From assembly GCA_965217895.1 (NCBI GenBank), contig CBDCJV010000002.1, positions 1,888,001 through 1,952,000 on the forward strand: a stretch of 64,000 nucleotides of DNA. The letters are read 5' to 3'. How positions within the stretch are numbered: the first letter of the stretch is position 1; every line of letters starts with the position of its first letter. This document shows, in pieces, positions 1 to 64,000 of the stretch. The notes beneath the pieces were generated by a model, which made no database searches, was not told where the DNA came from, and worked only from the letters and a program-made list of their open reading frames with translations. The stretch comes from Waterburya sp. GTDB lineage: Bacteria; Cyanobacteriota; Cyanobacteriia; Cyanobacteriales; Xenococcaceae. Made by a program: the position numbers and the translations under genes.

Positions 1-1073
1 TCTTCGGTCAATGCCGCATTGTCAATGGTTACTTGATAAATACCGTTGCTTTGTCTAGTAGTTACTGCCGATAGCTCATTATTTCCCTTAACTAAAAGTT
101 CTGTATCGTCGTTTTTTAGTTCAATTTCGTCAATTAGACTTAACTTAGTAAGATCTTTGAGAGGCTTATCTGGTTTAGGTATTATCTCTTGGGGTTGAGA
201 ATTATCTAAAGTAGTGGCTAAGGTAGAAGCAGGTAATTCGCCTTTGGGTAACAATAACAAGCCCTTAATCCGACTAAAAGTAGCAAGCCATTCAGGACTA
301 TCTTTGGCTACCTTCAGGCTCATTTTCGCTTCATCATCGTCAACCTGCTCAAAATCAATGGTAGAAACACCATATTGATTTACCGCTACTTCTTCATCGT
401 CAAGATCGTCAGGAAGAGTTATGCCTTCTAAAAAGAAGTCAATGCGATCGCCGTCTCTTCTTGAATCAATTTTTATTTTTCTACTGCCATCAAGATCGAT
501 GAAAAACCCATTTTTTGTTGCTTTGATATAAGGAGAACCAGTATCTGTTTCTGTATTTATATCTGTAGAAACATTTTCCGTAGACGCAGCTACATCTTCC
601 AATCCTGGTAATGACGAAGCAATATCGACTTCAGGCACTTCTACATCTATCGGGTCTGGGTTGCGATCGGCTATATCAACACGAGAAATTCTGGGCTGGG
701 GAATCTCAACCTTCCATTCAGTCCCAGAATCTTCTCGAAACTTAATATCATCGGCATCGATAGTGTAGCCAGGAGCAAATTCCACCACAAGACGGGAAGT
801 ATCTGACTCTGGCTGCCCAATTCTAAAGCCTCTAATTGGACCTTGATATTCTTCTTTGACAGTTTCTCTATCTAATGTTGTTCCAGGTAGATCGATTACT
901 AGGCGTGTTGGATTACTGAGTAACTGTGCTTCGGGCTGTACCCCTTCATCAGTAGTAAATTCTAAATTTTGATCTTGTTCTTCAAATTCCCAAGATACTA
1001 TTTTCCCTGCCCTTGCGGGGGAGCAAAATAGAAAAACACCTATAAAACCTGATAATAGCCAGTGAAATTTCAC
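1..1073 (-). CDS. amiC: N-acetylmuramoyl-L-alanine amidase with AMIN domains (AmiC-type); 5' part only, continues beyond the window start
   Basis: Not in the ORF track; translated by hand from GTG at 1073 with RBS GAGGAG upstream: MKFHWLLSGFIGVFLFCSPARAGKIVSWEF...TTDEGVQPEAQLLSNPTRLVIDLPGTTL. Signal peptide plus the AMIN motif PTRLVIDLPG, typical of cyanobacterial AmiC. Confidence 0.8.
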   Translation of the reverse strand, partial: MKFHWLLSGFIGVFLFCSPARAGKIVSWEFEEQDQNLEFTTDEGVQPEAQLLSNPTRLVIDLPGTTLDRETVKEEYQGPIRGFRIGQPESDTSRLVVEFAPGYTIDADDIKFREDSGTEWKVEIPQPRISRVDIADRNPDPIDVEVPEVDIASSLPGLEDVAASTENVSTDINTETDTGSPYIKATKNGFFIDLDGSRKIKIDSRRDGDRIDFFLEGITLPDDLDDEEVAVNQYGVSTIDFEQVDDDEAKMSLKVAKDSPEWLATFSRIKGLLLLPKGELPASTLATTLDNSQPQEIIPKPDKPLKDLTKLSLIDEIELKNDDTELLVKGNNELSAVTTRQSNGIYQVTIDNAALTE

Positions 1074-1135
1074 AATGATTGCTCCTCACAAACAGTAGGT
1101 AATTGACCGTGGAAGGCGGTCAGCGCAGACACTGC

Positions 1136-1183
1136 ATCGGAGCGCGTTCCCTTGCGCCTGTCGGCGACGCGGGGTCGCTCCTC
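1136..1183. repeat. 48-nt structured mini-insertion (family A, copy 1)
   Basis: Core GGAGCGCGTTCCCTTGC-N13-GCGGGGTCGCTCC matches copies at 33864-33911 and 45796-45843. Removing exactly these 48 nt restores the hairpin ACACTGCCTT-TTC-AAGGCGGTGT. Confidence 0.8.
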
Positions 1184-1468
1184 CTTTTCAAGGCGGTGTA
1201 CCGCTGACTTTTTAGATAAAACTAGCCAAGACTCTCTAGGGAAACAATAGTATAAGCACCAATAAAAACTGAGTAACTTATTAAACTGCTTTTTTAAAAG
1301 TAATGCTAAATCCAAAATATTCCTAGCCAATTCTATTAGAACTATATAATACCCATTCTTAGATTTTGATCTATCGAGACGTAAATAGAAGCAATTAGGT
1401 TTCATGAACTGATCGAGGCAAATCACAAGGTAGCTTATAAATATAGATGTTTTTGGGGTTTTACCAAG

Positions 1469-1531
1469 GGTCACAGATTACTCTGTCGTGAGACGGCATC
1501 CCGTCAAGCCGAATTGAGATAATCTGTAACC
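1469..1531. terminator. Long imperfect hairpin just 3' of the antiporter gene (terminator or repeat)
   Basis: Arms GGTCACAGATTA and TAATCTGTAACC, with an inner GACGG-CATC-CCGTC hairpin; 16 nt beyond the antiporter stop. Confidence 0.45.
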
Positions 1532-1547
1532 TCGCCTAATTATGTTG

Positions 1548-2951
1548 TCAATCTTGAACTTTGTCCACTGGTTGAGCTATAGTTTCTTCTTCTTTAAATA
1601 CAAGACGTAATAAAGGAGGAGCAATAAACGTGGTTGCAATTACCATAACGATGATGGCTGCATCCGTGGACTCAGATAAAGCTCCACTAGCAGAACCAAC
1701 TCCAGCAAAGACCAAGCCAACTTCTCCCCTAGGAATCATGCCAACACCGATCGCTAATTTATTCAGTTCAGGATTGCCAAAAACGGTAAATCCCGTAATA
1801 ACTTTACCTAGAATAGCAACCAAAATTAAAAATGCGGCAATAATTAGTCCTTCACGATTGCTAGGAACGGCTGGATTGAGTACGCTAAGGTCTGTTCTTG
1901 CCCCTACACAGACAAAGAATATAGGTACAAAAAAGTCAGCTAGAGGAATCACCTGTTCTTCTAATTCTTTACGCTTTTCGGTTTCTGCCAGAATTAACCC
2001 CGCAGCAAACGCCCCCAAAATCCCTTCTAAATGAATTGCAGTGGCAATATAAGAGAGGGAAAAAGCAAATACTAAACTGGTTAACAGTAATTCTCCCCTG
2101 GTTTTCATTTCGTTGACTAAGCCCATTAACAAAGGACTAATCCAACGACCAAGTAAAATTGAACCAATCAGAAATACCGCTGCACTAATAACAAGATAAA
2201 CAATATTGCTAATTTGAATTTCTCCAGTTTTGACCAGGCTGGCTACCACAGCCAAAACGACAATACCCAAAATATCATCTAGTACCGCAGCACCAATGAT
2301 AATTTGACCTTCTTCTGAACTTAGCTGTCCTATTTCTGCTAATACCTTAGCGGTAATACCAATACTGGTAGCGGTTAAAGCTGCCCCTGCAAAAATTGCA
2401 GGAATAACAGGAGTGTTGAAAATATACACTAGCCCCGCTGTACCTGCGACAAAAGGAGTAACTACACCGACAACTGCCACTACAGCAGCAATTGGTCCAA
2501 CGCGAATTAATTCTTTGAGATCGGACTCTAAACCAATCTCAAAAAGAAGAATAATTACCCCTAACTCCGAAAGAAGGGAAATTACCTCACTTTGAGCAGC
2601 AAAGACTGATGAGGCTGATTCTACAGATAATCCTGCGGTATTCTCAAGCAAGCTGACTATCAAAGAGTCTGTGGCTAAACTACCACCTTCAGGAAAAACC
2701 AAAAGACGAAAGGCAGAAATACCAATCAAAACTCCGCCAACTAATTGCCCTAAAACTGGCGGTAAATTAATGCGGGAGCAAATTTCTCCTCCTAATTGGC
2801 TCGCAAAGTAGATTACGACCAGGCTGAGTAAAACCCCTGCCAGGATTAAAGAACCTTCTTCGGTAGTAGATTCTGTAGCTGCTTCTGTGGCAGCAGCAAG
2901 TAAAGGCGAACCACTCAGCCAATTCCAAGTCAACATATAAATATTGGTCAT
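1548..2951 (-). CDS. Cation:proton antiporter, CPA2 family (NhaS3-like)
   Basis: About 12 TM segments; motifs LLFEIGLE, TATSIGIT, AAVLDD, GMIPRGEV. Confidence 0.9.
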   Translation of the reverse strand: MTNIYMLTWNWLSGSPLLAAATEAATESTTEEGSLILAGVLLSLVVIYFASQLGGEICSRINLPPVLGQLVGGVLIGISAFRLLVFPEGGSLATDSLIVSLLENTAGLSVESASSVFAAQSEVISLLSELGVIILLFEIGLESDLKELIRVGPIAAVVAVVGVVTPFVAGTAGLVYIFNTPVIPAIFAGAALTATSIGITAKVLAEIGQLSSEEGQIIIGAAVLDDILGIVVLAVVASLVKTGEIQISNIVYLVISAAVFLIGSILLGRWISPLLMGLVNEMKTRGELLLTSLVFAFSLSYIATAIHLEGILGAFAAGLILAETEKRKELEEQVIPLADFFVPIFFVCVGARTDLSVLNPAVPSNREGLIIAAFLILVAILGKVITGFTVFGNPELNKLAIGVGMIPRGEVGLVFAGVGSASGALSESTDAAIIVMVIATTFIAPPLLRLVFKEEETIAQPVDKVQD

Positions 2952-3103
2952 ATTTTCGGCTAAAAAACTTTTCTCTAATTAATTAGCTTATCGTTATCTT
3001 TCCCGATAAGATGTTTACTCACTTTTTTGTTCGAGAAATAACTATTTTCATTTATTATGGTGATTTCTGCCTAAGTCCTCACTAATTCAGCATTTTCTCA
3101 AAG

Positions 3104-3772
3104 ATGATTCCCAGACGATATCAAAAATTAAGGCAAGTTCTCGACAAAAGACAACCAGATCTAACGATTTTGACTGAAGATGTTCATAAACCCCATAATC
3201 TTTCCGCTATAATTCGTACCTGCGATGCAGTAGGAGTTTTTGCGGTACACGCCGTTAACCGTCACAGCGACACTCCAACATATTCCCAAGTTGCTCAAGG
3301 AAGCGAAAAATGGGTAAGGCTACATTCCCATACCAATATTAAAACCGCTATTGAACTTCTGCAACAAAAGAGTTATAGAGTGTATGCTGCTCATTTAAGT
3401 GATACAGCCATCGATTATCGTCAAGTGGATTATACTCAGCCAACGGCTATTCTTTTGGGTACAGAAAAATGGGGCGTTACCAGTGAAGCAGCGGATTTAG
3501 TAGACGGACATATTGTTATTCCCATGCAGGGGATGGTGCAGTCTCTGAATGTATCTGTCGCTAATGGGGTAATTTTGTTTGAAGCGCAACGTCAACGTTT
3601 AGAAGCTGGCTTATATAATCGGGTTCGCTTAGATCCAGAAACTTATAGGCAAGTTGTTTTTGAATGGAGTTATCCTGATTTAGCTGCTATGTATCAGCGT
3701 CAGGGTAAATCTTATCCTGAATTGGGAGAGCAAGGAGAAATTTTGAATGTTCAAAGGGAAAAAAAGCGATAA
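3104..3772 (+). CDS. trmH: tRNA (guanosine(18)-2'-O)-methyltransferase
   Basis: SpoU motifs HNLSAIIRTCDAVG, GTEKWG, IPMQGMVQSLNVSVA. Confidence 0.92.
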   Translation: MIPRRYQKLRQVLDKRQPDLTILTEDVHKPHNLSAIIRTCDAVGVFAVHAVNRHSDTPTYSQVAQGSEKWVRLHSHTNIKTAIELLQQKSYRVYAAHLSDTAIDYRQVDYTQPTAILLGTEKWGVTSEAADLVDGHIVIPMQGMVQSLNVSVANGVILFEAQRQRLEAGLYNRVRLDPETYRQVVFEWSYPDLAAMYQRQGKSYPELGEQGEILNVQREKKR

Positions 3773-3827
3773 AGGTGTGACGGTAAAATAAGATTAATAA
3801 ACAATAAGTAAAGCAAAATAAATCTCA

Positions 3828-4835
3828 ATGGATCGACTACATAACGCCTTCACTTTATTTTTGAGTTTATTAGTTGAAGCCCTACCTTTTCTCTTATTAG
3901 GCGTATTACTTTCTAGCTTTTTATTATTTTTAATTAATGAAAAACAATTAATTGCTAGATTACCCAAAAATCCATTTTTAGGTGCAGTGATTGGTAGTTG
4001 TATTGGCTTTTTATTTCCTGTGTGTGAATGCGGTAATGTTCCTGTAGCCAGAAGATTATTATTAACAGGAGTATCTCCTTCGGTTGCCATATCTTTTCTT
4101 TTAGCAGCACCAACAATTAATCCGATTGTGATTTGGTCTACTTGGGTTGCTTTTGGCGATCGCCCTAGCATTGTCTTTTTTAGAGTCTTATTTTCTTTAG
4201 CGATCGCAACAATAATTGGCTGTGTTTTTAGTGTGCAAAAAGATGTCCGTTTTTTGTTACAAGAATCATTCGCCAAAAGATTAAAACCTGTTAATTATTA
4301 TCAGCTAGAACCAGTTCAATCGATATCACCATTGTTGCAGTCGGGTAGTTTTATCATAGAACAAGGGCAATCTTTGCCTTTGGATAGTTCGTTTTCGTCA
4401 GTCGTAACTTCCAAGCAGGCAGCATCATTTAAATCTAAATTCCAGCCTTTTTTTGATAACGTACAGCAAGAATTTAGTGAATTAGGAGCAATGCTAGTTT
4501 TTGGTAGTGCGATCGCCGCAATTATTCAAGTTTTTGTACCCCGCGAACTAATTTTGAGTCTTGGTCAAGATACTATAACTTCAATTTTGGCAATGATGCT
4601 CTTGGCTGCAATTGTCTCAATTTGTTCAACGGTTGATTCTTTTTTTGCCCTGTCTTTTGCTTCTACTTTTACGGGCGGTTCTTTATTAGCTTTTTTGGTA
4701 TTTGGACCGACAATAGATATTAAAAGCATTGGCTTGATGGCATCAATTTTTAAACCAAAAATAATTATTTATATTTTTACATTAATTGCTCAGTTGACTT
4801 TTATTTTTACCTTAGCTTATAGTTATTTTTTCTAA
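3828..4835 (+). CDS. Permease (YcgR/DUF318-like)
   Basis: Multi-TM; FPVCECGNVP and SICSTVDSF motifs; adjacent to a TIGR03943-type gene. Confidence 0.85.
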   Translation: MDRLHNAFTLFLSLLVEALPFLLLGVLLSSFLLFLINEKQLIARLPKNPFLGAVIGSCIGFLFPVCECGNVPVARRLLLTGVSPSVAISFLLAAPTINPIVIWSTWVAFGDRPSIVFFRVLFSLAIATIIGCVFSVQKDVRFLLQESFAKRLKPVNYYQLEPVQSISPLLQSGSFIIEQGQSLPLDSSFSSVVTSKQAASFKSKFQPFFDNVQQEFSELGAMLVFGSAIAAIIQVFVPRELILSLGQDTITSILAMMLLAAIVSICSTVDSFFALSFASTFTGGSLLAFLVFGPTIDIKSIGLMASIFKPKIIIYIFTLIAQLTFIFTLAYSYFF

Positions 4836-4843
4836 TCAAGATC

Positions 4844-5650
4844 ATGATTCCTAATCAACCCTTACGTTCAAGTTCTCCTCAACCAAATAGTTACTTATTA
4901 ACCTGGATCGAGGGATTAGCTTTATTAGCTTGGGGAAATTTACTACTAAAATATGCCCTCACAGGAGAGTATAAATTGTTAATTCACCCCAATTATTATG
5001 GATTGCTATTTGGCAGTGGCATACTTTTACTGGGTTTAGGTATAGTCAAGGTCAAATTAATTTTTACTCGTAGATCTAACAATTCTAGGGAACATATTAG
5101 TCTTTTCCCTCCTGGAGTTGGCAGTAGCCTGTTATTAATAGTTGCGATCGCTGGATTACTGATTCCGCCCACGGTTTTAACTAGCCAAACTGCCATTAAA
5201 AGGGGAGTTGGGGATATTTCCTTTACAAGTTCCCAACCTCAAGCCTTCCGTACTGCAACCAAGCCAGAAGAGCGATCGCTTATTGACTGGATACGGACAA
5301 TTAACGCCTATCCCGAACCTGATGCCTACAGTGGGCAACCTGCTAACGTTACTGGTTTTGTGCTGCACTTACCAGAACTTCCTGACAATTACCTCATGCT
5401 GTCTCGGTTTGTAATTACCTGTTGTGCGGTGGATGCTTATCCTATTGGTATTCCTGTAAAACTAAAAACTAGCCGTAGTAATTATCCTGCCGATACTTGG
5501 TTAGAAATTCAGGGGGAAATGATCACCGCAACTTTACCCAGTAAAGATAAGTTAGACTCCAAAGCTGTTACTGAAAAACGTTCTTTAGTTTTGGCTGCCA
5601 AATCAATTAAATCAATTCCTACTCCAGCAGATCCTTATAGTTACAAATAA
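4844..5650 (+). CDS. TIGR03943 family putative permease subunit (YcgQ-like)
   Basis: N-terminal TMs with LLIHP; RFVITCCAVDA motif. Confidence 0.85.
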   Translation: MIPNQPLRSSSPQPNSYLLTWIEGLALLAWGNLLLKYALTGEYKLLIHPNYYGLLFGSGILLLGLGIVKVKLIFTRRSNNSREHISLFPPGVGSSLLLIVAIAGLLIPPTVLTSQTAIKRGVGDISFTSSQPQAFRTATKPEERSLIDWIRTINAYPEPDAYSGQPANVTGFVLHLPELPDNYLMLSRFVITCCAVDAYPIGIPVKLKTSRSNYPADTWLEIQGEMITATLPSKDKLDSKAVTEKRSLVLAAKSIKSIPTPADPYSYK

Positions 5651-5654
5651 AATC

Positions 5655-7127
5655 ATGAATGCAAAAAGGCTATTACAACCAATTGACAGACTAGCGATCG
5701 CCTTAGTTATTTTGCTGGCATTAATTATCGGCTTGTTAATTTGGGGTGGTAGTGCTTGTGATGATAACTGTATATTTCATGCAGGGGCAAGGGTCAACGA
5801 TTTCAACTGGGAAAATAAAATCATCGGCAGAGAAGATCGAGATTTTATCTTAAGCTTTAATCGTCCAATGGATCGCACTAGTGTCGAGCAAAATGTAACT
5901 ATTACTCCTCCTTTAGCAGGTAAGATTAGCTGGTCGGGTTTAAGACTGGCTTATACATTAAAGTCTCCTGCACCCTACGGGGAAACTTATCAAATATCTT
6001 TGACAGGAGCAACAGAAAGATTTCCTCAGCAAGAAAAAACAGGGGACAAAATTAAGCCTTTTACCGCTGAATTTCGCAGTCGCGATCGCGCCTCTGCCTA
6101 TATTGGTAGTGAAGGGATAGAGAAAGGTAAATTAGTTCTGTTTAACTGGACGCAGCAAAAAAAATCAATTCTTACTCCCGATGGTTTAAGTGTATTTGAT
6201 TTTGAACCCTATCCTCAGAGCGATCGCCTACTGTTTTCCGCTGCTGACACCAAGCTGGGAATAAACGGAATTCAGAATTTACAGCTTTATACCATTACTA
6301 CGGGTTTAAATTCTCAAGTAGCCAACAAGAATCCTCAGGTAGAGTTAATTTTAGATAATCAAAAATATCAGAATAATCAATTCGATCTGACACAGGATGG
6401 TAAGAAGATTTTGGTACAAAGGCTGAATCGTAATAATCCTAACAACTCTGGCTTATGGATGATTACTGCCGATAAACCACCGCAGCTAATAACCGATGCT
6501 CAAATTGGCGATTTTCTGATTGCTCCTGATAGTCAAACCGTAGCAGTTGCCCAAGGGGAAGGTATCGCCTTGTTGCCCTTAGAAACCACTGCTAAACCGT
6601 TAGACTTTATCCCTAAATTTGGTCAAGTTCTCGATTTTACTGCTGATGGTACGGGAGCAGCGATGATTAATTATAATACCGACAATGCTAAGTTAAGCTA
6701 CACGCGATCGCTTTTTTATGTCAATACTCAGGGAATCCAAAAAGAACTTTTAAACACGGAAGGTTCAATTCAAAACTGTCAGTTCGATCCGACTGCAAGC
6801 TATTTATATTGTTGGCTGACAGAGTTAATTAAAGGTAAAGAATATATTGAAAAACCCTACATAGCCGAAATTAATCTCAAAACTAGCAAAGTTAAAACAT
6901 TGATATCTTTAGCAGAATATCAAGACAGCAAACTTAGTATTGCACCAGATGGACTAGGAATTCTCTTCGAGCGATCGCCAAATAGTACTTCTTCAGCTAC
7001 CGATTCTTCCACCACAAGCGATCAAAGCATTTGGCTGTTAGTTCGAGCTTCCCAAAAGTCTAATTCTGCTGATTTTAACGCCGAACAGCTACCATTTGTG
7101 GGTTTTCGTCCCCAGTGGTTACCTTGA
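5655..7127 (+). CDS. Membrane-anchored Ig-like (Big_5-type) domain plus beta-propeller protein
   Basis: N-terminal TM; LSFNRPMDRTSV...ITPPLAGKISW Ig-like signature; TolB-like repeats; co-oriented with the permease pair. Confidence 0.6.
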   Translation: MNAKRLLQPIDRLAIALVILLALIIGLLIWGGSACDDNCIFHAGARVNDFNWENKIIGREDRDFILSFNRPMDRTSVEQNVTITPPLAGKISWSGLRLAYTLKSPAPYGETYQISLTGATERFPQQEKTGDKIKPFTAEFRSRDRASAYIGSEGIEKGKLVLFNWTQQKKSILTPDGLSVFDFEPYPQSDRLLFSAADTKLGINGIQNLQLYTITTGLNSQVANKNPQVELILDNQKYQNNQFDLTQDGKKILVQRLNRNNPNNSGLWMITADKPPQLITDAQIGDFLIAPDSQTVAVAQGEGIALLPLETTAKPLDFIPKFGQVLDFTADGTGAAMINYNTDNAKLSYTRSLFYVNTQGIQKELLNTEGSIQNCQFDPTASYLYCWLTELIKGKEYIEKPYIAEINLKTSKVKTLISLAEYQDSKLSIAPDGLGILFERSPNSTSSATDSSTTSDQSIWLLVRASQKSNSADFNAEQLPFVGFRPQWLP

Positions 7128-7224
7128 GCGATCGCTATTTTGGTTAAATTTTACTCTGATTTAGATAACCAATTTAATTTAAGATAATAAATCAACCCCA
7201 TAAAAATCGACTAATATTTCAGCT

Positions 7225-7755
7225 ATGATAAAGCACACCATTTCTGTCTTAGTAGAAGACGAAGCAGGAGTTTTGACCCGCATTTCAGGATTATTTGCCC
7301 GTCGTGGTTTTAATATTGAAAGTCTGGCAGTAGGGCCTGCCGAACAACTAGGTGTTTCTCGTATCACCATGGTTGTGCCTGGAGATGAACAAATTATCGA
7401 GCAGCTAATCAAACAACTCTACAAGTTAATTAGCGTACTTAAGGTACAGGATATTAGCCAACAGCCTAGCGTCGAACGAGAATTAATGTTAATCAAAGTC
7501 AACGCCACTGCATCTAATCGAGCCGAAGTTATTCAGTTGGCTCAAATTTTCCGCGCTCGTATTGTCGATCTCTCAGAAGAGGCTCTAACCATTGAAGTAG
7601 TAGGCGATCCTGGCAAGATAGTCGCTATTATTCAAATGTTAAACAAGTTTGGCATCCGCGAAATTGCCCGTACTGGTAAAATTGCCCTAATTAGAGAGTC
7701 TAAGGTAAATACGGAGTATCTCAAGTCTTTAGAAGCAAAAGTAACTCTATCGTAA
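7225..7755 (+). CDS. ilvN: Acetolactate synthase small (regulatory) subunit
   Basis: ACT domain [50 protein letters not shown]. Confidence 0.97.
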
Positions 7756-7972
7756 GTCGTAATTAGTAATTAGTTGTTAGCTGCTTTTTAGATAAATAGA
7801 TAAATATTTGAAAAAATTAAGCGTATCTAGATCTTGTTCGCAAAATCCATGAGATTATAAGAATATCTTAATAATTTGCTAGAAAATAGTTATCGTTTTG
7901 TTAAGAGTTTTCATTAACTAATCTTATCCATAAATCGTCTCTCAAAGCGAGTTTAAAGCACAAGCAGCTACC

Positions 7973-9574
7973 ATGAACCAACAGATTATTGCAGCGATCG
8001 ACATCGGCACTAACTCAATTCACATGGTAATTGTTAAGATAGAGCCTTCTCTGCCATCCTTTACAGTCATTGCCAAAGAAAAAGATACGGTAAGATTAGG
8101 CGATCGCGACCCAGCAACAGGTAAGTTAACCCCTGAAGCAATTCAACGTTCTCTTGAGACTCTAAGACGCTGTAGAGATTTAGCCAATAGCTTAAATGCC
8201 AGTCAAATTACTGCTGTAGCAACTAGTGCAACTAGAGAAGCACCCAATGGGGAAGCTTTTTTGCGTCAAATTGAATCAGAATTAGGTATTGTGGTTAATC
8301 TAATCTCTGGTCAGGAAGAAGCTAGGCGAATCTATTTGGGAGTCCTATCGGGAATGGACTTTAACGATCAGCCCCATATTATTATTGATATTGGGGGTGG
8401 TTCAACTGAACTAGTATTAGCAGATATCCATGAACCCCGCTTTTTGAGCAGTACCAAAATCGGTGCGGTACGTTTAGCTAAAGAATTTGTGACGACAGAT
8501 CCCATTAGCGATAGCGAACTAAAGGTCTTGAGAGCTTATATCAAAGGGATGCTAGAGCGTCCTGTAGATGAAATTTGGCGCAATTTACAGCTAAATGAAG
8601 TACCTCGAACCATTGGAACATCTGGCACTATTGAAACTATTGCAGCGATTCATGCCAAAGACGAGTTGGGTTCAGTTCCCGATCCCCTTAACGGTTATGA
8701 AGTTAGCCGTAAGGACATTGAAAAAATTGTCAAGAAGCTGGCAAAAATGAGCTTCAAAGAAAGACTGGATGTATCAGGACTTTCAGAAAAAAGAGCCGAA
8801 ATTATCATCCCAGGGGCAGTTATTCTGCTAGAGGTGATGACTATGCTCAAGCTAGAATCAATTATGATTTGTGAACGAGCATTAAGAGAAGGCATGATTG
8901 TTGACTGGATGTTAACTCGTGGCCTGATCAACAGTCGATTACGTTATCAAAACGAAGTTAAAAAGCGCAATGTTTTAAAAATTGCCCAAAAATATCATGT
9001 AGATTTAGATTACGGCGAGAGAGTAGCGCACTTTGCCTTGAGTATCTTTGACCAGCTAAAAGATAAATTACATTCTTGGGACGTAGCAGAAAGAGAATTA
9101 TTGTGGTCAGCAGCAACTTTGCATAACTGTGGACTATATATTAGTCACTCATCTCATCACAAGCATTCTTATTATCTAATTCGTAACGCCGAATTGCTAG
9201 GCTTTACTGAATTAGAATTAGAGTTAATTGCTAGTATTGCCCGCTACCATCGAAAAAGTAAGCCCAAGAAAAAACATGAACCATATAATAGTTTGCCCGA
9301 TAAACATTATCAGCTAATGGTAAGACAGTTGAGTGCTATCCTTAGACTGGCAGTAGCTTTAGAACGCCGAAATAAAGGCGCGATCGCAGGTGTAAACTGT
9401 GAATACGATAAGCACGATCGCTCTCTCGATTTCCAAATTGAGCCAGTAGAAATAGGAGATAAATGCAAGCTTGAATTATGGAACTTAAGCTATAAAAAAG
9501 AACTCTTTGAAGAAGAATTTGGCGTGGAACTAATTGCCACTCTCGCCGAGAGTAAACTACCCGTGAAAACTTAA
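7973..9574 (+). CDS. ppx: Ppx/GppA exopolyphosphatase
   Basis: AAIDIGTNS, ATSATREA, DIGGGSTE, ALREG, HHKHSYYLI motifs. Confidence 0.95.
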   Translation: MNQQIIAAIDIGTNSIHMVIVKIEPSLPSFTVIAKEKDTVRLGDRDPATGKLTPEAIQRSLETLRRCRDLANSLNASQITAVATSATREAPNGEAFLRQIESELGIVVNLISGQEEARRIYLGVLSGMDFNDQPHIIIDIGGGSTELVLADIHEPRFLSSTKIGAVRLAKEFVTTDPISDSELKVLRAYIKGMLERPVDEIWRNLQLNEVPRTIGTSGTIETIAAIHAKDELGSVPDPLNGYEVSRKDIEKIVKKLAKMSFKERLDVSGLSEKRAEIIIPGAVILLEVMTMLKLESIMICERALREGMIVDWMLTRGLINSRLRYQNEVKKRNVLKIAQKYHVDLDYGERVAHFALSIFDQLKDKLHSWDVAERELLWSAATLHNCGLYISHSSHHKHSYYLIRNAELLGFTELELELIASIARYHRKSKPKKKHEPYNSLPDKHYQLMVRQLSAILRLAVALERRNKGAIAGVNCEYDKHDRSLDFQIEPVEIGDKCKLELWNLSYKKELFEEEFGVELIATLAESKLPVKT

Positions 9575-9590
9575 TCGGCAATTAGTAGTG

Positions 9591-9648
9591 GTAGGGTGGG
9601 CATAATACAAAATTATGTTCATTATAAAAATACAACTTGATGCCTACC
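9591..9648. repeat. Degenerate GTAG-type REP-like element
   Basis: GTAGGGTGGGCAT ... ATGCCTACC inverted arms in the intergenic region. Confidence 0.35.
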
Positions 9649-9672
9649 AAGTAGTAGTTAGTAATCATAAAA

Positions 9673-10929
9673 ATGACCGCAGAATTCAAAGCGATCGCAT
9701 CTATGCAAAATTGGTCTGAAGTATACGATTTAGCCGATACCTACCGCAAGCAAGAACAGTGGCAATCGGCGACAGTAGCTTTTAGACGTGCAATTGAGCT
9801 AAAAGCTGACTTTTTCTGGTCTTATCATCATTTAGGAGATACTTTAAGTAAGCTTGAGCAATGGCAAGAGGCGGTCTTAGCTTATAATTGTGCAGTAGAA
9901 CTTGACTCTAGCTTTTTTTGGTCTTGGCATAATTTGGGTACTGCTTTGGGCAAGTTAGAACAATGGCAAGAGGCGGTCTTAGCTTATAGTTGTGCAGTAG
10001 AACTTGACTCTAACTTTTTTTGGTCTTGGTATAATCTGGCAGATGTATTGAGCAAATTAGGTCAATGGGACAAAGCGATCGCCAATTATCTTCAGGCTAT
10101 TCAACTCGATCCCCAACATCAGCTTGTTTATCAAAAATTAGGCACAGCTTTTAAACAAAGAGATAGTTTAGAGCGATCAATTCATTATTATCGTCAGAGA
10201 ATTTTGTCTTGTGAGCATAGTTCTATTTTCCATGCTTTTAAGACAAAGCCCCAAGAGTTAGTCGATCTGGCAAATATTTTAGCCACCAAACATCAAACTG
10301 TTGGCGCAATTATTGTTTACTACATGATTTTGGAAGTTAAGCCAAATCAGACTGGGGTTTTGCAGCAGCTTGCTCAATTGCTTCCACGGCAAAACCAATT
10401 AGAACAAAAAATTGCCTCTAATCAAAGCAATCTAGAAAGTGAATTGGTCACAAGATATACAACCGTCACTCATAAACCTGAAAATAATTCGATTGCGGGG
10501 AAAGTTATTTTTCAAGCTAATTGCCTAATTCTACCAAATCAGCTAGAAGATTTAGGCGTTGCTGTAGGCTGGTCACGCCGTCCTTTAGACAAGGTAGAAC
10601 AAGCGATCGCCAATAGCTTTTGTTATGTCTGCGCTTGGCATCTTGTTGATGACAGACGACAATTAATTGGATTTGCTAGAGCCGTTTCTGATGGAGTGTT
10701 TCAAGCAACATTGCTGGATATAGTAACTCATCCCAATTTTCAAGGACAAGGCATAGGCAAAAAGACTGTTAAAAGCTTAATTAAGCTGCTGCATCAAAGA
10801 AAAATTAAAGATCTTACTTTATTCGCCAGTCCTCACATTATCGATTTTTATCATCAATTAGGATTTGTTGCTCAACCTGGTAATTTACAGTGGATGCTGT
10901 GGAGTGCCGATCTTGCAAAAGATAAATAG
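9673..10929 (+). CDS. TPR-repeat protein fused to a C-terminal GNAT N-acetyltransferase
   Basis: 34-aa TPR units (FFWSxHxLG); C-terminal LIGFARAVSDGVFQATLLDIVTHPNFQGQGIG ... FYHQLGF. Confidence 0.85.
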   Translation: MTAEFKAIASMQNWSEVYDLADTYRKQEQWQSATVAFRRAIELKADFFWSYHHLGDTLSKLEQWQEAVLAYNCAVELDSSFFWSWHNLGTALGKLEQWQEAVLAYSCAVELDSNFFWSWYNLADVLSKLGQWDKAIANYLQAIQLDPQHQLVYQKLGTAFKQRDSLERSIHYYRQRILSCEHSSIFHAFKTKPQELVDLANILATKHQTVGAIIVYYMILEVKPNQTGVLQQLAQLLPRQNQLEQKIASNQSNLESELVTRYTTVTHKPENNSIAGKVIFQANCLILPNQLEDLGVAVGWSRRPLDKVEQAIANSFCYVCAWHLVDDRRQLIGFARAVSDGVFQATLLDIVTHPNFQGQGIGKKTVKSLIKLLHQRKIKDLTLFASPHIIDFYHQLGFVAQPGNLQWMLWSADLAKDK

Positions 10930-11037
10930 ACTTCTTGCACGAATTAGAAATCTTGGTTAGGTCAGAGGTCAGAGGTCAGGAATTCAAAACTAGTATAAAA
11001 TCTTTCTTAAGTGTATCTATAGGTTTTTAAATTATGA

Positions 11038-11198
11038 TATAGCAATACGTATTAATGTTAGGACATTTTAAACTTGCTATTTGCTATTTGCTATTTGCTA
11101 TTTGCTACTTGCTACTTGCTACTTGCTATTTGCTACTTGCTACTTGCTACTTTCGAGCAGATATCTTATGTGTCCTAATTTAACTTTGTACGGCTATA
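11038..11198. repeat. MITE-like element enclosing an 11-unit heptamer tandem repeat (TTGCTAY, 11074-11150)
   Basis: Terminal inverted motifs TATAGC...TTAGGACA and TGTCCTAA...GCTATA around (TTGCTAT/TTGCTAC)x11. Confidence 0.7.
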
Positions 11199-11906
11199 CT
11201 ATTCAATTGAATCCCATGCCATGATGTCTGCAAACAAATTTTGATAGCCACTTACATTAGGATGTAAACCATCATCTCCTAGCTGAGTGTCGATCCAGTT
11301 GGTCTTCCTTGATAGCCAAATATCAAAGATATCTAGATAGGGAATATCTCGCTGCTGACAAGCCTGTAAAGTTGCTTCTTTGTAACGGTATTGATCGAAG
11401 TGATTGTAATATAAACAATTCATAAAGGGCATTTTTGCCTCATCAACTGGAGTCATACCAATAAACAATACAGGGCAAAGGTTTTGCGAAACATCAAGTA
11501 AATATGCCATCTGTTGCTTAAAATCTTCAAAATTAGTGTAAAGCTTTCCGTTTGGCTTGCCCACACGAGCAGAATCGTTAAGACCAACTGAAAGTAGAAT
11601 CAAGTCTGGAACACAATTGCGTAATTCTCCACGACAGTTGAATTCTTGTTCTAAACGTTGGGCAACTTGGTGCGTGCGATCGCCTCTTACGCCTAAATTA
11701 TATAATACGTGACCTTCCCCCTGGGGGGACATCCACTGGCGACGTAGCCTTTCTACCCAACCACCTCCCACATAATCTCCATAACCATAAATCAGACTAT
11801 CTCCCAAAGCAATAACTTTTAGTGCCTGCTTGGTCTGTAATTTTTGCTGTAAAACTTTATTATTACTGAAGGTAAAAGTAGAGTCAGGAGAAAGAATAGT
11901 CTGCAT
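11199..11906 (-). CDS. GDSL/SGNH lipase-esterase
   Basis: ALGDSL, NLGVRGD, GLND, DGLHPN blocks. Confidence 0.9.
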   Translation of the reverse strand: MQTILSPDSTFTFSNNKVLQQKLQTKQALKVIALGDSLIYGYGDYVGGGWVERLRRQWMSPQGEGHVLYNLGVRGDRTHQVAQRLEQEFNCRGELRNCVPDLILLSVGLNDSARVGKPNGKLYTNFEDFKQQMAYLLDVSQNLCPVLFIGMTPVDEAKMPFMNCLYYNHFDQYRYKEATLQACQQRDIPYLDIFDIWLSRKTNWIDTQLGDDGLHPNVSGYQNLFADIMAWDSIE

Positions 11907-12056
11907 AGAAAAGAATATAGAAGTATTTTATCAAGAGGAATTTATATTTAGAAACAATAATACACAATTAAACGATTATTTAAGAGATTATTCTCAAAAA
12001 TAAAGTATAGCCGATCCCCAAAAAACCTTTATTGATAATTGTTTGCAAACTCATGT

Positions 12057-13088
12057 TCATTGTCTTCCCCACCAGTCTAAAATCCGATTCCATGCCCACC
12101 AACAGTCGCGATCGCCATTGGCTCGTTGACAAGCTGAACTACTGATATAGCCTACGTGTCCCCCAAATTCTGTGAGCCATAAATCTAACGCTTGATTATG
12201 CTGACAAACCTCTTCTAGGTCGTCAATAACTTCAGGCGCAAACATCGGATCATCTGCTGCATAAAGAATCAAAGTTGGCTTATTGATTTTAGGCAAAATC
12301 CGCAACGGACTACTAGCACTAAAATATTCTTCTACTGAAGCAAACCCCAAGCGAGGAATTACTAGTTCGTGGTCAAATCCCCAGATAGTATTGGCTCGTT
12401 CAATTGCTGCCAAATCAATCTTCTCAGGATGATAAGAATGAAGCTTAAGAGCCAGCTTTTTTAGTTCCTTGGCGATCGCTTTTTCGATATATTTACCAGT
12501 TGAATGCTTCATTAAGTAAGGTAAGGAGCGATTAGAATCTAAATTCGGGCAGATAACTGCTCCTCCTGCCACATCAGAAGCACTCAAGCCGTTTGCCTCC
12601 ATAAATTGAGAATAATAAATCCCCCACAAAGCCAACTGTCCTCCCAAAGAATAGCCCGTAAACCAAAATGGCGCAGGACAACCCATTGCTTTACTCTCGG
12701 CGGCAACACTTACAAAGTCTTTTCCTTCATTAATGCCATCCGAAGTAAGTGCAGGAGATAACTTAGCTGATTCTCCGTGAGCGCGCCAATCAAATAAAAC
12801 TACAGCATAATTTTGAGCATAGGCTTTTCTGCCTATTATCTGTAGAAACCACTGATTATCTAAAGTTCCAGTTATGCCATAAGTCCCAACAATTGTTCCT
12901 CGTGAATTATCAGGAATTGCTATCCAGCCAAAAAGAGGGACTTCTCCCTTAGTAAATTGCACTTTTTGGTATACAGGCTGAGATTCTACTAGAGTTTTTG
13001 ACCAGACTTTACTAGAACGCAGTGCGGTATGTAAGGTCATTAACAGCCCATTGTTGAGCAACCAAGGTGGAGAAAATAAACTGTTCAT
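12057..13088 (-). CDS. YheT-family alpha/beta hydrolase
   Basis: GYSLGG nucleophile elbow, AADDP, GGHVG. Confidence 0.88.
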   Translation of the reverse strand: MNSLFSPPWLLNNGLLMTLHTALRSSKVWSKTLVESQPVYQKVQFTKGEVPLFGWIAIPDNSRGTIVGTYGITGTLDNQWFLQIIGRKAYAQNYAVVLFDWRAHGESAKLSPALTSDGINEGKDFVSVAAESKAMGCPAPFWFTGYSLGGQLALWGIYYSQFMEANGLSASDVAGGAVICPNLDSNRSLPYLMKHSTGKYIEKAIAKELKKLALKLHSYHPEKIDLAAIERANTIWGFDHELVIPRLGFASVEEYFSASSPLRILPKINKPTLILYAADDPMFAPEVIDDLEEVCQHNQALDLWLTEFGGHVGYISSSACQRANGDRDCWWAWNRILDWWGRQ

Positions 13089-13136
13089 TTCTAAGAGAAT
13101 ACCCTCGTTTAGTTGAATATAAACAGTCCCCTCAAA

Positions 13137-13739
13137 CTAATTATCAGAGTCAATCGGCTTCTTTTGCCAATGATTCGCTTTCCACAATGAGCTAGAAACT
13201 AAATTGGTAATAATATGAGCAGTTACAGGCACAGCTAAATTTCCTGTAACTAAGGCGCAGTAGCCCAAGGCAAAACCGATAATTGTTGCCCAGACTACAT
13301 AAGGCCATTGTCCTGAGCCGCTTAAATGCAAGACTCCAAAGAGAAGACTAGAGATAGCTACTGCAGCTACATTTAAACCTAAAGCTGGTAACATGACTCC
13401 CCGAAAGAATAGTTCTTCGCTCAGTCCAGGCAACAGTCCAAGCCAAATTAAATCAGTCCACACTAGGGGCTTAATTACTAATTCTAAGTAAACATCAGCA
13501 CTACGACGATAGCCTGGCCACAAACGGTAAATTAGACCACTGGTAAGAGTAATGCCAGTTGCCAGCCCCATACTCCACAATAGAGCTTGAGTATCAAACT
13601 GGATCGAAAGCATTTGAACTGCTCCCAACTTTTGCCAAATCTTAGCGACTGCCAACAAAATAATGGCAGTAATACCCATAAACACTAAGATCTGGGTACG
13701 GCTAAGGGGTTCGAGTTCGGGATTATTAGGATTTGCCAC
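13137..13739 (-). CDS. CPBP family intramembrane glutamic endopeptidase
   Basis: SEELFFRG, FGVLH, AHIITN motifs; multi-TM. Confidence 0.9.
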   Translation of the reverse strand: MANPNNPELEPLSRTQILVFMGITAIILLAVAKIWQKLGAVQMLSIQFDTQALLWSMGLATGITLTSGLIYRLWPGYRRSADVYLELVIKPLVWTDLIWLGLLPGLSEELFFRGVMLPALGLNVAAVAISSLLFGVLHLSGSGQWPYVVWATIIGFALGYCALVTGNLAVPVTAHIITNLVSSSLWKANHWQKKPIDSDN

Positions 13740-13745
13740 TGGTTT

Positions 13746-14795
13746 CTATACTATACAACGAAGAGAAGACAAATTAGGATCTAAAACTCGATAATCTACC
13801 CCCGCTCGACGAGCCACTAAAACACCCAAAGCTTCTAGATAAGAATTAACTTTAGTTACTTTAATGCCCAAAGGTTCTGGAGGTACTTGAATATGAGTTG
13901 AATTGTTGGCTACAGCTATAATTTCGGTTTGGGCATTGCTAAAGCTGAGAATTCCACTACTACCACAGGCACTATAGGGAACGATCGCCACATCTACTGA
14001 TTCTGCCCAAATACTATCATCGGTCAAGGATTTAGCTTCGGTAATAAATTGGGGGGCGCGACTCAAGCCCACTAAAACACAAGGAAGAAAAGTATAGCCT
14101 AATTCTTCAGCAGCAGCACGGGGATGTACATCAGCATCAACAGCTAAAGGTTGGAGGGCGGGAGCGTGTGCCGCAGGTATTTGAAAATGACGCACGATCA
14201 GGTGGGAAATAACTGCTTCTGCCCCTGCTAGGTGATCTACTCCTTCCCCATGACGATAATTTTGTAGTTCTAGACTATCATCATCAGGAAAACGAGCGAC
14301 GACGGCGATCGCTTCTGCACCTCCTTGCTTAATTAGCTTTTCTGCTCCCCTTAGCAAACTGCCAGGGTTACCAATTGTTCCCCAACTAGCCCCAGAATCG
14401 GCAGTACGCAACTCAACTTCTAAAGGAGAATCGGTAATTACATAATCGGTTAAACTTAGCCCTAAAGTTGCTCTAGCAGCATCAGCTGCCTGAATATGTC
14501 GTAGACGCAATTCAGGTTCAATACCCCGATCTAATAATAACCCGACTTTATTTTGTCTGACAGGACGTAATCCCCATTGATTAGCAGCAAAACGATCCAA
14601 ACCATAACCTTCGACGTAATAAGTGTTGTCCAATGACCAATAAAGCTGTGCGCCATTAAGAACATTGGGATGGGTAATCAGGCGATCGCAAGTTTGGGAG
14701 ATCGCTTTAGCTACAGGTAGGGCATCTCCCGCATAACCACCTATAGCTGCACCCACGCCTGTGGGAATAATAAGAACAACTGTAAACGGGGACAT
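13746..14795 (-). CDS. DUF3326 domain protein
   Basis: IPTGVGAAIGGYAGDA, ITHPNVLNGA, GAEAVISH, AAAEELG motifs. Confidence 0.85.
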   Translation of the reverse strand: MSPFTVVLIIPTGVGAAIGGYAGDALPVAKAISQTCDRLITHPNVLNGAQLYWSLDNTYYVEGYGLDRFAANQWGLRPVRQNKVGLLLDRGIEPELRLRHIQAADAARATLGLSLTDYVITDSPLEVELRTADSGASWGTIGNPGSLLRGAEKLIKQGGAEAIAVVARFPDDDSLELQNYRHGEGVDHLAGAEAVISHLIVRHFQIPAAHAPALQPLAVDADVHPRAAAEELGYTFLPCVLVGLSRAPQFITEAKSLTDDSIWAESVDVAIVPYSACGSSGILSFSNAQTEIIAVANNSTHIQVPPEPLGIKVTKVNSYLEALGVLVARRAGVDYRVLDPNLSSLRCIV

Positions 14796-14826
14796 AAAAT
14801 TTTAATCTTTAATCTAGTCTGAAAAC

Positions 14827-15000
14827 TTATTCTTTGGTAACAATAGCTTCTAGTGTCGCTGTTTGTTTCTCTTTATTTACCTGAGTCACAGCCCAACGTA
14901 AAGGCTTACCCTCTTTTTCTAGTTGAGATTCAATTTCTTGCTGAAGTTGCAGGGGAGTTTCTTGAAGGTTTATTTCGGCGGTAATAAAATGCGTAGTCAT
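14827..15000 (-). CDS. Small hypothetical protein (57 aa), resembling a conserved cyanobacterial family
   Basis: Below the ORF-track cutoff; MTTHFITAEINLQETPLQLQQEIESQLEKEGKPLRWAVTQVNKEKQTATLEAIVTKE; co-oriented, 31 nt upstream of DUF3326. Confidence 0.75.
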   Translation of the reverse strand: MTTHFITAEINLQETPLQLQQEIESQLEKEGKPLRWAVTQVNKEKQTATLEAIVTKE

Positions 15001-15274
15001 TATTTTTACTTTAATTATTAGTTAACATTTTGCAATTTAAAATGTACAAATTATAAAATAAAAGGTAATAGTTAATATTTTTTGATTATTTATTACTTCT
15101 TTTGTATTTTTTGCAACATTTTTCAACATTTAATAGTCAAATTTAAGATATATCTAATCCCTGCTTTAAATAATAAGCAATTTTTATTAACCAGCATTAC
15201 CAAACTTTGATGGCAAGAAACTTGTTGATATTTATATACAAAGATAAAAGCATTTTAAACTACGAGGTATTTTA

Positions 15275-17116
15275 ATGAAATTTATAAACTTATACTTAAT
15301 AATTTTAAATATTTTAATTTTCCCGACAATTACTTTAGCAGGCTCTGCCACAGACAGCAAGGTTAATCAGACAAATACAGTTAACCTAGTAAAATCAGAG
15401 TCAAATAATCCTAAGACTCCTGCCAAGGATACATCAACCGAAGATTTAAAAAAGCCAGAACCTCAGCAACAAACATCAACCGAAGATACTGAAGTAGACA
15501 AGAGCGAAGCAGATACCTCAGCAGAAAAGTCCGAGCCAGAAACTACCGATCAAGATAGACCAAAAGACGAGTCTGAAGCTAAAGATAAAGTCAAAAAACC
15601 AACTCCTGAAGAAATTGCGCGCTTAAAAAAATTAGCCGCAGCAGATAAGCTATATCTGGCAGGAAATAAAGCTGCTGCTGTCAAACTATATCGCGAGGCT
15701 AAAGAAGTCTGGCCAATTGAAAAGGAAAGAGCCACAGAAAATAAACAAGTGGCAACTTTTGACGATCCTGAGCAATTAAGCCCCGCAGGTCAAGTATTTT
15801 GGCGCAACTATCAACAAGGAAAAAAAGAAGGGCTAGAAACTAAGGTTATTGCTTCACTAAAGCTGTTAACCACCAGAGAGCCTCAATTTATTCCTGGTCA
15901 TATTCGCTATGCAGAGGTGCTAAAACAAGACGAAAGAGAAGAAGAATCTCAGCAAGTTTTAAATCGGGCAGTTAGTCTTTATCCTAATGAAGCAAAGTTG
16001 CTCAAAGCCAAAATGAATGCCGATATTGCTGAAGATAAATGGCTTGATGCCTCAATTACGGCACGTCAGTTTGCTTTATTTAATCCTAATTTACCCGAAG
16101 CAAAAGAATTTAGTCAATTAGCCGATCAATATTTAGCTAAGTATCAAAGCAATTTACGCTCTTCAATTACTTGGAATGCGATCGGCAATGCGATCGCTGG
16201 TACAGTTGGTTTTGCTCTGACGGGTAATTTATTTGGTCCTCTTTCTGCCTTACAAACTAGCTCTTTGTTGCTAAAAGGAGAGTCGGCGGTAGGAGAAAGT
16301 TCCGTTAAACAAATTAAAAAACAGCTACCTCTGCTTGAAGATAAACAAGCAACTCAATATGTAAATGAAGTTGGTCAAAAAGTGGCTGCTGCATCTGGCA
16401 GAGATGAATTTAAATATGAATTTTATTTAGTTATGGATAATCAACTTAACGCCTTTGCTCTACCTGGAGGAAAAGTATTTGTTAATGCGGGGGCAATTAT
16501 GAACACCGATTCTGAGGCTGAATTAGCTGGCTTGTTGGCACACGAAATTTCTCATGCTGCTTTATCTCATGGCTTCCAATTGGCTGCCAAAGGCAATTTG
16601 ACCGCCAATATTATCAGCTACGTCCCCTATGTGGGCAATACTGCCAGTAGCTTAATCGTCCTTAACTACAGCCGAGGAATGGAAAAACAAGCAGATCTAT
16701 TTGGCACCAGAATCTTAGTCAACGCTGGCTATGCAGCAGATGGAGTCAGAAATTTGATGGCAAAACTCGATAAAGCTAATCAAGATGATGAAAATTCAGA
16801 GCCTCCTGCTTGGCTATCAACCCATCCCAACAGCAAACAAAGGATTGAGTACATGGAAAAATTGATTGTGGATAACAATCTTAATCGCTACGCTTACGAA
16901 GGAGTAGCTCGACACCAAAGAATTAAAAAGCTCGTAACTGCTAAGTGGCAAGAGTACGAAAAATGTGCTAAAGATATCAACACCATTAAAGAAGCTAAGA
17001 AATGTGCAGGGAATGTAGAGCCAGAAAAATCTAAAGACAAACCCCAGACAAATGAAGAAACAGACGAAAAAAAAGTTGAAAATAGCAATCAGCGATCCCA
17101 GAAGCGCGATCGCTAA
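15275..17116 (+). CDS. M48 family metallopeptidase with signal peptide and TPR-like region
   Basis: NAFALPGG, HEISH zinc motif, YSRGMEKQAD, WLSTHP; low-complexity charged termini. Confidence 0.9.
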   Translation: MKFINLYLIILNILIFPTITLAGSATDSKVNQTNTVNLVKSESNNPKTPAKDTSTEDLKKPEPQQQTSTEDTEVDKSEADTSAEKSEPETTDQDRPKDESEAKDKVKKPTPEEIARLKKLAAADKLYLAGNKAAAVKLYREAKEVWPIEKERATENKQVATFDDPEQLSPAGQVFWRNYQQGKKEGLETKVIASLKLLTTREPQFIPGHIRYAEVLKQDEREEESQQVLNRAVSLYPNEAKLLKAKMNADIAEDKWLDASITARQFALFNPNLPEAKEFSQLADQYLAKYQSNLRSSITWNAIGNAIAGTVGFALTGNLFGPLSALQTSSLLLKGESAVGESSVKQIKKQLPLLEDKQATQYVNEVGQKVAAASGRDEFKYEFYLVMDNQLNAFALPGGKVFVNAGAIMNTDSEAELAGLLAHEISHAALSHGFQLAAKGNLTANIISYVPYVGNTASSLIVLNYSRGMEKQADLFGTRILVNAGYAADGVRNLMAKLDKANQDDENSEPPAWLSTHPNSKQRIEYMEKLIVDNNLNRYAYEGVARHQRIKKLVTAKWQEYEKCAKDINTIKEAKKCAGNVEPEKSKDKPQTNEETDEKKVENSNQRSQKRDR

Positions 17117-17193
17117 TCTAAATCAGAATCAAACCTAGAAACTAAAAATAAAGATAAAATTAAAGGAGCTAAACACCAAAAACTTCAATCATT

Positions 17194-17817
17194 TTGAATA
17201 CCTTGAACATTGTTGCTAAAACCATCACCTATCCGATTGTAGAAACTTTTCATTCTGTTCAAGGGGAGGGTTATTGGACTGGAGTAAACGCTTTTTTTAT
17301 TCGTTTAGGTGGTTGTGATGTTCATTGTCCTTGGTGCGATACCAAGCATTCTTGGAATTCTCAACATCATCCTCAACAGTCTACGGTTGAGCTAGCTCGT
17401 GCAGCAAAAGCAGCTAGTCCTGCCATCGTCATTATTACGGGAGGTGAACCCCTAATGCACGATTTAACTCCTCTGACTAAAGTACTCAAAAAAGCAGGAT
17501 TGCAAGTTCATGTAGAGACTTCAGGCGCACATCCTTTTAGCGGTCATTTTGATTGGGTCACTTTTTCTCCCAAACAGTTTAAAGCACCTCATAGTAGTGT
17601 TTATGAGCGTGTCAACGAATTGAAAGTAGTGGTGACTAATGAATATGACTTAAAATGGGCAGAACAACAGGCAGCCTTAGTTCCTAAAACCGCCTTGTAT
17701 TATTTACAGCCAGAATGGAATTCTCCTTTGAGTAAAGACTTAATTTTCCAATACGTGCTTCAGCATCCGCAATGGCGCATTAGTTTGCAAACTCATAAAC
17801 TATTAGATATTCAATAA
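17194..17817 (+). CDS. queE: 7-carboxy-7-deazaguanine synthase (radical SAM)
   Basis: ETFHSVQGEG, CDVHCPWCDT, ITGGEP, SLQTHK. Confidence 0.93.
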   Translation: MNTLNIVAKTITYPIVETFHSVQGEGYWTGVNAFFIRLGGCDVHCPWCDTKHSWNSQHHPQQSTVELARAAKAASPAIVIITGGEPLMHDLTPLTKVLKKAGLQVHVETSGAHPFSGHFDWVTFSPKQFKAPHSSVYERVNELKVVVTNEYDLKWAEQQAALVPKTALYYLQPEWNSPLSKDLIFQYVLQHPQWRISLQTHKLLDIQ

Positions 17818-18118
17818 TTTATTTATGTTTACAAAGCAAATATAGTCAAAGAGATCGCCACCGAAACCAAGAGCATTAAAAAGAAAGCTTTTCTCGATTG
17901 GGATTTTAGACTGTCTTGGCAAAATAGATATAGCAACTATTATCAGTCTAAAAGTGGACGAATTGGAAATTTTGCCTTACAAAACATAGAATAGCAACCA
18001 TCAAATCAACTAAATATCTTCTTAAACTTTGCTTTTAAGTAATTCTATGGAAATGCTGGGGTAAAGACAATCTCCTTCATAGATTATTCTCCCTATTTTT
18101 GCCAGTTTATCAAAGCTT

Positions 18119-18967
18119 ATGATTGTCTCGCAATTGTGTATTTATCCCCTTAAATCTTGTCAAGGAATTGAGTTACAGCAAACGCAGATTAAAACTAAAG
18201 GATTTCTATTGGATCGAGAAATGATGCTTGTTTCTGGTAATGGCAAATTTATTACTCAAAGACAATTTCCTCAATTGGCTAAAGTAATAGTCGAACTGGG
18301 CGAGAATCAAATTACTTTGAGGTTGTCAGACGAAGCCTTGCCTCCATTGGTTTTTACCCCCACCCTGACAGGAACAACTATAGAAGTAGAAATTTGGCGT
18401 GATCGCATTTTGGCAATCGATCAGGGAAATGAGGTGGCTCAATGGTTTCATCAATTATTAAATCTTGAGCTTGGCAAAGTCTGCCGTTTGGTTAGGCAGT
18501 CTGGCGAACATACTCGCCTACTAGATAAAAAATATTCTAGCGATCTCGACAATCCTCTCAGCTTTGCTGATAACTATCCGATCATGCTGACGGCAACAGC
18601 TTCTTTAGTGGAGTTGAACCAAAGAATTATGGAAATTCATCAGCAACAAAAACAGGCTATTCCCATGGATCGCTTTCGCCCAAACATAGTCATAGAGACT
18701 ATAGAGCCTTTTATTGAAGACGTTTGGAGCGTAATTCAGATTGGCGAGATTAAATTTACAGTCGCCAAACCCTGTAGTCGCTGTATTATCACTACTATCA
18801 ATCAAACAAGTGGAGACAAAAATCAATTAAAAGAACCCCTCAATACACTAGGAACTTTTAGACAGTTAAGTGAACAAGGGGTAATGTTTGGAGTCAATAT
18901 GATTCCCCAGAATGAGGGAATTATCCAGGTAGGCGATCGCCTACAGGTTTTAGAAACTAGAAGCTAA
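18119..18967 (+). CDS. MOSC domain-containing protein
   Basis: IYPLKSC, DRFRPNIV, KPCSRC motifs. Confidence 0.92.
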   Translation: MIVSQLCIYPLKSCQGIELQQTQIKTKGFLLDREMMLVSGNGKFITQRQFPQLAKVIVELGENQITLRLSDEALPPLVFTPTLTGTTIEVEIWRDRILAIDQGNEVAQWFHQLLNLELGKVCRLVRQSGEHTRLLDKKYSSDLDNPLSFADNYPIMLTATASLVELNQRIMEIHQQQKQAIPMDRFRPNIVIETIEPFIEDVWSVIQIGEIKFTVAKPCSRCIITTINQTSGDKNQLKEPLNTLGTFRQLSEQGVMFGVNMIPQNEGIIQVGDRLQVLETRS

Positions 18968-18988
18968 AGTCTAGTTCTGCGATGTTTT

Positions 18989-19339
18989 CTATGTCTGGGG
19001 TGCTTCTGATACGGGTTCTGCCGCAGCATTTTGAGCAGCAATAATCGCTCGTTTTTTGGGTTTAAGGGTCAGATAACGAATAGTGTCTTCACTCAACCGC
19101 ATCATCCTTTCTAAGGGTGCTATCTGGCTTCCATCAGCTTGATAATTCATCTGTACATAAATACCGTCCAAATACTTACCTACAGCATAGGCGAGTCTTC
19201 TTTTGCCCTTGATTTGAACCTCAAGGTTTTCAGCACCGTTTTCATTGAGAAAAGTCTGATATTTACTCACTGCTTCTCCTACCTGATCTTCTGACAAATC
19301 AGGACGGAGGATGTACATCATTTCATAAGTGTTGCTCAT
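18989..19339 (-). CDS. rpsF: 30S ribosomal protein S6
   Basis: [18 protein letters not shown] motifs. Confidence 0.97.
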
Positions 19340-19349
19340 TTTAATTATT

Positions 19350-19427
19350 CTCCTTGTGGACAGTATGGCTTTTGGGAATTGGCTTGATTCGAGGTTTGCG
19401 CTTTTTAGCCATCACAAAAGCAAGGAA
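19350..19427 (-). promoter_or_regulatory. Putative rpsF leader RNA (S6:S18 autoregulatory element)
   Basis: Minus strand reads UUCCUUGC...AUGGCU...AGCCAU-ACUGUCCAC-AAGGAG. UCCUUG can pair with CAAGGA over the SD sequence, as in known rpsF leaders. Confidence 0.6.
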
Positions 19428-19583
19428 TTACAATCTTACTATTACTTGATGATTAATTACCAGTTCTTTGATTTTCTATCGTCAAATTAACTTAAAATTG
19501 AGCTAGCTTAAAACAGCACTATTTTTAAGTTAGATAGTGAATCTTATACTTCATATATGACTAATTTTTAACTTGGTTTTTTT

Positions 19584-20363
19584 ATGGCACAACGCTATGT
19601 TCGCATTAAAACTAATCGTGACCAGATTTACTATGGTCTGCTACAGCCCAATCGAAGTGTATCTATATATGATGCTCCTCCTTGGTTGGGAGGACAAGCA
19701 ACTGAGCTTGAACAAGATTTAGGTACTTACGAATTACTTGCTCCTTGTGTACCTTCAAAAATTGTAGCAGTTGGCAAAAACTATACCAAACACGCAGCCG
19801 AAATGGGTGGGAACGTACCAAAAGAACCATTGCTGTTTCTTAAGCCATCGACAACTGTAATTGCTGATGGTCAAAATATTCATTATCCTCCTCAGTCTCA
19901 ACGGGTTGATTATGAAGGAGAGTTGGCTGTAGTAATTGGCGATCGCTGTAGTCATGTCACCTCAGAACAAGCTGCTAAAAGTATTTGGGGATATACCATT
20001 GCCAACGACGTTACGGCAAGAGATCTACAGAAAAAAGACGGACAGTGGACAAGAGCCAAGGGATTTGACACTTTTTGCCCTCTAGGACCTTGGATTGTCC
20101 GAGAATTGAGCGTCGAAGCAAAAATACAGACTTTCCTTAACAATGGAGATCGGCCTCAGCAATTTGCTTCTATTGCTAATATGGTATTCAACCCCGATGT
20201 ACTGGTATCTTATATTTCTCAGGTAATGACTCTAACCCCAGGAGACGTTGTTTTGACAGGCACACCTGAGGGAATTGGCTCAATGAATCCAGGAGATACA
20301 GTTAGAATAGAAATCGAAGGTATTGGCTGTATTTCCAATCAAATTATAGCAGTCTTGAATTAA
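19584..20363 (+). CDS. Fumarylacetoacetate hydrolase family protein
   Basis: VGKNY, DYEGEL, NDVTARDLQ, AKGFDTFCPLGP, LTGTPEG. Confidence 0.92.
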   Translation: MAQRYVRIKTNRDQIYYGLLQPNRSVSIYDAPPWLGGQATELEQDLGTYELLAPCVPSKIVAVGKNYTKHAAEMGGNVPKEPLLFLKPSTTVIADGQNIHYPPQSQRVDYEGELAVVIGDRCSHVTSEQAAKSIWGYTIANDVTARDLQKKDGQWTRAKGFDTFCPLGPWIVRELSVEAKIQTFLNNGDRPQQFASIANMVFNPDVLVSYISQVMTLTPGDVVLTGTPEGIGSMNPGDTVRIEIEGIGCISNQIIAVLN

Positions 20364-20396
20364 TAATCAATAAATATCAGGATTCTAAGTCTATTT

Positions 20397-20867
20397 TTAT
20401 CTGGAGATGAAATTATAGACAAAATTAGAGAAAGAAGGAATTTCGGGACGACGACCCAAGAGGCACTGCACCATACAGTAAAAACAAACACCAATTGCCA
20501 CCAGAGAAATTACGCTACCAACCAAAGCCAACGCTGGTAAAGTCTGCAAGATAATTTGAATTAAAGATAGAGCAATACCCAGCAAAATTGATTGCATGGC
20601 ACTAAAACGAATAAAAAAGGAAATATTATTATTTTGGACTACCGCTAAATACAAAGCAAAAAAGACAATTAAACTACCCAACCCTAGGGGAATCAATCCA
20701 TAAAGCGTAGAAATTGGAAGTAAGAGAACTTGTATCAATTGAAATAGTGGTCGTAGAGCAGGAATAGTCAATAAAGCAGCCCCCAAAACTACGGCATCGT
20801 ATAGAGCAAAAAGATAGACAGCTGCCCCAAAAAAACGATCTTTGTAATCACCATAACCACTTCCCAT
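20397..20867 (-). CDS. Tic20/Ycf60-like membrane protein
   Basis: Four TMs; LYLAVVQNNNISFFIRFSAMQSILL; GRRPEIP. Confidence 0.75.
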   Translation of the reverse strand: MGSGYGDYKDRFFGAAVYLFALYDAVVLGAALLTIPALRPLFQLIQVLLLPISTLYGLIPLGLGSLIVFFALYLAVVQNNNISFFIRFSAMQSILLGIALSLIQIILQTLPALALVGSVISLVAIGVCFYCMVQCLLGRRPEIPSFSNFVYNFISR

Positions 20868-21215
20868 AAAAATATCTCCTTAATTATCAATATTTAACGT
20901 CTGATGTAAATTAAAACTATTTCTAAAATAGCTTTACTTGCGAATAATCTAGGCTTTCAAGCCCCAAGAAGAGTAAATATATAACTTAAAACCATGCTCA
21001 TAAACCTTATTTTGGTTGATTTTCTAAAGCTGAAAGCTAAGAGCTACGAATCAATAAATTTTCAACAAAGCTAATCCACATCAAGCGTATTTATGTATTT
21101 TAGCTACTTTTAATCTAAATTTATTTTGAACTATCCAACTTAGTAGTTTTCTCTTTCATCGTCTTGAGTTTTGTGATTCAATATAAATCTGCGCCTTTAT
21201 TCTAAAAACTGCTCT

Positions 21216-22247
21216 ATGTGTGCTGAAAGAACCTTGCCTAAATTTGATACTGCTTCTGTCAAAATCACCAAAGAAGAAGGACTGATTCTGTACGAAGATA
21301 TGGTTTTGGGACGCTTATTTGAAGACAAGTGTGCTGAAATGTATTATCGAGGCAAAATGTTTGGTTTTGTCCATCTCTACAATGGTCAGGAGGCAGTTTC
21401 TTCTGGCATAGTTAAGGCTTTACGCGCCAAGGGAGACTACGTTTGCAGTACTTATCGCGATCACGTTCATGCCTTGAGTGCAGGTGTTCCTGCCCAAGAA
21501 GTAATGGCAGAGCTTTTTGGCAAAGAAACTGGATGTAGTAAGGGTCGAGGTGGGTCAATGCATATGTTCTCTGCCGAACATGGACTCTTGGGAGGTTACG
21601 CTTTTGTAGCCGAAGGAATTCCCGTAGCTACTGGTGCAGCTTTTCAAAGTAAATATCGCCGTGAAGCAATGGGCGACGATAGTTCAGATAGTGTTGCGGT
21701 TTGCTTTTTTGGGGATGGAGCAAGTAACAATGGTCAATTTTTTGAATGTTTGAATATGGCAGCCCTCTGGAAGCTGCCAATTATATACGTGGTTGAAAAT
21801 AATAAGTGGGCAATTGGCATGGCTCACGATCGGGCTACTTCTCAACCCGAAATTTACAAAAAGGCCAGCGTGTTTAACATGGCAGGTTATGAAGTTGATG
21901 GTATGGACGTGTTGGCAGTTAACACTTTAGCTAAGGAAGCTGTCGCCCGCGCTCGTGCTGGAGAAGGCCCTACCTTGATTGAAGCCTTGACCTATCGTTT
22001 TAGAGGTCATTCTCTAGCCGATCCAGATGAACTGCGAGATCCTGCGGAAAAAGAATTCTGGGGTCAACGAGATCCGCTTAAAAAATTCGCGGCATATATG
22101 ATTGAGCAAAATTTGGCTAATGCAGAAGAGCTTAAGGAAATTAACCATAAGATATCGGCAACAGTAGATGAGGCGGTTAAATTTGCTGAAAGCAGTTCTG
22201 AACCTAGTCCGAGCGATTTACATCGTTATATTTTTGCGGAAGATTAG
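21216..22247 (+). CDS. pdhA: Pyruvate dehydrogenase E1 alpha subunit
   Basis: [26 protein letters not shown] motif, [12 protein letters not shown]. Confidence 0.97.
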
Positions 22248-22257
22248 TAGAGAATAT

Positions 22258-23580
22258 TTAATTTTTTAGCCTAGGGATCTTAGTTTTCAACAAGTCGTTT
22301 AAAGAGGCTTTCTGACCAAAAGCCTCTTTAAACTCCAATTCCCCGCTCATTGCTAATAAATCAGCTTGCGCGATCGCCTGTTGTTCTCCTGATGCTAACC
22401 ATTTTAAGTTAACTTTTTTATTGGCTGCTTCTGCATCGCCCAAAACCAAACAGGCAACTGCCCCACTGCGATCGGCTCGTTTAAACTGCTTTCCAAAGGC
22501 ACTGCCACTAAGATCTAGCTCAACACCTAAGCCAACACTGCGTAATTTCTGCGCCAGAATCAGACTTTGAGCTTCGGCAGCTTCACCACGAGAGACGATA
22601 TATAAATCGGGATTATTTACGGGGTTAGACCGCAGTTTTTGCAGCAACAACACCAGTCTTTCCATGCCGATCGCCCAACCTACAGCCTGCGTCTGTGGTC
22701 CGCCTAATTCGCCAACTAAACCATCATAGCGTCCACCTCCACATACAGTTGCCTGTGCGCCCAAATCATCAGACTTGATTTCAAAAGCCGTATGGGTATA
22801 GTAGTCTAGACCCCTAACTAAGCAGTGATTTATTTGGTATTTGATGTTTAAATCGGTTAACAATTGCAGCACGGTATCAAAGTGTTTTTTTGATTCAGCA
22901 CTAAGATGTTCGGTAATTTTAGGCGCGTTTCGAGCAATTTTTTGGGTTTGAGGATCTTTGCTATCTAATATTCTGAGTGGGTTGCGGGTTAAACGATCTT
23001 GAGAATCTCGATCCAAATCGTCGTTGTAAGGTTCAAGATAGCTAACTAATGCCTCTCGATAGTTGGCGCGATCGCTACTGTTGCCAACCGAGTTTATATC
23101 TAGTTCCAAATTTTTTAAACCCAAAGTTTGCAAAATATCAGTCGCTAAGGCAATTACCTCCACATCTGCACGAGGAGCATCACTACCCAGTAACTCTAAA
23201 CCAACCTGATGAAACTGACGCTGACGACCAGCTTGAGGACGTTCATAACGAAACATTGGTCCAGTGTACCAAAGACGCTGGACTCCTCCTTGAGCATAAA
23301 GTTTATTGCTGATATAAGCTCGTACTACTCCTGCTGTACCTTCTGGACGCAGTGTTAAAGAGCGATCGCCCCTATCTTTGAAGGTATACATTTCTTTGCC
23401 TACTACGTCTGTAGCTTCACCGATACCACGCTCAAATAAGTCTGTTTGCTCAAAGATTGGCGATCGAATCTCCTGGTACACCGCTCGACCTAGTATTTCT
23501 TTGACAGTGGCTTCAATTAACTGCCAGTAAACGACTTCCTCTGGCAGAATATCTCTTGTTCCTCTGAGTGCTTGAATCAT
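22258..23580 (-). CDS. hisS: Histidine--tRNA ligase
   Basis: RGTRD, LRPEGTA, FRYERPQAGRQRQF, RGLDYY, GGGRYD. Confidence 0.97.
   Translation of the reverse strand: MIQALRGTRDILPEEVVYWQLIEATVKEILGRAVYQEIRSPIFEQTDLFERGIGEATDVVGKEMYTFKDRGDRSLTLRPEGTAGVVRAYISNKLYAQGGVQRLWYTGPMFRYERPQAGRQRQFHQVGLELLGSDAPRADVEVIALATDILQTLGLKNLELDINSVGNSSDRANYREALVSYLEPYNDDLDRDSQDRLTRNPLRILDSKDPQTQKIARNAPKITEHLSAESKKHFDTVLQLLTDLNIKYQINHCLVRGLDYYTHTAFEIKSDDLGAQATVCGGGRYDGLVGELGGPQTQAVGWAIGMERLVLLLQKLRSNPVNNPDLYIVSRGEAAEAQSLILAQKLRSVGLGVELDLSGSAFGKQFKRADRSGAVACLVLGDAEAANKKVNLKWLASGEQQAIAQADLLAMSGELEFKEAFGQKASLNDLLKTKIPRLKN
22297..22333. repeat. Perfect 15-bp inverted repeat inside the hisS 3' end
   Basis: GTTTAAAGAGGCTTT-ctgacca-AAAGCCTCTTTAAAC. 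Confidence 0.85.
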
Positions 23581-23926
23581 TTATTAGTTATTAACTAAGC
23601 TGTTATCAATTATCGGTTATTATTGAACACTTATCAATTATTCGGTCACAGCTAGTCCCACGCAGATGGAACAATATAGCTGATGGCTGATAGCTGAAAA
23701 GCAATTATTTTGAATGAAATTATCTAGTATCAGTTTATATATCTAAAAATAGTGCAAGTTTTAAAAAGTTTATCTCTTCTTCATTTATCATCAATAACTT
23801 TATCAAGAAATTAAGCAAGAACTACCAAAGATAATGTTATTATTTGTTCTAAGCCTTTTATTTAGATTGTTAATAAAAACTTGATTCAAACTTTAAACAA
23901 ATAAACAAGATTGATAGCTAAGATAA

Positions 23927-24199
23927 TTAATATAGTTTAATATCGTTGCTGTTCTTTAGCTGTTCAGTCTCTTGAAGAGTTTTCCATCCAGATAGCCAGA
24001 GAGAATCATCTTTGAGTTGCGAGGCATTCAACCAGAAACGAGTTTTGGGATCACAAGATGCTACCATTTCGGCAAATACCCACTTATCATGGTTTTTGCG
24101 GTTAATTACCTGGAAATGCCTCCATCCCCAAGTTTTTTGTTTAGCTGTCCACTTTGAACCAATTAAATAAGGGAACTTCTGTTTTCTTTTTTTCGACAT
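23927..24199 (-). CDS. TIGR02450 family Trp-rich protein
   Basis: LIGSKWTA...GWRHFQV...WLSGW; likely start at MSKKRK (ATG 24199) rather than 24244. Confidence 0.85.
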   Translation of the reverse strand: MSKKRKQKFPYLIGSKWTAKQKTWGWRHFQVINRKNHDKWVFAEMVASCDPKTRFWLNASQLKDDSLWLSGWKTLQETEQLKNSNDIKLY

Positions 24200-24256
24200 T
24201 TTAACTTCAAGAGATAATAATGATAGTCTAGTCGCAATAATCAACCTTTTTTCATT

Positions 24257-25858
24257 GTGATGTTATTTATGAAAACTAAATCTGTTTTGTATCAATTAAT
24301 TTTAGAACGAGTTAATAAATATAGTGCGATCGCCTTAGCTTTTAGTTTGGCATTGGCAACTGCACCAGCGATCGCTCAGGACAATACCATAAAATTGCAG
24401 GATGCAGGTTCAGGAGAATCAAAAACTCCAAACCAACCAATCAATTCTCCAAACCAACCAATTAATTATCGAGATTTACCTCCTTTAGAAGGTCAAACTG
24501 TTCCTCAGTCTGTTCCTGGTAGTAATGTTACTCCTATTCCCGCAGAAAACATCAAATTTGCCACTGACGAAACTGATTATACCCTCGGTGCTGGAGATCA
24601 AATCAAACTTGACATTTTTCAAGTAGCCGAATACAGCGGAGAATATCCCGTATTAGTTGATGGCACAATTAGTCTTCCATTAGTAGGACGTGTCGATGTT
24701 CGAGGATTGAGCTTAAAAGAAACCTCCGAAAAAGTTTCTAAAAAGTATTCTACTTACCTCAAAAGACCTATTATTACCGTCGGTTTAGTTGCTCCTCGCC
24801 CTCTAAAAATTGGCGTTTCAGGAGAAGTAGATAATCCAGGATCTTATCAAGTCGCTATTACTGCCGACAGTCCTCAGTTTCCTACTGTAACTGATTTATT
24901 GGAGCAGGCTGGTGGTATAAATACTATTGCTGATGTACGCAATGTTAGAGTTACACGAGACACGAATGGCAAAGCGATTGTCTACAACTCTAACCTATGG
25001 GATTTATTAACCAAGGGTCAAATCAAACAAGATATTTCCTTAAGAGATGGAGATACTATTTTTGTACCTACTACTGACAAAATTAATACCGCTGAGTTAA
25101 ATAAACTAGCCACCGCCAGCTATGGTCTACAAACAGATAAGCCGATTCAAGTAGCAGTAGTTGGAGAAGTTAATCGTCCTGGTTCTCACTTTATTCAGCC
25201 AGAGCAATTGGCAAATAATAACGGTGGTAGGGTAAATGAAGGCAAACAAGAGTCCAGTCCTCCCAGACTTACTCAAGCCATAGGTGCTGCGAAAGGAATT
25301 AAGCCTTTAGCCGACGTTAGAGATATAAAAGTCAAACGCACAGCTTGGGATGGTTCGGAAAAAGTTATTGATGTAAATTTGTGGGATTTAATTCAGTCTG
25401 GAGACACCAACCAAGATCTTATTCTCCAAGATGGAGACAAGATTGTTATTGCTAAAGCAGATAATTTGACCGAACAAGACAGGCGGACAACTGCTTCAGG
25501 TAGTTTCAATCAACCCATCACAGTTAATGTTGTTGGCGAAGTTGTTACTCCTGGACCAGTGACAGTAGAACCCAATACTCCTCTTAACCAAGCTATTTTA
25601 GCTGCTGGTGGCTTTGATGCCACCCGTGCTAATAGCAATAAAGTACAGCTAGTTAGTCTAAAGCCTGATGGCACGGTAGATAAACGCCAAATCGAGGTTG
25701 ACCTAGGCTCGGAAGTTAATGAAGAGACAAACCCTGTTCTCAATGAAAATGATGTGGTTATTGTTGGTCGCTCTGGTTCAACAAAAGCTTCTGATAGCGT
25801 AGGTAAGTTCCTCGGTCCACTTGGAGCATTTGGTGGTTTATTAAATCTCATCTTCTAA
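24257..25858 (+). CDS. wza: Polysaccharide export protein, Wza/OPX family with SLBB domains
   Basis: Signal peptide; YTLGAGD, DGTISLPLVG, repeated VVGEV..PG SLBB units. Confidence 0.88.
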   Translation: MMLFMKTKSVLYQLILERVNKYSAIALAFSLALATAPAIAQDNTIKLQDAGSGESKTPNQPINSPNQPINYRDLPPLEGQTVPQSVPGSNVTPIPAENIKFATDETDYTLGAGDQIKLDIFQVAEYSGEYPVLVDGTISLPLVGRVDVRGLSLKETSEKVSKKYSTYLKRPIITVGLVAPRPLKIGVSGEVDNPGSYQVAITADSPQFPTVTDLLEQAGGINTIADVRNVRVTRDTNGKAIVYNSNLWDLLTKGQIKQDISLRDGDTIFVPTTDKINTAELNKLATASYGLQTDKPIQVAVVGEVNRPGSHFIQPEQLANNNGGRVNEGKQESSPPRLTQAIGAAKGIKPLADVRDIKVKRTAWDGSEKVIDVNLWDLIQSGDTNQDLILQDGDKIVIAKADNLTEQDRRTTASGSFNQPITVNVVGEVVTPGPVTVEPNTPLNQAILAAGGFDATRANSNKVQLVSLKPDGTVDKRQIEVDLGSEVNEETNPVLNENDVVIVGRSGSTKASDSVGKFLGPLGAFGGLLNLIF

Positions 25859-25876
25859 GCCTCAAACACAAATAAC

Positions 25877-25916
25877 AGTAGTCCATTGCTTTACCGTGCA
25901 TTAGTAATGGACTACT
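25877..25916. terminator. Intercistronic hairpin between wza and wzc
   Basis: AGTAGTCCATTGCT / AGTAATGGACTACT arms (13 of 14 complementary, plus one G-U). Confidence 0.5.
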
Positions 25917-25948
25917 ATTACAACTGCTTATAAAAAATACTTCGTGTT

Positions 25949-28336
25949 GTGAGGATTGATAAAATAATGCCCGATAGAAGTTCAGATCATTCTACTTATC
26001 TCCCCTCAAGAAATGGAAACGGCAAGGGAATTAACAATCAAAATGGAAATAATAACTATGTTTATTCCTTACCTATTGTTAATCAACCAGAAAAAAAAGC
26101 CGATGGAGATAGTATAGATCTGCGTCAACTTGCGAGCATAATAAAACATCGCTTGCGCCTCATTGGTGCTGTAACTCTCGGTGTCACTACCACTACGGTA
26201 ATATTAACATTTACTCAAGAACCAAAATATGAAGGCAGTTTTCAGCTTTTGGTTGAACCTGTTTCCGAGGAGCAAGACAGTTCCTTAGGTAATAACCCCT
26301 TATCTATCTTGCAACAAAATCTTGGTGGTCTAGATTACGATTCTCAAATAGCAGTACTACGTAGCCCTCGCGTTTTAAAACCGATCATCAAAAGCCTCGC
26401 GAGTAAATATCCCAAAATTGAATACGATGAATTAATCAAACCTAAAAAATCTCCCCTCAAAATCGAGCAGTTAGACGAAACAAAAATTTTAGAGGTTTCT
26501 TACGTCGATCCTGACCCCCAAAAAATTCAATTTGTCCTAGATAATTTAGCCGAGGCGTATCTAAAATACTCTTTAGAGGAAAAAAGAGCCAAAGTGCAGC
26601 AAGGAATAGACTTCGTTGAACAGCAACTACCAAAAGTGAGAGGACGAGTTAATCGCTTGCAGGGTGAAGTACAAAGATTTCGTCAAGTTCATAATTTGCT
26701 CGACCCAGAACAACAGGCAAAAATACTGGCAGGGCAACAAGTTAACTTTGAGCAAAAGCTATTTGACACTCAAGCCAAAACTAAAGAAACAAAATCTTTA
26801 TATATTCTGCTGCAAAAACAATTAGGATTGGAACCACAACAGGCATTAGCAGCTAGCTATTTAAGTGAATCTCCACGCTATCAAAACTTGCTGGACGAAT
26901 TACAAAAGGTAGAAGTAGAGTTAGCTACAGAATCTACTCGCTTTTCAGCCAAAAATCCTACTGTTCAAGCTTTAGAAGAGAAAAGAGCAAATTTAACTAA
27001 TCTACTTCAAAAAGAAGCTGGCGGAGTACTAGGAAACAATCTATCTAACTTCGTAGAAAATAAGCCAAATAATACCTCTCCAAGCTCTTTACGTTTGAAA
27101 CTCAATCAGCAATATATTCAGGCAGCCAACGAGCTAGAAATATTGAAAATTCGCGAACAGGCTCTTAAGGGAGGATTGGCGAAAATTAACAAATATACTA
27201 AGCAAATGCCTGTGATTGCTCGCCAATATACAGATTTGATGCGACAGTTAAGAGTAGCAACGCAAAGCCTAACTCGTTTTTTGACTGCTCAAGAAGAATT
27301 GCAGCTACAGGGAGCGCAACAGGTCTTGCCCTGGCAAACAATTTCTCAGCCAGCTTTGTTAAAAAAGCCTATCTCCCCTAACCCTCCTCGTAATCTTATT
27401 TTAGGTCTGTTTTCTGGCGTTCTTTTGGGTATTGGTGCAGCATTACTGGCTGAACGCCTTGACCCTGTTTTCCATTCGGCAGAAGAATTAAAAGAGAGCA
27501 TTAATTTACCTCTGCTGGGTCAAATACCCATTGAAAAAGATCTAAGGCCTTTAGATGAAATAGAAGCAACGCCTAAAAAAGATAAATTTAGCCTACCTCA
27601 ACTACACATAGGAAACACACCGTTAAACATCAATCAATTAACGCCAGCGTCAACTATAGATAGTGGTCAAAAATGGTATGGTGTTACTCCTTTTCTAGAA
27701 TCATTTCGCTCTCTTAACACCAATATTAAGCTTTTGGGTTCTGATACTTCAATTCGTACATTTGTAATCAGTTCATCTATTCCCTCCGAAGGAAAGTCAA
27801 CTGTCTCTTGTCACTTGGCGCAAGCAGCCGCAGCAATGGGACAAAAGGTACTGGTAATTGATGCTGATTTGCGTCGTCCTCAAGTTCATCGTTGGATTGG
27901 TGTTAAAAATAAAGCTGGTTTGAGTAATGTTTTGGCGACTGGTTTAGATATAGAATCAGCAATTATTGAAGTTCCTCAGTGGGAAAATTTATCCGTCATT
28001 CCCGCAGGAGACATTCCACCCGATCCTACTCGCCTACTTTCTTCTCAGAAAATGTATGCTTTGATGGAGCAGCTAAAAGCAAGTAAGCAATACGATTTAA
28101 TTATTTATGATACTCCACCCATATTAGAGTTTGCTGATGGTCGAATTCTCTCAAGTCAAACTAACGGAGTTGTGCTAGTAGTGAGAATTGGCAAAACAGA
28201 TCGCTTTTTGTTAAAGCAGAATATTGACAACATTAGAATGTCTAATGTACCTATTCTAGGAGTCATAGCTAATCAGGTAAATCGCTCTACAGGTTCTTAT
28301 AACTATTACAGTCATTATTATGCTAGTAGGAAATAG
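25949..28336 (+). CDS. wzc: Polysaccharide co-polymerase / tyrosine autokinase (Wzc/GumC)
   Basis: Two TMs around a coiled coil; Walker A PSEGKST; DADLRRP; DTPP; C-terminal Tyr cluster YNYYSHYY. Confidence 0.92.
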   Translation: MRIDKIMPDRSSDHSTYLPSRNGNGKGINNQNGNNNYVYSLPIVNQPEKKADGDSIDLRQLASIIKHRLRLIGAVTLGVTTTTVILTFTQEPKYEGSFQLLVEPVSEEQDSSLGNNPLSILQQNLGGLDYDSQIAVLRSPRVLKPIIKSLASKYPKIEYDELIKPKKSPLKIEQLDETKILEVSYVDPDPQKIQFVLDNLAEAYLKYSLEEKRAKVQQGIDFVEQQLPKVRGRVNRLQGEVQRFRQVHNLLDPEQQAKILAGQQVNFEQKLFDTQAKTKETKSLYILLQKQLGLEPQQALAASYLSESPRYQNLLDELQKVEVELATESTRFSAKNPTVQALEEKRANLTNLLQKEAGGVLGNNLSNFVENKPNNTSPSSLRLKLNQQYIQAANELEILKIREQALKGGLAKINKYTKQMPVIARQYTDLMRQLRVATQSLTRFLTAQEELQLQGAQQVLPWQTISQPALLKKPISPNPPRNLILGLFSGVLLGIGAALLAERLDPVFHSAEELKESINLPLLGQIPIEKDLRPLDEIEATPKKDKFSLPQLHIGNTPLNINQLTPASTIDSGQKWYGVTPFLESFRSLNTNIKLLGSDTSIRTFVISSSIPSEGKSTVSCHLAQAAAAMGQKVLVIDADLRRPQVHRWIGVKNKAGLSNVLATGLDIESAIIEVPQWENLSVIPAGDIPPDPTRLLSSQKMYALMEQLKASKQYDLIIYDTPPILEFADGRILSSQTNGVVLVVRIGKTDRFLLKQNIDNIRMSNVPILGVIANQVNRSTGSYNYYSHYYASRK

Positions 28337-28360
28337 TCTATATTCTTTATAGACTTAATC

Positions 28361-28909
28361 TTGATAATCAAACTAAATTTAATCAGCGTGAATCTGCCAA
28401 TTATTTCCTCAACTTTTCTTTTGACCCTATTAATGATGATTGGGTTATTCTTCTTTATTCGTGCTTCGGTTAAAGATCGTACCAAACAAATTCAACTTGT
28501 TCCTGATGAATCAGAAGATGTTTTAATTAAAAAATTGCAGGAGTATTTTGAAACACGAGCCTATCAGATGACTGCTGTCGATCCAGAAAACAAACAGGTT
28601 ACTTTTAAAGGCTTTGTGCAGCCTAGTCTATTTCTGGCTATATTGCTTACCTTTTTAGCTTTGGTTGGCTTTTCCTGCTTGGCTCTAATTTTGTTTCTCT
28701 TGTTTCCTAATGTCAAAGGCGTATTTTGGCTTTTGCTTTTACTCGCCCCCGCAGCAGGTGCTTTTTATTGGCGCAAAGCAGGACGTTGGGAACAAATACT
28801 ACTTCGGGTTGTGTCTAAAACTGATAGTCCTAATTTAGTTAGTGTCATTGCCCATAGAGATGAATTGATTCAACTACAGGAAAATTTATCTGTACAAACA
28901 GTAGATTAA
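28361..28909 (+). CDS. Cofactor assembly of complex C subunit B (CCB1-like, DUF3529)
   Basis: STFLLTLLMMIGLFFFIRASVKDRT, FYWRKAGR, AHRDELIQL. Confidence 0.85.
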   Translation: MIIKLNLISVNLPIISSTFLLTLLMMIGLFFFIRASVKDRTKQIQLVPDESEDVLIKKLQEYFETRAYQMTAVDPENKQVTFKGFVQPSLFLAILLTFLALVGFSCLALILFLLFPNVKGVFWLLLLLAPAAGAFYWRKAGRWEQILLRVVSKTDSPNLVSVIAHRDELIQLQENLSVQTVD

Positions 28910-28958
28910 ATTTAGGGTCAGAATCTAAGTTATTTGGATGCTCAATATCATCTAGCAA

Positions 28959-29819
28959 TCAAATTATTGTCTCAATAATTCTTTTAGCTTGATTAGCGTA
29001 TCCACTGCCGAAGAGATTGAAGTGATTCAAGACGTGGTAGAGATTGTAAACACTTTTACGTTGTTGATAACCAGTGTCTAATTGCCAAGCCTCATTATAG
29101 CCATGATAAAAAACAGCAGGAAAACCACCAAATAATTCTGTCATGGCAATATCAGTTTCGCGATCGCCATAATATGTGGCAGGATCTATGATAACAGGTG
29201 CGCCATCAGCGGTAATTGCAGCATTCCCAGACCAAAGATCGCCATGTACGATAGAGGCTTCAGGCTGCCTATCAGCCAATCTATCCCTAACTGCATCAAC
29301 AACCCTGTTTGTATCAGGGAAATTTCCGCCACTACGTTTAGCCAACTTTAATTGATAGCCAATACGCTGTTGGGCAAAAAAGTCTGCCCAGTTGGCCATC
29401 CAGGTGTTAATCTGAGGGGTAGAACCAATAGTGTTATTAATTTCAAATCCAAAGTTTTGGTTTTTTCCTTGACGGTGCATTGATGCCAACTGACGACCCA
29501 TTTTTGTCCAGCTTTCATTGTTTCCCCTACCCAAATTTAGCCATTGCAGGACAATATAGCTAGAATCATCTGCTACTCCCCAACATACAGGCTGTGGCAC
29601 GGTAATTGTCTGAGTAGCATACATTTGTTTTAGTCCCAAAGCTTCGGCTGCAAACATTTCTACCTGAGAAGCCTGATTGAGCTTAACGAAATATTCTGTA
29701 TCATTTCCGCTTATTTTATAACCTTGATTGATACAGCCTCCACTGACTGATTTGGTATTGGCGATCGCAAATTCTTTTCCCGTAGCTTGGGTTATGGCTT
29801 GAGTAATCTGTGTCCACAT
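28959..29819 (-). CDS. Fructosamine kinase family protein
   Basis: SGGCIN, HGDLWSGN, DPATYYGDRETDIAMTELFGGF. Confidence 0.93.
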   Translation of the reverse strand: MWTQITQAITQATGKEFAIANTKSVSGGCINQGYKISGNDTEYFVKLNQASQVEMFAAEALGLKQMYATQTITVPQPVCWGVADDSSYIVLQWLNLGRGNNESWTKMGRQLASMHRQGKNQNFGFEINNTIGSTPQINTWMANWADFFAQQRIGYQLKLAKRSGGNFPDTNRVVDAVRDRLADRQPEASIVHGDLWSGNAAITADGAPVIIDPATYYGDRETDIAMTELFGGFPAVFYHGYNEAWQLDTGYQQRKSVYNLYHVLNHFNLFGSGYANQAKRIIETII

Positions 29820-30006
29820 TGGCTTGAAAGTTGAAAATTCAACTAAATATTAGATCAATTAATAATTTAGTAAAATTACCATACACCCAAATGTAAATTA
29901 CAAAGATAGTAAATAAATTTGTAATAAGCTAATGAACGATTGTAGTTAGCTTAAAAACTTCAACTAACCAAGTTGATTCAAAGATTAATCTAAGCTTAAC
30001 CTTTAT

Positions 30007-30879
30007 ATGTCTTCTCAGCCTTCTCCTCGTGAAATACTCCAGACACTACTACCCCACTTAAGAGTGGCTGCGGGTTATGCACAGCATATTCAAGCTAAAA
30101 TTGTTTCTTTACCAGCCAAAGAAGCAGGGGATAATTTTTTATCAGCAGCATTAACCGATGCGGATCTTTCAATTCAGACTTTAGTAGAAGTAGCTTTACT
30201 GGGAAATTTTCCCGATCTTGCCTTTTATGGTGAGGAATATGAAAAATCTTGTAATACCAAATATTTTACTTCTACGGAATTAGGCAAAAATGATTATTTA
30301 ATTACCTTAGATCCCATTGATGGCACTCAATACTATCTCGATGGTTTTGATAATTACCAAATTATTTTAAGTATTTTAAATGCAGAACACTATGAAGCGG
30401 TAATTGCTATTTCTCCTGCACAGGATTGCTATTACTATACTTTTAAAAATCAGGGGGTATACAAAGGCAAGCTAGATCGAGACTTAGATGAATGCCAATT
30501 ATTAAAGATCACAAATCCCTCTCAAAGTATTTTATTAGGTTGGGGAATGGCACACCTCAAACCTGCTTTGCAATCCAGGTATAATGTAATCGATATCGAA
30601 AACTGCTATTCTAGCGATCGCCAACTACCCAACTATAACGGCATTTTTTCAGGAGATCTCATTGGCTGGATTACTAAACGGGGTAAGTTTATTGATAGTG
30701 CTGCGCTGGCGTTTATGGCGCAGGAAAATGGCTGTCAGGTGACGGGATTAGATGGTTTACCCTTGCCTCCTTTACACGCCTGTAAAGACTATAGCTATAA
30801 TGGCGCGATCATCGCTAATTCCATAGAACTTTATCAAGATTTATTGGCAGCCTGTCGAAAATCAGAACACGATAATTAA
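30007..30879 (+). CDS. Inositol monophosphatase family protein
   Basis: TDADL, YGEE, LDPIDGT, DSAA motifs. Confidence 0.85.
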   Translation: MSSQPSPREILQTLLPHLRVAAGYAQHIQAKIVSLPAKEAGDNFLSAALTDADLSIQTLVEVALLGNFPDLAFYGEEYEKSCNTKYFTSTELGKNDYLITLDPIDGTQYYLDGFDNYQIILSILNAEHYEAVIAISPAQDCYYYTFKNQGVYKGKLDRDLDECQLLKITNPSQSILLGWGMAHLKPALQSRYNVIDIENCYSSDRQLPNYNGIFSGDLIGWITKRGKFIDSAALAFMAQENGCQVTGLDGLPLPPLHACKDYSYNGAIIANSIELYQDLLAACRKSEHDN

Positions 30880-30901
30880 TTTCTAATTAATTAATAATAA
30901 T

Positions 30902-31681
30902 TTATCTATTTTGACGATGATTGATAATTAATTCTGCTAACTCATAAAAGCCTTCGCCCTCGGATTTACTAGTAATATAAGTAGGTAAATACTTTAAGCG
31001 ATCGCGATACTTCAACACATTTGCTACCCCAACTGAAAGAGGAAACTGTGATTGATTGAACATAGACTCATCATTAGGACTGTCGCCCATAGTCAGTATT
31101 TGATCTGGTTTTAGATCGGGAAAATACTGCGAAATAACTTGATTTAAACCAAAAGCCTTATCTTGATGCAGCGGTTTGATATGACACTGAATACTACTGT
31201 AAGTAAATCCAAAACCTTCAGATTGACATATATACTCTATTTGTTCTAAGCAATCTTGACTCAATCCCTCAACATCAAAAGTCCAGTCTGTTAAGCGAAA
31301 ACGATTATCTTGGGACTCTTTTAGCTGAGGAAACTTGCTTTGCAATAACCCAAATACTCGACTTAACTGTAGACGGTGTTTATCAATGTCGATTTCGCTC
31401 ATCAATTGCGGTACTATACTACCCTGCCAATACAGCAAACCACCGTTTTCGGCGATCGCACCCACGATAGGTAAATAAGTTGCGATCGCCTGAACCCATC
31501 CCGCTGAACGTCCTGTGGTAATTAGAATATCCACTTCCGCAGCAGCTAACCTGCTTAAAGTCTTAAATAAGTCAGAATCAAACTTCTCTTCTTTTGTTAG
31601 CGTACCATCCATATCCGAGGCAATTAATTTGATATTTCCCCAATCATAATTATTAATTGCCGTTAATTGTGCTTGATTCAT
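30902..31681 (-). CDS. HAD-IIB family hydrolase
   Basis: DMDGTL, TTGRS, GDSPND. Confidence 0.9.
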   Translation of the reverse strand: MNQAQLTAINNYDWGNIKLIASDMDGTLTKEEKFDSDLFKTLSRLAAAEVDILITTGRSAGWVQAIATYLPIVGAIAENGGLLYWQGSIVPQLMSEIDIDKHRLQLSRVFGLLQSKFPQLKESQDNRFRLTDWTFDVEGLSQDCLEQIEYICQSEGFGFTYSSIQCHIKPLHQDKAFGLNQVISQYFPDLKPDQILTMGDSPNDESMFNQSQFPLSVGVANVLKYRDRLKYLPTYITSKSEGEGFYELAELIINHRQNR

Positions 31682-31704
31682 AGTTTATTTCCCTCATGCC
31701 TCAT

Positions 31705-32355
31705 TTATTTAATTAACTCTACTTGAAATACTTCTGCGAAAGCTTCTGCCAATTCAACCCGAACTCGATCTGTGGAAATACTAGGAATAAACTCGGCTAA
31801 ACTGCCAACTGGCTTATCGACTATGCCACAAGGGACTATTTGCTTAAATCCACTCATGTCAGGGCATACGTTTAAGGCAAAACCGTGCATGGTAATCCAG
31901 CGTCGAACCTTTATGCCAATAGCAGCTATTTTCTTTCCTTCTAACCAAACCCCTGTCAATTTAGGAAGACGATAAGCCTTTAAATCATATTTGGCTATGG
32001 TTTTAATTATGACTTCTTCCAACTGTCTGAGATACCAGTGCAAATCCTGTTGATAATAGCGCAGATTGAGGATTGGATAGCCTACTAGCTGGTTGGGACA
32101 GTGATAGGTAACTTCTCCGCCTCTTTCGGTACGATGAATTTCAAAGTCATTTACTTGCGGATCGAACTTGAGAAAATCAAGAGTAGAACCTGTTCCTAAT
32201 GTATAGACAGGTGGATGTTCTAATAAGATTAAAACATCATTTAAACTCGAATTATTGATTCTTTCAGCTACTAGCGATCGCTGATATGCCCATGCTTGGC
32301 TGTATGTAACTAATTTATAGTTATTTAATTGACAATATCTTTTATTTTGTACCAT
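31705..32355 (-). CDS. lipB: Lipoyl(octanoyl) transferase
   Basis: [35 protein letters not shown]. Confidence 0.96.
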
Positions 32356-32876
32356 ATCGCTATTGCTATTCTATTTAAACAAATATTAAACAATGTAACA
32401 GAACATCAAAACAACTGAAATTATTAATGTTTTGCAGGCTACAAAGTGTTAGTATATTTACCATAAAGCTATTAAAAAAAAGCGCATTAACTTAAGGAAT
32501 TGCAAAGAAAAAAAACTGCAAACTATCCCAAATGTATAATGCTTGAACAAGTAGATTTTCCATCAGCACAAGTTAAATTTAAGCCTAAACCAGTTTAATT
32601 AACCTTTGATAATTGTTTAGGGAATCTGCAAAGCACAGGACTGTAAAACTGTAATATAAGAATTCTGTAGTAGTTATATTTAGAGCTTATAGTATCTGAG
32701 CCGACCAGATTTAAATTAAATTTTTCAATTTTAAAAGGTAACTTTAGCTACTAAGTTTCGTAGTTTAAAAATATCATTTTTAGATTGAGGAACTTGTATA
32801 TCTTACTATTAATTAGTAAAAACGATCTATCTACTTTGTTATTAGCTTGGCAACTGTATTATATGGAGTAGCAAAC

Positions 32877-33488
32877 ATGAAGCTTTTGATCCAAGGAAAC
32901 AACATTACAGTAACAGAATCAATTCATGATTATGTCGAACAAAAATTAGAAAAAGCGGTTAAACACTTTCAAAATATAACCAGTAAAGTAGATGTTCACT
33001 TGTCTGTAGCCCGCAATTCTCGGATCGAAAAAAAACATAAGGCTGAAGTTACAGTATTTGCCAACGGAACAGTAATTCGCGCTCAAGAAGGAAGCGAAAG
33101 TCTCTACGCAAGTATAGACATGGTTGCAGATAAAATTGCTCGTCAGTTACGCAAGTATAAAGAAAAGCATTTAGCCAAAAACGCTCATGCTCATGCGCGC
33201 CAGGATGAAATAGTAGAGGAAGACGCTGTAATTAAAACACAGGAATTAGATAGCGATCGCGCCCCAGAATTACCTGCTAAAGTAGTTAGAAGCAAGTATT
33301 TTGCCATGCCCCCAATGACTACAGAGGAGGCCTTAGAACACCTACAGCTTGTAGACCACGATTTTTATATGTTCCAAAACAGTGAAACTAAAGAAATCAA
33401 CGTTATCTACAGTCGCAATCATGGTGGTTATGGCGTAATTCAACCTCGTTCAGATAGCGATGCTCGTAAGGCAGATTATTCACACTAA
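32877..33488 (+). CDS. hpf: Ribosome hibernation promoting factor (long HPF / LrtA)
   Basis: [10 protein letters not shown]...[20 protein letters not shown]...[13 protein letters not shown] 32877 follows GGAG. Confidence 0.95.
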
Positions 33489-33691
33489 TAAAAAGATAAA
33501 TTATGCGGTAGAAAGGCGCACTTCCGCATATAAAAATAAAGTAGCTTACCGCCCCTGTTAAAAGCTCAAAAACATAAGGTGAGAAAGACTGAAGATAACT
33601 CTTACCTTTTCTCGCTTTATCCCTTTTCAACTATTTATATGAACAAAGAGACTCTAGTTAATAGGGTGGAAAACTAAGGTTAATGTTTACG

Positions 33692-33752
33692 ACAGGGGTT
33701 TGGGGAGAGTCGTAACGTCCCCAACAGGGGGTCTGGGGGAAAGTTCCCCCAG
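33692..33752. repeat. Tandem pair of G-rich hairpin repeats (CAGGGG(G)TYTGGGG...CCCCA)
   Basis: ACAGGGGTTTGGGGAGAGTCGTAACGTCCCCA followed by ACAGGGGGTCTGGGGGAAAGTTCCCCCAG. Confidence 0.65.
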
Positions 33753-33863
33753 TATTATATTCTGGTTTTTACAGATAAATTTTAGATACAAAGGGAAGAT
33801 TAAACCTTTTTTCTTTGTCAGCATTAGATGCGGACAAGTCGTTTCTTTGCGCTCGTTGGCGAT

Positions 33864-33911
33864 ATCGGAAAGCATTCCCTTGCGCCTTCGGACGACGAGG
33901 GGTCTAACCGC
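33864..33911. repeat. 48-nt structured mini-insertion (family A, degenerate copy 2)
   Basis: ATC-GGAAAGCATTCCC-TTGC-GCCTTCGGACGAC-GAGGGGTCTAACC-GC aligns without gaps to 1136-1183. Confidence 0.7.
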
Positions 33912-33941
33912 TAATTCACATCAAGCGTAATATATATTTTT

Positions 33942-34520
33942 TCAATCTAGATTGAAAGCATTTTCTTCAACTTCTGACTCTATAGACAAATTAAGAGATT
34001 GGACAACAAAAGGAAAACCAGCACCAGATAAACCTTGTTTAATGCGATCGCTAGTAGCTTCAAAAACAACAAACAGGGGATTAATTGCTTCTGCTGCTTC
34101 GCTAAACATATGCTGTTCATTAGGAGGCATCAGCCATTCATAGTCTTGGTCGAGATAAACCTGGGTTTTGCGCCAGCGATCGATTAGATCGGAAAAATCT
34201 TCTTCTGGACGATGAATAAAAACAATAATTTCCGTACCCAACTTAATTTTCCATTCTGGGTCGCACATCAAAATACCCAGGTCACAAGGAAGAGATGTAG
34301 CAATGCGCGGAGTTCTAGGCTGTAAGGGATTCTGTAAATCTAATTCTGGTCGGCGAATGCGGACGACAGGCAGGGGAATTGTAATTAAACTTTGTTCTGA
34401 GCGACGAATGCTTGGCAAAGCCTCCAAATAAGGACGATGTTGCTTGAGTAAAGCGATCGCCCCACTACGGGTGCTATATTCAGCCAGCAAAGTTTCGTAG
34501 TCAGATTTTTTAATAGACAT
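33942..34520 (-). CDS. Hypothetical protein downstream of pilC
   Basis: 192-aa ORF co-oriented with pilBTC; resembles a conserved cyanobacterial hypothetical (LPCDLGILMCDPEWKIK). Confidence 0.7.
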   Translation of the reverse strand: MSIKKSDYETLLAEYSTRSGAIALLKQHRPYLEALPSIRRSEQSLITIPLPVVRIRRPELDLQNPLQPRTPRIATSLPCDLGILMCDPEWKIKLGTEIIVFIHRPEEDFSDLIDRWRKTQVYLDQDYEWLMPPNEQHMFSEAAEAINPLFVVFEATSDRIKQGLSGAGFPFVVQSLNLSIESEVEENAFNLD

Positions 34521-34560
34521 AATACGCCCACAAGCCTTGAAACATCTTCGCTCCTTAAAA

Positions 34561-35787
34561 TTAACCCAACTGATCGAAGATAGAGAACATCGGTAGGTAC
34601 ATAGATAGCAAAATCGTACCCACCATCAAAGCAATACCCACCATCATAATTGGTTCAATCATGCTAGTAAGAGCTTTAACTGCTTGTTCTACCTCATCCT
34701 CGTAGAAATCTGCCACCTTCTCCATCATGCCGTCAAGTTCACCAGTTTCTTCACCAATACTAATCATCTGAATTGCTAGAGGTGGAAAAACGTTTTCCTT
34801 TTGAATTGCTAAAGAAATCATGCCCCCTTGTTGAATGTCCGATTTTGCACTCATGACAGCATTAATAATTACTTGATTACCAATGGTATTACAAACAATA
34901 TCAAAACACTGCAAGACGGGAACACCAGAACGAGTCAGAGTACCAAATACACGACAAAAACGAGCTACAGCAATTTTTTGGTTTAAGTCACCAAACAACG
35001 GCATTTTTAGCATAAAGCCATCAATTTGCAGACGACCCATAGTGGTTTTGTAATAATTGCGAAGTAAAAAACTAGTGCCGACAAAGGCAACAATAGGAAT
35101 TACCACTTTCCAGCTACGGAGAGTATTACTTATACCTAACATAACTCTGGTAAGAAGCGGTAGTTCTGCCCCTAAACCTTCAAAAATTCCGCCAAATACA
35201 GGAATCAAAAAGATTGTCATTCCCAAAAAGGCGATGACAGCAAAAATACCCACGGTAACAGGATAAGCCATAGCTGACTTAATTTGGTTTTGTAACTTCG
35301 CCATGTCTTCTAAAAGTTTAGATAGACGCATCAAGACTTCATCAAGTACCCCACCAGCTTCTCCAGCCTCCACCATGTAGACATAGAGATCGTTAAAACA
35401 CTCAGGGTATTTGCTCATCGACTCAGAAAGACTTATCCCCTGCTGTACCTCAGCACTGATGCCTAAAAGGGCTCTTTTTAATTTGACGTTGGGAGCTTGA
35501 TCCGAGAGAATACCCAAAGCGCGAACAATTGCTACCCCCGCATTGACCATGACCGAAAACTGGCGGGAAAATACAGCCTTGTCTTTAATTGTGACTTTGG
35601 CTAAAGCCATTTCCAACCCAGACAGATCAATTTCCATACCAGACTTATTGATCTTGCCCACGGCAACGTATTTGTTTTTTAGTGCTAAACGGGCTTGTTC
35701 AGCAGAGGCTGCCTCGATCTTTTCTTTAAAGATTTTTCCCGAATGATCTTTGACTTTGGCTACGAATACAGACATAAAATAAACCAA
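34561..35787 (-). CDS. pilC: Type IV pilus platform protein (T2SS F family)
   Basis: FSRQFSVMVNAGV, AGEAGGVLD, SAMAYP, IGEETGELD. Confidence 0.95.
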   Translation of the reverse strand: MVYFMSVFVAKVKDHSGKIFKEKIEAASAEQARLALKNKYVAVGKINKSGMEIDLSGLEMALAKVTIKDKAVFSRQFSVMVNAGVAIVRALGILSDQAPNVKLKRALLGISAEVQQGISLSESMSKYPECFNDLYVYMVEAGEAGGVLDEVLMRLSKLLEDMAKLQNQIKSAMAYPVTVGIFAVIAFLGMTIFLIPVFGGIFEGLGAELPLLTRVMLGISNTLRSWKVVIPIVAFVGTSFLLRNYYKTTMGRLQIDGFMLKMPLFGDLNQKIAVARFCRVFGTLTRSGVPVLQCFDIVCNTIGNQVIINAVMSAKSDIQQGGMISLAIQKENVFPPLAIQMISIGEETGELDGMMEKVADFYEDEVEQAVKALTSMIEPIMMVGIALMVGTILLSMYLPMFSIFDQLG

Positions 35788-35809
35788 TATAGGTAAGTAT
35801 TAATCTCAA

Positions 35810-36919
35810 TTAATGACGCTTGGCATTTGCTGCCATTCCCATACTCGCAGCAGCACCTGTAAGACGCTGTAGCTCATCGGGTCGAGAACTTTTTGCCATT
35901 CCTTCTTCCATGCTGACGATGCCTTTTTTAACAAGCTCAGCTAAAGCTTGTTCCATAGTTTGCATCTCCATTTTTGCTCCTGTTTGAATGGCAGAATAGA
36001 CCATCGCCGCTTTTCCTTCGCGGATTAAATTGGCGATCGCAGGAGTGACGATCATTATTTCCTGTGCCATGACTCTTCCAAACTCTCCAGGCTTAGGACT
36101 TTTCTTTTTGACTAAGGTTTGACTAAATACGGCAATCAAAGAGTTAGACAGCATGGCGCGAATTTGTGCCTGTTGACCTGCGGGAAAAACATCAATTATT
36201 CGATCGACTGTTCCTGAAGCAGAGTTAGTATGTAGAGTGCCAAATACTAGGTGACCCGTTTCGGCTGCGGAGATTGCCAGGGAAATTGTTTCTAAATCCC
36301 GCATCTCCCCTACCAGAATGATGTCTGGGTCTTCCCGTAGTGCTGCTTTTAGGGCGTTAGCAAAGCTTTTAGTATCTTCTCCCTTCTGTCGCTGGTGAAA
36401 TAAGCTTTTAACGTTATCAAAGACATATTCAATCGGGTCTTCTACCGTTAGGATATGCTCGCCTCTAGTACGGTTAATTAAATCGAGCATTGCTGCCAGG
36501 GTGGTAGTTTTGCCTGAGCCTGTAGGTCCAGTTACCAAGACAAGTCCCCTTGGTCTTTCGGTGGTTCGTCTAATTACATCAGGTAAACCCAACTGATCGA
36601 AGTTAGGAATTTTAGAAGACAATGCCCGTAAACAAGCTGCATAAGAGCCTCGCTCTTTGTAGACATTGACCCGAAAACGAGCCAGTCCTTTGACACCGTA
36701 AGAACAATCTAATTCCCAGTGCTGTTCCAATTCCTTTCTTTGGTTGTTGTTAAGCATACTAAAAATTAACCTTTGGCACTCTTGAGGATTAAGAATTTCG
36801 CCAATCGGGGTTAATTTGCCACTGATCCGAAAATAGACTGGCGCACTAGCCTGGACGTGCATATCTGAGCCACCCATTTCTACTAGTTGTTCCATCAAGT
36901 CTTCAATCATTAAATCCAT
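35810..36919 (-). CDS. pilT: Type IV pilus retraction ATPase
   Basis: GPTGSGKTTT, EDPIE, LREDPD, TGHLVFGTLHT, AIANLIRE. Confidence 0.96.
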   Translation of the reverse strand: MDLMIEDLMEQLVEMGGSDMHVQASAPVYFRISGKLTPIGEILNPQECQRLIFSMLNNNQRKELEQHWELDCSYGVKGLARFRVNVYKERGSYAACLRALSSKIPNFDQLGLPDVIRRTTERPRGLVLVTGPTGSGKTTTLAAMLDLINRTRGEHILTVEDPIEYVFDNVKSLFHQRQKGEDTKSFANALKAALREDPDIILVGEMRDLETISLAISAAETGHLVFGTLHTNSASGTVDRIIDVFPAGQQAQIRAMLSNSLIAVFSQTLVKKKSPKPGEFGRVMAQEIMIVTPAIANLIREGKAAMVYSAIQTGAKMEMQTMEQALAELVKKGIVSMEEGMAKSSRPDELQRLTGAAASMGMAANAKRH

Positions 36920-36976
36920 AATTCTTTTCTCCTAAAGTCATAATTTAAAATGCGAACTTTATTTATTTACTGACGT

Positions 36977-37011
36977 TACCCACTACCTACTACCTACTAC
37001 CCACTACCTAG
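36977..37011. repeat. Short tandem heptamer repeat (TACCYAC, about 5 units)
   Basis: tacccac tacctac tacctac tacccac tacctag between pilB and pilT. Confidence 0.7.
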
Positions 37012-37042
37012 GCTTCATAGATTAATTAGTGCGTAACATCAG

Positions 37043-39076
37043 TTATTTACTAAAGCGAGGAGTCATACAATAGGGACAATCCAACCACTCAGGCTGTAGA
37101 TCGGCACTACAGGTACGACAAGTCAGGCTAGTTTTTTGCTTGGATTTGCGCTCTGCTTCAACGCCAGAATCGGTAAACGTGACCCGCTCTACTTCTTCAA
37201 GGGTGGTCTGACCTTCTTTGACTAAATTTAGGCTATATGCCAGGATAGTAATCATCCCTTCTTCGATTGCTACTTCTTTAAGGCGATCGGTGTTTGCTCC
37301 CTGGTTAATTAAGCTTTCCAATCTTTCGGAATTTTTCATGACTTCATAAACACCAACTCTGCCTTTGTAGCCCACTCCAGAACATTTAGGACAGATACTG
37401 CCATTGGCTTTTGCCTTAGACAATTGTTCTACGTCCAGCTTATTGGCTTTGAAAAACGTAACTTCCTCTTCTGCTGCTGCGGATAATCCAAATCTAGATA
37501 ACTCGGCGCGAGTCGGATTATAGGCAATACGACATTCGCTACAGACTTTACGCATTAGCCTTTGAGCCAATACTCCTAGCAATGCACCAGAGATCATAAA
37601 TGGCTCTACCCCCATTTCATCAAGACGAGCGATCGCGCCAGCAGCATCATTGGTGTGTAGAGTAGTTAATACTAGGTGACCTGTAAGGGCAGCTTCAATC
37701 GCCGTTTTAGCTGTTTCTGAGTCCCTAGTCTCACCTACCAAGATTACGTCTGGATCTTGTCTTAAAAAAGCCCGCAGAATCGAGGCAAAGTTCATGCCTT
37801 TTTCCCGTATTACCTGTACTTGAGTAATTCCATCTAGAGAGTATTCAATCGGATCTTCAGCGGTACAAATGTTAACGTCAGGGCTATTTCTCTCTGCTAA
37901 GACGGAGTAAAGACTTGTTGATTTACCCGAACCAGTCGGGCCTGTTACCAGAATTAAACCAAAGGGGCGTTTTGCCATGTCCCGAACCATTTCTAAAGTA
38001 GGCTCATGAGAAATCAGCTTATCAAGACCTAGCTGGGTAGCTGTGTTATCCAAAATCCTTAGTACTACCTTTTCTCCATAGCGACTAGGCAAGGTGTTGA
38101 CCCGAAAATCCACCTTTCGACCCTGGAACATACGGCGAATCTTACCATCTTGAGGCAAGCGTTTTTCGGCAATGTCTAGCTCTGCCATAATCTTGAAGCG
38201 AGCTACTACCGCAGGAATAATCTTTTTCGGCATCTTATCAAAAGGCTGCTGTAAAACGCTGTCCTTGCGATAACGAACTTTTAGACTATCTTCTTGGGGT
38301 TCAATGTGAATATCAGAAACCCCTTCTTGTAATGCTTTTGCCAGAATTTTGTTAACTAGGGTAATAATCGGTGCTGCCTGTGCCTCATTGGCAGCACCCA
38401 AATCATCAGCCAGCTCGTCCTCTGCATCTTCCAAATTAAACTCAAAATTGTCTAATTCTAAGGAAACATCAACGTTAACTTCTTTTTTCTTGGCGGTTTC
38501 TTTTTTAACCTGCTCATCTAAAAATTGATCGATTAACTGCTGATAGTCAGCCTGGGTAATAACTAATCGTCTAAGATTAATTTTTTTAGGTCGAAGAATA
38601 CGGTTGAGATCGTCCTGAGCCTCCAGGTTTTCAGGATCGACCATGGCTACCACTAGCGTTGCAGGCTCTCCCTCTTCTTTTCTGATAGGGATCAATCGAT
38701 AGCGACGGCAAATATCCAAGGAAATTAAAGAATTGATTAATTCCCCCATTTGATTATTATTTAGCTGGTCTGTTTCTAGCTCTAAATCTGCCGACTCTAC
38801 GCCAAACAAAACCTTAAGCTCAAACAGATGGTGTCTCTTATACTGACGTAATAAATCTGGCGGTAATTGTTTACCTGTAGCTGATTCCAAGATGTCTACT
38901 AAGGAACGACCAGTTTTGCGACTTTCAGCTAAAGCCTTCTGCATTTCGATGCCATCAATAAATCCTTTTTGAACCAATTGGTTGCCAAAAGGAGATAAAT
39001 TGTTACGCAGAGCGATCGCCCTGGTTTTTTTAGAAGAGGAAGAATAAGCCATAGAATGTAAAAAGATCTTAGTCAC
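37043..39076 (-). CDS. pilB: Type IV pilus assembly ATPase with C-terminal Cys4 extension
   Basis: SDIHIEP, GPTGSGKST, LRQDPD, TGHLVLTTLHTN; C-terminal CRTC...CPYC. True start is probably ATG 39052. Confidence 0.95.
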   Translation of the reverse strand: MTKIFLHSMAYSSSSKKTRAIALRNNLSPFGNQLVQKGFIDGIEMQKALAESRKTGRSLVDILESATGKQLPPDLLRQYKRHHLFELKVLFGVESADLELETDQLNNNQMGELINSLISLDICRRYRLIPIRKEEGEPATLVVAMVDPENLEAQDDLNRILRPKKINLRRLVITQADYQQLIDQFLDEQVKKETAKKKEVNVDVSLELDNFEFNLEDAEDELADDLGAANEAQAAPIITLVNKILAKALQEGVSDIHIEPQEDSLKVRYRKDSVLQQPFDKMPKKIIPAVVARFKIMAELDIAEKRLPQDGKIRRMFQGRKVDFRVNTLPSRYGEKVVLRILDNTATQLGLDKLISHEPTLEMVRDMAKRPFGLILVTGPTGSGKSTSLYSVLAERNSPDVNICTAEDPIEYSLDGITQVQVIREKGMNFASILRAFLRQDPDVILVGETRDSETAKTAIEAALTGHLVLTTLHTNDAAGAIARLDEMGVEPFMISGALLGVLAQRLMRKVCSECRIAYNPTRAELSRFGLSAAAEEEVTFFKANKLDVEQLSKAKANGSICPKCSGVGYKGRVGVYEVMKNSERLESLINQGANTDRLKEVAIEEGMITILAYSLNLVKEGQTTLEEVERVTFTDSGVEAERKSKQKTSLTCRTCSADLQPEWLDCPYCMTPRFSK

Positions 39077-39353
39077 GTTATCTAGTGTTCCCCAAAGTAT
39101 TAGTAAAATTTCAATTCACCCTGACAAAACATAATTTTTCTAGCTGATTTACCGATTTTTTTAGTTATTACTTTTAAGCTGAGTTATTCTGTTCATAGGG
39201 CTTGAGCTAACGTGAATTAAAAAAACCGACTTTGGGCGATCGCTTATAAAGCAAAATGATTACCGAGAAGCTCCCTAAATTTCCCTAAAAACTGTTATTT
39301 TCCCCAAAGAATGCAATATCCTATATTTTGTATATGGAGAAACAAACATTCCT

Positions 39354-40094
39354 ATGACTGAAGAGCAGAAGCAACCAGAAACAATTGACCAAAACCTTGA
39401 AGCAACGACTTCAGATATCCCAGCAGATACTTTTGACGCTGCTTCAGAATCTATTGAGAAAAATTCTGTAGAGTCCACTGTCGAAACTACCGAGTCTACC
39501 GAGGTCAACTTAGAACCAGAAGACCAAATTTTTGAAGAGCAGGCAGAAATATTTGCTGCTTTTCAACAAGAAAATGCCAATCTTAAAAATCTTTTAGACG
39601 AAAAAAGCCAACAGGCAGAACTAACAAAAGCGCAATACGCTCGATTAGCTGCTGATTTCGAGAATTTTCGCCGTCGAACCACTAATGAAAAAGAAATTTT
39701 AGAAATACAGGCAAAAAAAAATGTAATTACTGAATTACTTCCAGTGGTCGATAATTTTGAACGGGCTAGAACTCAACTTAAGCCAGAAACTGACGGCGAA
39801 AAGGCAATTCATACTAGCTATCAAGGCGTTTACAAGACTTTGGTAGAATGTCTCAAAAAAATGGGTGTATCGGCAATGCGTCCTGAAGGCAAAGAATTCG
39901 ATCCCAATTTTCATGAAGCAATGTTGCGGGAACAAACTGATGAGTATCCAGAAGGAACTGTTATGGAACAGTTGATGCGAGGATATGTTTTGGGGGATAC
40001 AATTTTGCGTCATGCTATGGTTAAAGTTGCTGTTCCTAAAGATCCTGTGATAACTTCGGAAGAGAAAAATACAGAAGAACAGGAAAAAGGTTAA
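39354..40094 (+). CDS. grpE: Nucleotide exchange factor GrpE
   Basis: [39 protein letters not shown]. Confidence 0.96.
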
Positions 40095-40243
40095 GAAATT
40101 TTAGAATACTAAATATTTTAAGTATTTTATACTTGGCTGAGGATACGTAGCTTTGGCATCAGGAAATGCCGATTACTATTATTCTAATTTGCTGTTAACT
40201 TCTGATCACCCTATAGAACAATGAAAGTTACTGCCTAAGCACT

Positions 40244-42232
40244 ATGGCAAAAGTTATCGGTATTGACCTTGGAACTACTAACAGTTGCGTTGCTGTACTT
40301 GAAGGAGGTAAGCCAGTAGTAATTGCCAACTCAGAAGGTGCGCGAACAACGCCAAGTATGGTGGCATTTGCCAAAGGTGACACTCGTTTAGTTGGTCAAC
40401 TAGCCAAAAGACAATCAGTTACTAATGCCAAAAATACTGTTCACAGTATTAAGCGTTTTATTGGTCGTCGCTGGGAAGATACAGAAGAAGAGCGATCGCG
40501 TACTCCATATAAATGTATTTCTGGTCGAGATGGTACTGTTGATGTGCAAATTAACAATCATCAGTATACCCCCCAAGAAATTTCAGCGATGATTTTGCAA
40601 AAATTAAAAGCAGATGCCGAAAGTTTCTTGGGAGAACCCGTAACTGAAGTAGTTATTACTGTTCCAGCCTACTTTACCGATGCTCAAAGACAGGCGACAA
40701 AGGACGCAGGAACTATCGCTGGCTTAGACGTTTTGCGCATTGTCAATGAACCAACGGCAGCAGCCTTGGCTTATGGTCTAGATAAACAAGACCGAGAAGA
40801 AAACATCTTAGTCTTTGACTTGGGTGGCGGTACTTTTGATGTTTCCATTTTGCAACTAGGAAATGGCGTTTTTGAAGTTAAGGCAACTTCGGGCAACAAT
40901 CATTTGGGTGGAGATGACTTTGATAATGTTGTTGTCCGTTGGATGATCAAAACTTTTTATGCTCAGGAAGAAATTGACCTAAGAACTGACAAAATGGCAT
41001 TACAGAGGATGCGAGAAGCTGCAGAAAAAGCAAAAATCGAGCTTTCTACTGCTCCAACAACTTCAATAAACCTACCGTTTATTACAGCGGATGAAACTGG
41101 ACCAAAACATATTGAAATGGAGTTGAGTCGGGCAAAATTTGAAGAATTAGCTAAAGACCTAATTCAAAAAACTTTAGATCCTGTTAGACGAGCTTTAAAA
41201 GATGCAGATTCAGAGCCTGGAGAAATAGATCGTATTATCCTAGTGGGAGGCTCAACCCGCATTCCCGCTGTACAACAAGCAATTCAAACCATCTTTGAGG
41301 GAATGCAGATCGATAGATCTGTTAATCCAGATGAGGCGGTAGCTGCTGGTGCTGCAATTCAAGCAGGAGTGCTAGGTGGAGAAATAGAAGATGTTTTGCT
41401 ACTGGACATTACTCCTCTATCTTTAGGTATTGAAACTTTAGGAGAAGTTTTTACCAAGATTATCGAAAGAAATACCACTGTACCGACAAGCAAATCTCAA
41501 GTTTTTTCTACTGCTGCTGACGGTCAAACTACCGTCGAAATTCATGTGCTTCAGGGTGAAAGAGCCATGGCAAAAGATAACAAAAGCCTTGGTAAATTTT
41601 TACTCACGGGCATTCCTGTTGCGCCTAGAGGAATGCCCCAAATAGAAGTTGCTTTTGAAATTGATGTCAACGGAATTTTGCAGGTTGGGGCGCAAGATAA
41701 AGGTACAAACAAGCAACAAGGCATTACTATTAGCAATACTGGAGGCTTGAGTTCTAACGAAGTTGAGCGAATGCGCTTGGAGGCAGATAATTATGCCGAA
41801 CAAGACCGTCGCAATATCGAGTTGGTTAATTTGAAAAATCAGGCTGAAAATCTTATTTATAACTACGAATCAACTTTAAGCGAACAAGGAGATTTGATCC
41901 GTGATGAATTAAAGGCAAAAATTGCTAGAATCAGCGAAGAATTTAAGATAGCCTGTAATAATCCCAACACAACTATCAAAAATGTCAGCAGTATTTTAGA
42001 AAACCTGCGTCAAACTCTACTAGAAGTTGGAACAGATGTCTATCAACAAAAGAATTCTGACTTAGATGATTCATTTACATTTGATGATGATGATTTTGCT
42101 GATGCTAAAACTGAAATGGATATTTCACAAGATAATAGCGTCAAGGCAGTAGTTAGCGTATCCAACGATGCCAACATTGAAGGCGGTGCTGGTTTAGGTC
42201 TTGATGATGATGATTATGAAGCAGTTGACTAG
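40244..42232 (+). CDS. dnaK: Molecular chaperone DnaK
   Basis: [43 protein letters not shown]. Confidence 0.97.
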
Positions 42233-42459
42233 TAACACTTCGCTCTTTGTAGCAAGTTAGATATCGCTACTGGTTTCAAGTTAAATCAATAGTTACTCTA
42301 TTACGTCCACGTCTACTAGCCAAATAATAAGATTGTAAATAATCAAGTTTGGCTTGCTTGGCTGGAAGTAAACAACTCTTAGTAGTAACCGTACTATGTT
42401 TTCTGGTGCTGATTTTGCTAAAGTACAATCAACAAACCATAGGAAAAAATTAAGATTTT

Positions 42460-43596
42460 ATGGCAGGGGACTACTATCAAATTCTGGGCGTATCCCAAGA
42501 TGTAGATAAAGATGAATTAAAGCGCGCTTATCGCCGTCTGGCTCGCCAGTACCATCCCGATGTCAACAAAGAGGCGGGAGCAGAGGAAAAGTTCAAAGAA
42601 ATCAGTCGCGCCTATGAGGTTCTTTCTGAACCTGAAACTCGCGCTAGATACGATCGCTTTGGGGAAGCTGGCGTAGGTGGTGCAGCAGGGGCATCAGGAT
42701 ACGATTACGGCGACATGGGTGGATTTGCCGATATCTTTGAAACTATCTTTAGTGGATTTGGCGGTGGTGTTGGTACTAGCCCTGGTCAATCTCGTCGTCG
42801 TAACGGTCCAGCTAGAGGAGACGATCTGCGACTAGACTTAAAGCTGGACTTCCGAGAGGCTGTCTTTGGTGGCGAAAAGCAAATAAAAATTCCTCATCTA
42901 GAATCATGTGACACCTGCAACGGTACGGGAGCAAAACCAGGTACAGGAGTTAAAACTTGTGGTACCTGTAGCGGTAGCGGTCAGGTACGCCGGGCAACTC
43001 GCACTCCTTTTGGTAGTTTTGCTCAGGTTGCAGCCTGTACTACCTGTAATGGTACAGGACAAGTAATTGAAGAAAAATGTAGTATTTGTCATGGTGCAGG
43101 TCGTCAACAAGAGACTAAAAAGCTAAAAATTACTATTCCTCCTGGTGTAGATAACGGAACTCGTCTGAGAGTCTCTGGAGAGGGAGATGCTGGAGTTCGT
43201 AGCGGTACACCAGGCGACCTATACGTATATTTGTTTGTTGAATCTGACAAAGAGTTTACCAGAGAAGGAATCAACATTAGGTCAGAACTTACCGTCAGCT
43301 ATCTCCAGGCAATTTTGGGCTGTAATTTAAATATAAATACTGTTGATGGCAAAGAAGAATTAATCATTCCAGCGGGAACTCAACCTAATACTGTGCTGAC
43401 TTTAGAAAATAAAGGAGTACCCAAATTAGGTAATCCTGTTAGTAGAGGCAATCATTTAATTACAGTCAAGATAGATATTCCGACTAAGATTAACTCCGAG
43501 GAAAGGGAACTGTTAGAAAAGCTAGCCACCGTTAGAGGTGAAGCTACAGGTAAAGGTAGCAAAGAGGGCTTTTTAGGAGGTTTGTTCCAAAAATGA
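42460..43596 (+). CDS. dnaJ: Molecular chaperone DnaJ (class A)
   Basis: HPD motif, G/F region, four CxxCxGxG repeats. Confidence 0.97.
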
Positions 43597-43874
43597 ACCC
43601 TGTTGACCCCTTAAAAGGTACGGATAATCCTACCTCCAAAGAGGCTGATGCTCATTTAGATTTGCGTGGCACTCCCTGCCCGATTAATTTTGTGCGAACT
43701 AAGCTTCGTTTAGAACAAATGTCCCCTGGTTCTTTATTAGAAGTTTGGCTCGATGCTGGTGAGCCGATTGAGCAAGTTCCAGACAGTCTCAAGATGGAAG
43801 GTTATCATCTAGAAGCTATTGATGAGCGTCAAGACTTTTTTTCTTTACTAGTTCGTCGTCCGACAAAATCGTGA
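43593..43874 (+). CDS. TusA-family sulfurtransferase
   Basis: LDLRGTPCP motif; overlaps the dnaJ stop (ATGA). Confidence 0.88.
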
Positions 43875-44998
43875 AAGATGCAGATTTAAACGGCGCAGTT
43901 GAGCTTAAGCTTGGTTGCTCTATTCAGTCTACAGATACTGATAGCCACATAATTGGCACTGTGGTAGCTGTTCAGGCGAACTTTTACCATGTCAAACTAG
44001 AAAATAATGACAAGGCTCAATTCTTGCTGTGTACCCGTCGAACTCGGCTCAAAAAAATTGGGCAAAAAGTGATGGTTGGCGATCGCATTATCGTGGAAGA
44101 ACCAGATTGGCAAGATGCTAGAGGGGCGATCGCTCAAGTTATTCCTCGCACTACAGAACTACAGCGTCCTCCAGTTGCCAATGCCCAGAGCATTTTACTA
44201 GTATTTGCGGTTGAAGAACCTACTTTAGATCCCTGGCAGTTGAGTCGCTTTTTAGTTAAAGCCGAATCTACTGCTTTAAATTTATGTTTATGTCTCAATA
44301 AATGCGATTTGATTACCCAATTGCAACAGCAAAAGTGGCAGAAACGTCTTGAGCAATGGGGTTATCAGGCAAACTATATCAGCGTTCAGCAGCAGTCTGG
44401 CATCAATGAGCTACTGGAACAGTTAAAGGGAATGATTACCGTGGTAGCAGGACCAAGTGGTGTCGGCAAATCGAGCTTAATTGATGCCTTAATTCCTTCT
44501 GTTAATCTCAGGATTGCTGAAGTCTCAGGCAAGCTACAGCGAGGTCGTCATACTACCCGCCATGTGGAGTTATTTGAGCTTCCTGGGGGTGGTTTGTTGG
44601 CAGATAGCCCAGGCTTCAACCAGCCAGATTTGGACTGTTTACCGAAGGATTTAGCTCAGTATTTTCCCGAAGCCAAAGCTAGACTGCAAACAAAAAGCTG
44701 TCAGTTTAGTGATTGTCTGCACCGAGATGAACCTAATTGCGCAGTTAGAGGAGATTGGGAACGTTATGAATATTATCTTGATTTTTTAAATAAGGCGATC
44801 GCTCGTCAAGATATTTTAGATCGACAGCCAGATCCAGAGTCTAGCCTAAAACTAAAGGTCAAAAGAGCAGGAAAAAGCCATTACGAACCAAAATTACAAA
44901 CTAAGAAATACCGTCGTACCTCTCGCAAAACGAAACATCAAAATCTACAAGATGTTTATGATCGACAGTTACAAGAACAAATAGAAGATGAGAATTAA
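43871..44998 (+). CDS. rsgA: Small ribosomal subunit biogenesis GTPase
   Basis: NKCD, GPSGVGKSS, GRHTT, DSPG, CQFSDCLHRDEPNC zinc site. Confidence 0.95.
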   Translation: MKDADLNGAVELKLGCSIQSTDTDSHIIGTVVAVQANFYHVKLENNDKAQFLLCTRRTRLKKIGQKVMVGDRIIVEEPDWQDARGAIAQVIPRTTELQRPPVANAQSILLVFAVEEPTLDPWQLSRFLVKAESTALNLCLCLNKCDLITQLQQQKWQKRLEQWGYQANYISVQQQSGINELLEQLKGMITVVAGPSGVGKSSLIDALIPSVNLRIAEVSGKLQRGRHTTRHVELFELPGGGLLADSPGFNQPDLDCLPKDLAQYFPEAKARLQTKSCQFSDCLHRDEPNCAVRGDWERYEYYLDFLNKAIARQDILDRQPDPESSLKLKVKRAGKSHYEPKLQTKKYRRTSRKTKHQNLQDVYDRQLQEQIEDEN

Positions 44999-45023
44999 CT
45001 AAGTGATTATTAATTAAGTCAAT

Positions 45024-45212
45024 ATGCAAACTACTTCTGAATATACCTGCGCTTTTTGTGGCGAGTCTAATAGCACTTTCATCGATCTAAGCGCGGGAAT
45101 GCAGCAGTCTTATACCGAAGATTGCCAGGTGTGTTGCCGTCCTAATGTTTTATATATTTGTGTTGATGAAGATACTCTAGATGTTCAAATTAACAGCGAT
45201 TATGAAGAATAG
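45024..45212 (+). CDS. CPXCG-motif cysteine-rich protein
   Basis: CAFCGE...YTEDCQVCCRPN. Confidence 0.85.
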   Translation: MQTTSEYTCAFCGESNSTFIDLSAGMQQSYTEDCQVCCRPNVLYICVDEDTLDVQINSDYEE

Positions 45213-45672
45213 GATTTAAGTAATTTCATTTAAATAACCTGAGTTCGGGATAAGAAAAAGGACAGGTAGTAAGCTGAAAATAACAACTTTCTTCAGTAAA
45301 CCTGCCCTATGTTTAGTTTAGATGCTTTATTTTGTGATGTAGACGATTTTTGTCTTGTTTTTGAACCTGAATGGCAAAAGAAGTTGCTAAGTCATGGCGG
45401 AATAAAAAGACGCAGAGCGAAAAACCTCTGTTTGAGTGAAATAATGACGATTTTAATTGCGTTTCATCAAAATCACTATCGCAATTTTAAACACTTTTAT
45501 CTTGACTATGTAAAACAGCATTGGCATTTGGCTTTTCCAGGACTTCCTAGCTATCAAAGATTTGTGGAATGGACTCCTTCAACTTTAATTCCGTTGTGTG
45601 TCTACCTCAAACGTTGTTTTGGAAACTGTACAGGGATTGGTTTTGTTGATGCTACTAGTCTCAAAGTTTGTC

Positions 45673-45720
45673 AACACGGTGGTTGTATAAGCTGGGGAAA
45701 CCCCAGCATACCCCACCGTC
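45673..45720. repeat. 48-nt in-frame mini-insertion (family B arms, shared GCTGGGGAAACCCCAGC hairpin)
   Basis: Interrupts the VC|HNRRI motif; nested stems ACGGTGG/CCACCGT, GTAT/ATAC, GCTGGGG/CCCCAGC; GTCA at both junctions. Confidence 0.85.
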
Positions 45721-45795
45721 ACAATCGCCGAATTAAACGCCACAAAGTTTTTGATGGTTTAGCTCAAAGAGGTAAAACTTCGGTTGATTGGTTTT

Positions 45796-45843
45796 GCGGT
45801 GCGACCCCGCTGGGGTTTCCCCAGCATGGGAACGCGCACCAAG
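45796..45843. repeat. 48-nt in-frame mini-insertion (family A, copy 3)
   Basis: Removal restores TGG TTT TAT GGT TTT AAG (WFYGFK). Reverse complement is CTT-GGTGCGCGTTCCC-ATGC-TGGGGAAACCCCA-GCGGGGTCGCACC-GC. Confidence 0.88.
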
Positions 45844-46175
45844 ATGGTTTTAAGCTCCACTTAGTAGTCAACGAGATCGGTCAACTGTTAAATGCTCAAC
45901 TTACTCCTGGAAACTTTGATGATCGTCGTCCTATTCCTGACTTGCTTCAAGGTCTTTTTGGTAAATTTTTTGCAGACAGAGGCTATGTCTCCCAAAAGCT
46001 TGCTAATCAATTGCTCGAAGAGTTTGGGATTCAGTTTTTTGCTAAACCCAGACGTAATATGAAGAATAAATTAATGCGACTTCATGACAAACTTCTATCC
46101 CGCCACCGATCAATTATTGAGACAATTAATGACCAACTCAAAAATATTTCTCAAATCGAACATTCTCGCCATCGA

Positions 46176-46196
46176 TTGCGAAGCTAGCCGAAGGCA
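46176..46196. repeat. 21-nt insertion into a CGATCG (HIP1-core) site
   Basis: CGA|TTGCGAAGCTAGCCGAAGGCA|TCGC; removal restores CAT CGA TCG CCA (HRSP). Confidence 0.85.
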
Positions 46197-46392
46197 TCGC
46201 CAGTAAGTTTTTGCGTTAATGTTCTTTGTGGATTAATCGCTTATTGTCATCAACCTAAAAAGCCTAGTCTCCGCCTTGATTGGCTTTTGCCTCAATCTGC
46301 TTAACCCGAACTCAGGTTAACTAATTTTTATTAAGTTGGCAACTATATTTTAAAAATAAGAAAAAATACTTAGTTGCAAATGTAAAAATACT

Positions 46393-46421
46393 GAGATTAA
46401 CTTTAAACATCAGTTAATCTC
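46393..46421. promoter_or_regulatory. Perfect 10-bp palindrome with 9-nt spacer upstream of the HDO gene (candidate operator)
   Basis: GAGATTAACT-ttaaacatc-AGTTAATCTC. Confidence 0.4.
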
Positions 46422-46636
46422 TTGTTTAAATTTAGGTAGGCTTTCGGATGTCTATTAGCTGACAAACATCTAATAATTAGAACAGAAAGCTACAAAATAA
46501 AAAGTAAATCAAACATATGAAATATTATTTTTTGATTGACTTTAAACAAACCAAAAGCTAGGAGTTGCTAAAAAGCTTTTTTAGAACAATTTCGTAATTA
46601 GCTAAGGTTCAGTTTGTTTTGTAACTAAAAAAGAAA

Positions 46637-47590
46637 ATGCGGTCAAATATATTCAGTCTGCAAACTAGTAGATTTCACCGCAAATGTTTAATGAATTGTT
46701 TTGTGATTCTTATGGCTGAAAATGCTAACACAGGTGCTAGTGATCGAGCAAGAAGTAGCCAAGATCAATTAGATCTTGATAACACAGAATGGGTGCAAAT
46801 TGCCCCAGATAAAGTAGTAGTAGCTACTGCTGAGCGTGCTTGGTTGTATCAATCTCGTTCTGCTGACGATCGCTTTGCTCAACCAATGGAAGGTGCTGGT
46901 AGTTTTGCTACCACTCGGAAGTTGTTAGATACGGCGATCGCTGCTGCTAAATGTGCAGTCAAGTCTGAACTCAGACCACCTGCGTTGACCTCTATTCGCT
47001 GGATTTGGCGATTGGCTGGTGCTTACCACATGACTTTTTCTGTCCCAGATCTAATGAGAAATGTTGCTAAAAGCTTTGCTGTTAATAGCCGTTTTGCATT
47101 AGAAGAGTGGGCTTTAGAAAAAGCTGAAGAGGAAACAGGTCACGATCGCCTAGCTTTGCTCGATATTCAGTCCTTGGGATACGATGCTGAGGCTGTGGTT
47201 GAGACTCTTGTTCCTCCTGCTGCTGTTGCTTTGATGGATTATTTTACTCGTAGTGCCAAAGATAGTAATCCAATCGATTGTGTGGGCTACACCTATACAA
47301 TGGAACGTTTATCTTTGGGCATTGAGGAAGAATATATCCAAAAGGTTGAAGCTTTGCTTCCGACTCAGACCAATGCTACTCGCTGTCTGCGCGTACATAG
47401 TTCCGTTGGTGCTGATGCTGGACACGCAGTAGAAAATGTTTCACTAGTAGCAGGGCTTACTGCCTCTGAACGAACTCGTGTGGCAAGAGCTTGTTATGAA
47501 ACTGCACTTATGTCTTTTAGTCCACCACCTGGAGGCTATATTTCTGATCTTGAGCTTCAGCAAACTCTAGAGTCATTTAAGCTTAATTGA
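46637..47590 (+). CDS. Putative heme-oxygenase-like diiron oxidase (HDO / iron-containing redox enzyme)
   Basis: Helical core with a candidate ligand set E164-E165-E166-x2-H169, E223 (YTME) and H254-x5-D260-x2-H263, resembling the E/H/E/H/D/H set of CADD/UndA/BesC-type HDOs. The start may be ATG 46691 or 46712. Confidence 0.65.
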   Translation: MRSNIFSLQTSRFHRKCLMNCFVILMAENANTGASDRARSSQDQLDLDNTEWVQIAPDKVVVATAERAWLYQSRSADDRFAQPMEGAGSFATTRKLLDTAIAAAKCAVKSELRPPALTSIRWIWRLAGAYHMTFSVPDLMRNVAKSFAVNSRFALEEWALEKAEEETGHDRLALLDIQSLGYDAEAVVETLVPPAAVALMDYFTRSAKDSNPIDCVGYTYTMERLSLGIEEEYIQKVEALLPTQTNATRCLRVHSSVGADAGHAVENVSLVAGLTASERTRVARACYETALMSFSPPPGGYISDLELQQTLESFKLN

Positions 47591-47691
47591 TTCTATTAAG
47601 TTGATTTAAGCCTAGTCACAAAATAATTCATCAACCAAGAACAAACAGTTTTTGGTACAAATTAACAATTAAAAATTCACGGAGAATAAAT

Positions 47692-47838
47692 ATGAATACT
47701 GCAACAGCTACTCAAATCAAACACGTTGAAAATACTCTAGAAATTTTGAACCAATTTGGCATCGAAATCGATTTGGACAATATTTTGGCTAAAGAGTTTG
47801 AAGCAGGATTATCTAGTGATATTAGCAACTGCATTTAA
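47692..47838 (+). CDS. Unannotated 48-aa peptide, candidate RiPP precursor
   Basis: GGAGAA RBS at 47681-47686; MNTATATQIKHVENTLEILNQFGIEIDLDNILAKEFEAGLSSDISNCI; lies between the HDO gene and a terminator. Confidence 0.7.
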   Translation: MNTATATQIKHVENTLEILNQFGIEIDLDNILAKEFEAGLSSDISNCI

Positions 47839-47926
47839 AATTTAAGGCTTAACGTCAATTAGAAAAAAGCACTTTTTTCGCTTTTCATTTATTTATAGAT
47901 AACGCCTGTTGAAGGCTAAAAATACT

Positions 47927-47990
47927 ACCTCACTGAGCTTAATTTTTACTTGAAAATAAACTCAGTGAGGTGTTTCTTTTGTTTTTTTTA
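47927..47990 (+). terminator. Intrinsic terminator closing the HDO-peptide unit (possibly bidirectional)
   Basis: ACCTCACTGAG...CTCAGTGAGGT perfect 11-bp stem followed by GTTTCTTTTGTTTTTTT. Confidence 0.75.
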
Positions 47991-47998
47991 AATTTTCT

Positions 47999-49636
47999 TT
48001 AGTTTAATTGTTCTGATAAAGTAGATTTACTCGCGATCGCTGTTGCTTCATCCAGATGTTTAACTAGTGTTTTTTGGGGTAATGCGCCTTGGATATGCTG
48101 CCAGGGAAGAATCTGCTTACCTGAATCCCAATGGTCATGAACATAGTAATCTAAGGTGGGTATTTGCCCTCGCAGTTGTTTAAAGGCTCGTTTGTAGCTG
48201 CCTACAGAGTCACCATATTCTCTGGTTAATTGCAGCAGCTTTCCTAAACGGCGATCACCACGAGAAATTAAAGCCTGAATTACTGACCAATTATAGCTTT
48301 CAGGGCGAAAATCAATACCTTGTTGGCGCAGATTTTTCTCTAGATATTTAAGTCTTTTCTTGGCTTCGGGATTGACTCCAAACCATTGAAAGGGAGTGTG
48401 AGATTTTGGTACAAAGGTGCTGCATCCTAAAGTCAGGCGTAAACTAGGCACAGCTTTTTTAATTGCCGACATCATGGACACAGTTGCTTCTACATCAGCC
48501 ATATCTTCCCCTGGAATGCCAACCATTCCGTAAAGCTTAAGGGCTTTTAATCCTCCTGCTTTGGCATTGATAGCTGCTTGAATAATTTCGTCGTTAGTGA
48601 GTTTTTTATTGACGATCTGTCTAACTTTGGCTGAACCACTTTCTACAGCAATGGTAATTGAACGGGTATTACGGTTTGCTAAGGTAGCAGCCAGCTTTTC
48701 TGTGACGGTGTTAGTACGCACTGAAGCAATACTAAGACGCACATCTTCATATTGAGGCTGAGATAGATAATCCAAGATGGCTGCAAATTCTGGATGCTGG
48801 GTTACAGATGCGCCTAATAAACCCAAACGCTTAGTAACTTTCAAACCTTTTTCAATAGCAGGAATTAAAGAGTCATTTAAAGATGCAGTACGAAATGGCA
48901 AAGTCAAATAGCTAGCTAAACAGAAGCGACACATTTCAGGACAACTGCGGACAACCTCCACCATATAAATATTCTCCCAGGCTGCCTTTTCCGTAACCAC
49001 GGTAGAAGCCGAGAGAGTATTGCCACGATAGGTTTGTTTTTGAACTGCTGCGGGAATATCAGGATCGACAGGTGCGATCGCCTTGATTTCGCCATCAGGA
49101 GCATGATAAGTTACTTCGTATAGACTGGGAATATAAATACCTGGGACTTGGGCTAGATGCTTAAGCTTAGTCAAGCGGTCTGCGTTTCTTACCTGTTGAT
49201 AAGCATCAATAAAGCTATCGAGTAAATTCTCTCCATCTCCTAGCAAAATTACATCAAAGAAATCAGCAAAAGGTTCAGGGTTAGCGGTTAAAACCGTTCC
49301 TCCTCCGAATACTAGAGGATGATCGTTTTGTCTATCGATGCTCTCAAGAGGAATATCTAAAGACTCCAATAGATTAAAAATATTAATATAATCTAGTTCC
49401 CAGGATACCGAAAAACCCAGTAATTCGGGATTTCTGGGTAGAGTTTCGCTTAGGTCAGTAAATAGGCGACTAACATCAACATCAGAACGCATTGCCAAAG
49501 TCGCCCAAACGATTTGAAAACCCAAACTAGTAATACCAATGGTGTATTCATTAGGAAAAGCAAAAATAGCGGGAATGGCGTTGGTCTTTGGAGTTGCAGG
49601 AGTAAATAACAGACGTTCTTGTTGAAATACAGTCAC
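47999..49636 (-). CDS. B12-binding-domain radical SAM protein (conserved cyanobacterial type)
   Basis: FPNEYTIGITSLG, GGTVLTANPEP, CPEMCRFC cluster motif, FVPKSHTPFQW. Confidence 0.88.
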   Translation of the reverse strand: MTVFQQERLLFTPATPKTNAIPAIFAFPNEYTIGITSLGFQIVWATLAMRSDVDVSRLFTDLSETLPRNPELLGFSVSWELDYINIFNLLESLDIPLESIDRQNDHPLVFGGGTVLTANPEPFADFFDVILLGDGENLLDSFIDAYQQVRNADRLTKLKHLAQVPGIYIPSLYEVTYHAPDGEIKAIAPVDPDIPAAVQKQTYRGNTLSASTVVTEKAAWENIYMVEVVRSCPEMCRFCLASYLTLPFRTASLNDSLIPAIEKGLKVTKRLGLLGASVTQHPEFAAILDYLSQPQYEDVRLSIASVRTNTVTEKLAATLANRNTRSITIAVESGSAKVRQIVNKKLTNDEIIQAAINAKAGGLKALKLYGMVGIPGEDMADVEATVSMMSAIKKAVPSLRLTLGCSTFVPKSHTPFQWFGVNPEAKKRLKYLEKNLRQQGIDFRPESYNWSVIQALISRGDRRLGKLLQLTREYGDSVGSYKRAFKQLRGQIPTLDYYVHDHWDSGKQILPWQHIQGALPQKTLVKHLDEATAIASKSTLSEQLN

Positions 49637-49823
49637 AGATTATTAATTGGTTGGCTTTGATTGTAGCTTGGATATGCAGCTATTTTAATTATCTATCCCT
49701 TTGGAGTTAGGTTGCAGAAATTCTCAATATTTTTAAAAATTACAATCATCTCCTATAGCCATTTAAGCTGATGTGTATTTGAACTGCGCTTTATTTAAAT
49801 CTGACAATGGTATTTGCAACAAT

Positions 49824-51278
49824 ATGAATCCAAAGAAAGCTAAAAGTCAACATTATAATTCCAGCCAAAAATGGTTGGCAATGCTAGGTATGTGTTTGGG
49901 AACTTTAATGTTTGTCCTCGATACTAGCGCAGTTAATATTGCTGTGCCGACTTTAATCGAGGCTTTTGATACTAGTTTTGCGATCGCCCAATTAGCCGTT
50001 GTCAGTTACCTGTTAGCTATTACATCCTTACTTTTAGGTGCAGCACGTTTGGGAGATATTTGGGGCAGAAAAAAACTGTACCTATTAGGATTGGCTATTT
50101 TTACTATCGGTTCGCTGCTATGCGGTCTTGCACCTTCTATTTACTTCTTAATTGGCTTCCGAATATTGCAGGGGTTAGGGGCGGTATTCATTTCAGCCTT
50201 GGGTCCAGCTATTGTTACCGAAATTTTTCCCAGTTCAGAAAGAGGTAAAGCATTAGGCATTTTTAGTACTGTTGTTTCTGTTGGTATAGCATCAGGACCA
50301 ACAATTGGTGGTTTTTTGATCGATATATCAAGCTGGCGCGCTATCTTCTTTATTAATTTGCCAGTCGGTCTTTTAGCAGGATACGTTATCGCCCGTTTTG
50401 TGACTAAATCGACAACTACTAATAAAGGTCAGAAAAGTTTCGACGTGACTGGGGCAGTCGTTTTTATGCTGACTTTAGTTGCTTTTACCGTAGGGATGAA
50501 TCAAGGGCAAGATCGAGGTTGGAATAGTCAGATTGTGTTTATTTGTGGCGCGATCGCCCTTTTAGGCGCGATCGGTTTTATCGTTATTGAAACCCGTATC
50601 GCTCAACCAATATTTGACTTAGGGTTACTTCGCAATTCTCAACTAGCGTTGGGACTATCGACTAAGCTGCTTGTATTTATCGTGCTTTCGGGCGCAGTAT
50701 TTATTTTGCCTTTCTTCATTGAGAGATCTATGGGCTATTCTACCCAAAAAACAGGCTTGCTGATGGCAGCATCCCCCTTTTTAGGAGGCGTTTTTTCTCC
50801 CATATCTGGAATTTTAGCGGATCGCTTTGGTTCAAGGATCATTAGTCTGTGTGGATTATGTCTGATAGTAATTGGTTGTTATTGTCTGAGTACCTTCGAT
50901 GCCCAATTAACAGATTGGGGATACGTTGCCCGCATTGCCCCCTTCGGCATTGGGATAGGAATATTTCAATCTCCTAATAACAGCACCATTCTGGGAGAAG
51001 CACCCCAAGACAAAATAGGAGTCGTTTCAGGACTGCTAGCACTGTCTCGTACTGTCGGGCAAACGATAGGAATTCCGATTATGGCTAGTTTTTTAGTTGC
51101 CTTTACGGGTGGTATAGCTTCTGGTCAGACTACAGCAATAATGTCGGCATCTAGATCGGCTTTGCTAGGTGGCATCAAGGCAACTTTTTTAATAGCTACC
51201 GTAATCATGAGCTTGAGCGTAGTTTTAGCGGTAGTCGAGCTTCGACAGTATTCTTTTAAAAAGGCAAGTAGAAAGTAG
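49824..51278 (+). CDS. MFS drug:H+ antiporter (DHA2/EmrB-QacA type)
   Basis: About 14 TMs; LDTSAVNIAVP, GDIWGRKK, GPTIGG, WRAIFFINLPVG; likely start ATG 49824. Confidence 0.9.
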   Translation: MNPKKAKSQHYNSSQKWLAMLGMCLGTLMFVLDTSAVNIAVPTLIEAFDTSFAIAQLAVVSYLLAITSLLLGAARLGDIWGRKKLYLLGLAIFTIGSLLCGLAPSIYFLIGFRILQGLGAVFISALGPAIVTEIFPSSERGKALGIFSTVVSVGIASGPTIGGFLIDISSWRAIFFINLPVGLLAGYVIARFVTKSTTTNKGQKSFDVTGAVVFMLTLVAFTVGMNQGQDRGWNSQIVFICGAIALLGAIGFIVIETRIAQPIFDLGLLRNSQLALGLSTKLLVFIVLSGAVFILPFFIERSMGYSTQKTGLLMAASPFLGGVFSPISGILADRFGSRIISLCGLCLIVIGCYCLSTFDAQLTDWGYVARIAPFGIGIGIFQSPNNSTILGEAPQDKIGVVSGLLALSRTVGQTIGIPIMASFLVAFTGGIASGQTTAIMSASRSALLGGIKATFLIATVIMSLSVVLAVVELRQYSFKKASRK

Positions 51279-51417
51279 GCGAGCGACCCCATTAGATTAT
51301 TTAAGAAACTGACACGGCGATCGCTTTACCTAAATTTTAGCCGCGAGCGCATTTTTGTTGTTCCTGGAGGATAATTTCAGTGCTTGTTCGCGGGTTATTG
51401 GCTGTGGTTTACCGACC

Positions 51418-52212
51418 TCAACTTAGCGAACCGCCACCAGAACCTTGAAACATTAGCCAAGAGAGAAAGAAATTGGTTATAAAAATTAAAATCAAGGCTA
51501 TAACCACTGCCGACGTTGTAGATTCTCCTACCCCTTTTGCTCCCCCTGTAGTAGTAAGACCCCAGTTACAGCCTACCACGGCAATAATTGCCCCGAAAAT
51601 TACTGATTTAATTAGCGCAGCAGTCAAGTCCCAAATATGCAGGAAGTTTTGTACTGAGTCGAGGAAAATTGTGTGAGGGATATCATACAAATTTTGGGCG
51701 ATAATCAGTCCACTAATTATGCCAACTATAAAAGAAATTATCGTCAACATTGGCAACATCAAACAGCAGGCAACGACACGAGGTACAACTAAATAATCAA
51801 TCGGATCGGTTTTTAAAATATACAGAGCATCAATTTGTTCTGTGACTTTCATAGTTCCAAGCTCGGCTGCAAAAGCCGAACCGATTCTTCCTGCTACAAC
51901 TACTGCTGTTAGTACGGGGGTTAATTCTCTACTAAGTGCTATGGCTAAAACCCCGCCAATTATTTGAGTTGTGCCAAAATTTTGAAATTCTCTTGTTACC
52001 TGAATGGTAAACACCATGCCAATCGCCACAGAGGTAATTAGGGCAATAGGCAACGAGGCTGGCCCTACAGATACCATCTGCTCTAATGTGTTGCGAAAGT
52101 TGATCTTCTGGTGGATAAGATGAATCACTACTTGTCCCATCAAAAAGACTGCGCTAATTGGACGCTCTAGCCAAGATGTGATTCTGCTGCCCAAGTTTAA
52201 TATTAGACTCAT
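51418..52212 (-). CDS. mlaE: MlaE family lipid ABC transporter permease
   Basis: RELTPVLTA, GRIGSAFAAELGTMKVTEQIDAL, GVGESTT. Confidence 0.92.
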   Translation of the reverse strand: MSLILNLGSRITSWLERPISAVFLMGQVVIHLIHQKINFRNTLEQMVSVGPASLPIALITSVAIGMVFTIQVTREFQNFGTTQIIGGVLAIALSRELTPVLTAVVVAGRIGSAFAAELGTMKVTEQIDALYILKTDPIDYLVVPRVVACCLMLPMLTIISFIVGIISGLIIAQNLYDIPHTIFLDSVQNFLHIWDLTAALIKSVIFGAIIAVVGCNWGLTTTGGAKGVGESTTSAVVIALILIFITNFFLSWLMFQGSGGGSLS

Positions 52213-52282
52213 CGTTTAAGGTAATTTATTAATCAAAAAATTTTCCCAGTCTTCCAGCCATGAAGATATAACGCCTAATTTT

Positions 52283-54958
52283 TTAATTAGCATGACTTTT
52301 CTCCGCCCATAATTGAATCATATGTGCCACTACTCCCGTCCAGCCAGTCTGATGGGATGCACCCAAACCGGCACCATTATCTCCATGAAAATATTCGTGA
52401 AAGTAAATATAATCGCGCCAATGAGGGTCATTTTGAAATTTTTCTATGCCACCAAACACGGGTCGTTTATCTGAGTCATCTTGCAAAAAGATACTAGTCA
52501 TTCGTACAGCTAGTTCGACGATAATTTGGCTGAGATTTTTAAACTCGCCCGAATCTGTGGGAAACTCAATTTGAAAGTCATCTCCCAAATATTCGTGAAA
52601 GTTTTGCAGGGCTTCTAACAGTAGGTAATTAATTGGAAACCAAATCGGCCCTCGCCAGTTGGAGTTACCGCCAAACATCCCCGAAGTTGATTCTGCTGGC
52701 TCGTAGTCTACCTGATACCTCGTGCCGTTGACGCTCATCACAAAAGGATGATCTTGGTGGTATTTAGAAACCGAGCGAATCCCATAGGGACTCAAAAACT
52801 CAGCTTCATCAAACATATACGAGAGCAATCTTTGCAGCTTATTAGATTTGCCATCATCTCTGGGAGTGGCATAGCATAAAGCCAACAATCTTTTGGCACT
52901 TAAGCCTTCTGTTTCCATACAGGCAACGTTCTTTTTGAGATCGTGACGATTATGAATAAACCACTCTAGACGTTTTCTAAATCCTGGTAAATTTTTAATT
53001 GTTTCTGGTTTTGCTACGCTTACTCCTAGCAAGGGAATTAGACCAACAAGCGATCGCACTTTTAAAAGCTTTCTTCCTCCATCAGGAAAGTTAATCGCGT
53101 CGTAATAGAAACCATCTTCTTCATCCCACAGTGCCACTCCATCACCAACCTGATTCATGGCATCAGCAATGTAGAGAAAATGCTCAAAGAACTTGCTGGC
53201 AATATCTTCATAGGGTGGTCGATCCTGCGCCAACTCTAAGGCAATCTGGAGCATCTTGAGACTGTAGGTTGCCATCCAGCTTGTAGCATCTGCCTGTTCT
53301 AAGTTACCGCCTGTTGGTAACTCTTGAGAGCGATCAAATACGCCAATATTGTCTAAACCCAAAAAGCCACCTTCAAAAACATTCCTTCCTGCGGCATCTT
53401 CACGATTTACCCACCAGGTAAAGTTAAGCAGTAGCTTCTGAAATATACGCTCTAAAAAGTCTTGGTCTTTGCGTCCCCAATACTTTTCTTCTAGGGTATA
53501 AATTTGCCATGCTGCCCAAGCCTGGACTGGAGGATTAACGTCGCTAAATGCCCATTCATAGGCTGGTATCTGTCCGCTAGGATGCATATACCATTCACGA
53601 GTCAACCGAGATAGCTGTAGTTTGGCATATTCGGGATCGAGTATGGCTAAAGGTATCAGGTGAAAAGCTAAATCCCAGGCAGCATACCAAGGATATTCCC
53701 ACTTATCGGGCATGGAGATAATATCATCGTTAAATAAAGTTTTCCATTGGGAGTTTCTGCCGTTTTTGCGCGATTCTGGGGGCGCAACTGTATTAGGATC
53801 TCCCTGTAACCAGTCTTCGACTACATAATAGTAAAACTGTTTGTTCCACAACATTCCTGCAAACGCCTGTCGCTGAACGTTGCGCTGATCTTGAGATATA
53901 TCTTGAGGGGTCAGACTATGGTAAAACTCATCAGCTTCTTGTTGTCTTTGATTAAAGATGTCGTCAAACTTACTGAAGGGATTTTGTAAAGAATCAGAGT
54001 CGCACAGTCTTAACTCAACAGTACGACTTTCACCTGGGGGAATAGATAGTTGATAGTGAGATGCAAATTTTGTGCCAATATTATCTGGATTAACAGCATT
54101 GCGATCGCCATTAACTACATAGTTGTTAATTCCGTCTTTAACATAGGGAGAAGCGTTTTCTTGCCCGAATAATAATTCAAAGTTGGTTTCGTTTTCCGTA
54201 AACAATAAGCCGTCGGAATTATTACAGTACAGCCATCTTTCTCCCAAACTGGGATGTGATGCTTCAATTACAGTGTAGTCATCTTGTTGGGAATAAACCT
54301 TTAATTTTGGTTTTTCAGCGTCCTTGTACCAAGACCAAGTGTTGCGAAACCAAAGAGTAGGTAGTATATGCAATGGTTTCTCGACCTCGCCGCGATTGTG
54401 CGCCGTGACTTTAATTAAAATATCCTCGTCGCTAGCTTTGGCATATTCAATAAAAATATCGAAATACTTATCTTCGTCAAATACGCCCGTATCTAGCAAT
54501 TCATATTCAGGAGCATCTTTACCGCGTCTTTGATTTTCCTCTACCAGATCGGCATAAGGATATTCAGACTGGGGATACTTATACAAATACTTCATGTAAG
54601 AATGAGTCGGCGTATTATCGAGATAAAAATAGTACTCTTTGACATCTTCTCCATGATTGCCTTGATTACCAGTCAAGCCGAACATCTTTTCTTTGATAAT
54701 GGGATCTCGTTCGTTCCAAAAAGCTAGAGCAAAACAAAGACGCTGATGGTTATCACAGATGCCTGCAATACCGTCTTCTCCCCAACGGTATGCCCTAGAT
54801 AAAGACTGACTATGAGGAAAATATTCCCAAGCAGTACCATTTTCGCTGTAGTCTTCTCTGACCGTTCCCCACTGTCTTTCGCTGACATAAGGACCCCAGC
54901 GAGTCCAATAGGCTTTACGTTCTTTGTTTTCCTGTAGTCTTTGCTTTTCGGCATTCAT
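52283..54958 (-). CDS. MGH1-like glycoside hydrolase (GH63-like glucosidase)
   Basis: WGPYVSERQWGTVREDYS, MPDKWEYPWYAAWD, NWRGPIW, GASHQTGWTG. Confidence 0.88.
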   Translation of the reverse strand: MNAEKQRLQENKERKAYWTRWGPYVSERQWGTVREDYSENGTAWEYFPHSQSLSRAYRWGEDGIAGICDNHQRLCFALAFWNERDPIIKEKMFGLTGNQGNHGEDVKEYYFYLDNTPTHSYMKYLYKYPQSEYPYADLVEENQRRGKDAPEYELLDTGVFDEDKYFDIFIEYAKASDEDILIKVTAHNRGEVEKPLHILPTLWFRNTWSWYKDAEKPKLKVYSQQDDYTVIEASHPSLGERWLYCNNSDGLLFTENETNFELLFGQENASPYVKDGINNYVVNGDRNAVNPDNIGTKFASHYQLSIPPGESRTVELRLCDSDSLQNPFSKFDDIFNQRQQEADEFYHSLTPQDISQDQRNVQRQAFAGMLWNKQFYYYVVEDWLQGDPNTVAPPESRKNGRNSQWKTLFNDDIISMPDKWEYPWYAAWDLAFHLIPLAILDPEYAKLQLSRLTREWYMHPSGQIPAYEWAFSDVNPPVQAWAAWQIYTLEEKYWGRKDQDFLERIFQKLLLNFTWWVNREDAAGRNVFEGGFLGLDNIGVFDRSQELPTGGNLEQADATSWMATYSLKMLQIALELAQDRPPYEDIASKFFEHFLYIADAMNQVGDGVALWDEEDGFYYDAINFPDGGRKLLKVRSLVGLIPLLGVSVAKPETIKNLPGFRKRLEWFIHNRHDLKKNVACMETEGLSAKRLLALCYATPRDDGKSNKLQRLLSYMFDEAEFLSPYGIRSVSKYHQDHPFVMSVNGTRYQVDYEPAESTSGMFGGNSNWRGPIWFPINYLLLEALQNFHEYLGDDFQIEFPTDSGEFKNLSQIIVELAVRMTSIFLQDDSDKRPVFGGIEKFQNDPHWRDYIYFHEYFHGDNGAGLGASHQTGWTGVVAHMIQLWAEKSHAN

Positions 54959-55002
54959 TATTCTTGCTCTCTTGTTTGTCTCTAGATACTGCTGCTCTCT
55001 AT

Positions 55003-55887
55003 TTACTTAACCCCTGCTGCTTCAGAGACTTCAAGAGCGATCGCAGCCCAATCCATATCGCTCCTTCCCTTCGCCATTGCTGCCAGAAATTGGTTGTGAA
55101 CTAAACTGGCTAAAGGCATCGGCATATTACAGGCTTGGGCGGTTTGCAAAGCTAAAGTAACATCTTTTAGCCCCAAGGAGAGTTTGAAGCCTGGTTCATA
55201 GTCCTGTTCGACGATCTGCTTGCCATACCCTTTATATACCGTACAAGAGAATAAGGTTTCGCCAAATAGTTCGGCTACTTTGGCTGGGTCAACACCATTT
55301 TTTTTAGCTAGGGTAAAAGCTTCTGCCATCGCTTCAATTGCTGCTACGATAGCAAAGTTAGCTGACAATTTAACTACGTTGGCACTACCAATAACGTCGC
55401 CAAAATCATATACTTTTTGCCCCATAGCTTCTAACAGTGGCTGCACCCGCACTTTAGCTGTAAAATTTCCCGACAGACAAATATTGAGTTTCGCTGCTTC
55501 GGCAGCATCGGGACGACCCAAAACGGGAGATGCTAAGTAGTAAGAACCTACTTCTTGATGCGCTTGAGCTAATTTCTCCGCTGTACTAGGGGCAATAGTA
55601 CTCATAGATAGATGAATACCGTCTTTACCTAACTGTTTGAGAATACCATCATCTCCTAAGACTACGCTTTCAACTACAGAATCGTTCGATAGCATGGTAA
55701 TCACAATGCCCCCTGGGGTAACTGCATCGGCGGGCGTGTCTGATAATTCTGCACCTTTTTCAATCAATGGTTGAGCTTTTTCGGCAGTACGATTATAAAC
55801 TTTGAGTTTGTAACCCGCATTGATTAAATTGGCTGCCATTTGCAGACCCATGTTACCCAGACCGATAAATCCAATTGGTTGTTTCAT
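55003..55887 (-). CDS. NAD(P)-dependent oxidoreductase (3-hydroxyisobutyrate / 6-PGDH family)
   Basis: IGFIGLGNMG, YNRT, SPVLG, LKD; likely start at MKQPIG. Confidence 0.88.
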   Translation of the reverse strand: MKQPIGFIGLGNMGLQMAANLINAGYKLKVYNRTAEKAQPLIEKGAELSDTPADAVTPGGIVITMLSNDSVVESVVLGDDGILKQLGKDGIHLSMSTIAPSTAEKLAQAHQEVGSYYLASPVLGRPDAAEAAKLNICLSGNFTAKVRVQPLLEAMGQKVYDFGDVIGSANVVKLSANFAIVAAIEAMAEAFTLAKKNGVDPAKVAELFGETLFSCTVYKGYGKQIVEQDYEPGFKLSLGLKDVTLALQTAQACNMPMPLASLVHNQFLAAMAKGRSDMDWAAIALEVSEAAGVK

Positions 55888-56201
55888 TGTTTGTCTCTTT
55901 AAGTTTAATAAATTAATATGTGCCAAGGCGAACCACTATTGCTACCCGTAATAAACCAAACTTTATTGTCAGTATTCGTAGTATTTACCGATTTAATTTA
56001 ATTTTGTTTTTGCCTCACCTTCAAAATAAAAAATAGCTGCATATATTAGCTTCCACAATCTTGCTTATACTTGTCGATTATTGCTTCTTATAGTCATGCC
56101 AATTCTTTTTTGAGTACGAAGGTTGATGACATAGTTTTTTATTTGAAAAGTCAAGTTAAGGACAAAACCCATCAATTGCCTACTTATCTGCATACACTAA
56201 T

Positions 56202-56918
56202 CTAGCTGCCTAAATATTTAGGCTTGAGAGGTTTTTCTTTTACTCTACCGTTTTGATTTTCTAAAAAGTAAGCCATCGCTGTTGGGCGAGAAGAGACAAT
56301 ATTAGCTAGGTTATCGCTAACAAAATGCAAAGCAACTCCATCATCAGCAGCATATCCTTCACTAATCAAGCCTTGAGATAATAATTGGTGATAGGATGGT
56401 CTTCTTTCAGTTTCACCATCGTAATGAGGACAATTGCTACCAGTCAGAAAGCCCAGGCATTTTAAGGTAGTGTATTTTTCTGGAATAGAATCTGTAACTC
56501 CTTCTTCAAACCAACAGATTGAACCAGCACTTAAGCCACAAAGGATTATGCCTTGTGTCCATGCTTGTCTCAAAATACCGTCAAGCTGCCATTCTTTCCA
56601 CAGAGCAATTAAACTTTTAGTATTTCCCCCACCGACATAAATAATATCTTGATCGAGAATAAAAGTTCTTAAATCGGCAGTATGAGGTTTAAATAATGAC
56701 AAATGAGATAAATGAGCGGGTTTTGGTGCAAAATGTCGATAAAATCTTTCTGTATATTCTTCTGAGTCTCCGCTTGCCGTAGGAACAAAGCACACTTTCG
56801 GTTCTTCTTTGTTGGATAAATTGTAAATATAAAAATCCAACAGAGGATTATCGGGTTCCATTCCCCATCCCCCACCACCCATAGCAACTATTTGTCTTTG
56901 AGGCAATTTTTCTGACAT
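56202..56918 (-). CDS. Peptidase E (S51 family)
   Basis: VPTAS, YVGGGNT, GLSAGS nucleophile, CPHYD. Confidence 0.88.
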   Translation of the reverse strand: MSEKLPQRQIVAMGGGGWGMEPDNPLLDFYIYNLSNKEEPKVCFVPTASGDSEEYTERFYRHFAPKPAHLSHLSLFKPHTADLRTFILDQDIIYVGGGNTKSLIALWKEWQLDGILRQAWTQGIILCGLSAGSICWFEEGVTDSIPEKYTTLKCLGFLTGSNCPHYDGETERRPSYHQLLSQGLISEGYAADDGVALHFVSDNLANIVSSRPTAMAYFLENQNGRVKEKPLKPKYLGS

Positions 56919-57048
56919 TGGAGTAGGGATAATTATTTTTACTTGTAGTTAATATATCAAACACATCAAAGATAATAATTGCGATCGCTCTTTTCCATTT
57001 GGTAAAAAAATTTACTACCATAACTTATAGAATAATTTATTTAGTGAA

Positions 57049-58122
57049 TTGGGGTTGTTGGTCGTGATTGTAGTAATGAAAGTCGGTTCTCCAGAAGCAG
57101 AAATTAAGAGAATAGAGTTGGAATTACAGGAGTGGGGACTAACACCAGAGAAGATTGTTGGTAAACACAAGATCGTGATGGGTTTGGTGGGTGATACTGC
57201 TTCTCTCGATCCTCTGCAAATAAAAGAAATTAGCTCTTGGATTGAGAATGTTCTCAGGGTAGAAAAGCCCTATAAACGCACCAGCTTAGAATTTCGTAAC
57301 GGAGAACATAGCAATGTTGTTGTGCCTACCCCTAGTGGAAAAGTTACTTTTGGGCGTAATCATCCTGTAGTAATCATTGCTGGACCTTGTTCAGTAGAAA
57401 ATGAAACCATGATCATTGAAACAGCTAAGGCTGTTAAAGCTGCTGGTGCTAGTTTTTTGCGTGGTGGTGCTTACAAACCCCGCACTTCTCCCTATTCTTT
57501 TCAAGGTCATGGAGAAAGTGCCTTAGACTTGTTAGCTGCTGCTAGAGACGCTAGTGGTTTGGGAATTATTACCGAGGTTATGGACACTGCCGATCTCGAC
57601 AAAGTGGCGGAGGTTGCCGATATTGTCCAGGTTGGCGCAAGAAATATGCAGAATTTTCCTCTGTTAAAAAAAGTTGGCGCACAAGATAAACCTGTATTTT
57701 TGAAGCGGGGTATGTCGGCAACTATTGATGAGTGGCTGATGGCAGCCGAGTATATTTTGGCTGCGGGTAATTCTAACGTGATTTTATGTGAGCGAGGAAT
57801 TCGTACCTTTGAGCGTAAATACGCCCGTAATACTCTAGATTTGGCGGTAGTACCTGTCTTACGCTCTCTGACTCATTTACCCATTGCGATCGATCCCAGT
57901 CATGGTACTGGCATAGCTAAATATGTTCCGCCGATGGCAAAAGCAGCGATCGCCGCAGGAGCAGATTCTTTGATGATCGAAGTTCACCCTAACCCAGCCA
58001 AAGCCCTTTCAGATGGACCTCAATCTCAGACTTTTGAAAGCTTTCGAGATTTAATGGCAGAATTGAGCGTAATCGGTAAAGCCGTCGGGCGTTGGTCAGA
58101 ATTGCCCATAGCTTCAATTTAA
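57049..58122 (+). CDS. aroF: 3-deoxy-7-phosphoheptulonate (DAHP) synthase, type I-beta with N-terminal regulatory domain
   Basis: AGPCSVE, RGGAYKPRTSPYSFQG, GARNMQNF, CERGIRTF, DPSH; start probably GTG 57064. Confidence 0.95.
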   Translation: MGLLVVIVVMKVGSPEAEIKRIELELQEWGLTPEKIVGKHKIVMGLVGDTASLDPLQIKEISSWIENVLRVEKPYKRTSLEFRNGEHSNVVVPTPSGKVTFGRNHPVVIIAGPCSVENETMIIETAKAVKAAGASFLRGGAYKPRTSPYSFQGHGESALDLLAAARDASGLGIITEVMDTADLDKVAEVADIVQVGARNMQNFPLLKKVGAQDKPVFLKRGMSATIDEWLMAAEYILAAGNSNVILCERGIRTFERKYARNTLDLAVVPVLRSLTHLPIAIDPSHGTGIAKYVPPMAKAAIAAGADSLMIEVHPNPAKALSDGPQSQTFESFRDLMAELSVIGKAVGRWSELPIASI

Positions 58123-58250
58123 TTTGCCTCAGTGCAATATGGTTGATGTAAATCAGAGGCAGGATTGATAAAAAATACAGATAGAGAAGCTTATCTTTAC
58201 CATGTCAGACCTTAAAAGTTGACTATTCAGATTAGATATTAACAATAACT

Positions 58251-58583
58251 ATGAAGGAAACTACTCCAATTGAACCTGTTCCTAACTCCGATTCTCAGCC
58301 AGAAGAACAAAAAGATAATGTAACTCCCCTCAAGTGTTTCTTATCCTCAATTGTTTCGGGAGGGTTTACTTTTGCTATTTATCTATTGTTCAATTCCATT
58401 GTCCAAACTTATGCTAACAAGACAATTACTGGGACAAATCCTTTAGTAATCAATATCACGGCAGCGGTTAGAACCCTGGTAATGGGAACTGTGGCAATGG
58501 CTACTGGAATCTTTGGATTAGCAGCCTTAGGATTGTTTTTGTTGGGTATTCAGCTAACCATTCAGAATCTTAAGAAAGCTTAA
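58251..58583 (+). CDS. DUF3082-like membrane protein
   Basis: TPLKC, two TMs, NITAAVRTLVMG. Confidence 0.75.
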   Translation: MKETTPIEPVPNSDSQPEEQKDNVTPLKCFLSSIVSGGFTFAIYLLFNSIVQTYANKTITGTNPLVINITAAVRTLVMGTVAMATGIFGLAALGLFLLGIQLTIQNLKKA

Positions 58584-58610
58584 GTTAACGTTGTGGCTGT
58601 GACCAACAAA

Positions 58611-58641
58611 AATTGCGTTCTTGTTTGATAAGAGCGCAATT
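58611..58641. terminator. Hairpin between convergent genes
   Basis: AATTGCGTTCTTGT-TTG-ATAAGAGCGCAATT. Confidence 0.6.
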
Positions 58642-58667
58642 AAATAAAATAAATTAAGCTATACAGA

Positions 58668-61600
58668 CTATACAGAAGATTCTTGCTGCTGATAGAGATA
58701 GCAATAACGCCCTTTTAACGCCATCAGTTCTTCGTGAGTACCTCGCTCGACAATTGAACCTGCATCCATCATCACAATCGTGTCGGCATTTTTAATTGTG
58801 CCTAAACGGTGAGTAATAAAGAATACTGTACGTCCTTTGAGAGCTTCTTTTAGATTACGAGAGACTTCTTGTTCTGTAGAAAAATCCAAGGCACTAGTTG
58901 CTTCATCTAAGACCATCATGGCGGGGGCTTGCAAAATTGTACGAGCGATCGCAATCCGCTGTCTTTGTCCCCCAGATAATGATGAACCTCGCTCTCCTAC
59001 CCTAGTGTTGTAACCATTGGGTAAAGTCATGATAAAGTCGTGGGCAGCAGCAATTTGAGCAGCAGCTATTATTTCTTCGGTAGTAGCATCGGGGTTTGTT
59101 AAGGCAATATTATCCAAGATTGTACCCTCAAATAACAGCGTTTCTTGGGGAACAACACCAATTTGACGACGAATAGAATATAACTCCACGCGGTTGATAT
59201 CATAACCGTCAATTAAAATTCTTCCCCCTTCTGGCTCATAAAGTCTAGACAGCAGCTTAGTCATAGTACTTTTGCCTGCACCACTTTCGCCGACTATCGC
59301 CACAAATGTCCCAGCTTCAAACTCGGTAGTCACGTTTTTAAGCTGAAGCGGACCAGTATTTTTAAAGCGGAAGGAAAGGTCGTCGTATTTAACTCTACCC
59401 CTAATAGCAGGCATTGGAATATTATTGCGATCGGCTTCTCCTTCTTCTGGGTTATCGACGATATCAGCTAGACGTTCTAAAGATAAAGCCGTTTCTTGGA
59501 AGTTTTGCCACAGGGTTGCTAAACGCATCACGGGAGAAGTTACGTAACCACCAATAATCCTAAAGGCAATTAATTGACCCAGGGTGAGTTTACCATCCAA
59601 GACCAAATAAGCACCCAAGCCAATGATAACTACACGAGAAAGCTTATTGAGAAAATCACTGGCAGATTTAGCCAAAGTGGAGGTAACTACAGTTTTAAAC
59701 CCAGTCGAAATATAGCGGGCGTATCTCTCCTGCCATTTCCAGCGCGATCGCAATTCAATATTCTGCGCCTTGACGGTTTGAATTCCCGTTAATATCTCAA
59801 CTAAGTAAGACTGAGTTTCAGCATTACGTTCAGCTTTAACTCTAAGCTGTTGGCGAATTGTGGGCGAAAATATTAAAGTAAGAGCTATAAAAATAGGAAT
59901 AATTGATAAGGTAACAGCCGTTAGCAAAGGGCTGTACAGGAACATTACCACTACATATATTACCGAGAATATACAGTCTAAAACTACTGTTAAAGCTGTC
60001 CCTGTCAAAAACTGACGAATTCTTTCAAGTTCGTTAACGCGAGTCGAAATTTCTCCCACTGGTCGCCGTTCAAAATAACGTAGAGGCAGTCTCAGTAAAT
60101 GATCGATAATTTCCGAACCCAGGGTTAAATCGATCCGATTCGTTGTATCTACAAACAGATACGTTCGCAAAGTAGTCAGCAGTGCTTCAAAAATATTAAT
60201 TACAACTAAGAAGAAAATTAGATAGCCCAATGTACTAGGACTATTTTGACTAATTACCTTATCAATAATGACCTGAATCATTAGCGGGTTGGCAAGTTGA
60301 AATAGCTGTACAAAGAATGAAGCAATGAATACTTCAATTAAAACTCGCTTATATTTCTGTAAAGCTGGTAAAAACCAATTAATCCCAAATCTTTCTTGGG
60401 GAGTTTCCTTAGTTTTTTTCAGTAATAAAACTTCTCCGCCTTCGCCCCAAGTGGCGATAAAGTCTTCAGGCTTATAACGACGTAAACCTAGTTCAGGAAC
60501 AGCAATTACTAATTCAGTTTCGCTATGCTCATAGATTATGGCCAGGCTATCTTGCCAAACTACCATACTAGGTCCCTCAAGGCGAGTAATTGCCTGGGCA
60601 GGAATATTAATTAATTGCGGATTAAGTCCCATTAGTTCGGAAACAGCACCGCATAAAGGTAATGATAAATTTGGTGTTCTGTCTAGCTGTTCTTTCAAAA
60701 CACGCTTAATTACCTCTTTGCGAAAAGGCATTCCAAAATATTTACTTAACATTTGGAAACAGGCAACACCTATTTCTAAGGTAGTTTTAGCAGCAACAAA
60801 GGGGTATTCTTTTGTCCCTGAGTTGACAACCTCTTCCTCCTCTTGAAAGGTATATCCTTCTCCTAATCCTTCAGCTTCGTCAAAGTTTGTATCATCTAAA
60901 TCCAGACTAGGTACAATTGCCGAACCATCTAAAGTCTTGCCAAAAGTTTCCTCAAATACTGATGCTTCGCTTTCTCCATCGAACCAATATTCTCTGGGAA
61001 TTGAAATAAGACGGGCTGGCTGGCTACCGCTAACAGCAATAGTTTGGCGATCATTGGTTAATTCCAGGCGACTGCCAGCCGGGTATTCTTTGATCGCTCC
61101 ACCGCCACTCACCAGCCAAATCAAATTAGGATCTTTTAAAGGTTGTCCCAGTTCAGAATTAAGCTCGTGTTCCCCAGGAGGCAAATAATACACCTGAGCA
61201 ACTTCCGTCATCTTCTGGGCATATTCGGCTAGATCCCAATCTCCTTGAGCCTGCTGTTCTAGCTGAATACCCAGTAAATCAAAAATTTCTACCTTAGCGG
61301 GCTTATATTTGTATTCTTCTGCTAGTTGAGGATATTGCTCAATCAGGCTCAAAAAATATTCGTTGTCTAAAGCCAGACAAACAACTTCCGTACTAGCCAT
61401 TGCTGTTTCGCACGGCAAGCCTCTGGCCAAATTAACCCAGCCAATCATCTGTCCTGGTTTGAGCTTATCTAAAGTAGTAGGCATTTTAGTGCGGGGATCA
61501 TAGCCAAGTAGCCTTACTTCTCCTTCAGAAATAATAGCTACTTGTCCCTGCATTTTTTCCCGCATGATCATTACCTTACCCACTCCAAACCGTAGCGGTT

Positions 61601-61712
61601 TGAGTTTTGGGGCGATGCTAGAAATAGCTTCAGATGAAAGTCGGTTAAATTGCGGAACTAAAGAGAGAAATTGTTCGACAATTTTAGTAGTGTTGGTGTT
61701 TGTATTGGTCAT
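58668..61712 (-). CDS. Type I secretion ABC transporter (HlyB-like) with N-terminal cNMP-binding and C39-like domains
   Basis: cNMP-like N-terminus, C39-like segment, ABC TM domain, GESGAGKST, LSGGQRQR, LDEATSALD. Confidence 0.92.
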   Translation of the reverse strand: MTNTNTNTTKIVEQFLSLVPQFNRLSSEAISSIAPKLKPLRFGVGKVMIMREKMQGQVAIISEGEVRLLGYDPRTKMPTTLDKLKPGQMIGWVNLARGLPCETAMASTEVVCLALDNEYFLSLIEQYPQLAEEYKYKPAKVEIFDLLGIQLEQQAQGDWDLAEYAQKMTEVAQVYYLPPGEHELNSELGQPLKDPNLIWLVSGGGAIKEYPAGSRLELTNDRQTIAVSGSQPARLISIPREYWFDGESEASVFEETFGKTLDGSAIVPSLDLDDTNFDEAEGLGEGYTFQEEEEVVNSGTKEYPFVAAKTTLEIGVACFQMLSKYFGMPFRKEVIKRVLKEQLDRTPNLSLPLCGAVSELMGLNPQLINIPAQAITRLEGPSMVVWQDSLAIIYEHSETELVIAVPELGLRRYKPEDFIATWGEGGEVLLLKKTKETPQERFGINWFLPALQKYKRVLIEVFIASFFVQLFQLANPLMIQVIIDKVISQNSPSTLGYLIFFLVVINIFEALLTTLRTYLFVDTTNRIDLTLGSEIIDHLLRLPLRYFERRPVGEISTRVNELERIRQFLTGTALTVVLDCIFSVIYVVVMFLYSPLLTAVTLSIIPIFIALTLIFSPTIRQQLRVKAERNAETQSYLVEILTGIQTVKAQNIELRSRWKWQERYARYISTGFKTVVTSTLAKSASDFLNKLSRVVIIGLGAYLVLDGKLTLGQLIAFRIIGGYVTSPVMRLATLWQNFQETALSLERLADIVDNPEEGEADRNNIPMPAIRGRVKYDDLSFRFKNTGPLQLKNVTTEFEAGTFVAIVGESGAGKSTMTKLLSRLYEPEGGRILIDGYDINRVELYSIRRQIGVVPQETLLFEGTILDNIALTNPDATTEEIIAAAQIAAAHDFIMTLPNGYNTRVGERGSSLSGGQRQRIAIARTILQAPAMMVLDEATSALDFSTEQEVSRNLKEALKGRTVFFITHRLGTIKNADTIVMMDAGSIVERGTHEELMALKGRYCYLYQQQESSV

Positions 61713-61726
61713 AAGTCAAGTACGCC

Positions 61727-62497
61727 TCAAGAAGTGACAGGGCTAGATAAAAAAGATACTTTTTGTTTAGTTACCTCATTGAGCCATTGATTAAATAGTT
61801 CGTCTAGCATCCGTTGTCGCATGGGAGAATCGAGCTTTGCCGAAAGATAATTTTCTAGTCTGACAATGACAATCCACTCACCCACGCGAGCTGGAGGAAT
61901 TAGCTGTCCTGGTTGACAAGTAGCAAGTATCTGAGCAATTTTAGGATGGGGAGCGTTAATTTCCACAGGTCCAATTAAACCGCCTGTTTGAGCTTCTGTA
62001 CCTAAGGAGTACTCCATTGCTAGCCCACTAAAAGTGTTTTCGTCATCTTTTATGCGAAAATATAGTTCTTGTGCTATTTCTGGTCTTTCTACCCGAATCA
62101 AAGAATAAACAACTCGATCAAGTTGAGACTTGCGTTTAATAAAATGGGCATCAACCTGATCGTTCCAATTAGCTTGCTTAAACTTTTCGAGTCTTAATCT
62201 TTTGGTAATGAGCTTCTGCAACTGCTCACGGCTCATTCCCTGTTTATTCAGCCAATCTTCCACCTGTTCGTCTGAGGCTAATTGATTTTGTTGACAAAAC
62301 TGATTGAAGGTTGAGGTGTTTTCTTCTTCAGTACACTCAATCTCAGCAATTAGTCGATCAATCAAAATTTCTTGTGCCAGCTTAGGTAGCATCTGATACT
62401 GGGTTAGCAATGGAACTAAATCTTCGGCGGTGTAAACTTGATTATCTACTTCTAAAACTACGCTCATACTTTTTGAGTTAGGCGAAAAGTACGCCAA
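61727..62497 (-). CDS. Parvulin-type peptidylprolyl isomerase (T1SS-associated)
   Basis: VVYSLIRV, ELYFRI, LAMEYS, GGLIGPV; directly upstream of the ABC transporter. Confidence 0.85.
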   Translation of the reverse strand: MAYFSPNSKSMSVVLEVDNQVYTAEDLVPLLTQYQMLPKLAQEILIDRLIAEIECTEEENTSTFNQFCQQNQLASDEQVEDWLNKQGMSREQLQKLITKRLRLEKFKQANWNDQVDAHFIKRKSQLDRVVYSLIRVERPEIAQELYFRIKDDENTFSGLAMEYSLGTEAQTGGLIGPVEINAPHPKIAQILATCQPGQLIPPARVGEWIVIVRLENYLSAKLDSPMRQRMLDELFNQWLNEVTKQKVSFLSSPVTS

Positions 62498-62714
62498 TAC
62501 ACATAAATTAAATAATAATTACAATTTATTCTATAGTTGTGACATTAAGATGCGATTTTACTTAAGAATATCAATACTCTGTGCTTCTGAATCTTGCTTG
62601 ACTCATAGCTCTTCTTCAATTTCGCTATTTTAACTTAACCTACTTTAGTGGGAATGACACATTGTCTGTCGTTTTTCTTAGCTTGAGGATTAGGAAAAAT
62701 TTGCTTAATTTGCT

Positions 62715-63197
62715 TCAATTACGATCAATTAACAAAATTACTACATAAGCACAAATTCCCTCTTCCCTGCCAACAGGACCAAGCTTTTCGTTGGTTGTGG
62801 CTTTGATGCTAATTTGACTCTCTTCAATTTTTAAGGTTTTAGCAAGGTTAGAACGCATTAACTTGAGATAAGGTTTAAGCTTGGGGTTTTCTGCCACCAC
62901 GGTAGAGTCTATATTGCCAATTTGCCAGCCTTGAGAGAAGATAATTTCGGCAACTTGCTGTAGCAAGATCATACTGTCTGCTCCTTTCCACTTCGGGTCG
63001 CTAGGGGGAAAATAATGACCAATATCTCCTAGTCCCAAAGCTCCCAGCATAGCGTCCATAGTGGCATGGACAAGAACATCAGCATCGCTATGCCCCAACA
63101 GTCCCTGGGAATGGGGAATATTAACCCCAGCCAGGATTAACGGTCTGCCTGCTACTAATTGATGAATATCGTAACCATTGCCAATACGAATGTTCAT
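62715..63197 (-). CDS. ispF: 2-C-methyl-D-erythritol 2,4-cyclodiphosphate synthase
   Basis: [31 protein letters not shown]. Confidence 0.97.
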
Positions 63198-63258
63198 TGT
63201 GAGAATGAATTATCCTAGATTAATTGTGTTTTTTATTTAGTGTTGGAGTGTCAAAGAG

Positions 63259-63660
63259 ATGCTGAATCGTTTTCGTTTTATCCAACAAGCAATTTTGACT
63301 AGCATTTGTGCTGCCTCGGTTTCGGCAGTATGTGCTGTTCCTGCTTCAAGTCAAATTTTACCTGAAATTTGGGGTACGATTGGCTCAGTAGATGATTTAA
63401 TTAGCTACGGTGCTGGGGTCAGGTTTGCTGGCACGGGTATCGAAATTGGGACGGGTGAAAAAGGCGCAACGGGTGGAGACTTTTTAACTTTTTTTAGTTT
63501 ACCTATTGTTTCCCCTTATATAGGACTTGGTTACTATAGTGGCGATGAAAACATAGCCTTCTCAGGAGGATTACATCTAAATGCAGGCAGCCATATCGTT
63601 ATCGGTGCTGGATATCATTCTGTTAGGGGTGTGAACGGTCAATTAGGCTTTAAATTTTAG
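63259..63660 (+). CDS. Secreted hypothetical protein, possible small outer-membrane beta-barrel
   Basis: Signal peptide; Gly/aromatic alternating strands (PYIGLG); C-terminal Phe (GQLGFKF). Confidence 0.55.
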   Translation: MLNRFRFIQQAILTSICAASVSAVCAVPASSQILPEIWGTIGSVDDLISYGAGVRFAGTGIEIGTGEKGATGGDFLTFFSLPIVSPYIGLGYYSGDENIAFSGGLHLNAGSHIVIGAGYHSVRGVNGQLGFKF

Positions 63661-63818
63661 TTAATTTGCTGCTAGTTCAATATTTCGTCTTTTATCTTGG
63701 TTACCTACTTGACAACCAACTAATTAAGTGGCACTTTCTGGCTAAAAATACGTCTAGTTATTTGATAGATTGATCGAAGTAAAATCCAGTATTAACTAAC
63801 TGCTAAATCAAACAATTT

Positions 63819-64000
63819 ATGTTATTTAACAAATCACTTTACAAAACTTTTTTAATGGGTTTGGCTCTCACTGCTTTGGCTACAGGCGGGGTTGCTACCG
63901 TTGTTAAAGCCCAAGGAACACCAGGATTAGTCATCTTTGGCAACAGAGACGTTGATGTTCTCAACTATTACTTGGACTTTGGAGGAGTTGCCGATAGTCG
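63819..64000 (+). CDS. DUF2808-like secreted protein; 5' part only, runs off the window end
   Basis: Hand translation MLFNKSLYKTFLMGLALTALATGGVATVVKAQGTPGLVIFGNRDVDVLNYYLDFGGVADS; signal peptide plus LDFGG motif. Confidence 0.6.
   Translation, partial: MLFNKSLYKTFLMGLALTALATGGVATVVKAQGTPGLVIFGNRDVDVLNYYLDFGGVADS

Follow-up and report, generated by a model that had tools for sequence, protein, structure and literature searches.

The occurrence of a gene for a heme-oxygenase-like diiron oxidase (HDO) with a tiny open reading frame directly behind it raises the question of whether the two form a functional unit and, if so, what the enzyme may do to the peptide. The pair was found in Waterburya sp., within a stretch of 64,000 nucleotides (hereafter, the window), where it is flanked by a copy of IS982 on one side and, on the other, by a radical SAM gene that runs convergently on the minus strand (47999-49636). 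The enzyme gene (46712..47590, plus strand) is predicted to encode an HDO of 292 aa, and the peptide gene (47692..47838, plus strand) encodes a precursor-like product of 48 aa. The closest named relatives that carry the locus are Waterburya and Pleurocapsa, and the insertion sequence is absent at the corresponding site in the nearest relatives. A preliminary description of the locus had proposed a minimal RiPP pair in which the oxidase modifies the peptide near a C-terminal Cys. The comparisons presented here keep the pair and move the target: on balance, enzyme and peptide are best explained as a minimal unit for RiPP maturation, with the oxidase probably acting on the C-terminal residue of the peptide.

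The boundaries of this unit differ in several respects from those first drawn. The enzyme had been described as an ORF of 317 aa, and an open frame from 46637 to 47590 does exist; however, a 1-nt insertion just upstream of ATG 46712 breaks the longer frame in two of the three nearest relatives, so the longer start is disfavored and translation probably begins at ATG 46712. Directly upstream of this start lies a conserved 22-nt element (46685..46706, plus strand), which is found with 19-22 of 22 matches upstream of many homologs, down to 60-75% protein identity, and is missing upstream of some others. Judged by this conservation, the element is probably non-coding and regulatory. Together with 47616-47637 it also forms a 22-nt long-range inverted repeat that brackets the enzyme ORF and persists in two of the three relatives closest to the window; the repeat was set aside, as most other relatives score no better than shuffled controls. 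At the downstream end, the 11-bp stem with a U-tract noted earlier is present within a terminator-like element (47926..47990, plus strand), with arms at 47927-47937 and 47961-47971 followed by a U-rich tract. Its RNA fold (−21.7 kcal/mol, z −4.9) is equaled by none of 200 shuffles, its 23-nt loop explains why a simple terminator scan did not report it, and the boundary that it marks is common with the convergent radical SAM gene. The "perfect palindrome" reported at 46393..46421 (no strand assigned) turned out to be two 10-bp arms around a 9-nt spacer. A repeat as good arises in 30 of 1000 shuffles, and each of the three nearest relatives has a degraded right arm. The element was rejected as a functional operator and probably has no function in the unit. 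The IS982, radical SAM, and MFS neighbors were likewise rejected as members, radical SAM genes being found in 7 of 44 long loci (clustered) and MFS genes in fewer than three. A single metatranscriptome contig (depth 2.1, 96% identity) spans only 47640-47894, that is, the peptide gene, and is not taken as evidence of co-transcription because it is one low-depth contig, DNA carry-over is possible, and the enzyme gene and flanks are uncovered.

The enzyme passes the Pfam model PF14518 (31.0 bits against a cut-off of 28.9), and its AF2 model (pLDDT 95, pTM 0.91) places a short N-terminal three-stranded sheet (residues 26-46) before a helical bundle. By VIA, the model superposes on Sden_3740 (PDB 3DDE, function unknown) with a Z of 19.7 (rmsd 3.2 over 220 residues), on HrmI with 17.3, on CADD with 16.6, and on UndA with 15.1; Foldseek gives E values of 1e-4 to 3DDE and 3e-4 to UndA. 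These proteins have the fold in common with the modeled enzyme (Z 15.1-19.7) while being only 13-19% identical to it, and the model thus bears out the expectation of a heme-oxygenase-like helical bundle. The diiron-type motif noted earlier was also recovered, as E141-x2-H144-D145, E198, and H229-x5-D235-x2-H238 (numbered from ATG 46712), from which a 3-His/3-carboxylate site composed of E141, H144, E198, H229, D235, and H238, plus D145, is predicted. This ligand set is that of UndA, CADD, HrmI, and other 3-His/3-carboxylate HDOs, and the first motif aligns to 3DDE and MboA.

The family to which the enzyme belongs contains 753 proteins when clustered at 90% and forms 290 clusters at the 50% level. 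The six ligands are intact in 125 of the 136 distinct family enzymes from the collected loci, each being at least 95% conserved among these 125, and Arg199, Arg224, and Arg254 are conserved as well. Eleven enzymes lack the full set of ligands; ten of them have no peptide directly behind, and these ten sit upstream of an intact copy or alone. Against the model for CADD/pABA synthase (TIGR04305), the enzyme scores 18.2 bits with a cut-off of 200, which leaves it outside that family, and its matches in the ESM Atlas are hypothetical or PF14518 clusters only. No paralogs of the enzyme or further copies of the peptide were found in its own genome. By fold and ligands, then, the enzyme is an HDO and is not a CADD.

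The 48-aa ORF, described earlier as missed by the ORF track and noted for its GGAG ribosome-binding site, is protein-coding and under purifying selection as judged from its pattern of substitution. The GGAG (47681..47684, plus strand) lies 7 nt before the ATG, and a purine-rich, mostly GGAG-type site is kept upstream of the homologs. The median dN/dS is 0.17 relative to the window sequence (16 of 22 pairs, those not saturated), and differences at codon positions 1, 2, and 3 number 192, 137, and 364. The peptide has 78 database homologs, some of which are listed as hypothetical proteins in public annotations; it matches no Pfam or NCBIfam family, the leader domain of the NHLP/proteusin family (TIGR03793) was not found in it in the family search, and its ESM Atlas matches are unnamed clusters. 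It consists of an acidic leader (L-D-x-I-L-x-x-E-F-x-x-G-L), a hinge, and a six-residue tail, D-I-S-N-C-I. One leader type carries different tails and similar tails occur behind different leaders, with no cleavage site identified, and the peptide is accordingly described as having a leader/core architecture.

The two genes travel together. In 26 of 27 genome loci the enzyme is followed, a few hundred nucleotides away at most and in the same orientation, by a peptide homolog, as the preliminary description had anticipated for homologs; the 27th locus has only 71 nt downstream of the enzyme. In one sample of 401 genomes of the order, the enzyme occurs in 27. When this sample was scanned with a peptide profile, 26 genomes were matched, all among the 27 with the enzyme, compared with none of the 374 enzyme-free genomes; the precursor of the 27th enzyme-bearing genome is longer, with a leader of similar type. 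It should be noted that the profile (A5) was built partly from genomes later scanned, so that the positives are partly circular and the negatives carry the weight, and that related genomes are not independent in these counts. Tandem copies of the peptide are common, with up to four in L083, where two convergent units bear different tail classes, and seven whole or partial copies in L024. In one locus (L031) enzyme and peptide form a single in-frame fusion, and a second in-frame fusion, with another tail class, is seen in P0136/P0272. When longer proteins that contain the peptide were sought, none appeared among 8000 candidates, a weak result since the known fusions exist. Taken from these genomic comparisons, both genes are real and linked.

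Relatives from metagenomes reveal further precursor designs. Among 79 loci drawn from the best 80 of 163 confirmed stretches, the cyanobacterial peptide type was found in 34 and an NHLP-like ORF in 32, while seven have less than 300 nt downstream and six match neither precursor profile. Thirty-one of the NHLP-like ORFs are on the same strand as the enzyme, 28 of them complete and ending in DPGF and three cut by contig ends; the remaining one is on the opposite strand and has another core. Four NHLP ORFs were tested against TIGR03793, of which two (L104 and L086) pass the cut-off and two (L144 and L094) match below it, and the precursors beside the high-GC enzyme homologs thus belong to or resemble the NHLP/proteusin family. 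These loci are found in high-GC bacteria, the precursor follows the enzyme, and the enzymes paired with it are 38-52% identical to that of the window (29 sequences). Scanning 38 selected ORFs of the long NHLP loci identified flavin-dependent halogenases with GxGxxG and WxWxIP/FP motifs, sedolisin (S53) or S8 proteases, and an Asp/Asn β-hydroxylase; L142, the only related locus with a YcaO, encodes in addition a C39-ABC exporter. The six loci without a profile match include two with signal-peptide-like precursors, one with a divergent leader-like ORF, and one with a third leader type and a D-x-x-x-G-F tail before a halogenase-like gene, and downstream of two intact enzymes (L125 and L133) no precursor was found. 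Four further precursors start with a hydrophobic stretch, whose maximal 11-residue hydropathy of 2.2-2.5 compares with 0.9 for the window's peptide, and from hydropathy alone these N-termini are read as signal peptides. In a FastTree tree of the enzymes, a clade with PNG tails is supported (1.0), whereas the deep split between NHLP-paired and cyanobacterial enzymes is not (0.17 and 0.57), and no direction of transfer is claimed for this reason.

That the peptide is the substrate of the enzyme is considered probable, and the strongest argument is that a recognized RiPP leader can take the peptide's position. The proposal of an HDO-fold enzyme and a precursor-like peptide as a minimal RiPP unit draws comparative support from the fold, the linkage, which is tight across phyla, the tandem copies, the two fusions, and the NHLP leader exchange, and the RiPP reading of the gene pair appears strong. 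Two alternatives dispense with a peptide substrate. One orphan copy (L178), with no enzyme within 1.5 kb and an enzyme elsewhere in its genome, would fit the view that the small ORF is a chance neighbor of an HDO acting on small molecules; the co-occurrence counts (the peptide in 0/374 enzyme-free genomes and 26/27 loci linked) and the natural fusions refute this view and leave it a negligible probability. More substance attaches to the idea that the peptide is a partner rather than a substrate, serving as a small subunit, as a gate, or as an inhibitor with its C-terminal carboxylate in the Fe1 site, and that the true substrate of the enzyme is a small molecule. The in-frame fusions in two lineages, the fixed length of the tail, and the fact that small molecules are the substrates of most characterized HDOs, according to a recent review (PMC13108848), would fit such a role, as would the lack of a recurrent protease or transporter in the cyanobacterial loci. 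But tandem amplification of the peptide genes is seen, an NHLP leader or a signal-peptide-like extension can take the place of the leader, halogenases, proteases, or a YcaO accompany the NHLP loci, and the neighborhoods of the cyanobacterial pairs contain no recurrent gene for a small-molecule pathway, which makes a non-substrate partner rather improbable.

If the peptide is the substrate, the residue at which it is modified has to be sought in the tail. Of 159 tails, three were dropped (one with a different core and two truncated copies), leaving 156 distinct complete tails, which are related, so that their counts are not independent. A variable tail had been expected; instead, both the length and the pattern of the tail are conserved. 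At position −6, Asp is found in 108 tails and Gly in 32, position −3 is Asn in 123 with Pro, Ser, or Ala replacing it elsewhere, and at position −2 Gly is the commonest residue (46), although it never occurs at −1. The last residue is hydrophobic in 150/156 tails, compared with 36% of 3082 long ORFs of the window's own genome, and is never G, P, D, E, K, or R, residues that end 33% of the same ORFs. It ranges over Leu, Ile, Phe, Val, Tyr, Trp, Ala, Met, His, and Asn. A hydrophobic C-terminus could also serve as a binding anchor only. The Cys near the C-terminus, singled out in the preliminary description, is at −2 in the window and its nearest relatives, and two signal-peptide-type precursors carry Cys-Cys; yet Cys is present within the last six residues of only 18/156 tails, Gly, Ala, and Pro are all commoner at −2, and enzymes 70-77% identical have Cys-free partners. 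On these statistics Cys was rejected as the target, and its modification is very improbable. A better candidate is an Asp or Asn inside the tail (in this peptide D at −6 or N at −3; in the DPGF precursors D at −4), which might undergo β-hydroxylation, backbone cleavage, or cross-linking to the last residue. The frequencies of these two residues speak for it, as does a pattern, [S/T]-D-x-x-x-G-F, that recurs under three different leaders (the window type, the DYDPGF type, and L159), and the three conserved Arg residues could bind acidic residues. Nevertheless, Gly stands in for the Asp in those 32 tails, with D-form and G-form both behind one enzyme in L155, Asn at −3 is replaceable, the signal-peptide-type precursors have neither D nor N in their tails, and some DPGF clusters encode a separate Asp/Asn β-hydroxylase, so an internal target is unlikely, if less so than the partner role. 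Asn-Gly, Pro-Gly, and Ser-Asp are turn-forming, and the Asn/Pro-Gly and Ser/Asn-Asp/Gly positions may act as turns that present the last residue.

The case for the last residue as the target, which is slightly favored overall, is made by analogy, from the precedents of MboA and VarO and from the ligation of Fe1 by the substrate in 3-His/3-carboxylate structures. The best characterized match of the family profile is MboA (E 0.0023), a weak match covering about 80 residues. This mangotoxin acetylenase (PDB 9YPI) binds the C-terminal carboxylate of a tripeptide at Fe1 and oxidizes that residue from Cβ (PMC13185094). Its ligands are E86/H89/D90/E143/H172/D176/H181 (PMC13185094), so that the E-x2-H-D motif is common to both enzymes and the distances from E86 to E143 (57) and from H172 to H181 (9) match those of E141-E198 and H229-H238, whereas the Asp ligand is at H+4 in MboA and at H+6 here, a different place in the last helix. 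MboA also differs in that its tripeptide is made by an ATP-grasp enzyme and has no leader, in its need for the redox partner MboB (PMC13185094), and in its product, a β,γ-alkyne, which is impossible for the 62/156 last residues (F, Y, W, H, A, and N) that cannot undergo β,γ-desaturation. VarO, about 30% identical to MboA (PMC13185094), is a heme-oxygenase-like protein of the thiovarsolin RiPP cluster of Streptomyces varsoviensis, and its likeness to the present enzyme is one of description. When VarO is deleted, the terminal Arg of the APR/GPR tripeptide product lacks its Cβ/Cγ double bond, and VarO may act after proteolysis (PMC6511847). While VarO is accessory to YcaO/TfuA on a repetitive precursor, the HDO here is the sole enzyme and its precursor has one short C-terminal tail, which never ends in Arg. 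A thiovarsolin-type YcaO and TfuA were absent among the flanking ORFs of the window, and the system is not thiovarsolin-like. More generally, in all five substrate-bound structures of 3-His/3-carboxylate HDOs the substrate ligates Fe1, and UndA decarboxylates its substrate to an alkene (PMC13108848). The known substrates of HDOs differ from that proposed here, being fatty acids, free amino acids, or the enzyme's own Tyr (PMC13108848). Among other iron enzymes, C-terminal oxidative decarboxylation has precedents in LynB7 (PMC10127204) and in the plant cyclopeptide alkaloids (10.64898/2026.01.20.700549).

On this model, for which the carboxylate-bound oxidative decarboxylation by UndA serves as the template, the diiron oxidase would hold the peptide by its acidic leader, as predicted, and the free C-terminal carboxylate would bind Fe1. 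By extension from MboA, UndA, and VarO, carboxylate binding would trigger the activation of O2, and hydrogen would be taken from Cβ of the last residue. Because the last residue is varied, the reaction should not depend on the nature of its side chain, and given that 62 of the 156 last residues are unable to form a β,γ double bond, an enamide, α,β-desaturation, hydroxylation, or amidation becomes likelier. Decarboxylative desaturation to a C-terminal enamide (−46.005 Da) would be the most likely of these outcomes, although the enamide specifically is a tentative assignment; alternatives at the same residue are α,β-desaturation (−2.016), β-hydroxylation (+15.995), and oxidation of Cα leaving an amide. 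In the fold of a natural fusion, the tail has a pLDDT of 32-55 and is not placed.

No protease or exporter for release of the product recurs in the cyanobacterial loci, nor does a redox partner of the enzyme; given the lack of a recurrent protease or exporter, an intracellular or slowly released signal is plausible, if speculative. A gene for an HTH-NB-ARC-WD40 protein is found in 27 of 49 low-GC loci with at least 4.5 kb downstream, usually convergent, several of these loci being close kin. It is absent from the window's locus, and elsewhere in the same genome there are two close homologs (56% and 62% over the N-terminal 440 residues). Speculatively, the product may be a signal that the HTH-NB-ARC-WD40 regulator senses. 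Taken to its full extent, and as a long shot, the pair would be the founding member of a widespread class of RiPPs with a stand-alone HDO, in which leader-dependent oxidative decarboxylation would convert nearly any hydrophobic C-terminal residue to an enamide. Such a class would have at least four precursor designs (with a short acidic leader, with an NHLP leader, signal-peptide-bearing, and fused in cis), and the cyanobacterial product would be the ligand of a co-inherited, NLR-like HTH-NB-ARC-WD40 transcription regulator in a peptide signaling circuit.

The preliminary description knew of no system with such a layout. This holds for the layout and the family, whereas an HDO in a RiPP pathway has a precedent in VarO, the single RiPP case, of unclear timing, that a 2026 review cites; the same review counts about a dozen validated HDOs among more than 10,000 sequences (PMC13108848). 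In the literature searched, which was largely the main text of open-access papers, no description was found of a stand-alone HDO-precursor pair or of the enzyme family; nor, within the same scope, was any found of NHLP precursors ending in DPGF or of a DPGF core with an HDO partner. Term look-ups in PMC13725569 and PMC11002830 gave nothing relevant to an HDO-precursor system. The pair is a genuine HDO-precursor system that is widespread and apparently undescribed, and it probably represents a new RiPP class.

For the enzyme family, with its 290 clusters at 50% identity, the finding means that a predicted substrate is encoded about 100 nt away, so that a single two-gene co-expression with LC-MS/MS could assign its function. 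If the enzyme acts on the last residue regardless of the side chain, it would offer a portable tool for C-terminal peptide modification. The system would, if so, also direct attention to uncultured bacteria as a source of new halogenated, DPGF-derived products and provide a candidate ligand for the NLR-like regulators of cyanobacteria.

In the window, the enzyme gene of the unit, which encodes the predicted heme-oxygenase-like diiron oxidase (HDO), is preceded by a 22-nt element (46685-46706) that is conserved 5' of many homologous enzyme genes and is a candidate promoter or regulator site. Further upstream lies an IS982 copy (45237-46317; NF033520, above cut-off), inserted approximately 400 nt 5' of the enzyme start; the nearest relatives lack this copy. 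A 17-bp perfect inverted-repeat pair (45691-45707 and 45809-45825) within its transposase ORF suggests that small palindromic insertions may interrupt that ORF. On the other side, the unit is followed by a convergent gene for a B12-binding-type radical SAM protein (47999-49636; TIGR03960-like, below cut-off) and a gene for a DHA2-family MFS exporter (49773-51278), neither of which co-travels with the unit. The HDO-peptide unit is also carried by two Nostoc plasmids (L037 and L038), with an AraC regulator upstream and an NB-ARC gene downstream.

Longer precursors of 96-149 aa are encoded at L038 (7980-8429), L079 (5137-5583), L080 (6614-6910), L113 (5900-6190), and L106, with an acidic leader resembling that of the window's peptide and differing tails, of either Cys-Cys-containing or Leu-Ala-Arg-Gly types. 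The four tested have a hydrophobic, signal-peptide-like start, and the two searched against NCBIfam gave no match. In addition, enzyme and precursor are naturally fused at L031 (1363-2409) and in P0136 and P0272, an arrangement suggesting that self-modification in cis is possible.

Some HDO paralogues have lost metal ligands, for example, through replacement of His by Tyr or Gln, and this loss has more than one origin on the enzyme tree. Such paralogues lie 5' of an intact enzyme at L019, L023, L067, L068, L073, L112, and L126 and stand alone at L066, L070, and L072; they could be pseudo-enzyme partners with a leader-binding or regulatory role. The long ORF after the L070 and L072 paralogues, judged by eye, looks like a thiamine-diphosphate enzyme.

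HDO relatives are also paired with NHLP-type precursors. At L142 (2612-10729), YcaO and HDO genes lie with an NHLP precursor that is encoded on the opposite strand and has a core of the GG type, as well as with a C39-ABC exporter and an MFS transporter. A recurrent cluster of high-GC bacteria (L094, L102, L104, L141, L144-L147, L151-L154, L156, L163, and L164) combines an HDO, an NHLP precursor ending in DPGF, one or two flavin halogenases, and a sedolisin/S8 protease; some of these loci also encode an Asp/Asn beta-hydroxylase and a protein resembling anthranilate phosphoribosyltransferase. These recurrent loci look like undescribed halogenated RiPP clusters.
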